Source: Selenomonadaceae bacterium (GTDB taxonomy: Bacteria; Bacillota; Negativicutes; Selenomonadales; Selenomonadaceae). From it: 31,046 nucleotides of DNA. The stretch covers positions 1-31,046 of the forward strand of contig JAFXOC010000586.1 in the NCBI GenBank assembly GCA_017529085.1. The letters run 5' to 3'. Within the stretch, counting starts at the first letter, position 1. Each line of letters begins with the position of its first letter. Shown one piece after another: positions 1-31,046 of the stretch. The notes beneath the pieces were generated by a model. That model was not told the DNA's origin, ran no database searches, and was given only the letters and a program-made list of their open reading frames with translations. The position numbers and the translations under genes are program-made.

Positions 1-426
1 ACCGTGGACGAATACATGATATACGAAGCGAAAACGCTTGGAGCCAAGGCGTATTTGCTGATTGTGTCCTTATTGTCCGACGAAGAGTTAACGCGGTTTA
101 TCAAAATCGGCGACGACTTGGGAATAAGCGCATTGGTTGAGACGAGAACGGAAGAAGAAATAAAGCGAGCGTTAAAAGCGGGCGCGAGGATAATCGGCGT
201 GAACAACAGGAACTTGGAGGATTTTTCCGTCGACATGGAGCGGGGAAAAAGTTTGAGGGAACTTGTGCCGCCCGATATACTCTTTGTCACGGAAAGCGGG
301 GTAAAGACTGCGACCGATGTTAAAGCGATAAAAAACATGGGGGCAGACGCTGTGTTAATCGGCGAAACCATGATGAAAGCGGAGGATAAAAGGGCGAAGT
401 TGGAGGAACTAAAGGGCGAGTTATGA
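1..426 (+). CDS. trpC: Indole-3-glycerol phosphate synthase, 5'-truncated by the window edge
   Basis: Motifs LVET, IIGVNNRNL, VTESGV and LIGETMM; overlaps the trpF start (ATGA). Confidence 0.95.
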   Translation, partial: TVDEYMIYEAKTLGAKAYLLIVSLLSDEELTRFIKIGDDLGISALVETRTEEEIKRALKAGARIIGVNNRNLEDFSVDMERGKSLRELVPPDILFVTESGVKTATDVKAIKNMGADAVLIGETMMKAEDKRAKLEELKGEL

Positions 427-1052
427 CAAAGGTAAAATTTTGCGGATTGTCACGCATTGATGACATTATCGCCGCCAACGAAACAAAACCCGACTATATA
501 GGCTTTGTCTTTGCGGAAGGCAGCAAAAGACGCGTAAGTTTCGATGTTGCTTGCAAGTTAAAAACGGCTCTTTCCCAAAATATTAAATCCGTCGGCGTGT
601 TTGTGAATGAGGAAGTAAAGAAAACGGCGAATATCGCCAACGACGGGGTGATAGACATAATCCAGCTCCACGGCGACGAGGACGGGGAATATATTAAAAC
701 CTTGCGAAATTTAACGGATAAACCTATAATACAAGCCGTAATTCTAACCGACGAATTAAGCGTTGAAAAGGCGAATAAGAGCGCGGCGGATTTTGTCTTG
801 CTTGACGCGGGACGGGGCGAGGGTAAAACCTTTGATTGGGAATTGGCAAAAAAAATAACCCGCCCGTATTTTTTGGCGGGAGGATTAAACGAAAAAAACG
901 TAGCGGAAGCCGTGACAAAATTAAATCCTTACGCCGTGGACGTAAGCGGGGGAATTGAAACCAACGGGAAAAAAGACCAAGCAAAAATGAAAAGTTTTAT
1001 TCGAGTCATCAACGATATACCTAACAATGTATGGCGAAAGGAGTCTAAATGA
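423..1052 (+). CDS. trpF: Phosphoribosylanthranilate isomerase
   Basis: KVKFCGL, QLHGDE, LLDAG..G.GKTFDW, LAGGLN and VDVSGGIE motifs; operon position. Confidence 0.96.
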   Translation: MTKVKFCGLSRIDDIIAANETKPDYIGFVFAEGSKRRVSFDVACKLKTALSQNIKSVGVFVNEEVKKTANIANDGVIDIIQLHGDEDGEYIKTLRNLTDKPIIQAVILTDELSVEKANKSAADFVLLDAGRGEGKTFDWELAKKITRPYFLAGGLNEKNVAEAVTKLNPYAVDVSGGIETNGKKDQAKMKSFIRVINDIPNNVWRKESK

Positions 1053-1981
1053 AAAAAATTTTAACGATTATTACAACCGTATGCGTATTGAGTTTTTTTG
1101 CATTATCTGCCGATTGTCGGGCGGAAAGCGCCATACGCTATTTTACCCAAGGAAAAGATGTCAAAGGCAGCGATACGCCTTACGGCAACAATATTTCCAT
1201 AGGAAAATACGCGCAAACGGAGGACGCTAAAATTTACTATGAGGTATACGGCAAAGGAACGCCTGTCTTTATCTTCCACGGCGGCGGCGTGGGGACGCCT
1301 TACGAGATGGGAAAAATCATAGATAAACTTCGGAACGATTATCAAGTTACGGTAGTTTCCACACGAGGTCACGGACGCTCGGAAATTGGACACAATCCTC
1401 TGACTTACGAGCAAAAGGCGACCGATATGGCGGCGGTTATGGGGCAGGTTACGTCAAAACCCGCCGTTATAATTGGATTTAGCGACGGCGCGTACGCCGC
1501 ATATAAAGTCGCCGCCATGTTTCCCGAAAAGGTGGACAGAATTGTTGCCATTGGAGCGGGGACAGTCGAAAAAGGATTTTTTAAGGGCGATTTATTGGTA
1601 TCGGAACTTGAAAAAATCGATCCCGCTTTTGTGGCGCAGCAAAGGTTGATTATGCCTGAACCGGAGCGTTGGCAGGAATTTTGCTCCAATTATATGAAAT
1701 TCTGGCGAAGTATGGAAGTGGGTAAAAACCCGTTGTCGTATATAAAATGCCCCGTACTTTTAATAGCGGGGGACGAAGACGACCACGCGCCCATTGCGAC
1801 AATACTTAGCGCGCATCAGCTAATCCCAAATTCCAGACTTTGCATAGTCCCCAAAGCGTGGCACACGGCGTTTTTAGACAATTTTGACGTGACATGGACG
1901 GCAATCAATCAATTTCTGAGTACGAAACATCAAGATTTATTGCCAAGTAAAAAAGTAGAATATAATTCTCGTTATAAATAA
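1049..1981 (+). CDS. Alpha/beta-fold hydrolase with N-terminal signal peptide
   Basis: MKK plus hydrophobic stretch ending CRA-ESA; FHGG oxyanion loop, GFSDGA nucleophile elbow, GDEDD acid, WHTAF histidine. Confidence 0.88.
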   Translation: MKKILTIITTVCVLSFFALSADCRAESAIRYFTQGKDVKGSDTPYGNNISIGKYAQTEDAKIYYEVYGKGTPVFIFHGGGVGTPYEMGKIIDKLRNDYQVTVVSTRGHGRSEIGHNPLTYEQKATDMAAVMGQVTSKPAVIIGFSDGAYAAYKVAAMFPEKVDRIVAIGAGTVEKGFFKGDLLVSELEKIDPAFVAQQRLIMPEPERWQEFCSNYMKFWRSMEVGKNPLSYIKCPVLLIAGDEDDHAPIATILSAHQLIPNSRLCIVPKAWHTAFLDNFDVTWTAINQFLSTKHQDLLPSKKVEYNSRYK

Positions 1982-2035
1982 AAAATACAAAATAAACAAA
2001 TTTATCGAAACTATAAAAAAACCACAAAACTAACA

Positions 2036-2125
2036 ACAAACGCACCCGGGAGTCCAGAGGGCAATGCCCTTTGGCGGGGTCAAGGGGCAGCGCCCCTTGT
2101 AGGGTTTGGGGCGAAGCCCCAACAA
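2036..2125 (+). repeat. Repeat family A, copy 1 (three tandem GC-rich hairpins)
   Basis: acaaacgcacccgggagtccagagggc-aat-gccctttggcggggtcaaggggc-agc-gccccttgtagggtttggggc-gaa-gccccaacaa; homologous to 7275-7364 and 26634-26711. Confidence 0.92.
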
Positions 2126-2140
2126 GAGAAAGGAAATAAC

Positions 2141-3331
2141 ATGAACAATAGCGGAAGGTTTGGAGAGTTTGGCGGGCGGTACATACCGGAGACGCTGATG
2201 AATGCGGTTATAGAGTTAGAGGGAGCCTACTTCAAGTATAGGGAGGACGAGGGTTTTAGGAAAGAATTTGCGGAGCTTTTGGAGGATTACGGAGGCAGAC
2301 CGTCGAGACTTTATTTTGCAAGAAGGATGACCGAGGATTTGGGCGGCGCGAAAGTTTATTTGAAGCGGGAGGATTTGAACCATACCGGGGCGCATAAGAT
2401 AAACAACGTGCTTGGTCAGGCGTTACTTGCTAAGAAGATGGGGAAGACAAGACTTATTGCGGAGACCGGCGCGGGACAACACGGGGTTGCGACTGCGACG
2501 GCGGCGGCTCTGTTTGGTATGGAATGTGTTATTTATATGGGGGAGGAAGATACGAAGCGGCAGGCGTTGAATGTTTATCGAATGAAACTCTTGGGAGCAG
2601 AGGTTCACGCTGTTTCTGCGGGAACGGGAACGCTTAAGGACGCGGTGTCGGAAACTTTTCGGGAGTGGACGAGACGTATAGTCGATACGCATTATTGCTT
2701 GGGTTCTTGCATGGGACCTCATCCTTTTCCCACTATGGTGAGGGATTTTCAGTCGGTTATATCTAAGGAAATCAAGGAACAGATGTTGTTGAAGGAAGGC
2801 AGATTGCCGAACGCCGTTATAGCTTGCGTAGGCGGCGGATCTAACGCTATCGGCAGCTTTTATAATTTTATCGAGGATAAAGAAGTTGAATTAATCGGCT
2901 GCGAGGCGGCGGGTCGGGGGATTGATACTTTTGAGACGGCGGCGACGCTGAACGTGGGGAAGGTCGGAATTTTCCACGGCATGAAGTCTTATTTCTGCCA
3001 AGATAAATTCGGGCAGATAGCGCCCGTGTATTCGATTTCGGCGGGGTTGGATTATCCCGGGGTAGGCCCCGAACACGCGGATTTATTCAAAACGGGACGG
3101 GCTAAATATGTGGCGATTACGGACGAAGAAGCGGTGGAGGCTTTTGAATATCTGCCGAAGGTTGAAGGGATTATCCCCGCTATCGAATCGGCGCACGCAG
3201 TCGCTTACGCCATGAAAATCGCGCCTAACATGAGCAAAGATAAAATTATCGTTATAACAATATCGGGACGCGGCGACAAGGACTGCGCCGCTATAGCAAG
3301 GTTCAGGGAAGGAGTGGATATAGATGAATAG
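2141..3331 (+). CDS. trpB: Tryptophan synthase beta chain
   Basis: [26 protein letters not shown] (PLP lysine), [22 protein letters not shown]. Confidence 0.98.
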
Positions 3332-4979
3332 AATCGAAAAAGCCTTCGAGCAGGCGGGAAAAGCATTCATACCCTTTATAACCTGCGGGGACCCGAATTT
3401 AGAGACTACGGAGAAAATCATAAAAGCGGCGGCGGAGAACGGCGCGGACGTGATTGAACTGGGGATTCCGTTTTCAGACCCGACGGCTGAAGGAATCGTT
3501 ATACAGTCGGCGAATATCAGAGCGTTAAAGAGCGGGGTTACAACGGATAAAATCTTCGACCTGGTAAAAAGGGTAAGGCAGGAAGTGAAAATTCCGCTGG
3601 TGTTTATGACTTACGCCAACGTGATTTTCGCTTACGGACAAGATAAATTTTTCTCCGTTTGCCAAGAAGTCGGGATCGACGGGTTGATTTTGCCCGATTT
3701 GCCGTATGAGGAACGGGGCGAATTTGCCGATACGGCGAAAAAATACGGTGTCAGCCTTATATCAATGATAGCGCCCACGTCGGAAAAGAGGATCGCGGAA
3801 ATCGCAAGCGAGGCGGAAGGCTTTTTGTATATAGTGTCCAGTTTGGGCGTTACGGGAGTCAGAAGCGAGATAAAGACGGATTTAAACGCCGTCATGGATA
3901 TTGTAAGGGGATACGCAAAAATTCCCTGCGCCATAGGTTTTGGCATCAGCGACGCGGAGCAGGCGCGAAAAATGGCGGCGATAGCGGACGGGGTCATTGT
4001 GGGTTCGGCGATTGTGAAGCTTATCGAAAAGCACGGCGAGGATGCGCCGAAATTTGTAGGGGAATACGTTAAAAGCATGAAAGCCGCCGCTATGGAATCC
4101 ATAGGCGCGGGCGAAAAACGCATGGGGATATTAGGCCCGGCGGGTACGCACAGCGAGGCGGCGGCGGAATATTTTTGCAAGGTTACGAATGAAAATCCGA
4201 TTTTTACGAGATACGACGAAATTCACGAGGCTTTAGCCGCCGTTAAGGACGGGCGTATGGATTTGGCGTTCGTTCCCGTCGAAAATTCGCTTGAAGGCTC
4301 TATCAACATAACCCTTGACATTCTCGCCGCAAGCGACGATTTGAAAGTAACAAGGGAGCTTATATGGCCTGTTCGCAACTTCCTCATGGCAAAATGCGAC
4401 ATAAAAGACGTTAAATACATCTATTCCCATCCGCAGCCTATTTCACAATGTTTCGGCTACCTAAGCGAACATTTCCCATACGCCGAAATCGTAAAAGTCG
4501 CGAGCACGGCAAAGGCGGCGCAGATAGCGGCAAACGGCAAGGATAAGGGGATAGCCGCTATTTGCACGTTAAACGGCGGCAAACTTAATTCGCTTAATAT
4601 GTTGGCGGAAAATATCGAGGACAATCCCAACAACTGCACGAGATTTTTCGAGATAAAGCGAGCCGAGAACGCCGAAATTTTATCGGACGTTTCCAAAACT
4701 CTAATCATTTGTCAAATAGACGGACGTAAACCGGGGAGTCTTTGCGATGTGCTTACCGAGTTTAAAAACCGCAACGTAAACATGACCAGAATCGAATCGC
4801 GTCCAGCAAGAACGGAGCTTGGCGCGTATATCTTCTTTTTTGAGCTTGAAACCGCTTCCGACGATGATAATTTAAAATCTGCGCTTGAAGCTGTTAGAGA
4901 GAAAACCATTTGGCTGCGGAATTTGGGGGCGTTTCCGGTGATTGACGCTACTTTGGCAAAAAAAGCAAAAAACTGTTGA
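3324..4979 (+). CDS. trpA-pheA: Tryptophan synthase alpha chain fused to prephenate dehydratase (PDT + ACT)
   Basis: Residues ~1-255 are TrpA ([32 protein letters not shown]). Residues ~267-551 are PDT/ACT ([49 protein letters not shown]). No stop codon between them. Confidence 0.9.
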
Positions 4980-5005
4980 CAACGACTTTTTTAATATGCT
5001 ATACT
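4976..5005 (+). promoter_or_regulatory. Sigma-70/SigA promoter for tRNA-Ser
   Basis: TTGACA (4976-4981, overlapping the trpA-pheA stop), 18-nt spacer, TGc-TATACT extended -10 (5000-5005), 11 nt upstream of the tRNA. Confidence 0.8.
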
Positions 5006-5016
5006 GTCTTAGTCAC

Positions 5017-5106
5017 GGAGAGTTGTCCGAGTGGTTGAAGGAGCACGACTGGAAATCGTGTGTGCGCTATCACGTACCGAGAGTTCGAATCTCTCACTCT
5101 CCGCCA
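5017..5106 (+). tRNA. tRNA-Ser (anticodon GGA)
   Basis: GGAGAGT/ACTCTCC acceptor stem with encoded GCCA end, anticodon arm cacga-CTGGAAA-tcgtg, long variable arm, GTTCGAATC T-loop. Confidence 0.96.
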
Positions 5107-5121
5107 TTTTAGATATTGATT

Positions 5122-5151
5122 AACCGCAGAGTTTTTGCTCTGCGGTTTTTT
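5122..5151 (+). terminator. Intrinsic terminator after tRNA-Ser
   Basis: aaccgcagag / ctctgcggtt 10-bp stem followed by a T run. Confidence 0.85.
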
Positions 5152-5180
5152 GTTCTGTGACTAAAGTTTTAATTTTTGTT

Positions 5181-5237
5181 CTTCACAGTCGACCTCCCCA
5201 CCGCCTGCGGTGATTCCCCCCCCCTTCAATGGAGGCT
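5181..5237 (-). repeat. Repeat family B, degenerate single unit
   Basis: Reverse complement resembles the gcctccc...gggggaccgcgaagcggtggaaggagagccgtgaag unit at 12362-12416. Confidence 0.55.
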
Positions 5238-5262
5238 ATAGATGCCGCGAATAACGAAAAGT

Positions 5263-6912
5263 TCACTTATTCACCTTGTATAGTCTTGCATACACTTCGC
5301 CGGCTTCGTAAATCCAACCTTTTTCATCTACTTCCTCATGCAAAAGCACCAAATTTTCATCGTACGGCGCAAGGTAAAAGAGCACCCCGTCTCCTTTTTC
5401 CACCAACAGATGTGTGAAATTATACTTTTTTATAAATTCCTTATAATCTATCGCGCCCGAGGTCAGATCATAGTATTCGCCTATTATGTTAAAAGCTAAT
5501 CCGCTGTTTTTCGGCGCAAATATCTCGGGTCTGCCGTCTATATAGCATTTTAAGCCGCGAAACTCGGGGTACGAACCGGAATTAAACCCCGTGAACAATC
5601 GAATATCCTCTATATCGTTGTTTTCAAGCAATATATCGACCGTATCTTTATATTTGGCGTTCGTATAATCCGTCGCGCTATACATTGACTGGAACGCCAG
5701 GTGAATAAAGATGAGAGACGGCAGCACAACCGCCAGAAATCCCTTTGTTCTCCTTAGATTATCATTTGACTTGTAAAAAGCCAAAAAGAAAATCAGCGAT
5801 ATAAAAACCCCCGCAAGGTAAAGTATATATACTACGGGCATAGGGGTCAGCGTCTCCATCGCAAAAAGTCGGTAGAAGATGTAAATATACAGCAAGATAA
5901 ACGGCAGAATTTTATAAAATCCCAGTTCCGTTTGAAAGAGTTTGAAACGATAATCTTTGAATGCGAATGGGAAGATAAGAGTTCCCATCATGTAAAACCA
6001 AAACATATTTCTTATCGAAAGAAGTCCCAGCAAGCCTATGCCCAAAAAGAGGAGGGTAAGGTAGAGCGGGATTTTTTTCTTTGCCAGCATAAAAAAGCCG
6101 AAAAATAGCGTTATGAAGAAAAATCTGAAATTTTTCTCGAAAGCGGGCGGTTTTATCTCGCTAATCCACGCGTGAACGCCGGGATCATACGAGGTAAACA
6201 GAAAGAACATCGCCTTTATTCCGTACGGGTTTATAAGAGCTATGACAAAAGAAGCGATTATCGCATAAACAAGCGGTTTAACGTCGAACTTTTCGCATAT
6301 GTATTCTTTGTCAATCTCAGTATACTTGTCCGCCAAAAAAGTTGCTATAAAGGGCAAAGTCAAAATGAAAATAAGAGGCCACACAGCGCAGTGTAGGTTT
6401 ACCGTTAAAAGCGAAGATATAGGAAGCGCAAAGAGATATTTTTTATCGTTGGTTTTGGCGTATTTGATAAGAAAAAAAACTTCCGTCAAGAACACGAGCG
6501 TGGATAAAATCTGAGGGCGAGTCAACAGGAACGAAGGTATGACGAAAACCCCAACGGCAAGGGTAAGCGCCTTTGAAACGGCAACATTGTTTTCAGTTAA
6601 AAGCGAGCAGGTTTTTTCGTAAACAAAAAGGGTACAAAAACCGATCAAAAATACAAACGTCATAAAAACTTCCGCGCCGAAATTATCGTAAAGCGCCCAA
6701 TAAATCACGTCCGTCAGCCATTGTTCAAGGACAAAGTTAATATTTTCGTGAAGGGTAAAAGGTTCGGTATAAGGAAAACCGTTCTCAAAGACAAAACGCC
6801 CGCTGTTTAATATAAACCAAAGATCGTTATCAAAAATCCAACGCATAAAAAGAAGCCCTGAAAAGGGCAGTAAAAAGAATAAAATTTTAGCACCGATGTT
6901 TCCTATATTCAA
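5263..6912 (-). CDS. Multi-pass membrane protein, probable GT-C-fold glycosyltransferase-like
   Basis: About 12 hydrophobic segments, early-loop DLWFILNSGRF motif, TRPQ and WISEIKP loops, soluble C-terminal domain with YIDGRPE. Confidence 0.6.
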   Translation of the reverse strand: MNIGNIGAKILFFLLPFSGLLFMRWIFDNDLWFILNSGRFVFENGFPYTEPFTLHENINFVLEQWLTDVIYWALYDNFGAEVFMTFVFLIGFCTLFVYEKTCSLLTENNVAVSKALTLAVGVFVIPSFLLTRPQILSTLVFLTEVFFLIKYAKTNDKKYLFALPISSLLTVNLHCAVWPLIFILTLPFIATFLADKYTEIDKEYICEKFDVKPLVYAIIASFVIALINPYGIKAMFFLFTSYDPGVHAWISEIKPPAFEKNFRFFFITLFFGFFMLAKKKIPLYLTLLFLGIGLLGLLSIRNMFWFYMMGTLIFPFAFKDYRFKLFQTELGFYKILPFILLYIYIFYRLFAMETLTPMPVVYILYLAGVFISLIFFLAFYKSNDNLRRTKGFLAVVLPSLIFIHLAFQSMYSATDYTNAKYKDTVDILLENNDIEDIRLFTGFNSGSYPEFRGLKCYIDGRPEIFAPKNSGLAFNIIGEYYDLTSGAIDYKEFIKKYNFTHLLVEKGDGVLFYLAPYDENLVLLHEEVDEKGWIYEAGEVYARLYKVNK

Positions 6913-6935
6913 GTTTTGTCACCTCTGTAAGCGTT

Positions 6936-8156
6936 TCAACCTTCTCCTATCTTCTCCGCCAATCTTTCAAAATCCTTCACAAAATTTACAATACTTCTTT
7001 GATAAGTCCTCCCCGAAAAAGCTATATGCGGCAACGGTATAAAAGGCGTACTCCCCGCTATCGCCTGATACATAGGATCCGCCACAATCAAATCCGCCGA
7101 TTGAAATTTTTCCTTAAGCTCCTTTTCACCCTCGAAAACCTCGTCCCCTTCCCTCATCAACACCTTCTCCGTCGAAGTCGCCGCGACAACGGTAATCTTA
7201 TCCCCAATCTCCTCCTCAATCGCCGCCGCCAACGACGCTGCCACTATACTTTCATGTATCAGATAAATTCGTTTTTGTTGGGCTCCGCCCAAACCCGCCA
7301 AAGGGCGCTGCCCTCTGGACTCCCGCCAAAGGGCTTTGCCCTCTGGACTCCCGGGTGCGTTTGTTTGAGTTTCGGTGTATAAGATTGAAGTTTGGTTATG
7401 TTTTATAATTTTTAGTAGTTTTTCTTTTAAACGTCCCACGGGAAGTCCTACGATATAAGGCGTTCCCCACGCTTTTTCCATAGCTTTTGCGGCGGCTAAC
7501 CCTCCGTAACTTACTACCACGTTCATTTTCGCTTTACTTGCCTTAAAAAGTTCGTCTAAGTCGCTTCCCATTGCGAATTTTGCCACCACCGGAACGTCGT
7601 TTTCTTCAAAAAATTCCACAATCGCCTTATCCGTTCCGTTTATGGCAAAATCTAAAGGAGTCAGTCCCAAAATATTTACGCCGTCCGGTTTTTCTTCAAC
7701 TTTTGGAATTTTTTCTGTTATCATATCCGCCAATTTTTTTAGAGCAAGTGAAATTCCAATCGAATAATCCCGCATTGAATTTGTGGGAAGCGAAAAAGTA
7801 GGAATTTTCGTGTTCTTTTCGATAACTCTGGCAATTCCCCTTAAATCTATTCCAAGCATGGCGGGCATCTGCGCCGACAACAACGCGACAAAACGCGGCT
7901 TTTGCAAAAGAGCCGTTTCTGTCACCTCGTCTATAAATTTTCTGTCATTTCCCAAGATAGCGTCCTGTTCGGTAAGTCCCGAAATATATAAAAGAGTTTT
8001 AGAATCAAACCATCGAGGCTCGTCGTGCGTCGTATAAGTAGAATTGCACCCCGAAGGGTCGTGCACCACTATCATCCCGCCAAGCTCAAAAAGCGCGCTA
8101 ATCGCCCCGAACACATCCGCCGAATATGTGGATATTATCGAATTTACCTGCTTCAT
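6936..8156 (-). CDS. Nitrogenase component 1-like oxidoreductase subunit (NifK/BchB-like position)
   Basis: LFELGGMIVVHDPSGCNSTY, GVNILGLTP, A..NVVVSYGG.AAA..M...WGTPY and ADLIVADP motifs; a single Cys; carries an in-frame repeat-A insert. Confidence 0.78.
   Translation of the reverse strand: MKQVNSIISTYSADVFGAISALFELGGMIVVHDPSGCNSTYTTHDEPRWFDSKTLLYISGLTEQDAILGNDRKFIDEVTETALLQKPRFVALLSAQMPAMLGIDLRGIARVIEKNTKIPTFSLPTNSMRDYSIGISLALKKLADMITEKIPKVEEKPDGVNILGLTPLDFAINGTDKAIVEFFEENDVPVVAKFAMGSDLDELFKASKAKMNVVVSYGGLAAAKAMEKAWGTPYIVGLPVGRLKEKLLKIIKHNQTSILYTETQTNAPGSPEGKALWRESRGQRPLAGLGGAQQKRIYLIHESIVAASLAAAIEEEIGDKITVVAATSTEKVLMREGDEVFEGEKELKEKFQSADLIVADPMYQAIAGSTPFIPLPHIAFSGRTYQRSIVNFVKDFERLAEKIGEG
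7275..7364 (-). repeat. Repeat family A, copy 2, intragenic and in frame (90 bp)
   Basis: Minus strand acaaacgcacccgggagtccagagggc-aaa-gccctttggcgggagtccagagggc-agc-gccctttggcgggtttgggc-gga-gcccaacaa; the first module is duplicated. Confidence 0.92.
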
Positions 8157-8385
8157 ATATGTCTCCGTTAATGTATAGTAATACCTGTTATATCTTATTT
8201 CTGCTTATAACGCTAAATTTCCTTTAAGCTTTTGAAGTTTTTACGTTACTATTCATAGGTCAAATCTTTCATCGCCTATAACAACGATTTTTTGATAATG
8301 TCTTAGATAAAACTTTACTAAAAAATACGTGTGCTGTATAATGGGAAAAAAACACAATACGAAAAATAGAAGGGATGACACAAAA

Positions 8386-8580
8386 ATGAAGAAAATTAGT
8401 TATACCGAACAAATTGATATTATTATTGATATGTTAAAAGAGGACATTCATAGATTAGATACGTTGCCTGATTTAGAAGCAAAAATCGAAGCGCATAAAG
8501 GATTAATGAATATTGGAGTTATGGATGAACATGGTAATTTGACTGCTCCATACGTTGCGTTGAGGAATCAATATGTATAG
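8386..8580 (+). CDS. Small acidic 64-aa protein, possible antitoxin/partner
   Basis: ATG at 8386 after agaaggga; overlaps the next gene by 8 bp; AT-rich. Confidence 0.6.
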   Translation: MKKISYTEQIDIIIDMLKEDIHRLDTLPDLEAKIEAHKGLMNIGVMDEHGNLTAPYVALRNQYV

Positions 8581-9181
8581 TAAAAAGACCAATCTTGTCT
8601 TTGGTTTTCACGGTTGCGATAAAGACATAAGAGATATAGTTATAAATGGCGGCGAATTAAAACCAAGCCTTAACTCGTATGATTGGCTTGGGAATGGTAT
8701 TTATTTTTGGGAGGCAGATCCGCAAAGGGCTCTTGAGTGGGCCAAGCAAGCCGCATTGAGAAAGTCCAGTTCAGTAAAGACACCGGCAGTTTTAGGAGCA
8801 ATTATAGATTTAGGGAATTGTCTTGATCTTATGAATCGACAATCGATTCCTATGTTGCAGTACGGCTATGAATGGTTAAAAATAAGTTACAAAAAGCAAT
8901 ATAAATCTCTACCTCAAAATAAAAATGTAAAAAATAATGCAGATATGCTTTATCGTGATTTGGATTGCGCTGTTATTCAAAAAATACATGAGTTGGCTAC
9001 TAAAAATCCAAATATGATGCCGTTTGATTCAGTTCGCGGATTATTTATTGAAGGCAAAGAACCTTATGCAGGTTCGGGTTTTAGAGAAAAAACTCATATT
9101 CAGTTATGTATAGTGAATCCTAATTGTATTAAAGGATATTTTCTTCCAAGGAAATTGAATAGCGAATATCAAATTCCGTAA
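8573..9181 (+). CDS. Putative ADP-ribosyltransferase-fold protein (DUF3990-like)
   Basis: FHGC, DWLGNGIYFWE, RALEWA and terminal HIQLCI match an H-Y-x ART strand arrangement; AT-rich. Confidence 0.5.
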   Translation: MYSKKTNLVFGFHGCDKDIRDIVINGGELKPSLNSYDWLGNGIYFWEADPQRALEWAKQAALRKSSSVKTPAVLGAIIDLGNCLDLMNRQSIPMLQYGYEWLKISYKKQYKSLPQNKNVKNNADMLYRDLDCAVIQKIHELATKNPNMMPFDSVRGLFIEGKEPYAGSGFREKTHIQLCIVNPNCIKGYFLPRKLNSEYQIP

Positions 9182-9210
9182 GGTTAATAGCTAAACCTAA
9201 AAATACCGCA

Positions 9211-9437
9211 AAAAGACCCTCCTCTAAGAGAAGGGTCACAGAGTGTAGACTTATTATTATTTATTCACGGAACTCTCCCCCCCCTACCCCCCCCTCTAGG
9301 AGGGGGCTTGGTTAGAGACAATTCAATATTTTGGCTCAAAAGCAGTAATCCGAGTGCCTCCCTCCTGGATGGAGGTGCCCGAAGGGTGGAAGGAGAGCCA
9401 TGAAGAGCACAATATTTATTGATTTGTCTACACTCTG
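9211..9437 (+). mobile_element. Repeat family B composite, MITE-like with 12-bp terminal inverted repeats
   Basis: cagagtgtagac (9239-9250) and gtctacactctg (9426-9437) are perfect inverted repeats enclosing cccctctaggagggg and gcctccc...ggaaggagagcc palindromes; an extra hairpin lies at 9211-9237. Confidence 0.7.
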
Positions 9438-9470
9438 AACCTTGAGGAATTAACCTCAAGGTTGTTCTTT
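9438..9470. terminator. Hairpin between convergent genes, possible terminator
   Basis: aaccttgagg / cctcaaggtt perfect 10-bp stem; T-rich tail on the + strand only. Confidence 0.5.
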
Positions 9471-9472
9471 TG

Positions 9473-12154
9473 TTAGCTCTTAGCCGTCAAGCCTGACCCG
9501 TTCCAGTTATAAGTCACATCGTCAAATTGCACCGTAATGGTGTTGCTGGAGGTTATGTCTTCCGCCGCGGATAATTTTACGGTTGCGCCGTTTGTAAAAG
9601 TTGCGGTAAATTCTTTCGACGTTCCCGTGAACGAAGCAATATCCGTGGTTTTCGTGTCTATGAATACCACTTTATCGCCTGCCGTGGCGTTTTGCAACAC
9701 ATCGTTGCCCATTTTATGACCTACGTAGTAAACGGTGTTTCCGTTGCCCGAGCCTACGATGGTATCGTTGGTTCCGTTGCTGAAACCTTCGTCAAGTCCG
9801 CCGCCGCCCCATACTTCGTCAAAATCCTTGCTTTTAGAGACTATAATAGTCTGGTCGAGATCGTTTGAACCAAGCACCGCGCCAACGTGACCCGCGCTTG
9901 CGTCAATCGTGCCCAAACCTTCCGAAATATACGGCGTTGCCCAGCCTAAGCCCTTTTGATTTCCTGCGACGCCGCTTTCTATAGAATCTGCAGAAGTGAA
10001 TATAAGACTTGTGCTTTTGCCTTGACCGATATGGAAATTCGCTTCCTTGACGAATTTCATATATTTGCCGCTGTCGCTCATGTCAACGCTTACAATACCG
10101 ATATTGCCGCCATAGTCGTAGATAAATTCGTTTTGAGCCTCTGTTCCCTCCAAGGTCAGACTTCCTTCGGACTCGGAGCCTATCATGACTTTGCCGCTTT
10201 CGGGCGTAATAAGCTTAAATGTGCTGTACGAAGTATCAACCGCTACGACATCGCTTCTACCCTTTTCGGCGCCGAAATCAAAATTTTGCGCGACATTATC
10301 GCCGCCGCCTTTATGAAGCGCAAAAGTGGTGTTCCTATACTTACCCGCAGAAACCAACGTATCGTTTAAGCCTGCATTGGTGCCGCCGTCCAATGTATCC
10401 CTGCCGCCGACAGCCGTAATTGTTTGCGGCGTCCAACCGGTCGCGGCTATGAGGCTGCCTTTGTTTTCGCCCACCTGTACCAAACCGCTTGAGGTTATTT
10501 GGTAGCATCTTGTATCTGCGGTATTGCCCTTTGCAGCGAGGTTTATGTAGTAATTGTTGGTGTTATAAGTGGAACTAATGCCGATACTCGGGAAATAAAT
10601 ACGGTCATCGTATACAAGCTCTGATGAGGAAACTTTAAATTTCGCAAGTTCATCGGCATCGAAACTTGAAACCACAAAAACGTCCGTATTGTTTTCAAGC
10701 GCGGAAGGCGCGCCGCTTCCCGTTTGAAATCCGAAATCCCAAATTCTTACGCTGCCTTCGGTATAGCCCGTAAAATCGAAAACATCGTTTCCGCTGCCGC
10801 CTGTAACGGAGGTCTCTTTTGTGCTTGTAGTGTTGTCAAGCTTAATATAATCGGCGTAAGCGGAGCCAACTACGGAAGCGCAACTGTTTCCCTGTACTTC
10901 GCCCACTATGTTAAGCGGCGCGTTATTAGCGTTTAGGTTTAACATAGTTTGATAAGAATTATACGCTTTTGCCCTAAAAGAGCTGCTTTCCTTTACAACA
11001 AGCATATCGTAACTGTCGGTAGTGTCAATAAATTTAAACGTTGCGTCGTCTTTAAGACTACCGATTTTAATATCGTCCGCAAAGGAACCGGAATCGTATA
11101 AAACTATCCCCGCGCCGTTGACGGTTGAAGTCGTTTCAAGTACCTTGCCGTCCTTGTCCAAGCTTAAATCTATTCTGTCTATGTCTATATATCTGCCGGT
11201 ACCGCCTTTAAACTTTACGTTTCCGCCTATACCCGCGGCTTTTATGGACTCATCGTTATTGTAAACGCCTAAATTTCCGCTTGAATAGCTTGCGGTAAAA
11301 GCGTACCAACTCGTCCGCGTCCCCGAAGAAAGTCGAACATAATCGCCGTTCTCGGATTCAACGGTAAGGTTTCCGCCGGTTATTCCGTCTTCTAAGCGCA
11401 ACTGGGTAGAAGTGCCGTCGTTTAACTTTATATTCCCACTGCCGCCTGACATCTCATCAATCTCAATGGTATTGCCTGTGCCGGATACAACGAAAGCGTC
11501 AAGCGAACCGCCCGATACGCTGTCGATTGAAAGTGTCAAATTAGAGCCTATGGAATTTTGAACGTAAAGTTTGCCGTCCGCCAAAAGATCAACTTCCGTA
11601 TCTGAACCGCTAGTGCCGACCACGCTTGCAACGCCGCCTGAAATGGTATTGATTGTACTGTGGGCGTTTTTACCCGATATTATAAGCGAAGCGTCGGAAA
11701 CTTCGCCGACCTTGTAATAATTGGAACTGTCGCGGTTACTTCCAAGCTCAACAGCTCCTTTTACGCTTGAAAGAGAAATAGCTACGTCTGCCCCTGTGTA
11801 AACCGTGCCTATACCGCTTGCGCCGGATAGTGTAAGACCATCGGAATTTCCCAAAATATCCACCGATCTTAAATATGTACCGCTTAATGCCGCAACGTTC
11901 TTTTCGCCGTCGTCTAAGCCACCGCCGACAAAAGTCACGCTTTTCGCGCCTCGTAGAGTGCTTACGCTAACTGAGCCCGTACCGTCAAAATAAAGAGTAT
12001 CGTTGCTGCCTTGAGAAAAATCAAGATACGCGCTGCCATAGTTCGGAGCGGTTTTTACGCTGCCGTCCGCCGCGTTAGTATAAGTCAAATTTGTTCCATC
12101 GGATTCAAATAAAAATTTATCGTTACCTGTGCCACCCGTAATCGTAATCGCCAA
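9473..12154 (-). CDS. Large Gly/Ser/Thr/Asp-rich RTX-like protein without Sec signal, probable type I secretion substrate
   Basis: GGTGNDKF, GGSGNDVF, GRDTLDGG, GGGDNV and MGNDVL nonapeptide-like motifs. Start reassigned to TTG at 12154, 9 nt after a GGGAGG RBS (893 aa). Confidence 0.65.
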   Translation of the reverse strand: MAITITGGTGNDKFLFESDGTNLTYTNAADGSVKTAPNYGSAYLDFSQGSNDTLYFDGTGSVSVSTLRGAKSVTFVGGGLDDGEKNVAALSGTYLRSVDILGNSDGLTLSGASGIGTVYTGADVAISLSSVKGAVELGSNRDSSNYYKVGEVSDASLIISGKNAHSTINTISGGVASVVGTSGSDTEVDLLADGKLYVQNSIGSNLTLSIDSVSGGSLDAFVVSGTGNTIEIDEMSGGSGNIKLNDGTSTQLRLEDGITGGNLTVESENGDYVRLSSGTRTSWYAFTASYSSGNLGVYNNDESIKAAGIGGNVKFKGGTGRYIDIDRIDLSLDKDGKVLETTSTVNGAGIVLYDSGSFADDIKIGSLKDDATFKFIDTTDSYDMLVVKESSSFRAKAYNSYQTMLNLNANNAPLNIVGEVQGNSCASVVGSAYADYIKLDNTTSTKETSVTGGSGNDVFDFTGYTEGSVRIWDFGFQTGSGAPSALENNTDVFVVSSFDADELAKFKVSSSELVYDDRIYFPSIGISSTYNTNNYYINLAAKGNTADTRCYQITSSGLVQVGENKGSLIAATGWTPQTITAVGGRDTLDGGTNAGLNDTLVSAGKYRNTTFALHKGGGDNVAQNFDFGAEKGRSDVVAVDTSYSTFKLITPESGKVMIGSESEGSLTLEGTEAQNEFIYDYGGNIGIVSVDMSDSGKYMKFVKEANFHIGQGKSTSLIFTSADSIESGVAGNQKGLGWATPYISEGLGTIDASAGHVGAVLGSNDLDQTIIVSKSKDFDEVWGGGGLDEGFSNGTNDTIVGSGNGNTVYYVGHKMGNDVLQNATAGDKVVFIDTKTTDIASFTGTSKEFTATFTNGATVKLSAAEDITSSNTITVQFDDVTYNWNGSGLTAKS

Positions 12155-12197
12155 AAAAATCGACCTCCCGAAAACAAATAAAAATAATGACATACCT

Positions 12198-12227
12198 ATT
12201 TTAGAAGAAAAACAATTGGTATGTCAA
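12198..12227 (-). promoter_or_regulatory. SigA-type promoter of the RTX-like gene
   Basis: Minus strand TTGACA (12227-12222), 18 nt, TAAAAT (12203-12198). Confidence 0.65.
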
Positions 12228-12271
12228 GAATTTTTTGAAAATTTTTATAATTTTGTGACTTTTTGGGTTAC

Positions 12272-12495
12272 TATTCACGGACTCTCCCCCCTACCCCCCT
12301 CTAGGAGGGGGGCTTGGTCAGATGAAATATAAAATTTTGGCTCAAAAGTAATAATCAGAGTGCCTCCCTCTTAGAGGGAGGGGGACCGCGAAGCGGTGGA
12401 AGGAGAGCCGTGAAGAGCACAATATTGGTTTATTTGTCTACAGTCTGATCCCTCCTCTTAGAGGAGGGACAGACGCAAAGCGGCAGGGAGGAGTT
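12272..12495 (+). repeat. Repeat family B composite, copy upstream of the RTX-like gene
   Basis: Colinear with 9264-9437 (attcacgg-actctcccccc...tttgtctacagtctg) but lacks the left TIR; followed by a further ccctcctcttagaggaggg...gggaggagtt unit. Confidence 0.85.
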
Positions 12496-12537
12496 TTCGT
12501 TATCCCTCTCTGAGGTTCGTGTTAAACCAACGCACAA

Positions 12538-13857
12538 CTAAATACAACTTGGCGCGCTCCACGCTTTCTTTTCTATTATGCGCAAATCTTTTTTAGTACT
12601 AAAAGAGCCAATCATCAATTCGGCTAATTTCTTTACGCCCGTATATCCCCATAATCCGCCGCCTTCCACAAAGTTTACGAAATACGGGGTGTTTAGAAAA
12701 TACGCCGCCTTTTGCCCCAAGGAGAGAATTTTTTTGTTTTCCGTATCTGCGAAAAGCCGAATATCCGCGTGTTTCACCGATGCTAAGCGCATGTTTTCCC
12801 TATTTGATTTAAGCCAAAGAAAATCTTCTTTATCCTCCGGAGCTACCATATCTGAAAAAATATACGCGATGTTAAACCCATACGTTTTCGCAAGGGTTTT
12901 AGCGAGGTGAAACGGTCTGTGGGTGAATGTGAGGTCGATTGCAATAGGCGTAGCGCCTATTTTTTGCTTTGCGTTTATCATGGTTTCATAAGCGGTTTTT
13001 CTTTCAGATGAGAAATCCGGAATTGTTATATTTAACAAACGCGCAACGGTTTGTAATTGAGCTTCGATTTCATCTAGATCATAAGCTATCGGAATATAGC
13101 AAAAATCTTGATGGAGCCGCTCTTTTAACTCTTTTGCCGCAACATGAAAAAACGGATGTTGATAGATATTGACGCTAGACGCAGCCATATCTAAAAATTC
13201 GTTGTAAGCCTTCAAACCGGGAAATTCTAAGATTTTGTAACCTGCGTTTTTAATTAACCTTATAATTTCGCTATTTTCGTCAATGGCAAGGTTGCCGCCG
13301 GCTATATTTATTTGACGCTTTTTCTGCGCCGGTCGAAGCAGACGAAAAATTTCCCGCCGTTCTCTCTCTTCCGGGGTAAGGCTCTTTGTCTGCCTGATAG
13401 GATCCATGACGCATTCTGCAAAATCAACGTTTGGGAAGCGTTCGCGAAGTCTTTTGTAAACGTATCTAAGATTTGTCCCCAAAAAATGATGAACGCAAGC
13501 GGTAAACACCAATACCGCCCGCGGCAGTTTCGGCAATTCGTTTAAAATATGGGTTATACCTTCTATTATAAAACTTTCGTGATCTCTTGCAGTCAAATCC
13601 GCTTCTCTAACCTCAAGGGTTGAAAACCTATCCATAGCGCCCATTTCCGCCGCCGTCAATATAACGCCCCTCAAACAAGCCGCCGCGCATATATAAATTT
13701 GATGGCTTTCAGGCAAAAGCATCCCCGTATGCACTATGTTCCACGTACCGCGAGCAGGCGGCGAAAATTCCGGAGCGTGATTAAACGGAGCGGGGAAATT
13801 CGCGTCTTTTATGGAGATGACAGCTCTTTTAGGTGTTAAGTTTATTTGTTTTAACAA
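12538..13857 (-). CDS. Nitrogenase component 1-like oxidoreductase subunit (NifD/BchN-like position)
   Basis: HQIYICAAACLRGV and VFTACVHHFLG Cys motifs, QINIAG and IAIDLTF. Start reassigned to TTG at 13857, 6 nt after GGAGG. Confidence 0.78.
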   Translation of the reverse strand: MLKQINLTPKRAVISIKDANFPAPFNHAPEFSPPARGTWNIVHTGMLLPESHQIYICAAACLRGVILTAAEMGAMDRFSTLEVREADLTARDHESFIIEGITHILNELPKLPRAVLVFTACVHHFLGTNLRYVYKRLRERFPNVDFAECVMDPIRQTKSLTPEERERREIFRLLRPAQKKRQINIAGGNLAIDENSEIIRLIKNAGYKILEFPGLKAYNEFLDMAASSVNIYQHPFFHVAAKELKERLHQDFCYIPIAYDLDEIEAQLQTVARLLNITIPDFSSERKTAYETMINAKQKIGATPIAIDLTFTHRPFHLAKTLAKTYGFNIAYIFSDMVAPEDKEDFLWLKSNRENMRLASVKHADIRLFADTENKKILSLGQKAAYFLNTPYFVNFVEGGGLWGYTGVKKLAELMIGSFSTKKDLRIIEKKAWSAPSCI

Positions 13858-13885
13858 GACGAGCCTCCGATATTTCCTGCTAATG

Positions 13886-14944
13886 TTAATTTTCACGAAT
13901 AAACGTCAAAAGAGTTTCATTGCGTTTAACATTTAATTTACCGTCATTATTAAAAATATTAGAATTCATATACCTTTTTATTTGTACATTGCCTGTTGAA
14001 GCAAATTTCTTCCAATTATCTAATATTATCACTTCGTCTATTAAATGCCAGCGCGATAAAATATCTCGATATTTTTCCGGCTTACTATCAATCGCGTGAA
14101 GTGAACACAAGAACGTAAATTCATCGTAAAATGTGTCATTGGAAATATCGTTGATGATGTTCAATATTTCAGTCATTGTTTCTTTTTCGCCTGATAAGAA
14201 CGACCATAATTCGTCAGATAACAAGATTTCATCCGGATCGCAAAATTTTGAGAACTCAATCATGTTATCCATAAAAGTTTTCTTACAATAGCCGGTATCT
14301 TTTTGCGCCGTAGGGTCAAAAGGGAAACCAAAATAATAATAGATTTTTTTGTTCTGACACGCAGGTATCTTTTTGTAATATCGCCTTAAAGCTGCCTTGG
14401 CTTTTAAAATCTTCTGTTTTTCGTCATGGGTTTGACCTGAATTTGGTCGTACTGATTTTAACTCAATCGCGACAATTTTTTCATCGTCTTCAAAAAAGCA
14501 ATCCGCCGTAAAATTAGCGCATGCAACTAATTCGCCTTCGGCAGCTTCCGCCAGCATTTTATCCTCATTCTTAACGTTCGGACAAATTTCACCATTCTTT
14601 AATTTTGTCATATGTTCAGCGATAACTTCTTCCTGCTTTTTGTAAATTTTAAATTCATTACCACGAAACTTTCGTTTTTCCCCATAACACAAGGCTTGAG
14701 CAATCTTTTCAAAAAAGGTTTGACCAAGTGCCGTATTAAAACCGTGAAGCCAAGAGCTAATATTTACCAATTTATCTGTGTCGGTATTAATACCAGAAAA
14801 TCGCGTCTTAAAAGCTCGCAAAAAAGCTTTATGAAACGGCGCATTCCTTGCGTTCATGTCAACATCTTGGAATGAGTCAAAACGCGATTTCAATATTTTT
14901 ATGGTTTCTAACGCAATACTTTGCTTAATTTTATCATTCATCAA
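13886..14944 (-). CDS. Type II restriction endonuclease, TdeIII/MjaII-like
   Basis: NAPFHKAFL, WLHGFNTALGQTFFEKIA and ADC...IELKSVRPN (PD-(D/E)xK core); coupled to the methyltransferase. Confidence 0.75.
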   Translation of the reverse strand: MMNDKIKQSIALETIKILKSRFDSFQDVDMNARNAPFHKAFLRAFKTRFSGINTDTDKLVNISSWLHGFNTALGQTFFEKIAQALCYGEKRKFRGNEFKIYKKQEEVIAEHMTKLKNGEICPNVKNEDKMLAEAAEGELVACANFTADCFFEDDEKIVAIELKSVRPNSGQTHDEKQKILKAKAALRRYYKKIPACQNKKIYYYFGFPFDPTAQKDTGYCKKTFMDNMIEFSKFCDPDEILLSDELWSFLSGEKETMTEILNIINDISNDTFYDEFTFLCSLHAIDSKPEKYRDILSRWHLIDEVIILDNWKKFASTGNVQIKRYMNSNIFNNDGKLNVKRNETLLTFIREN

Positions 14945-16530
14945 ACTTTCTCCTTCATGCGGAAAATTGTTTCTGAATAAGCGTCTTTATTTTTTTCCGT
15001 ACGGTTAAGCACTGGTCGTCTAAAACGCTCCGTTATCTCCATGCCGGCTTTTTCCGCTATAATCGGATATATATTGTGCTTATCGTTAGCTACGATAAAA
15101 ATGTCATAATTTGGCACTAAAAACTTTTTGCAATTAACTAAAACATTTGCTATATCGTCAATGTAGCGTTGTACGGCTAATCGTCCATAGCCTTTAGACA
15201 TAGAGCCAATTTCAAGTTCATCTTTACGCTCAAAACCAAATAATTCGTAAGCGTAGGCGTGTTGCTCATGATAATCTATCAAACCAACGTAAGGAGGGCT
15301 TGAAAATATTCCCCTTATCTTATTGTTTTTGTAATTTTTAGCTATATCCCCTCCTATTTCCTCAATCGCCTGTTCTATGTCAATGCGCGCAGAATCTCCA
15401 ACAAAACAATATTGACTCGTATTAGTACGAATAGCGGCGAATTGTTTTATTCGTTTAATAGTATCTTGACTATAAGTTTTCCACCATTTTAATATGCTAA
15501 ATAGCGGCTTACAAACCTTTTTATGTTTTGTACAATAGTACGTAGTATAAACCGGTTTTAACAGCGTCGCTAAATCAGAATGTGTCGTGGCGCGGCACGA
15601 TCTTATGGTTCTCGATAATATAACTTGCAAAAGTTGTTTTATAGTCGTATCATCAACATTATCTATCAGCGATTTTATATAATATATCTCTTTACGAGCT
15701 GTTTCAAAATACCATTTATCGATAAAATTTGCGTCAAGCGATATATTATAATTAATATTATACTTGGATGCTAATCCGTAAAATGTAGGTAAAAAGAGAG
15801 GCGCTTTTTCTGCAGCGTATGCCTTTTCATCTACTCGCTTTTGATAGATAGCTTTTTTAAACTCTGGCGATGGAAAATATTTACTATTGAAAAGATAAAG
15901 TTGCTGTAACAATTCTTCTTCAAACGGCTTAACGTTAAGAGTTGATTCAAATTTTTCCAATGCGGTTGTTATACCTAATATATATTTGCTAACGCTAGCA
16001 ATATCATAACTTTGTACCTTACAATTAGCGATTTGAGCATTAAAGGCAGATACATCGACTCCTATCGCACACATGCCAAGTTCGTTTGCTTCTACCAAGG
16101 TGGTACCGCTACCACAAAATGGATCTAAAATTATATCGCCTTTAGCAAAATATACTTCTTTTTTAAAATCGTCCACATGGTCATCAAGAAAATACTCTAC
16201 TAGCTGCGGAATATACTTTCCTTTATATGGATGAAGACGATGAACGTGTTTGGTGGTTTGAGCTTCTTTGTAATTATCAAAAGATAACGCCCAATTCACA
16301 TCGTTACCTAACTTTGACTTCCATTCTATTTCTCGCCTTCCTAAAAAAGAATCATAATACTTGGTAAGTTGGTCACGATAAATATGTAAACTTCCGTTAA
16401 GCGTTACGCCGTCTATTCTACCGTATTGAATTAGATAATTAATATTTGACGCAGTTACGTCCTTTCCAATAAGCGACGACGCAAATTTACCAGCTTCTTC
16501 AAGCGTTAGGGTAGCTCCTTTATTATTCAT
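14941..16530 (-). CDS. DNA methyltransferase, probably N4-cytosine, alpha-type motif order, with N-terminal HTH-like segment
   Basis: HRLHPYKGKYIPQ, DPFCGSGTT (motif I) preceding SSPPY (motif IV). Confidence 0.88.
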   Translation of the reverse strand: MNNKGATLTLEEAGKFASSLIGKDVTASNINYLIQYGRIDGVTLNGSLHIYRDQLTKYYDSFLGRREIEWKSKLGNDVNWALSFDNYKEAQTTKHVHRLHPYKGKYIPQLVEYFLDDHVDDFKKEVYFAKGDIILDPFCGSGTTLVEANELGMCAIGVDVSAFNAQIANCKVQSYDIASVSKYILGITTALEKFESTLNVKPFEEELLQQLYLFNSKYFPSPEFKKAIYQKRVDEKAYAAEKAPLFLPTFYGLASKYNINYNISLDANFIDKWYFETARKEIYYIKSLIDNVDDTTIKQLLQVILSRTIRSCRATTHSDLATLLKPVYTTYYCTKHKKVCKPLFSILKWWKTYSQDTIKRIKQFAAIRTNTSQYCFVGDSARIDIEQAIEEIGGDIAKNYKNNKIRGIFSSPPYVGLIDYHEQHAYAYELFGFERKDELEIGSMSKGYGRLAVQRYIDDIANVLVNCKKFLVPNYDIFIVANDKHNIYPIIAEKAGMEITERFRRPVLNRTEKNKDAYSETIFRMKEKV

Positions 16531-16548
16531 ATTAACCTCACATTATCT

Positions 16549-17556
16549 TCAACAAATTCTCGGCAAGAGTTCGCCGCCCGGCGCAGGCAAAAAGGTTTCC
16601 GCGCCGATTTCGGTTTTTACCGTTACCTTGGCTTTCGGCTCATTCGTGATTTCGCCGATAACGGCGGCGGCTTCCCCGTAAGGCGAATTTTTTATCGCTT
16701 GCAATACTTTTTCCGCATCGTTATTGTCAACGATTATAACAAATCTTCCCTCAGAAGCAAGATACAACGGCTCTAACCCGAGCATTCCCGTAAGTCCTTT
16801 GATTTCGTCCCGTACCGGGATTTTATTTCTATAGAGTCTTACGCCAATATTGCTGTCTTCTGCGATTTCGTAGAGCACGGTGCCGACTCCGCCCCTTGTC
16901 GCGTCCCTGATAACGTGAACATTGGAGGAAGTTTTAAGGACATTTTTTGAAATTTCCCAAAGCGGCGCGCAATCGCTTGTGATTTTTGCGTCTATGCCGA
17001 AACTGTCCCTTGCGAGAAGTATCGTCGCGCCATGCCGCCCAATATCGCCCGTAACGATTACAACGTCCCCGGCTTTGGCAAATTTGCCGCTTAAATTTGC
17101 GTTTGAAAGTACCTCGCCTATGCCGGAAGTTGTGATAAAAACGCCGTCAACCTGACCGCGTCCCGCAACTTTGGTATCGCCTACAACAATTTTTACCCCG
17201 ACTTCATTAGCGGTTTCCTTCATGGAATTTGCAATTTTTCTTAAAGCTTCCGTAGGAAAGCCTTCTTCGATAACAAAAGCGCAGGAAATATACAGCGGTT
17301 TTGCGCCCATGGCGGCAAGATCGTTCACCGTACCGCAAACGGAAAGTTTGCCGATATTTCCACCGGAAAACAGCCAAGGCGACACGATAAATCCATCTGT
17401 GGTAAACGCCATTTTTCCTTTGACAGTCGGTAAAATCGCCGCGTCGTCCGCCGTTAAAAACTCGTTTTTGAAAGCGTCGAAAAAAATCTCCCGTATAAGC
17501 TCGCTCGTATCTTTTCCGCCCGCTCCGTGCGCCAACGTTATTATATTTTTCATCAT
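16549..17556 (-). CDS. hypE: Hydrogenase maturation carbamoyl dehydratase HypE
   Basis: ITLAHGAGG, FTTDGF, CGTVNDLA, GDTKV, RDATRGG, ASEG and C-terminal LPRIC. Confidence 0.95.
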   Translation of the reverse strand: MMKNIITLAHGAGGKDTSELIREIFFDAFKNEFLTADDAAILPTVKGKMAFTTDGFIVSPWLFSGGNIGKLSVCGTVNDLAAMGAKPLYISCAFVIEEGFPTEALRKIANSMKETANEVGVKIVVGDTKVAGRGQVDGVFITTSGIGEVLSNANLSGKFAKAGDVVIVTGDIGRHGATILLARDSFGIDAKITSDCAPLWEISKNVLKTSSNVHVIRDATRGGVGTVLYEIAEDSNIGVRLYRNKIPVRDEIKGLTGMLGLEPLYLASEGRFVIIVDNNDAEKVLQAIKNSPYGEAAAVIGEITNEPKAKVTVKTEIGAETFLPAPGGELLPRIC

Positions 17557-17599
17557 TATCCTCCTGTTCTATTATAGGGCATCTCTAAAAACTTATTTT

Positions 17600-17727
17600 T
17601 GATGACTCCCCGCCCCGAAGGGGCGGGGAGTCATCAGTGGAATTATGTAGTTTTTAGAGGTTCCCTATAGTGAACGCAAAAAATATTTTTACTTGAGTTT
17701 GCTTCCCCGCCCTTCGGGCGGGGAGGC
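17600..17727. repeat. Repeat family C: pair of oppositely oriented GC-rich GAA-loop hairpins
   Basis: Perfect 17-bp stem tgatgactccccgcccc-GAA-ggggcggggagtcatca (17600-17636) and gcttccccgccc-TTC-gggcggggaggc (17701-17727). Confidence 0.75.
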
Positions 17728-17809
17728 AAAATACAAAATTTATTGTCGTTGATTGTAATGTTCGCGATACCCCATTCTTGAAAGAGGAGGTATCCGAAGT
17801 CGTAAAAGT

Positions 17810-19066
17810 TCAAGTTTTTGAATTTTCCTTATTTCTTATTCCGTCTAAAATGGGTCTAAAGAAGATAGTGGGGATTGTAACCCCGACAGCTATGGCGACG
17901 ACAACTATACCCGCTTCTACCCCGCTTCTTATGCCCGTCATTAAAAGTTCCGCGTCGATTGTCGTGATGTTTTGTATGGAAAACAACATTCGATATATAA
18001 GCACTCCCGGCATTAGCGTTATAACAGACGGAATTGTAAAAATGGTGGAAGGGGATTTAAACCAGTGATTCGCTTTTTGCGCCACAAGCCCCAAAAACGA
18101 TGCGCCGATAAAAGTTGCCAGCGGCAATCCCGCGCCGTACTGCACCAACATAATGTTTCTTATGTCAACCGCAATAATGCCGCCTAAAGCGATAAGCCAA
18201 ACGAGTCTTTCGGGCACTCTAAATATCGTGGCGTATCCCGCGCCTACAATAGCCGCCGCTATGGTTTGCGAAATGTAAAGACTCTCAGGCGTTATGGAAA
18301 TTTTGGTGAAATCCTGCACGTTGAATATGGCAAGCGAAAGAGTAAGTCCGAACGTCATGGAACCCACTATCAAAAGAGTGTTTATCATACGCGCCATACC
18401 TGTTACTATGAAATTGTTTAACAAATCGTCAACGGAATGAATCAGATGAACGCCGGGGATTAGGAATAATGTCGCCGCTATCATCGGATAGGCGGGAGTC
18501 ATGGAGATAATGTAATTGGGAATGATAAGCGCAAAAGACGTGGCGACAAAAGCCGCTACAGCCGTTGACGCTAGGTTGTTGTATTTATATTTATCCATGA
18601 CCTTCTTGGTTACATATCCAAACATTGAGGCGACAGCTGTTATTATAAAAGCCATCCAATCGCCGCCAAAGAGTTTTGCGATTCCTGCGCAGGTCAATCC
18701 CGCCGCCGTCACGTCAAAAAGTCCTATGGGGCGCTCGGCGCTTTTTTCCGCTCGCTCCAAGGCGCTTTTAAAAGTGTTAATGGGAATATTTTCTTTCACA
18801 GCCATCCGCACAATCTTGCTTATTGCGTAAATAACCTCCATATTTACCCCATGAGAGGGACATTTTTTAAAAGCTGTGTATGACCTATCCTCCGCCCGCA
18901 AATTTATCATAAGAGTCGTATAATTTATATGAAGCACGACATCTTCTTCGGAAAATCCCATATAAATAGCCGCTCGCAAAATTTCGCGCCGAATGCGCTC
19001 CGCCGCCGCTCCGCTTCTCATTAAAAGTTCGCCCATAAAAAGCAATATATCTATCTTTTCCTTCAT
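17810..19066 (-). CDS. Threonine/serine exporter ThrE family membrane protein (two-domain form)
   Basis: GELLMRSGAAAERI, LFGGDW, LFLIPGVHL and ITLMPG motifs. Start reassigned to ATG 19066 after GGAGG. Confidence 0.85.
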   Translation of the reverse strand: MKEKIDILLFMGELLMRSGAAAERIRREILRAAIYMGFSEEDVVLHINYTTLMINLRAEDRSYTAFKKCPSHGVNMEVIYAISKIVRMAVKENIPINTFKSALERAEKSAERPIGLFDVTAAGLTCAGIAKLFGGDWMAFIITAVASMFGYVTKKVMDKYKYNNLASTAVAAFVATSFALIIPNYIISMTPAYPMIAATLFLIPGVHLIHSVDDLLNNFIVTGMARMINTLLIVGSMTFGLTLSLAIFNVQDFTKISITPESLYISQTIAAAIVGAGYATIFRVPERLVWLIALGGIIAVDIRNIMLVQYGAGLPLATFIGASFLGLVAQKANHWFKSPSTIFTIPSVITLMPGVLIYRMLFSIQNITTIDAELLMTGIRSGVEAGIVVVAIAVGVTIPTIFFRPILDGIRNKENSKT

Positions 19067-19288
19067 GCCGTCACCTCCAAATTGTAATTTGTTTCCATTA
19101 TAATCCATATTATGAGATTTTACCATAAAAAAGGAAATTTCTATTTTTTGTAGAATATTGCATTGTAAAACAACGGAACATTTTTGTTTAGAATGTGATT
19201 TGTATGGTGTTATCTGACAACGAAATTAGAAAATAAACGGAAAACAAAAATACAGGTCTGAAAAACCTCCGACGAATGGGTGATTTTT

Positions 19289-19741
19289 ATGGCAATGAAG
19301 ATAGGTTCTTTTTCGGGGCAGTCGTCGTCCGTTATGCGTATGCCGGGGCATTTAAACGCGGTGCATGGCGTTGAAAGCGAATTTTCCATGGAGCTTGCCG
19401 GTAGAGAAGCCGGCATGAGTATGGAAGAACTCGAAAAGTTGATGAAGAAAATCGACGAGCAGGGAGAAAGACTTTCTCAAACTCCTACTTACGACGAGCT
19501 AAAAGAATACCGAACGCTCATTAAAAATTTTGTGGGCGAAGCGGTTTCAAGAATGTACGATATGAACACTTCCGCAGGTTGGGACAGAATGGGACGGCAG
19601 AAGGTTTATACCACGGTTAGGAAGATTGATAAAAAGCTTGAGGATATGGCGGAGAGAATACGGTTGGGACAAGCCGATAAACTTGAGATACTGGCCAGCC
19701 ACGACGCTATTCGGGGTATGCTTTTGGATTTGTACTTGTGA
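19289..19741 (+). CDS. yaaR: YaaR/DUF327 family protein
   Basis: IDEQGERLSQTPT..EL.EY..LIK.F and IRGMLLDLY; position immediately before holB. Confidence 0.85.
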   Translation: MAMKIGSFSGQSSSVMRMPGHLNAVHGVESEFSMELAGREAGMSMEELEKLMKKIDEQGERLSQTPTYDELKEYRTLIKNFVGEAVSRMYDMNTSAGWDRMGRQKVYTTVRKIDKKLEDMAERIRLGQADKLEILASHDAIRGMLLDLYL

Positions 19742-20727
19742 TGGGAAAAAATAATTTTAAGGTCGTAGGCTTTGAAAAAGAGTTTGAGCGGCTAAAAAGC
19801 ATGGTGAAAAAAGGCGCAATGCCTCACGCGGTTCTATTTACGGGTCCCGAAGGAATAGGAAAGCGCGCGATCGCTTTGGAATTGTCGAGGATAATTCTCT
19901 GTTTAAAAGAAGGCGATGAAGATTGCGATTGTGCGTCTTGCAAGGCTTTGAACGAGGGAAGCCACCCTGATTTTTACGAAGTTGCGCCTACGGCTAGGGG
20001 AAAAAGTGCGCCGCTAATCAGGATAGAGGATATTGGCGAACTTTTAAACGATATTGCAAGACTCCCGCTGTTGTCTAAGTCTAGAGTCGCGCTTATAGAC
20101 GGCGCGGATTTTATGAACGAAGCGGCGGCAAACAGGCTTTTAAAGACTTTGGAGGAGCCGACGGGAGACGTTAAGTTCTTTTTGATAGCCAAAATGCGTT
20201 CAAAAATACTTCCTACCGTGCTGTCTCGTTCTATGCCCGTGTCTTTTCCCGCGCTTCCCAATGAAACAATAGAGAAATTATTGGTAGAGAGGGGAATTGA
20301 GGAGAAGGCGGCGAAAGAGGCGGCGAGATTATCTTTCGGAAGCATGAAACAGGCGATGGCGCTCGCGGAAGGCGACGGGCTCTCAATAGAAAGAGAAGTC
20401 GCAGAGTTTTTGCAAAAACCGCTCGGATTTGATAAAATTTGGACTATGTCCAAGGAAATGGCCGAATTTGACAGGGAACGCCTTCAAAAGTGGTTCGCCG
20501 CGTTGTTGCTTATGTTGAGAGATATTCTTTTTTATTACGAAGGCGCGGCGGATCTTGCCGGCCGTAGCGATATGACGGTTTTTTTGAAGCTGTATGACAG
20601 AAGACGCGCTCTTTCGCTATCAACGCTGACGCTTGAGTATGAAAAACGGTTGGCGGCGAACGTTAATCTTAGGCTTTTCATGGAAGGGTATCTGTTAAAA
20701 TTTCGACGAATCATGGAGGATAAATAG
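19738..20727 (+). CDS. holB: DNA polymerase III delta' subunit
   Basis: HAVLFTGPEGIGK, C.C.SC zinc motif, HPDF, ANRLLKTLEEP and TVLSR. Confidence 0.92.
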   Translation: MMGKNNFKVVGFEKEFERLKSMVKKGAMPHAVLFTGPEGIGKRAIALELSRIILCLKEGDEDCDCASCKALNEGSHPDFYEVAPTARGKSAPLIRIEDIGELLNDIARLPLLSKSRVALIDGADFMNEAAANRLLKTLEEPTGDVKFFLIAKMRSKILPTVLSRSMPVSFPALPNETIEKLLVERGIEEKAAKEAARLSFGSMKQAMALAEGDGLSIEREVAEFLQKPLGFDKIWTMSKEMAEFDRERLQKWFAALLLMLRDILFYYEGAADLAGRSDMTVFLKLYDRRRALSLSTLTLEYEKRLAANVNLRLFMEGYLLKFRRIMEDK

Positions 20728-21837
20728 TTGCAGACAATTGTTGGGGTCCGCTTTAAAAAAGCGGGCAAGATATATTACTTCGATCCTGTGGATTTGGATG
20801 TGAAAAAGGAAGACGGGGTTATAGTAGAAACTGCCCGAGGGCTTGAATATGGGGTAGTGGTGCTTGACAAGAGAGAAGTGCCGGATCCGCCGCATCCGTA
20901 TCGTCCTATAGAGCGAAAGGCGACTGAGGACGATTTCTTTGTTTTAGAGGAAAACAAAGAGCGCTTGGAAGAAGCCGCAGGCGTTTTTGACGACATGACT
21001 CAAAAGCACGGGCTGTTGATGAAGTTGGTGAACATTGAAAGCACCTTTGATTTCAGCAAGATAATCTTTTACTTTACAGCGGACGGCAGGGTAGATTTTC
21101 GCGCGTTGGTAAAAGATTTGGCATCGATTTTCCGCACTAGGATAGAATTAAGACAAATAGGGGTGCGAGACGAGGCGAGACAGTTAGGCGGCATAGGCGC
21201 CTGCGGACGACCTATTTGTTGCGCCGCGTTTTTGGGAGATTTTGAACCCGTATCTATTAAGATGGCGAAAGATCAAAATTTGTCGCTTAACCCTACGAAG
21301 ATTTCGGGGATATGCGGGCGGCTGATGTGTTGCCTGAAATATGAGCAGTACGCTTATGAGGGAATGGAGCATAAGCGCGTTGAGATAAAGGAGCCGGAGC
21401 AAGGCAGCAGAGTTATGACGGAAGAGGGAGAGGGCAAGGTTATCTCCGTAAATCCAAACAAACGCATTGCGACGATACTGTTAGACGATGGCAAAACGGT
21501 TGTGCTTCAGTGGGACGACATATTGGAGAACGACGAAGAAGATATTATTGCCAAGGTTGAAGAGTGTCCCCATAAATCCGAACCGCAATTTTCCGATTAC
21601 GAACAAGATGAAACAGGAGCGCCGGAACATAATGGTTGGCGCAACAGAAACGGTAGAAGTAATGCCGACGAAATGTATGATGATCGAGATGGATACAGAA
21701 ATCATTATCGGCAACCGAACAATGAAAGAAATACGCAAATGACCCGCGAAAGACGAGAGCCTAGGGAATACCGAAACGACGGGCGAAGGGATAGGCGAGA
21801 AGATAAAGGCGGATTCGGGTGGCAGTACAATGATTGA
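20728..21837 (+). CDS. yaaT: PSP1-domain protein YaaT/RicT with long charged C-terminal tail
   Basis: VGVRFKKAGKIYYF, RIELRQIGVRDEA, CGRPICC and KISGICGRLMCCLKYE. Confidence 0.92.
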   Translation: MQTIVGVRFKKAGKIYYFDPVDLDVKKEDGVIVETARGLEYGVVVLDKREVPDPPHPYRPIERKATEDDFFVLEENKERLEEAAGVFDDMTQKHGLLMKLVNIESTFDFSKIIFYFTADGRVDFRALVKDLASIFRTRIELRQIGVRDEARQLGGIGACGRPICCAAFLGDFEPVSIKMAKDQNLSLNPTKISGICGRLMCCLKYEQYAYEGMEHKRVEIKEPEQGSRVMTEEGEGKVISVNPNKRIATILLDDGKTVVLQWDDILENDEEDIIAKVEECPHKSEPQFSDYEQDETGAPEHNGWRNRNGRSNADEMYDDRDGYRNHYRQPNNERNTQMTRERREPREYRNDGRRDRREDKGGFGWQYND

Positions 21838-22678
21838 CGGAAAAGAGCCGGGGGAATTGTACCTTGTGGCGACTCCGATTGGCAATCTGGAAGATATAAC
21901 ACTTCGGGCGCTCAGGATTTTGAAAGAAGTTCCGTTAATCGCAGCTGAAGATACCAGGCATACGGTAAAACTTTTGAATAGATTTGACATTCGTACCGAG
22001 CTTACGCCGTATCACGAACACAACAAAAAAGAGGCGGAGGAACGCTTGATAGCGCATTTGCTTGAAGGCAACGACTTAGCCTTGGTATCCGACGCGGGAC
22101 TTCCCTGCATATCCGACCCCGGAGCGGAACTCGCAGGGGCCGCGATAGAGAAAAATATAAAGGTAACGCCTATTCCCGGGGCGAACGCGGCGCTTTCGGC
22201 TTTAATCGCTTCGGGACTTAGCGCGAGAGAATTTACCTTTGTGGGATTTTTGCCGAAAACCCGAAAGAAATGCGTTGAACGGTTAGAATCTCTAAAAGGG
22301 CGAGCGGAAACCCTGATATTTTACGCAGCGCCTCACGATATTGTTCAAACTTTAAGTATTTTAACAGAGACTTTCGGCGAAGACCGCAGAGCGGCAATCG
22401 CAAGGGAACTCACCAAGACTTTCGAGGAGTTTAAGCGTGAAACTTTGGGAGAGCTTCTAAAGTTTTATGAGGAAAACGAAGCTAAAGGCGAATTTGTCAT
22501 CGTGGTTGCGGGAGGAGAAGCAAAGCTTGAACGGGAGGAAACTTTTGATTTAAAGGAGTTGTACGAAGAAGAATTGAAGAAGGGTCTGAGCAAAAAAGAA
22601 GCTATGCGGGAAGTGGCAAAAAAATTAAACATAAGTCGCAGAGAAGTATATAATGAATTGTTAAAACTCCCCCTCTAA
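21830..22678 (+). CDS. rsmI: 16S rRNA (cytidine1402-2'-O)-methyltransferase
   Basis: LYLVATPIGNLEDIT, AAEDTRHT, VSDAGLPCISDPG and ARELTK.FEE. Confidence 0.96.
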   Translation: MIDGKEPGELYLVATPIGNLEDITLRALRILKEVPLIAAEDTRHTVKLLNRFDIRTELTPYHEHNKKEAEERLIAHLLEGNDLALVSDAGLPCISDPGAELAGAAIEKNIKVTPIPGANAALSALIASGLSAREFTFVGFLPKTRKKCVERLESLKGRAETLIFYAAPHDIVQTLSILTETFGEDRRAAIARELTKTFEEFKRETLGELLKFYEENEAKGEFVIVVAGGEAKLEREETFDLKELYEEELKKGLSKKEAMREVAKKLNISRREVYNELLKLPL

Positions 22679-22857
22679 GAGTGGGTCTTTTGAGAGTCGC
22701 AATTAAAAGACATTTGAAAAAACGCGCCTCTACGAGGCGAAAACTCCCCCCCCTACCCCCCTCTAGGAGGGGGGCTTTTAAGAGCCAAAACTTCAAAAGA
22801 ACGCAAAAAAGCCCTCCTCTTAGAGGAGGGACAGCCGCGAAGCGGCAGGGAGGAGTT
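22665..22857. repeat. Repeat family B, inverted doublet plus half unit overlapping the rsmI stop
   Basis: aactccccccctacccccctctaggaggggggc ... gccctcctcttagaggagggacagccgcgaagcggcagggaggagtt, near-identical to units at 12280-12313 and 12450-12495. Confidence 0.88.
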
Positions 22858-22902
22858 CCCAAGACTAAAGCAGTTTGAAATCAAAAGGAAAGAGAGATTA
22901 TT

Positions 22903-24435
22903 ATGAACAAATTTTACATAACGACACCGATATATTATCCGAGCGCGAAACTGCATATCGGACATGCTTATTGCACGACTGTGGCGGACGCGGCGGCTAG
23001 GTTTCATCGACTTTTGGGGGAAGACGTGTTTTTCCTTACGGGGTCTGACGAGCACGGGCAAAAGATTGAGGACACGGCGAAAGCGGCGGGAGTGACGCCC
23101 AAAGAATATGTGGACAATATCGTGGCGGGGTTTCAAAAGCTGTGGGAGCGGCTGAAAATTTCCAACGACGATTTTTTGCGGACAACCGATGAGCGGCATC
23201 ATAAGGTGGTGCAGGAGGTTTTCCGCAGGATTTACGACAACGGCGATATTTATAAGGGCGAGTATAAGGGGCTTTACTGTACTCCTTGCGAAAGTTATTG
23301 GACGGAACATCAATTAAAGGACGGTCGTTGCCCGGATTGCGGAAGGCCCGTGAAAGAGGTTGCGGAGGAGGCTTATTTCTTCAAGCTTTCCAATTATGCG
23401 GACAGGATTTTGGAGCATATCGAAAATCATCCCGAGTTTATCGTTCCCACTTCGAGAAGGAATGAAATGGTAAACTTTATCAAACAGGGACTGGAGGATT
23501 TATGTATCTCAAGGACATCTTTTGATTGGGGCATTCCCGTGCCGATTGATGAAAAGCACGTTATATATGTTTGGTTTGATGCGCTGACGAATTATATCAC
23601 GCCGATTGGATTTTTGGACGATGCGGAAAAATTTAAGAAGTTTTGGCCGGCGGATATACATTTGGTTGGAAAAGAGATAGTTAGGTTCCATTCGATAATT
23701 TGGCCCGCTATTTTAATGGCGTTAAATTTGCCGTTGCCAAAGCAGATTTACGGGCATGGTTGGCTTGTGGTGAGCGGCGACAAGATGAGTAAGTCGAAAG
23801 GCAACGTGGTCGATCCCATGCTTTTGATTGACGAGTTTGGCGCGGATGCCATACGATATTTCTTGTTAAGAGAGATTCAGCTTGGTTCCGACGGTAATTT
23901 TTCGAGAGACGCGCTTATAAGTCGCATAAATTCGGATTTAGCGAACGATTTAGGAAATCTCTTGCACAGAACTTTGAATATGGTAGGTAAGTTCGGCGAT
24001 AAGAAAGTTTATCTTCCGAAAATCACGAGGGACGTTGACGCAGCTTTAACGGAAGAAGCCAAGGCTACGGTTGAATTTTACAAGAACGCCATGGAAAACA
24101 TGGAGATATCCGAAGCCGTCAAAAAAGTTTGGGGATTTGTATCGCGCGCCAATAAGTACATAGACGAAACTGCGCCTTGGGCGCTTGCGAAAGACGAGAC
24201 GAAAAAAGAAGAGCTGTCGGCGACGCTTTATAATTTGGCGGCAAGTCTTAGGATTATCGCCATATTGATTGAGCCGTATATGCCGCAGACGGCTGAAAAT
24301 ATATGGAGTCAGCTTGCGTTAAAGGAGAATTTTAAAGACGTGAGACTTACGGGCGCGCAGAATTTCCAAGGCATAGAGGACGCTCACGAGGTAGGCAAGG
24401 CCAAGCAACTTTTCCCGAGAATCGAGGTTAAGTGA
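22903..24435 (+). CDS. metG: Methionyl-tRNA synthetase (short form, 510 aa)
   Basis: YYPSAKLHIGH, CTPC/CPDC zinc knuckle and KMSKS; ends after the anticodon-binding domain. Confidence 0.97.
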   Translation: MNKFYITTPIYYPSAKLHIGHAYCTTVADAAARFHRLLGEDVFFLTGSDEHGQKIEDTAKAAGVTPKEYVDNIVAGFQKLWERLKISNDDFLRTTDERHHKVVQEVFRRIYDNGDIYKGEYKGLYCTPCESYWTEHQLKDGRCPDCGRPVKEVAEEAYFFKLSNYADRILEHIENHPEFIVPTSRRNEMVNFIKQGLEDLCISRTSFDWGIPVPIDEKHVIYVWFDALTNYITPIGFLDDAEKFKKFWPADIHLVGKEIVRFHSIIWPAILMALNLPLPKQIYGHGWLVVSGDKMSKSKGNVVDPMLLIDEFGADAIRYFLLREIQLGSDGNFSRDALISRINSDLANDLGNLLHRTLNMVGKFGDKKVYLPKITRDVDAALTEEAKATVEFYKNAMENMEISEAVKKVWGFVSRANKYIDETAPWALAKDETKKEELSATLYNLAASLRIIAILIEPYMPQTAENIWSQLALKENFKDVRLTGAQNFQGIEDAHEVGKAKQLFPRIEVK

Positions 24436-25211
24436 TGGAGTTTATTGATACTCACGCCCATTTGACGGACGAGGCGTATAACGAAGACTTAATCGCAACG
24501 ATAGAGCGGGCGAAATCTGCCGGCGTTGCGAAAATCATAACACTGGGGGACACGGTGGAAAATTCCGCCGCGTCCCTTACCTTTTCGCAAAAACATTCGG
24601 GGATTTTTGCGGGCGTATGCGTTCACCCAGAAACAGCGGCGACTTGGGATGAGGATTCTGTCGAAAAATTGTATGAGCTTGCAAAATCCGAAAAAGTAGC
24701 GGGTATAGGCGAAATAGGGCTTGATTATTACTGGGAAAAAGACGAAGACAAACGAGAGTTGCAACGAAAAATTTTCGTCGAACAGTTGAATTTGGCGAAG
24801 GAATTAAACCTGCCCGCTTGCGTACACGACAGGGAAGCTCACGGAGATACGCTTAAAATACTGAAAAACGAAGTTAAAGGCGTTCGCGGCGTATGCCATT
24901 GTTTTTCGGGAAGTTACGAGATGGCTGTGGAACTTTTTAAAATCGGATTTTACATAGGAGTAGACGGACCCGTAACCTTTAAAAACGCCGCAAAACTTCC
25001 CGAGATTTTGGCGAAATCGCCCAAAGACAGAGTGCTTTTGGAAACGGACTCTCCGTATTTGTCCCCCGCTCCAATGCGTGGAAAGCGCAACGAGCCGGCA
25101 AACATTCCCTATATAGCGGCAAAATTGGCGGAAATTTGGAGCGTATCCGTTGAGGAAGTTGCGGAAATTACTACGAGTAATGCGAAGCGATTATATGAAA
25201 AAATAGCTTAA
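24432..25211 (+). CDS. tatD: TatD family metal-dependent nuclease
   Basis: DTHAH, IGEIGLDYY, VHDREAH, CHCFSG and LLETDSPYL. Confidence 0.93.
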   Translation: MMEFIDTHAHLTDEAYNEDLIATIERAKSAGVAKIITLGDTVENSAASLTFSQKHSGIFAGVCVHPETAATWDEDSVEKLYELAKSEKVAGIGEIGLDYYWEKDEDKRELQRKIFVEQLNLAKELNLPACVHDREAHGDTLKILKNEVKGVRGVCHCFSGSYEMAVELFKIGFYIGVDGPVTFKNAAKLPEILAKSPKDRVLLETDSPYLSPAPMRGKRNEPANIPYIAAKLAEIWSVSVEEVAEITTSNAKRLYEKIA

Positions 25212-25374
25212 AAAGACGATGGAGAAAGCTGCGTGGCTTCCTAAAAATACGATGCGGTTCCAAGCGGCAGCGCATTGGTTCATGAAAAAAATAAAAAAAT
25301 AAAGGATTTAGTCCGTTATGTCAAGAATGTATATGGAAAGAAAAGTTTCGAGCCAACCATTGACGGAGGTTCTT

Positions 25375-26391
25375 ATGAAGAAATACGCAGCAATACGCGC
25401 GCTCTCCGTTTATCTGCCCGAAAGGGTAGAGACAAACGAGAGTTGGGACGCGCGATTTGTAGAAAAACTTGGAATATACGAGAGACATTTGGCAAAAGAC
25501 GATGAGACTTCAAGCGATTTTTGCGTCAGAGTTGCGGAAAAACTCTTTGCCGAATACAATATTGACCGCAAAGATATTGATTATCTCGTGGTCTGCGCCC
25601 AACATCCCGACTACCCGATGCCGCCCACTTCCTGCATTGTGCAGGATAAATTGGGACTTTCCATGAATACGGCGGCAATAGACGTAACCATGGGGTGTTC
25701 CGGCTATCTATACGGGCTTTCGGTGGTTAAAGGTTTGATTGAAGCTCAAATTGCCACAAACGTTCTCTTTGTAACAGCCACAGTCGGCACAAAATTCAGG
25801 AACGAAAAAGACAACATCATGCGTCCCCTCTTTGGCGACGGCGCAACCGCTACTTTAATCACCCCACAAGAATCAAACGAGCCTCTTTTACACTCCTTCG
25901 TCTTCGGCACAGACGGCTCTCGTTATGATAAACTATACATTCCTGCCGGCGGCAGTAAACATATGCGCAAAAATACGCCCGAAACAATAGAGACCGACTC
26001 GGACGGAAATATTCGCACAAATTACGAATGGCACATGGACGGCGCCGCTATCTCATACTTTACGCTTAGAGTCGTTCCCGCTATAGTGGAAGATGTTCTA
26101 AAAAAATCCGATCTGAAAAGAGAAGACATCGACTACTACATATTTCATCAAGCCAACCGTTTTATGATGGAGCACGTACAAAAAAAATGCCACCTTGAAA
26201 AGATGGCATTTTACAACGATATTACCAAAATCGGCAACACGGTATCAAGCTCAGTACCTTTCGGCATGGACATAGTTTTAAAGGAAACTCCCTCCGAAAG
26301 CCTAAAACGCGTCATGCTCGCAGGATTTGGCGTAGGTCTTTCATGGGCGGGCTGCATAGCGGATTTAACGCGGATGATGAAGAAAGTTTAA
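25375..26391 (+). CDS. 3-oxoacyl-ACP synthase III-like (FabH-like) condensing enzyme
   Basis: Cys (TMGCSGY), His (FHQAN) and Asn (GNTVSSS) triad, LFGDGA, GFGVGLSW. ATG 25375 follows GGAGG. Confidence 0.9.
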   Translation: MKKYAAIRALSVYLPERVETNESWDARFVEKLGIYERHLAKDDETSSDFCVRVAEKLFAEYNIDRKDIDYLVVCAQHPDYPMPPTSCIVQDKLGLSMNTAAIDVTMGCSGYLYGLSVVKGLIEAQIATNVLFVTATVGTKFRNEKDNIMRPLFGDGATATLITPQESNEPLLHSFVFGTDGSRYDKLYIPAGGSKHMRKNTPETIETDSDGNIRTNYEWHMDGAAISYFTLRVVPAIVEDVLKKSDLKREDIDYYIFHQANRFMMEHVQKKCHLEKMAFYNDITKIGNTVSSSVPFGMDIVLKETPSESLKRVMLAGFGVGLSWAGCIADLTRMMKKV

Positions 26392-26624
26392 ACGTCTCCT
26401 TCAACGCCTCTGCGCTTCAACAAATCCCGTATAGATTCGATACTCGTGAAATTCTGCGGCGTTAAATCCGTTCCCGCAAACTCTACGTTGTATTCCTCCT
26501 CAAGCCTTGCAAACAAATCCTGCATATCCATCGAATCTATAAGCCCGTCGCTTACAAAATCCTCGCTCTTTTCATAGTCGTTCTTAGGATTAAGCTCCTT
26601 TAATATCTCTATTATCTTCTTCAT
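26388..26624 (-). CDS. Acyl carrier protein
   Basis: 78 aa, acidic, GLIDSMD phosphopantetheine site and NF.SI..I tail. Start at 26624; the longer ORF start is repeat-derived. Confidence 0.85.
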   Translation of the reverse strand: MKKIIEILKELNPKNDYEKSEDFVSDGLIDSMDMQDLFARLEEEYNVEFAGTDLTPQNFTSIESIRDLLKRRGVEGDV

Positions 26625-26633
26625 ACTCTCTCC

Positions 26634-26711
26634 TGTTGGGGCTTTGCCCCAAACCCCGCAAGGGCGCCGCCCTTGACCCGCCAAAGGGCGTTCGCCCTCT
26701 GGACTCCCGGG
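26634..26711 (-). repeat. Repeat family A, copy 3
   Basis: Minus strand cccgggagtccagagggc-gaa-cgccctttggcgggtcaagggc-ggc-gcccttgcggggtttggggc-aaa-gccccaaca. Confidence 0.92.
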
Positions 26712-26748
26712 TAGGGGTGTTGTTGTTTAATCTTAATTCGTGGTTACG

Positions 26749-27987
26749 TTATTCTTCCGCTTTTTTTAAAGCATTATTTATCTTTTCCGCCATGCCTTTT
26801 ATCTTAGCAATCGGCACGGAGCAAACAGCAACCCTCACGCCTAATTTTAAAGGTACTGCGTAGATTAAATCTTCGTGCAAAATATCGCAGACCTTTCCGG
26901 GATCGTTCGCCGGCACCGACAAGAAAAATCCGCCCGTATACGGAAGCGCGACGAGTCCCGTTTCTTTTGCCTCTTTCATAAAGAGATCGCCTCTCGCCTG
27001 AATGAGCGTATGCGCTTCTTCCCTATCCTTTTCAAATGAAGCGTAAATTTCTTTATCGCTCTGTATACGAAGCAGAAGTTCCATCGCGCCGCGATTTATA
27101 TTGCTCCATGCGGCGCGGCTTGAATACTTCATTATATCGTTAAATTCATCAATAACGCTTTTGCTCGAACTTGCCGCGATTAACGCCCCTGTGCGTTGAC
27201 CGTAGAACGTATAGCCTTTAGACATACTGAAAGAAAAGAGCGCCAATATATTTTCGGGCAAGTCGCCGAATTTTTTCATAAACTTACGCACTTCGTTCTT
27301 TTCGCCCGCATAATCAATATAGGCTATATCCACGAGTATAGCGACTTTTTTCCCGTTTTTAGCGTAAGCTTTAAACAGGTCTGTAATCTTGTCCCAATCG
27401 GCTTCAGTCAACTGAAAACCCGTCGGATTATGCGCAGGAGTATTTAAAATCACCAAGAGTGATTCTTGGCTTTTATATATCTCTTCAACCTTATCCTTGA
27501 ACGAAGCGAAGTTAAAATTTCTGCTCTCGTCAAACAGTGTGAAATTCTCTAATTTTGCCCCGTGTTCATTGCAAATTACGTTATATGTGCCCCAATACCA
27601 ATCGGAAGTAAGGACTTTTTCGCCTATCTCGGAATAATTCATTATAGCGTGATGAATGGCGCCCGTACCGCCCGCCGTTGCAACAGCGGAAGTATAGGCG
27701 TTCGGTTTTTGCTCGAGAAACGTCAGATTTTGAACCGCGTTAAGATATTCGGGAATCCCCGAAATCGGCGCGTACGCCGCAATTTTTTCAATGGGCATCT
27801 CTTTATAAACCTTCTCCATCGTGGGAAGCGTTATAAGTTTCTCGTTATCGTCTAACATAACGCCGATAGTGGCGTTAGTCACCTTATCCGCGCCGTATTT
27901 TTCGGCAGCTTCTCTGCAAGCCGCCGCCGCCCCAAATATAACGTCGTTTAACTTCTTCCCCGCCGAATGCGTCGCCGCCATACTCAT
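26749..27987 (-). CDS. PLP-dependent class I/II aminotransferase
   Basis: NATIG, TAGGTGA, ILNTPAHNPTG, VDIAY and SMSKGYTFYGQRTG (PLP lysine). Start at 27987 after GAGG. Confidence 0.9.
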   Translation of the reverse strand: MSMAATHSAGKKLNDVIFGAAAACREAAEKYGADKVTNATIGVMLDDNEKLITLPTMEKVYKEMPIEKIAAYAPISGIPEYLNAVQNLTFLEQKPNAYTSAVATAGGTGAIHHAIMNYSEIGEKVLTSDWYWGTYNVICNEHGAKLENFTLFDESRNFNFASFKDKVEEIYKSQESLLVILNTPAHNPTGFQLTEADWDKITDLFKAYAKNGKKVAILVDIAYIDYAGEKNEVRKFMKKFGDLPENILALFSFSMSKGYTFYGQRTGALIAASSSKSVIDEFNDIMKYSSRAAWSNINRGAMELLLRIQSDKEIYASFEKDREEAHTLIQARGDLFMKEAKETGLVALPYTGGFFLSVPANDPGKVCDILHEDLIYAVPLKLGVRVAVCSVPIAKIKGMAEKINNALKKAEE

Positions 27988-28024
27988 CTCTAGCACCTCA
28001 TATATCTTTTTAAATTTGATTCTT

Positions 28025-28074
28025 TACTTTCTTTTCTCTTTCTTTTTTGTAAAAAAGAAAGAGAAAAGAAAGTA
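28025..28074. repeat. Repeat family D: perfect 24-bp polypyrimidine/polypurine inverted repeat
   Basis: tactttcttttctctttctttttt-gt-aaaaaagaaagagaaaagaaagta, followed by a further purine tract to ~28101. Confidence 0.85.
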
Positions 28075-28103
28075 ACAAAGAAAAGAGAAAGAAAAGAAAG
28101 AAT

Positions 28104-29342
28104 TTAATTCTTAGGGAAAAATTCATCGTGAACGGCGTTGACGGCTTCTTTGACGTGACCGCCTTTGATTAAGCAAGAGAGGCTTATTTCGGATGTGCTG
28201 ATAATTTCGATGTTTACGCCGGCTTTGGCGAGTGCGCCGAACATTCTGGCGGCGATGCCGGGGTTGCCGAGCATACCTGCGCCCACTATGGAAATTTTCG
28301 TGACGTTTTCTTCTATTAAGACGTTGGAAGCGTTAAGATCTCGGGCGACTGTTTCCATGACCTCTTTGGCTTTGGTTAAATCGTCGTTTGCAACCGTGAA
28401 TACCATGTCGGTGATGTTTTTCTCGATATTTCGCATACTTTGAACGATCATGTCAACATCAACGTTAGCTTTTGCGAGCGCGTCGAAGATCTTGTGAGCT
28501 ACGCCCGGCGTGTCCGATATGCCTAATACGGCGATTTTGGTGACGTTTTCATCGTGAGCGACGCCTCTTATGACAAAACTTTTTTCTTCGATAGATTCCA
28601 TTGAATAATCCCCCCGAATAATAGTTCCCGAAGTTTTAGTGAATGTAGAGCGCACATGAATGGGGATTTTAAAAATCTCGCCCATCTCAACGGAACGGGG
28701 CTGCATAACCCCCGCGCCAAGACGCGCCATCTCAAGCATTTCGCTGTATGTTATCTCTTTGATTTTTCTGGCGGACGGCACTATTCTGGGGTCTGCCGAA
28801 TACACGCCCTCAACGTCCGTGTATATTTCGCAAGAATCCGCCCCTAAAGCGCCGGCGAGCGCAACCGCGGAAGTATCCGAGCCGCCGCGGCCCAACGTTA
28901 CCGGATCGCCTAAATGGTTGGAACCTTGAAATCCCGCGACAACCACAATGTTGCCTTTGTTTAATTCTTCGTGCACGCGTTCGGGAGAAATATCTACAAT
29001 ACGCCCCTTTGTATACGCCGAATCGGTTTGCAGACCCACCATAGGACCCGTAAGGGATACTGCGGGATGTCCCAAAGTTTGAAACGCCATGGATAAAAGG
29101 GCTATAGAAATTTGTTCGCCTGTTGTGAGAAGCATATCCATTTCACGGGGAAATTTATATGGTTCGCCGTTTATGCCTTTAGCAAGGCTTATGAGTTCGT
29201 CTGTGGTATCTCCCATAGCGGATACCACCATAACTATTTTGTCGTTGCCTTTCTTTTCGTCTAAAATTCTTTTAGCCACGGACATTATTTTTTCCGTGGT
29301 CGCAACAGAACTTCCGCCAAATTTTTTTACGATAAGAGCCAT
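28104..29342 (-). CDS. lysC: Aspartate kinase
   Basis: IVKKFGGSSV, VVSAMGDTTD, TLGRGGSDTSA, YTDVEGVYSADP and two ACT domains. Start at ATG 29342. Confidence 0.96.
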   Translation of the reverse strand: MALIVKKFGGSSVATTEKIMSVAKRILDEKKGNDKIVMVVSAMGDTTDELISLAKGINGEPYKFPREMDMLLTTGEQISIALLSMAFQTLGHPAVSLTGPMVGLQTDSAYTKGRIVDISPERVHEELNKGNIVVVAGFQGSNHLGDPVTLGRGGSDTSAVALAGALGADSCEIYTDVEGVYSADPRIVPSARKIKEITYSEMLEMARLGAGVMQPRSVEMGEIFKIPIHVRSTFTKTSGTIIRGDYSMESIEEKSFVIRGVAHDENVTKIAVLGISDTPGVAHKIFDALAKANVDVDMIVQSMRNIEKNITDMVFTVANDDLTKAKEVMETVARDLNASNVLIEENVTKISIVGAGMLGNPGIAARMFGALAKAGVNIEIISTSEISLSCLIKGGHVKEAVNAVHDEFFPKN

Positions 29343-29456
29343 GCGCATCCTTCCTCGCTGTAAAAAATTCAAAACTATTTGAGATTATAACCTAATTTTA
29401 ACGCTTAGTCTATATAAATTATAATGAATACAAACGGAGCCTTTAAGGAAATTACG

Positions 29457-31046
29457 ATGAATCAAGAAATTTTTCACAAAGCGACTAAAATATTAAAGGA
29501 AATTTACGGAGAAAACGCGGAATTCCGCAATGGTCAATATGAAGCGATTGAGGCCGCGCTTACTCATAATCGTACGCTTATCGTTCAAAAAACCGGCTGG
29601 GGTAAGTCTTTGATATATTTTATCTCTGCAAAACTTGTAAAAGGGCTTACATTGATAATCAGCCCACTTTTGATATTAATGGAAACTCAGCAAAAATACG
29701 CTCAGAAATTAGGACTTGAGTGCTTAGTTCTAAACGGCAGGGTAAAAGGCGAAGCGAGATCAATACTTCTACAGAAGTTGGAAAAAGGTTTATGCGATAC
29801 GCTGATTACAACGCCTGAAACTCTTTTCGGCAAAGATTTAAAGCAAATTTTGCCAAAACTTGACATAGGTATGTTTGTGGTTGACGAATGCCATTGCATA
29901 TCCGATGGGGTCATGATTTTCGCTTGGAATACAGCCGCTTAAATCGTATAATAGCCAATTTACCGTCAAATACGCCGGCGCTTGGAACAACCGCTACCGC
30001 AAATAATCGCGTGATTGAGGATTTGCAGGAGCAATTCGGTGAAGACGTATTTACCTTAAAAGGTCCTCTTTTACGTGCCTCGCTTCATATACAAGTGCTG
30101 AAACAGGAAAGCGAAGCCGAGCGTTACGCATGGATTGTCAAAAATATTGATAAACTGCCGGGCAGCGGCATCATATATTGCTTGACGCGTCGGGATTGTC
30201 AGAGATTAGCGGATTTTTTAAATGAAAATAATATTAAAAGCCGGGCCTATTATTCTTCCGATGAGCTTGAAAAAGTCGGGACAAATGGTATGTCGCCCAA
30301 TAAAGAAACCGAAGAACTTTTCGGCGAGAATAAGATAAAAGTTGTTGTAGCCACGGTAAAATTAGGTATGGGATACGATAAGCCGGATATTGGTTTTGTC
30401 ATTCATTTTCAATGTCCTGCTTCACTGGTAGCGTATTATCAACAAATAGGTCGAGCCGGACGCAAAGATGGCGCGGAGGCGTATTGTTTTTTAATGGCTG
30501 GAGAGGAAGATGTGTCCATTCACGAATACTTTATTGAAAACGCTTTTCCGACTTATGAAGAGGAGATACAAATCGTTGAAATTTTAGACAAACATTCCGA
30601 CACGGGTTTATCGTTAAAAGGGCTTATGACATATTGCAATTTAAACGCCAAGGCGCTGAGCCGTTCCGTTATGTTTTTGACAAATCAAGACATTATATAT
30701 TACGAATATGGAAAGTATTATCGTTCCCAAAAACCGTATATTTATCAAGGCGATTATTATAAATCTGTGCGAAAGGCGAAAAGGCGGGAAATTAATGAAA
30801 TGCAACGCTTTAGCAAGACCAAAAGCTGTTACGGAAGGTATATAGCAAACGCTTTAAACGATTGTACGGCCAAAGATTGCGGCAAATGCGCAAATTGTTT
30901 GGAAAAAGATGTATTAAGCGGTATAGAATCGCCTGCCGAAGTTGAAATAAATGCGGTTCAAGAGCGGCTTAAAAGTATGTACATCAAGATAATGCCAAGG
31001 CGATATTGGCCAGAAACAGATATTCAATTTGACCCAACCGAGCTTA
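29457..31046 (+). pseudogene. RecQ-family helicase with a 1-nt frameshift near 29906; runs off the window end
   Basis: QKTGWGKS and VDECHCISD in one frame. After a missing T, (W)GHDFR, TTATAN, GIIYCLTR, VATVKLGMGYDKPD, YYQQIGRAGR and CGKCANC continue open to 31046. Confidence 0.8.

Follow-up and report, generated by a model that had tools for sequence, protein, structure and literature searches.

Three factors are usually invoked for local codon usage in bacteria: expression level, the replication strand and horizontal transfer. The 31,046-nt stretch of DNA analysed here (the window), from an uncultured rumen Selenomonadaceae lineage whose species occurs in at least 5 independent ruminant-gut studies, raises the question of what else can reverse the choice between synonymous codons partway through one gene, and why the reversal should coincide with a palindromic repeat.

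A codon flip across an in-frame repeat

The gene at 6936..8156 (- strand) encodes a nitrogenase component-1-like protein of 406 aa, as judged from the ORF, its translation and an orthologue alignment, and carries a hairpin repeat, here termed repeat A, in frame. The product matches Pfam Oxidored_nitro (PF00148, 2e-28) over residues 16-337, and the match runs across the repeat. As a taxonomic guide the protein pointed to rumen Selenomonadaceae; TrpB, at about 80% identity across Clostridia, was uninformative. The insert, of 27-35 residues, lies in an interdomain linker and is absent from the congener G002; the reading frame stays open and the Pfam domain spans the insert. In this respect the gene resembles the Rickettsia palindromic element type, in which an in-frame repeat adds a peptide without breaking a conserved protein.

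On the 5' side of the repeat lies a block of A-ending codons (codons 139-263; 7368..7742, - strand) with a third-position (G+T-A-C)/N of -0.18, an AAA:AAG count of 14:2 and a GAA:GAG count of 10:0. On the 3' side, codons 291-406 (6939..7286, - strand) end mostly in G, and also in T, with third-position G+T-A-C at +0.48 to +0.56, AAA:AAG at 2:6, GAA:GAG at 6:8 and a C-ending codon at 5 of 116 positions. The contrast between the two blocks gives Fisher p = 0.005 for Lys and 0.006 for Glu, and the recount returned exactly the figures obtained by hand in a preliminary description of this DNA. That description had further placed an A-rich side 5' of the repeat, which holds for the block of ~125 codons and not for the rest of the upstream part, since codons 1-138 are G/T-rich (+0.29). 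No element was detected upstream of this G/T-rich N-terminal third.

As a genome-wide null, adjacent 116-codon blocks within genes were compared (5,745 comparisons; sd 0.149, 99.9th percentile 0.41). The focal jump from -0.18 to +0.48, a difference of 0.66, was reached in none of them, and a third-position skew of at least 0.48 occurred in 19 of 12,012 116-codon blocks across the genome. The codon flip is real and is not a product of chance.

Architecture of the repeats in the window

The focal element has at one end module m1b (TTGGGCTCCGCCCAAACCCG; 7278..7297, + strand), a small GC hairpin identified by module search and DNA folding, and it is at this end that the strong skew begins. Two tandem copies of module m3 follow (CCAAAGGGCnnnGCCCTCTGGACTCCCG; 7298..7353, + strand; period 28, 93% match, from a core search), with a DNA fold of -22 to -23 kcal/mol (z about -3), and then a G/T-rich tail (7354..7420, + strand), which is, in gene sense, the A/C-rich run quoted in the preliminary description. 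The composition of this tail is common to the aligned copies and its sequence is not; across repeat-A copies, the -100..0 bin has a skew of -0.20.

Two further copies are present in the window. Copy 1 (2047..2122, m1-m2a-m3 on the - strand; fold -25.7 kcal/mol, z -3.8) sits directly upstream of the ribosome-binding site of trpB (2141..3331, + strand), along which the skew decays away from the copy (+0.27, +0.40, +0.53, +0.20, +0.30, +0.10 and -0.2 per 60 codons). Copy 3 (26636..26709, + strand; m1-m2-like-m3) lies upstream of a small acyl-carrier-protein gene (26388-26627, - strand; PP-binding match), and a FabH-like gene (25318..26391, + strand) runs toward it with a 3' two-thirds that is A/C-rich on its own strand (-0.27, -0.30, -0.27, -0.23). 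All three copies share the polarity claimed for them earlier, an A/C-rich 5' flank and a G/T-rich 3' flank. A fourth site, found as an inverted repeat at 28015..28084 and assigned to neither strand, is a pyrimidine/purine palindrome, a variant of the family C described below (fold -24.5 kcal/mol, z -6.2). The skew stands at -0.63 where the approaching gene (28104-29372, - strand) ends and at +0.23/+0.30 where the leaving gene (26749-27996, - strand) starts. An Rfam scan of the window returned a tRNA at 5017-5103 only, and the repeats were without any match.

A mirror-image gradient throughout the genome

Repeat A is a modular GC-hairpin element with 144 loci in genome G000, where the core search gave 60 hits (66 in G001). 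Its modules are arranged head-to-tail in a fixed order, with consensus starts TTGGGGC, CAAGGGGC, GGCAGGGC and CCAAAGGGC, and folding predicts its hairpins at z -2.7 to -3.8. Of the copies, 72% immediately precede a ribosome-binding site and start codon, in outward orientation. Read from m1 to m3, the element looks terminator-like, with a small stem at its end and a T-rich tail behind it.

Skew was measured as third-position G+T-A-C on the outward strand, that is, the strand read 5'->3' away from the hairpin cluster. At silent sites around the 144 loci, this strand is G-rich and poor in C and A: third-position G rises from 0.23 to 0.40 near hairpins, and boundary values are G3 ~0.40 and C3 ~0.11. 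The 118 measurable flanks have a mean skew of +0.223, with 93% above 0 and 62% at 0.2 or more, as against 7% of random sites. The focal copy ranks third in flank skew among 110 measurable copies. Averaging all oriented copies thus yields the strong orientation-dependent skew that the preliminary description had led one to expect, and does so separately in sense and antisense genes. In sense genes the skew declines over 900 nt, from +0.29 to +0.09; for antisense genes the values are, on the outward strand, +0.28, +0.27, +0.14, +0.18 and +0.13, and on their own strand -0.27 to -0.11 over 600 nt, versus about 0 in the control (17 genes tested, 14 with Pfam hits, from greedy longest-ORF gene calls). 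Genes that leave repeat A and genes that run toward it show the skew to the same degree, and it fades over 0.5-1 kb; across the hairpin sites in general its reach is 0.3-1 kb. In 14 tandem co-oriented contexts, where both neighbours are transcribed alike, the outward strand stands at +0.22; ordinary gene starts reach just +0.09. The 71 loci without m3 behave like the 73 with it.

The intragenic copy places both halves of this gradient, A/C-rich approach and G/T-rich exit, in one reading frame. Codons 139-263 are the weaker, mirror side of the gradient, a side also seen in the meta-profiles.

A second, unrelated family shows the same behaviour. Family C is a ~28-bp palindrome with a pyrimidine arm and a purine arm, present at about 141 loci; its skew in G000 is +0.29/+0.23/+0.22 downstream and -0.07 to -0.17 upstream, with +0.27/-0.20 in G001 and +0.12/-0.115 in G002 (94 copies). 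As a negative control served family B, a MITE-like family of 68 copies with distant inverted ends, whose flank profile is flat and without skew. Among the three families, skew is thus seen only at short-loop palindromes. In the meta-profiles of families A and C, G and T prevail to either side on the strand that departs from the switch point, which bears out the earlier likening of the pattern to a miniature replication origin. In total, roughly 250 hairpin sites with mirror-image flank skew were counted in G000, whichever way the genes run. Of 85 extreme blocks, 65 did not abut a detected repeat-A copy, and many adjoin family C or contig ends.

Extended palindrome arms were rejected, cognate flanks being no more complementary to each other than non-cognate ones. 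Replication direction fares no better. Of 33 neighbouring elements on a single contig, 21 are oppositely oriented, and skew is present in either class (+0.22 and +0.26); fork direction is therefore not the cause, and Okazaki or fork-stalling models tied to it were set aside.

Comparison with congeners

G000, G001 and G002 are metagenome bins of one genus (91, 85 and 89% complete) and are not independent of one another. Codons 291-406 of the focal gene stand at +0.56 in G000, where the repeat is intact, at -0.18 in G001, where the insert has decayed, and at -0.25 in G002, which has no insert. For trpB, G001 carries repeat A together with the gradient, and G002 lacks the repeat and has a skew of about 0. 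Across 20 orthologue pairs with and without the element, the values are +0.25 vs +0.07 (Wilcoxon p = 0.0009). The same skew in orthologues that never carried the repeat had been named in advance as evidence against a role for the repeat; in the congener without it, the skew is absent from the 20 pairs, the focal gene and trpB alike. Because orthologues without an intact element have no skew, the skew is a derived state; it is tied to the presence and orientation of the element. G001 was rejected as an independent replicate because its proteins have a median identity of 95% and it shares most elements with G000; G001-only loci were uninformative.

Substitution spectrum and divergence

On the outward strand, G/(A+G) at two-fold sites is 0.53 vs 0.31 in sense genes and 0.62 vs 0.40 in antisense genes, and four-fold G is 0.39-0.41 vs 0.26. 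The corresponding shift in T/(C+T) is slight, at 0.64 vs 0.60 (sense) and 0.76 vs 0.69 (antisense). The pair table of G002 versus G000 gives A->G:G->A at 273:126 and C->T:T->C at 162:142, with a net gain of G relative to G002 at codon positions 1, 2 and 3. This gain is fed by A->G, C->G and T->G, and GC3 rises. G-ending codons are up for every amino acid in leaving genes, and C-ending codons are up in approaching genes. This would be a substitution bias that differs between the strands and acts on the DNA itself; on the outward strand, A->G relative to G->A is shifted about 2.5-fold. The preliminary description had instead seen the C>T / A>G signature of exposed single-stranded DNA; what is found is mainly A->G within a general gain of G, with C->T marginally shifted and GC3 up.

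The same description had proposed recurrent nicking, strand displacement, R-loop priming or fork restart at the hairpins. Synonymous differences between G000 and G001 are not raised near the elements (0.20-0.23 within 400 nt, 0.24-0.25 elsewhere), which is evidence against a hot zone of recurrent damage; the locally raised substitution rate that a footprint of ssDNA damage would entail was not found there. For A/G-class synonymous sites, divergence near elements is 0.197 +/- 0.012 vs 0.21. If the 2.5-fold A->G shift came from added mutational input, ~40% more divergence would be expected at A/G sites; as it is not raised, fixation bias or a balanced change of rates fits better than extra synthesis errors. 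The footprint reaches codon positions 1 and 2 as well, is independent of replication direction and comes without raised synonymous divergence. It is very probably neither a damage-driven hypermutation zone nor the work of a RAYT nuclease, no gene for which was found in the three incomplete bins.

Two selective or conversion-based accounts were also rejected. Translational codon selection fails because the sign flips between approaching and leaving genes, the effect decays within genes and all amino acids are affected alike. GC-biased gene conversion alone should, by reasoning, produce a symmetric rise in GC with no skew of G versus C.

Candidate mechanisms

We put at about even the chance that the codon flip exemplifies a genus-wide, hairpin-anchored, mirror-image footprint left by a strand-asymmetric bias at the DNA level, itself the result of a DNA transaction directed outward. 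On both sides, the outward 5'->3' strand has acquired G, and slightly T, at the expense of C and A, with an effect that is maximal at the element boundary and fades over 0.3-1 kb. Viewed from the transcript, every gene is A/C-rich on approaching a hairpin and G/U-rich on leaving it. The likeliest cause may be some DNA transaction that begins at the extruded hairpin and proceeds away from it in both directions; candidate processes are short tracts of repair or priming synthesis, strand-directed mismatch repair and outward transcription. A broader reading, toward which we incline less than we do away from it, is that short-loop hairpin or cruciform repeats act as fixed entry points for an outward, strand-specific DNA transaction that rewrites silent sites and some amino acids over a few hundred bases on both sides; priming, nick-directed repair synthesis and mis-directed mismatch repair are candidates for it.

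Outward transcription could also act through transcription-associated asymmetry, with hairpins that mark or carry outward-firing starts, possibly R-loops seeded by the G-cluster-rich outward RNA, a non-template outward strand that gains G+T by damage and a template strand that is preferentially repaired. The placement of most repeat-A copies directly before gene starts speaks for this, as do A->G over T->C, the G+T excess and the ~1 kb range, which parallel a vertebrate pattern (PMC2927911); moreover, extra damage on one strand might be offset by extra repair on the other, so that total divergence stays the same. However, genes running toward a hairpin, the 14 tandem cases included, are A/C-rich on the coding strand, the opposite of what their own transcription predicts, and the model therefore requires strong antisense transcripts to issue from about 75 gene ends. 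A consensus scan beside the window copies found no sigma-70-like promoter, with a promoter-like count not above that of shuffles, no conserved -35 box was found upstream of the family C anchor, and ordinary gene starts show little skew; we consider this explanation unlikely. Because the pattern is symmetric under reverse complement, gene orientation cannot separate a transcript-level rule, or selection on RNA, from a DNA-level cause. Selection on transcripts would treat the hairpins as transcription-unit boundaries or RNA stabilisers, with C-rich, G-poor, unstructured RNA before them (Rho loading or termination) and G-rich, C-poor, Rho-resistant RNA after them that does not compete with the stems. 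Such selection would have to act over up to 1 kb and hundreds of silent sites per element, against ~80 nt for a Rho loading site, with equal magnitude in leaving and approaching genes despite their different RNAs and supposed functions; it would also have to shift codon positions 1 and 2, hence proteins, and act within a translated gene, in which signals of this kind would be hidden by ribosomes. These difficulties make it a rather improbable account, even if a single RNA-level rule covers four gene configurations and the intragenic copy, the slight drop in synonymous divergence close to the elements is consistent with weak selection (scaled coefficient near 1), and the stem and T-rich tail in the m1->m3 direction resemble a terminator.

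The model first offered for this locus, RAYT/HUH-type nicking or strand displacement at hairpins followed by C->T and A->G deamination of single-stranded DNA, accords with the origin-like, hairpin-dependent polarity and with outward A->G enrichment, as expected of a displaced strand, and has a precedent in the A>G excess of the mitochondrial heavy strand (available portion of PMC9561281). We judge it very improbable: C->T, usually the dominant ssDNA lesion, is barely shifted, C->G and T->G add to the gain of G as GC3 rises, and there is no excess of synonymous divergence. The enzyme had been suggested to be encoded elsewhere in the genome, yet a search of G000, G001 and G002 with PF01797 gave no match to a Y1/HUH (RAYT) gene at E <= 0.001, the same search being positive in 6 of 14 control genomes and absence from these incomplete bins not being proven; the aligned repeat-A copies also lack the GTAG/CGTC tetranucleotide heads typical of RAYT-served REPs in the accessible part of PMC3733652. 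Breakage of fragile palindromes, in which cutting of a hairpin or cruciform is followed by 5'->3' resection and by repair that damages or resynthesises the flanks, would explain why short-loop palindromes alone are affected and the MITE-like family is not, why the effect is two-sided and kb-scale, and, since fill-in of the resected strand runs outward, which strand gains G. It is nonetheless hardly probable, given that deaminated 3' tails would be expected from the polarity to enrich G/T on the inward strand, opposite to the data, that no rate increase occurs near hairpins and that repair from an identical sister should leave no trace unless synthesis is error-prone. Finally, the contig might be mis-joined at the repeat, or the gene be a recombinant of donors of different composition. 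Public unitig-type (Logan) contigs covering 6000-9000 come from four runs, of which X2-X4 seem to share a single data set; every contig stops at the tandem m3 units, none bridging 7297-7325, and the focal gene has 70% nt identity to G001 vs 74-87% for its neighbours. Against this, the two halves are collinear, in frame and match one orthologous protein, read depth in an independent sample is equal on both sides of the repeat (25.5 vs 24.6), and the gradient is smooth rather than stepped. The recombination-joint alternative, raised at the outset, gives way to a gradient that decays with distance at >250 sites in conserved housekeeping genes of three independently assembled genomes, and an artefact or mosaic is scarcely credible.

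Relation to known systems

A replication origin produces one skew switch per replicon, which spans the replichore and is set by fork direction. The hairpin-anchored footprint resembles the bacterial GC/keto skew in its polarity, G and T being enriched to either side on whichever strand departs 5'->3' from the switch point. It differs in the number of switch points (>250 in a 2.8-Mb genome), in their reach, since the skew at each is lost within about 1 kb, in an amplitude far above genome background, in opposite elements a few kb apart that are both skewed, and in a dominance of G against C and A rather than of C->T.

Transcription-associated asymmetry in vertebrates was reportedly described by Green et al. 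in 2003 and by Polak and Arndt. At vertebrate gene 5' ends, one strand has an excess of G+T, chiefly through A->G over T->C, and the asymmetry is partly confined to the first 1-2 kb, with a local rise in GC (PMC2927911). Genes leaving the hairpins here likewise have a G+T-rich strand with A->G exceeding T->C (G/(A+G) 0.53 vs 0.31); in vertebrates, however, the sign follows the gene's own transcription, whereas here it follows the hairpin, and the host is bacterial. The vertebrate mitochondrial heavy strand, as presented in the available portion of PMC9561281, offers a strand-specific A->G enrichment graded with position, but with strong C->T and known strand-displacement replication, whereas C->T is weak here.

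Repeat A shares with REP, BIME and REPIN elements (PMC2817692, PMC3116915, PMC3733652) its short GC-rich hairpins, more than 100 mostly extragenic copies, composite clusters, restriction to a single genus and placement at gene ends. REP palindromes carry a conserved GTAG or CGTC tetranucleotide at one end, according to the accessible part of PMC3733652; in contrast to the REP/REPIN-RAYT system, repeat A has no such head, no Y1/RAYT gene was found with it, and its modules run head-to-tail in a fixed order. Our literature search found no report of flanking compositional gradients around REPs and no published description of a repeat-anchored local skew in bacteria.

Implications

Closeness to a hairpin, together with orientation, here adds a fourth factor to the three usual explanations of local codon usage, one that outweighs them within about 1 kb and drags amino-acid composition along. 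The effect confounds indices of codon adaptation, the detection of gene transfer from composition and the prediction of origins from skew, and the footprint accounts for extreme intragenic codon switches like that of the focal gene. If its basis is mutational or repair-related, the repeats are natural markers of an unmapped strand-specific DNA transaction whose polarity and tract length can be read out from the skew; if selective, the sequence around hairpins, in RNA or DNA, is subject to a requirement that acts over a long range. Should the entry-point reading be true, dispersed palindromes would generally help to determine local codon usage in several bacterial phyla, a role that has gone unrecognised. 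Natural experiments are at hand: the three congeners hold intact, decayed and absent copies, and many rumen metagenomes contain the species.

A codon switch at an intragenic hairpin repeat

The metagenome-derived bin that holds the window (G000; 2.79 Mb in 670 contigs, GC 0.43, with the window as its longest contig) carries a minus-strand gene (6936-8156) for a nitrogenase component-1-like protein of 406 residues. The closest named relative of this protein belongs to a rumen Selenomonadaceae bin (65% identity), and at least five studies of gut metagenomes, from ruminants and other animals, also contain the DNA of the window. Within the reading frame lies a copy of repeat A, a modular family of GC hairpins; this copy (codons 264-290, 7287-7367) is translated in frame into about 30 residues, and the Pfam match spans it. 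The element combines the small GC hairpin module m1b (7278-7297) with two tandem 28-nt m3 hairpin modules (7298-7353), and a G/T-rich tail on the plus strand adjoins the m3 pair. Alignment of orthologues places the repeat in a poorly conserved interdomain linker.

The preliminary description reported an abrupt flip of Lys and Glu codons across this repeat, and a recount reproduced its hand counts exactly: AAA:AAG is 14:2 and GAA:GAG 10:0 in codons 139-263, against 2:6 and 6:8 in codons 291-406. Third-position skew, (G+T-A-C)/N, moves from -0.18 in the 5' block to +0.48 in the 3' block, where only 5 of 116 codons end in C. When adjacent 116-codon blocks were compared in every gene of G000, the null standard deviation was 0.149, and the observed jump of 0.66 was reached in none of 5,745 comparisons; a block skew of at least 0.48 occurs in 19 of 12,012 blocks genome-wide. 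The A-rich 5' side holds for the block adjoining the repeat, but not for the whole upstream part. Codons 1-138 (7743-8156) are G/T-rich, at +0.26 to +0.29, with values of +0.03 and +0.05 in two congener bins (G001 and G002, respectively). No hairpin element is detectable upstream of this N-terminal third, at 8157-8330, past which lies an AT-rich two-gene cassette.

Skew beside repeat A across the genome

Repeat A has the architecture m1-(m2)-(m3), with a C-rich spacer after the GC hairpin of each module, and occupies 144 loci in G000. In most copies the m1 end directly abuts a ribosome-binding site and start codon read in reverse complement, placing these copies in 5' leaders; about 29 sit just past a stop codon instead. 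All copies were oriented, and sense and antisense genes were kept apart when third positions were scored. On the m1 side, the oriented-strand skew runs through +0.29, +0.27, +0.22, +0.22, +0.18 and +0.16 to +0.09 by 900 nt in sense genes, and through +0.28, +0.27, +0.14, +0.18, +0.13 and +0.10 in antisense genes, such that the anticipated orientation-dependent skew appears in each class separately upon averaging. At the repeat boundary, both classes have a third-position G of 0.40-0.42 and C of 0.10-0.13. The antisense genes are real, as indicated by clear Pfam domains in 14 of 17 (including FBPase, HypD, a PBP, SecA, PurH, and RNase PH); in coding-strand terms, the final 600 nt of these genes have skews of -0.27 to -0.11, versus about 0 in 2,137 control genes.

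Across 118 measurable loci the mean skew is +0.223 and 93% are positive; 62% reach at least 0.2, compared with 7% of random positions. The copy in the nitrogenase-like gene ranks third among 110 copies. Loci lacking m3 (71, a disjoint set) behave in the same way as the 73 with m3, and where the nearest copy is over 2 kb away, genes reach just +0.09 in their first 100 nt.

A second hairpin family and a flat control

A further hairpin family, C, was found through the neighbours of extreme-skew blocks that repeat A had left unexplained. It consists of an anchor, TTAAAGTTTTTT, a pyrimidine arm of ~28 nt, a short loop, and a matching purine arm; the 141 copies in G000 often form head-to-head pairs or lie about 50 nt past the m3 end of repeat A. 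Past the purine arm, skew is +0.29/+0.23/+0.22 in sense genes and +0.16/+0.30/+0.25 in antisense genes, with -0.07 to -0.17 on the opposite side. At the copy in the window (28015-28084), the approaching gene, transcribed toward the hairpin, ends at -0.63, and the leaving gene, transcribed away from it, starts at +0.23/+0.30. Family B is a MITE-like repeat of ~200 nt whose inverted ends are separated by about 145 nt. Both G000 (68 copies, two of them in the window at 9239-9441 and 12279-12467) and G001 have it in abundance; the flanks of its 68 copies in G000 are flat.

The general rule is that, on both sides of a short-loop hairpin repeat, the outward strand (running 5' to 3' away from the hairpin) is G-rich and slightly T-rich. 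The origin-like polarity proposed earlier, with a G/T-rich strand running outward, holds, as does dependence on the hairpin; skew accompanies the intact element and marks two hairpin families, and family B is flat. In G000, several extreme-skew blocks (for example, on C108, C314, C388, C508, and C627) are no more than 300 nt away from a contig end, as would be expected if repeat copies were left unassembled there; element counts are thus lower bounds.

Dependence on the intact element

The profiles of both repeat A and family C recur in G001, which, as close kin (median protein identity 95%), is not an independent replicate. G002 is much more diverged (67-77% nucleotide identity) and almost devoid of m3. 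Over the 584 kb covered there, a diverged relative of repeat A has 11 copies, all positive, with a mean of +0.16 over 300 nt, and family C has 94 copies with skews of +0.12 and -0.115 and a range of about 300 nt.

In the orthologue comparison, the 3' block of the nitrogenase-like gene has a skew of +0.56 in G000, where the hairpins are intact. It falls to -0.18 (GAA:GAG 15:0) in G001, which retains at the same place a decayed insert with only LW and a few residues still recognisable, and to -0.25 (GAA:GAG 11:1) in G002, which has a short Asn/Lys linker and no insert. Likewise, trpB is graded in G000 and G001, which both carry repeat-A copy 1, and flat in G002, which lacks it. Directly upstream of the ungraded G002 trpB (locus L148) is a pyrimidine/purine palindrome other than repeat A, indicating that single family C copies in G002 can be without effect. 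Among 20 orthologue pairs with an element in G000 and no GC hairpin within 250 nt in G002, outward-strand skew is +0.25 versus +0.07 (Wilcoxon p = 0.0009) and GC skew +0.195 versus +0.048 (p = 0.0014). Together, these contrasts show that the skew is derived and accompanies the intact element; orthologues without the repeat, the comparison suggested in the preliminary description, lack it. A recombination joint between donors is ruled out by the same observation. Public contigs covering the repeat in the nitrogenase-like gene all break at the tandem m3 units and would allow an assembly mis-join there. Such a join is, however, irrelevant to a footprint that recurs at more than 250 sites across three assemblies, and both halves of the gene are collinear, in frame, and match one orthologous protein.

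Substitution spectrum and divergence

At two-fold purine sites, outward-strand G/(A+G) is 0.53 in leaving genes, up from 0.31, and 0.62 in approaching genes, up from 0.40, while T/(C+T) at two-fold pyrimidine sites hardly shifts (0.60 to 0.64 and 0.69 to 0.76, respectively). Four-fold sites have G at 0.39-0.41 in place of 0.26, with C and A reduced in turn. All amino acids move toward the G-ending codon in leaving genes and toward the C-ending codon in approaching genes, and GC3 near elements rises from 0.45 to about 0.55. Measured against G002, the near flanks of G000 gained G from A, C and T in 273, 144 and 143 cases and lost G to them in 126, 74 and 101 cases, respectively; C->T stands against T->C at 162:142. 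Net G gain and C loss extend to codon positions 1 and 2, and farther out in these genes little such change is seen. This spectrum fits neither translational selection nor classical deamination, and the C>T / A>G signature initially proposed does not hold given the near-balanced C/T exchange, the nearly static pyrimidine sites, and the raised GC3.

Nor does hypermutation hold: G000 and G001 differ at synonymous sites by an even 0.24-0.25, with a slight dip to 0.20-0.23 at distances of up to 400 nt from elements. Divergence is 0.197 +/- 0.012 near versus 0.21 far at A/G sites and 0.160 near versus 0.18-0.215 far at C/T sites. Added mutational input sufficient to explain the composition should have lifted A/G-site divergence by about 40%, and no rise is seen.

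Possible causes and related phenomena

The most likely cause, to which we assign about an even chance, is a DNA-level, strand-asymmetric substitution bias anchored on the hairpin and running outward. Favouring it are the equal size of the effect in both gene orientations, the non-synonymous spill-over, the kilobase range, and the dependence on short-loop palindromes. Candidates for the transaction would be repair or priming synthesis that proceeds outward, mismatch repair directed to one strand, or R-loop-forming transcription in the outward direction. Reverse complementation leaves the pattern unchanged, so its orientation independence is also compatible with a transcript-level cause, including selection. 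The genes' own transcription is excluded by the reverse sign in approaching genes, which holds even in 14 tandem contexts without annotated outward transcription. Replication direction fails as well: neighbouring elements on the same contig are opposite in 21 of 33 cases, with both classes equally skewed, and window copies 1 and 2 of repeat A lie 5 kb apart in opposite orientation. Damage to 3' tails following break resection predicts the opposite polarity, and GC-biased conversion alone yields no skew. The suggested RAYT/HUH-type enzyme found no support, as PF01797 (the RAYT nuclease) was not found in the three incomplete bins and the repeats have no GTAG/CGTC heads.

Of the phenomena already described, the closest is transcription-associated asymmetry in vertebrate genes, where A->G changes outnumber T->C, G+T is in excess on the non-template strand, and one component is limited to the first kilobase or two (PMC2927911); here, however, the sign follows the hairpin rather than the gene. 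A replication origin has a similar polarity but differs in number, range, and the orientation independence of the hairpin sites. The elements resemble those of REP/BIME clusters (PMC2817692, PMC3116915), yet two of three defining features are lacking. A full-text literature search returned no account of dispersed bacterial repeats acting as anchors for compositional gradients, and the footprint appears to be undescribed so far.

Other observations in the window

In run X5, an independent sample, the strain has about 30 differences from the window in a 150-nt stretch (6193-6343) inside the downstream membrane-protein gene, with nearly identical sequence on both sides; this clustering suggests a small recombination patch. 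The scanned stretch has its best sigma-70-like promoter match (4976-5005, 11/12) ahead of a tRNA gene (5017-5103; Rfam, 56.7 bits), and a clean intrinsic terminator lies past that gene (5122-5147).

What the first reader, a model, noticed from the sequence alone, without database searches (positions are those of the whole stretch)
25750..26760. Skew from repeat A copy 3 crosses into a gene on the opposite strand
The minus-oriented repeat precedes the ACP gene, which is dominated by AAG/GAG codons. Beyond ACP, the 3' two-thirds of the plus-strand FabH-like gene shows the mirror bias: C- and A-ending codons (gac, aac, tac, cac, atc, ggc, tca, gca, aca) with few G endings, whereas its 5' third is mixed. 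The bias follows the DNA strand of the repeat and not the coding strand, which argues for mutation rather than translational selection.
Basis: partly seen in the sequence, partly recalled or inferred. Interest (0 to 1): 0.72.

Follow-up and report, generated by a model that had tools for sequence, protein, structure and literature searches.

The report
Hairpin repeats flanked by strand-specific G/C skew
The odd codon endings in this fatty-acid-synthase-like gene are one local example of a genome-wide pattern in a rumen bacterium: for up to about 1 kb beside intergenic hairpin repeats, the DNA strand running away from the repeat is rich in G and poor in C at silent sites whichever way the genes point, and I found no published description of this.

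Summary
The counts are real. ACP-like gene: third positions G29/C12, Lys AAG 6:0. FabH-like gene: G36/C34 in the 5' 144 codons, G29/C77 in the 3' 213.

Alone the gene is only marginal. Its change-point ranks 145 of 1231 genes.

Repeat A has at least 135 copies in this Selenomonadaceae MAG. Pooled, silent-site GC skew downstream of the repeat is +0.41 falling to +0.09 in co-oriented genes and -0.36 falling to -0.02 in opposed genes (gene-level p = 2e-22 and 2e-10). It fades by about 1 kb. A sister-species MAG shows the same, and so does an unrelated purine/pyrimidine palindrome family.

So the bias follows the repeat's strand, not the coding strand. It is not translational selection: tuf and fusA prefer C/T endings.

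"Mutation caused by this repeat" is not shown:
- The sister species lacks the repeat at this exact site, yet its ACP is as skewed.
- Ten filled/empty orthologous flanks have equal skew.
- Silent divergence near repeats is not raised.
- At four-fold sites the change is a pure C-to-G exchange.

I favour a strand-polar recombination or repair bias anchored at these sites; the mechanism is unproven.

Earlier follow-ups in this scan reported the same footprint in this genome and similar ones in other genomes.

The parts
25375..26391 (+). FabH-like (KAS III family) gene. The ORF opens at 25318; the likely start is ATG 25375, which matches the G001 orthologue.
   Evidence: Pfam ACP_syn_III (E 1.6e-16) and ACP_syn_III_C (E 6.4e-23). 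The orthologue in G001 is 92% identical in protein and 84% in DNA.
25750..26391 (+). C- and A-ending 3' two-thirds of the FabH-like gene. This strand runs towards the repeat.
   Evidence: Third positions G29 C77 A62 T45, GC3 skew -0.45. Four-fold sites G10:C38. By distance from the repeat: -0.11 (235-400 nt), -0.36, -0.46, -0.78 (700-850 nt), then +0.04.
26388..26624 (-). ACP-like carrier protein gene, G-ending codons. Its coding strand runs away from the repeat.
   Evidence: Pfam PP-binding (E 2e-4). Third positions G29 C12; AAG 6:0, GAG 6:4. Orthologues: G001 +0.45 with an empty site, G002 +0.18.
26626..26724 (-). Repeat A copy 3, a module of three G+C-rich hairpins. Its 'forward' (F) direction is the minus strand, pointing into ACP and then FabH.
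   Evidence: Repeat search. nhmmer finds 135 copies in the genome. DNA fold -28.3 kcal/mol, z = -3.9. The hairpins are kept across three species, with some compensatory changes.
26749..27996 (-). Class I/II aminotransferase gene on the weak (F-upstream) side of the repeat.
   Evidence: Pfam Aminotran_1_2. GC3 skew +0.12. Synteny with G001 is kept across the empty site.
28011..28090 (.). Family P purine/pyrimidine palindrome between the aminotransferase and aspartate kinase genes. This is a second repeat family with the same kind of footprint.
   Evidence: Inverted repeat I5. 133 sites in the genome. On the stronger side, pooled GC3 skew in the two 300-nt bins nearest the repeat is -0.37 and -0.24 in co-oriented genes and +0.34 and +0.14 in opposed genes. 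The adjacent aspartate kinase has GC3 skew -0.28.
2032..2132 (+). Repeat A copy 1, directly 5' of the gene starting at 2141.
   Evidence: The downstream gene 2141..3331 has GC3 skew +0.32.
7275..7372 (-). Repeat A copy 2, lying inside ORF 6936..8156.
   Evidence: That ORF has GC3 skew +0.42.

Best explanation
The G-ending ACP codons and the C-ending 3' part of the FabH-like gene are the local footprint of a DNA-level, strand-polar bias anchored at intergenic hairpin-repeat sites. Two unrelated families carry it: family A, a module of three G+C-rich hairpins, and family P, an A+T-rich purine/pyrimidine palindrome.

Shown:
- At hundreds of such sites in this genus, the strand that runs 5'->3' away from the site is enriched in G and depleted in C at silent positions for 0.3-1 kb.
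- This holds regardless of gene direction. Genes leaving the site are G3-rich and genes running into it are C3-rich.
- The footprint is old. It is shared by two species that differ at about 25% of third positions, and it persists at orthologous sites where the repeat is now missing.
- It is a base-identity bias. G is favoured and C disfavoured by about 1.45-fold each, and A and T are untouched at four-fold sites.
- There is no local excess of substitutions.

Inferred: the pattern fits a fixation-type bias better than ongoing hypermutation. The mechanism I think most likely is polar recombination or repair tracts that start at the hairpin sites. In these tracts the strand pointing into the site (the 3'-ended, invading strand) forms heteroduplex DNA. 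Mismatch correction then discriminates by base. G-containing mismatches (G/T, G/G) are recognised best and rejected, while C/C and C/A are tolerated. The inward strand therefore gains C and loses G. This step rests on the established mismatch specificity of MutS-type repair and was not tested here.
For: Polarity independent of gene direction: pooled GC3 skew downstream of 117 repeat A copies is +0.41/+0.24/+0.14/+0.09 per 300 nt in co-oriented genes and -0.36/-0.24/-0.16/-0.02 in opposed genes.

Gene level: 92% of 74 co-oriented genes are positive and 87.5% of 24 opposed genes are negative. p = 2e-22 and 2e-10.

Onset and decay: the skew starts abruptly at the repeat edge (third-position skew +0.57 in the first 100 nt) and decays. 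The same values appear at four-fold sites. Positions 1 and 2 shift slightly in the same direction.

Replication: G001 shows the same (44 copies), including a mirrored, weaker effect on the other side. Family P shows it too (133 sites).

Not expression: tuf GC3 skew is -0.37 and fusA -0.15, with T-rich endings.

No intrinsic gene gradient: genes without repeats have +0.049 at the 5' end and +0.043 at the 3' end.

Old and independent of occupancy: filled versus empty flanks have 0.226 versus 0.241. The copy-3 site is empty in G001, yet ACP is +0.45 and the next gene's first 100 codons are +0.22.

The repeats are conserved elements: orthologous copies are 90% identical, against about 75% identity at third positions in the flanks.

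Base-identity pattern at four-fold sites on the repeat's strand: G .307->.430, C .283->.179, A .158->.148, T .252->.243 in co-oriented genes, and the same in opposed genes.

No excess divergence: third-position divergence is 0.230 at 0-300 nt against 0.25-0.27 further out. G<->C differences at four-fold sites are 0.040 against 0.053.

The required genes are present: mutS and addA.

Three-species series for this gene: FabH 3' skew is -0.45 in G000 (repeat A beyond ACP), -0.32 in G001 (P palindrome adjacent) and -0.10 in G002 (neither).
Against: - No direct evidence of recombination or breaks at the repeats.
- No Chi-like site has been defined.
- In this gene the skew peaks 550-850 nt from the repeat instead of decaying from it.
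- The equal skew at empty sites fits 'the repeat is only a marker' just as well.
- Without an outgroup I could not tell an ongoing bias from a relic made before the two species split.
- The two MAGs are fragmented, so many sites (93 of 121 in G000) could not be resolved as shared or empty.
- The mismatch-specificity argument comes from knowledge of other bacteria, not from this organism.
Confidence: 0.45

Rival explanations
1. True strand-asymmetric mutagenesis. The hairpin is a recurrent nick or break site. Either the outward-running strand is repeatedly resynthesised by an error-prone polymerase (nick translation, or gap filling after resection), or one strand is repeatedly exposed and damaged. 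This adds G-gaining and C-losing mutations on the outward strand.
For: Polarity, abrupt onset at the repeat edge and about 1 kb decay resemble repair-tract lengths. The mirrored sign on the two sides resembles outward synthesis from a break. Positions 1 and 2 also shift. It is not codon selection.
Against: - Silent divergence is not raised near repeats (0.230 versus about 0.25), and G<->C differences are fewer. An added C->G flux should raise them.
- At four-fold sites A and T are unchanged, so excess A->G and C->T transitions alone do not fit.
- The polarity is opposite to cytosine loss from the resected 3' tail, as reported at human meiotic hotspots, where the strand pointing into the break loses C and A.
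- The filled genome shows no excess of G/T gains over the empty one: G/A 46:33 but T/C 15:37.
Confidence: 0.2
2. The repeats are markers, not causes. Some other property makes certain intergenic points into skew-switch points. Hairpin elements of several families insert or persist there preferentially, in an orientation set by the local strand asymmetry.
For: Empty orthologous sites are as skewed as filled ones. Two unrelated families carry the same footprint. Skew does not increase with a copy's divergence from the consensus. True presence/absence differences with clean empty sites show that the elements do move or get lost.
Against: - There is no candidate for the other property.
- Genes without repeats show no 5'-3' gradient at all.
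- Footprint strength depends on the repeat's orientation, strong on the F-downstream side and weak upstream.
- The repeats are old and conserved, and 26 of 36 resolved sites are shared.
- Copies present in only one species are not younger by nearest-neighbour identity.
Confidence: 0.12
3. Selection on a nucleic-acid property of the flanks. Examples: transcripts leaving the hairpin module must be G-rich and C-poor, or DNA near the hairpins must avoid pairing with them; R-loop or termination control is another possibility.
For: The base-identity pattern and the slightly reduced divergence are what weak selection predicts. The repeats are conserved and lie immediately 5' of ribosome-binding sites in the sense orientation in most cases.
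Against: - The range of up to 900 nt is far beyond local folding.
- Sense mRNAs are G-rich in some genes and C-rich in others, depending only on position relative to the repeat.
- A Rho-based reading (C-rich RNA as a loading site) lacks its factor. No rho above the cut-off was found in G000, G001, G002 or two complete genomes of the family.
- No promoter-like site lies at copy 3.
- The skew persists where the repeat is absent.
Confidence: 0.1
4. For this one gene the pattern is chance plus a family-typical gradient, unrelated to the repeat.
For: The change-point ranks 145 of 1231 genes. 12 of 17 FabH homologues in other genera also fall from 5' to 3', mean -0.12. The strongest skew is mid-gene, not next to the repeat.
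Against: - The 3' skew of -0.45 is below all 17 homologues from other genera (minimum -0.35, mean +0.01).
- It lies at the 0.8th percentile of repeat-free genes.
- It has the sign and reach predicted by the pooled footprint.
- The series G000 -0.45, G001 -0.32, G002 -0.10 tracks the presence of a hairpin repeat.
Confidence: 0.08

Closest known systems
Replication-associated GC skew of bacterial chromosomes (leading strand G>C, sign switch at the origin)
   Same: G exceeds C on the strand running 5'->3' away from a fixed point. The sign is mirrored on the two sides. It acts on silent sites regardless of gene direction.
   Different: The scale is 0.3-1 kb around hundreds of sites instead of megabases around one origin. 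Local amplitude is much larger (third-position skew up to +0.57) in a genome whose mean GC3 skew is only +0.03. There is no A/T component at four-fold sites.
Strand-asymmetric mutagenesis flanking human meiotic double-strand-break hotspots (Hinch et al. 2023, PMC7615360)
   Same: Mirror-image strand asymmetry over 1-2 kb centred on a defined site, attributed to strand-specific steps of break repair. Some classes, including C>G, have off-centre peaks at 700-800 bp. That resembles the 550-850 nt peak in this gene.
   Different: The polarity is opposite. There the single strand pointing into the break loses C and A; here the strand pointing into the repeat is C-rich and G-poor. There the mutation rate is raised; here divergence is not.
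GC skew at gene ends linked to transcription and R-loops (human CpG-island promoters, PMC3787257; unicellular fungi, PMC3315797)
   Same: Kilobase-scale GC skew anchored at gene ends, with opposite signs at the 5' and 3' ends in fungi.
   Different: Those skews follow the transcribed strand. Here the sign is set by position relative to the repeat, genes without repeats have no gradient, and highly expressed genes are not G3-rich.
REP / BIME / REPIN elements with their RAYT (Y1 HUH) transposase
   Same: Short intergenic hairpin repeats in more than 100 copies. Some occur as inverted pairs. Empty sites in a relative are precise.
   Different: No Y1 transposase (PF01797) was found in any of the three genomes of the genus. 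I found no paper on a flanking skew.
Chi-stimulated polar recombination combined with the mismatch specificity of MutS/Hex repair (pneumococcal low- and high-efficiency markers). This comparison rests on my own knowledge, not on a tool result.
   Same: A one-sided, orientation-dependent, distance-decaying tract next to a short DNA signal. The strand with its 3' end at the signal is the one assimilated. Repair treats G/T and G/G differently from C/C.
   Different: No Chi sequence is known for this group. Two unrelated repeat families act alike, which suggests structure rather than sequence. A lasting compositional footprint of this process has not been described.

Membership tests
KAS III / FabH-type condensing enzyme (the plus-strand gene) | ACP_syn_III and ACP_syn_III_C domains | tested here: met
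   Pfam E 1.6e-16 and 6.4e-23, both above the gathering scores.
KAS III / FabH-type condensing enzyme (the plus-strand gene) | Cys-His-Asn catalytic triad | tested here: inconclusive
   The motifs MGCSG, FHQAN and IGNTVSSS are visible in the translation. They were not aligned to a solved structure.
REP/REPIN-RAYT system | Many copies of a short intergenic palindromic repeat | tested here: met
   135 nhmmer hits in G000. 64 full copies in 0.93 Mb of G001. Folds into three hairpins.
REP/REPIN-RAYT system | A RAYT (Y1 HUH, PF01797) gene in the genome | tested here: not met
   No match in G000, G001 or G002 (85-91% complete). The control search rings in 6 of 14 reference genomes.
Replication-type GC skew | Skew constant over a whole replichore, with a switch only at origin and terminus | tested here: not met
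   The skew returns to baseline 0.9-1.2 kb from each repeat. The window alone has several sign changes.
Transcription-associated strand asymmetry | Sign follows the transcribed strand and grows with expression | tested here: not met
   Coding strands are G3-rich or C3-rich depending on position relative to the repeat. tuf is -0.37 and fusA -0.15. No promoter-like site at copy 3. No RNA data are available.
Break-resection single-strand damage footprint (as at meiotic hotspots) | The strand pointing into the site loses C, and the local substitution rate is raised | tested here: not met
   The inward strand is C-rich. Third-position divergence is 0.230 near repeats against about 0.25 further out. 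Polarity of the human case read.
Translational codon selection | Bias towards the codons preferred in highly expressed genes, on the coding strand | tested here: not met
   tuf and fusA prefer C/T endings (AT3 skew -0.55 and -0.26). The FabH 3' part is C/A-rich (AT3 +0.16), and ACP is G-rich.

The most novel reading that the evidence does not exclude
Intergenic hairpin repeats in this genus are start points of polar recombination or repair tracts. Base-specific mismatch correction in the resulting heteroduplex amounts to a strand-asymmetric form of biased gene conversion. It writes a lasting G/C skew into up to 1 kb of flanking genes, in the opposite polarity to the resection-damage footprints known from eukaryotic break hotspots.
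Probability: 0.2. Interest if true: 0.85.

Novelty: new variant of a known kind. Interest (0 to 1): 0.74.

Why it matters
If hairpin repeats imprint kilobase-scale strand asymmetry on neighbouring genes, several things follow.
- A sizeable part of within-gene codon-usage variation in such genomes has nothing to do with translation. Here 53% of the strongest intragenic codon shifts abut a repeat.
- Codon-based inferences, such as expression level, horizontal transfer or selection on silent sites, would be misled near these elements.
- The footprint would be a sequence-only read-out of where, and with which polarity, a DNA transaction (break, nick or strand invasion) recurs in uncultured bacteria. 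That would make the long-debated function of REP-like repeats testable.
- The opposite polarity to the eukaryotic break-hotspot signature, and the absence of extra divergence, point to a process other than simple damage of resected DNA.

Tried and rejected
- **Single-gene significance tests**: marginal, and the null is contaminated by the effect itself.
- **Replication-strand reading:** GC3 and AT3 skews are uncorrelated across genes (r = -0.005), and signs alternate within this contig.
- **Rfam scan of the window:** only a tRNA, no family for the repeat.
- **Promoter/terminator scan around copy 3:** no promoter-like site, and one weak terminator-like site at chance level.
- **Y1 transposase search:** none in three genomes.
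- **Rho-based selection idea:** rho not found above the cut-off in five genomes of the family, two of them complete.
- **Age proxies:**
  - Bit score to the family model versus skew gave no clear trend (Spearman 0.09, p = 0.36).
  - Nearest-neighbour identity is high for old shared copies too, so it is not an age measure. Eight of 45 near-identical pairs share flanks, meaning duplicate loci.
- **Filled versus empty substitution asymmetry** (10 flanks): no excess of G/T gains in the filled genome, only a GC-ward excess (G/A 46:33, C/T 37:15).
  - My first 'G001-only' class was mostly unassembled G000 sites at contig ends. I replaced it with strict two-sided empty sites.
- **FabH G000 versus G001 codon comparison:** C/T 20:12, underpowered.
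- **Polarising with G002:** too distant for silent sites (59% protein identity for FabH), so not attempted.
- **Literature:** four full-text searches found no description of repeat-anchored local skew in bacteria.
Full report
**What is there**

The window is a whole 31-kb contig (C220) of a 2.79-Mb, 670-contig MAG with 43% G+C. Its nearest named relative is a Selenomonadaceae MAG from water-deer rumen.

The layout of the region is as follows.
- metG and tatD (+) are followed by a FabH-like KAS III gene, 25375..26391 (+).
- A convergent ACP-like gene lies at 26388..26624 (-).
- Repeat A copy 3, 26626..26724, abuts the ACP ribosome-binding site.
- An aminotransferase (26749..27996, -) follows.
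- A purine/pyrimidine palindrome lies at 28011..28090.
- Aspartate kinase (28104..29372, -) follows.

**The observation**

- ACP uses AAG 6:0 and GAG 6:4. Its third positions are G29 C12. Genome usage is 33% AAG and 30% GAG.
- In the FabH-like gene the 5' 144 codons have G36 C34 A39 T35 at third positions. The 3' 213 codons have G29 C77 A62 T45, giving GC3 skew +0.03 versus -0.45.
- The same holds at four-fold sites (G16:C18 versus G10:C38) and at two-fold sites.

Taken alone the contrast is unremarkable.
- The best change-point ranks 145 of 1231 genes.
- It is in the top 6.7% against 596 repeat-free genes.
- The 3' segment's skew itself is at about the 1st percentile.

Seventeen FabH homologues from other genera also tend to fall from 5' to 3'. 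The mean change is -0.12, and 12 of 17 decline. None reaches -0.45 in the 3' part; the minimum is -0.35 and the mean is +0.01.

**The decisive test was to pool all copies**

Repeat A is a roughly 90-nt module of three G+C-rich hairpins with 135 nhmmer hits in the genome.

I define its forward direction F as the one that points into the gene whose ribosome-binding site it abuts. For copy 3, F is the minus strand.

Over 117 full copies, third-position GC skew downstream of the repeat per 300-nt bin is:

| Genes | 0-300 | 300-600 | 600-900 | 900-1200 |
|---|---|---|---|---|
| Co-oriented | +0.41 | +0.24 | +0.14 | +0.09 |
| Opposed | -0.36 | -0.24 | -0.16 | -0.02 |

Further points:
- On the repeat's own strand the third-position skew jumps from about -0.05 upstream to +0.57 in the first 100 nt. 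It decays to baseline by 0.9-1.2 kb. Four-fold sites behave identically.
- At gene level, 92% of 74 co-oriented genes are positive and 87.5% of 24 opposed genes are negative. All opposed ORFs score as genuine sense frames.
- 5' ends behind a repeat average +0.36 against +0.05 (p = 2e-22). 3' ends that a repeat points into average -0.38 against +0.04 (p = 2e-10, or 5e-10 without this gene).
- Genes with no repeat have no 5'-3' gradient at all (+0.049 and +0.043). The weak genome-wide gradient I first saw therefore comes from the repeat-flanked genes.
- The background used for the single-gene test is contaminated. 53% of the top-5% change-point genes abut an A or P copy, against 18% overall.

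**Independence from assembly and from one repeat family**

- Repeat A occurs only in the three genomes of this genus, among 41 relatives searched.
- In 284 kb of the sister species G001 (44 copies) the footprint is the same: +0.40/+0.19/+0.07 in co-oriented and -0.37/-0.21/-0.10 in opposed genes.
- G001 also shows a weaker mirrored effect on the upstream side. On both sides, then, the strand running away from the repeat is G-rich.
- G002 shows it weakly, with few copies.
- An unrelated A+T-rich purine/pyrimidine palindrome, family P (133 sites, one at 28011..28090), shows the same outward-G rule on both sides. On its stronger side the values are -0.37/-0.24 for co-oriented and +0.34/+0.14 for opposed genes.

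**This locus in three species**

- In G001 the FabH orthologue (84% DNA identity) sits in a different context. It has no ACP and no repeat A, but its 3' end abuts two P palindromes on their strong side. Its 3' skew is -0.32.
- In G002 the FabH-ACP pair is kept with neither repeat. The 3' skew there is -0.10 and ACP is +0.18.
- The G001 orthologue of the ACP-aminotransferase-aspartate kinase segment has a clean empty site exactly where copy 3 lies in the window.
- G001 ACP is nevertheless G21/C8 (+0.45). The next co-oriented gene is +0.22 in its first 100 codons and negative afterwards.

**Does the repeat cause the skew?**

I compared 0.93 Mb of G001 with G000.
- Of the resolvable sites, 26 G001 copies are shared.
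- Eight are filled in G001 and cleanly empty in G000 (stop codon, ribosome-binding site and start codon with nothing between).
- Two are filled only in G000.
- The ten filled/empty flanks have the same all-position GC skew in both genomes in the first 300 nt: 0.226 filled and 0.241 empty.
- The filled genome has no excess of G or T gains. It shows only a GC-ward excess.
- Orthologous repeat copies are 90% identical. Non-orthologous copies are 83-85% identical, and third positions in the flanks about 75%.
- The repeats are therefore old, conserved elements and not a recent burst.
- Nearest-neighbour identity and model score are not usable age proxies.
- Present occupancy is thus not needed for the footprint. 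The empty sites could be losses that keep an old footprint, or the sites could be special for another reason.

**Signature**

Four-fold sites within 300 nt, read on the repeat's strand:

| Base | Far | Near |
|---|---|---|
| G | .307 | .430 |
| C | .283 | .179 |
| A | .158 | .148 |
| T | .252 | .243 |

- Opposed genes give the same picture (G .306 -> .407, C .286 -> .178).
- This is a pure G-for-C exchange. It fits G being favoured and C disfavoured by about 1.45-fold each.
- At two-fold sites the same preference appears through transitions.
- Positions 1 and 2 move slightly the same way.
- Third-position divergence between the two species is 0.230 at 0-300 nt against 0.25-0.27 further away.
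- G<->C differences at four-fold sites are 0.040 against 0.053.
- There is therefore no local hypermutation. An added C->G flux should have raised those differences.
- Highly expressed genes are C/T-ending (tuf -0.37, fusA -0.15, rpoB +0.06). Expression or translation is not the driver.
- No promoter-like site lies at copy 3.
- No Y1 transposase was found.
- mutS and addA are present.
- rho was not found in five genomes of the family.

**Mechanism (inference)**

The polarity is the key constraint. The strand that leaves the site is G-rich, and the strand that points into it is C-rich.

- This is the reverse of cytosine loss from the 3' tail left by resection. At human meiotic hotspots the strand pointing into the break loses C and A.
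- Outward resynthesis with G-biased errors, or outward transcription, would give the right sign. The first predicts extra divergence, which is not seen. The second predicts a link to expression and a promoter, which are not seen.
- A fixation-type bias fits best. The inward, 3'-ended strand would be the one assimilated in polar recombination or repair tracts that start at the hairpins.
- Mismatch repair recognises G-containing mismatches (G/T, G/G) better than C/C and C/A. This is established for MutS/Hex systems and is my own knowledge.
- Under those two conditions, the inward strand gains C and loses G. A and T are hardly touched, and the substitution rate does not rise.
- I hold this at modest confidence. 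Mutation bias, a marker-only role for the repeats, selection on strand composition, and chance for this single gene remain open.

**Known or new**

Four full-text searches found replication, transcription/R-loop and meiotic-hotspot asymmetries, but no description of kilobase-scale skew anchored at bacterial hairpin repeats.

Earlier follow-ups in this scan reported the same footprint in this genome. They reported similar ones in other genomes, some with the opposite polarity. I re-derived the effect independently before reading them. This report adds:
- the empty-site test,
- the conservation of the repeats,
- the base signature,
- the divergence test,
- the expression and rho controls.

**Verdict**

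- This gene alone is weak evidence.
- The strand-following bias is a genuine genus-wide phenomenon.
- Translational selection is excluded.
- 'Mutation from this repeat copy' is not established, and several results argue against a simple version of it.

Noticed in passing
window 29424-31045: A RecQ-like helicase is split into two overlapping ORFs: 29424..29942 (DEAD/ResIII domains) and 29888..31045 (Helicase_C, RecQ_Zn_bind). This could be a frameshift, a pseudogene or an assembly error.
   Followed up: no
window 28011-28090 and 133 sites genome-wide: A purine/pyrimidine palindrome family (P) has a 24-bp stem plus a one-sided purine tail. It carries its own outward-G footprint, stronger on the side away from the tail. 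The aspartate kinase gene next to it is C3-rich (-0.28).
   Followed up: yes
L059:6841-7069 and L059:8146-8327 (G001), versus G000 C350:2074 and C350:3150-3158: In G001, repeat A occurs as inverted pairs flanking an A+T-rich spacer of 40-60 nt. They are inserted exactly between a stop codon and the next gene's ribosome-binding site. G000 has clean empty sites there.
   Followed up: partly
filled/empty flanks, 0-300 nt (10 sites in G000/G001): The genome that holds the repeat has more G and more C than the empty one: G/A 46:33 and C/T 37:15 on the repeat's strand. This is a GC-ward asymmetry without any change in skew.
   Followed up: no
L021 (G001 C38) versus window 25336-26391: The FabH-like gene has moved between the two species. 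Only the gene itself aligns (84%) and both flanks differ. The FabH-ACP convergent pair is kept in G002 (L003) and in another genus (L005).
   Followed up: partly
window 9264-9441, 12272-12451, 22743-22857: A third repeat family, with C-run / G-run hairpins, has three copies in the window. Two of them bracket the 906-aa ORF 9473..12193, which is itself C3-rich (-0.33).
   Followed up: no
G000 contig ends (e.g. C184:1-81, C164:3-82, C524:80-163): Many repeat A copies lie at contig ends, so the repeats probably cause much of the fragmentation of this MAG. This made 93 of 121 G000 sites unresolvable as shared or empty.
   Followed up: partly
G000, G001, G002, G010, G014: No rho gene above the family cut-off was found in five Selenomonadaceae genomes, two of them complete single contigs. 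The 72-74-bit hits in the three genomes of this genus (32-33 bits in the two complete genomes) are probably another RecA-fold ATPase.
   Followed up: no
G000 C613:1898-1983 and C141:16359-16440: Repeat A copies also flank the translation-factor genes fusA and tuf. Those genes keep C/T-ending codons, so strong codon selection appears to override the footprint.
   Followed up: no
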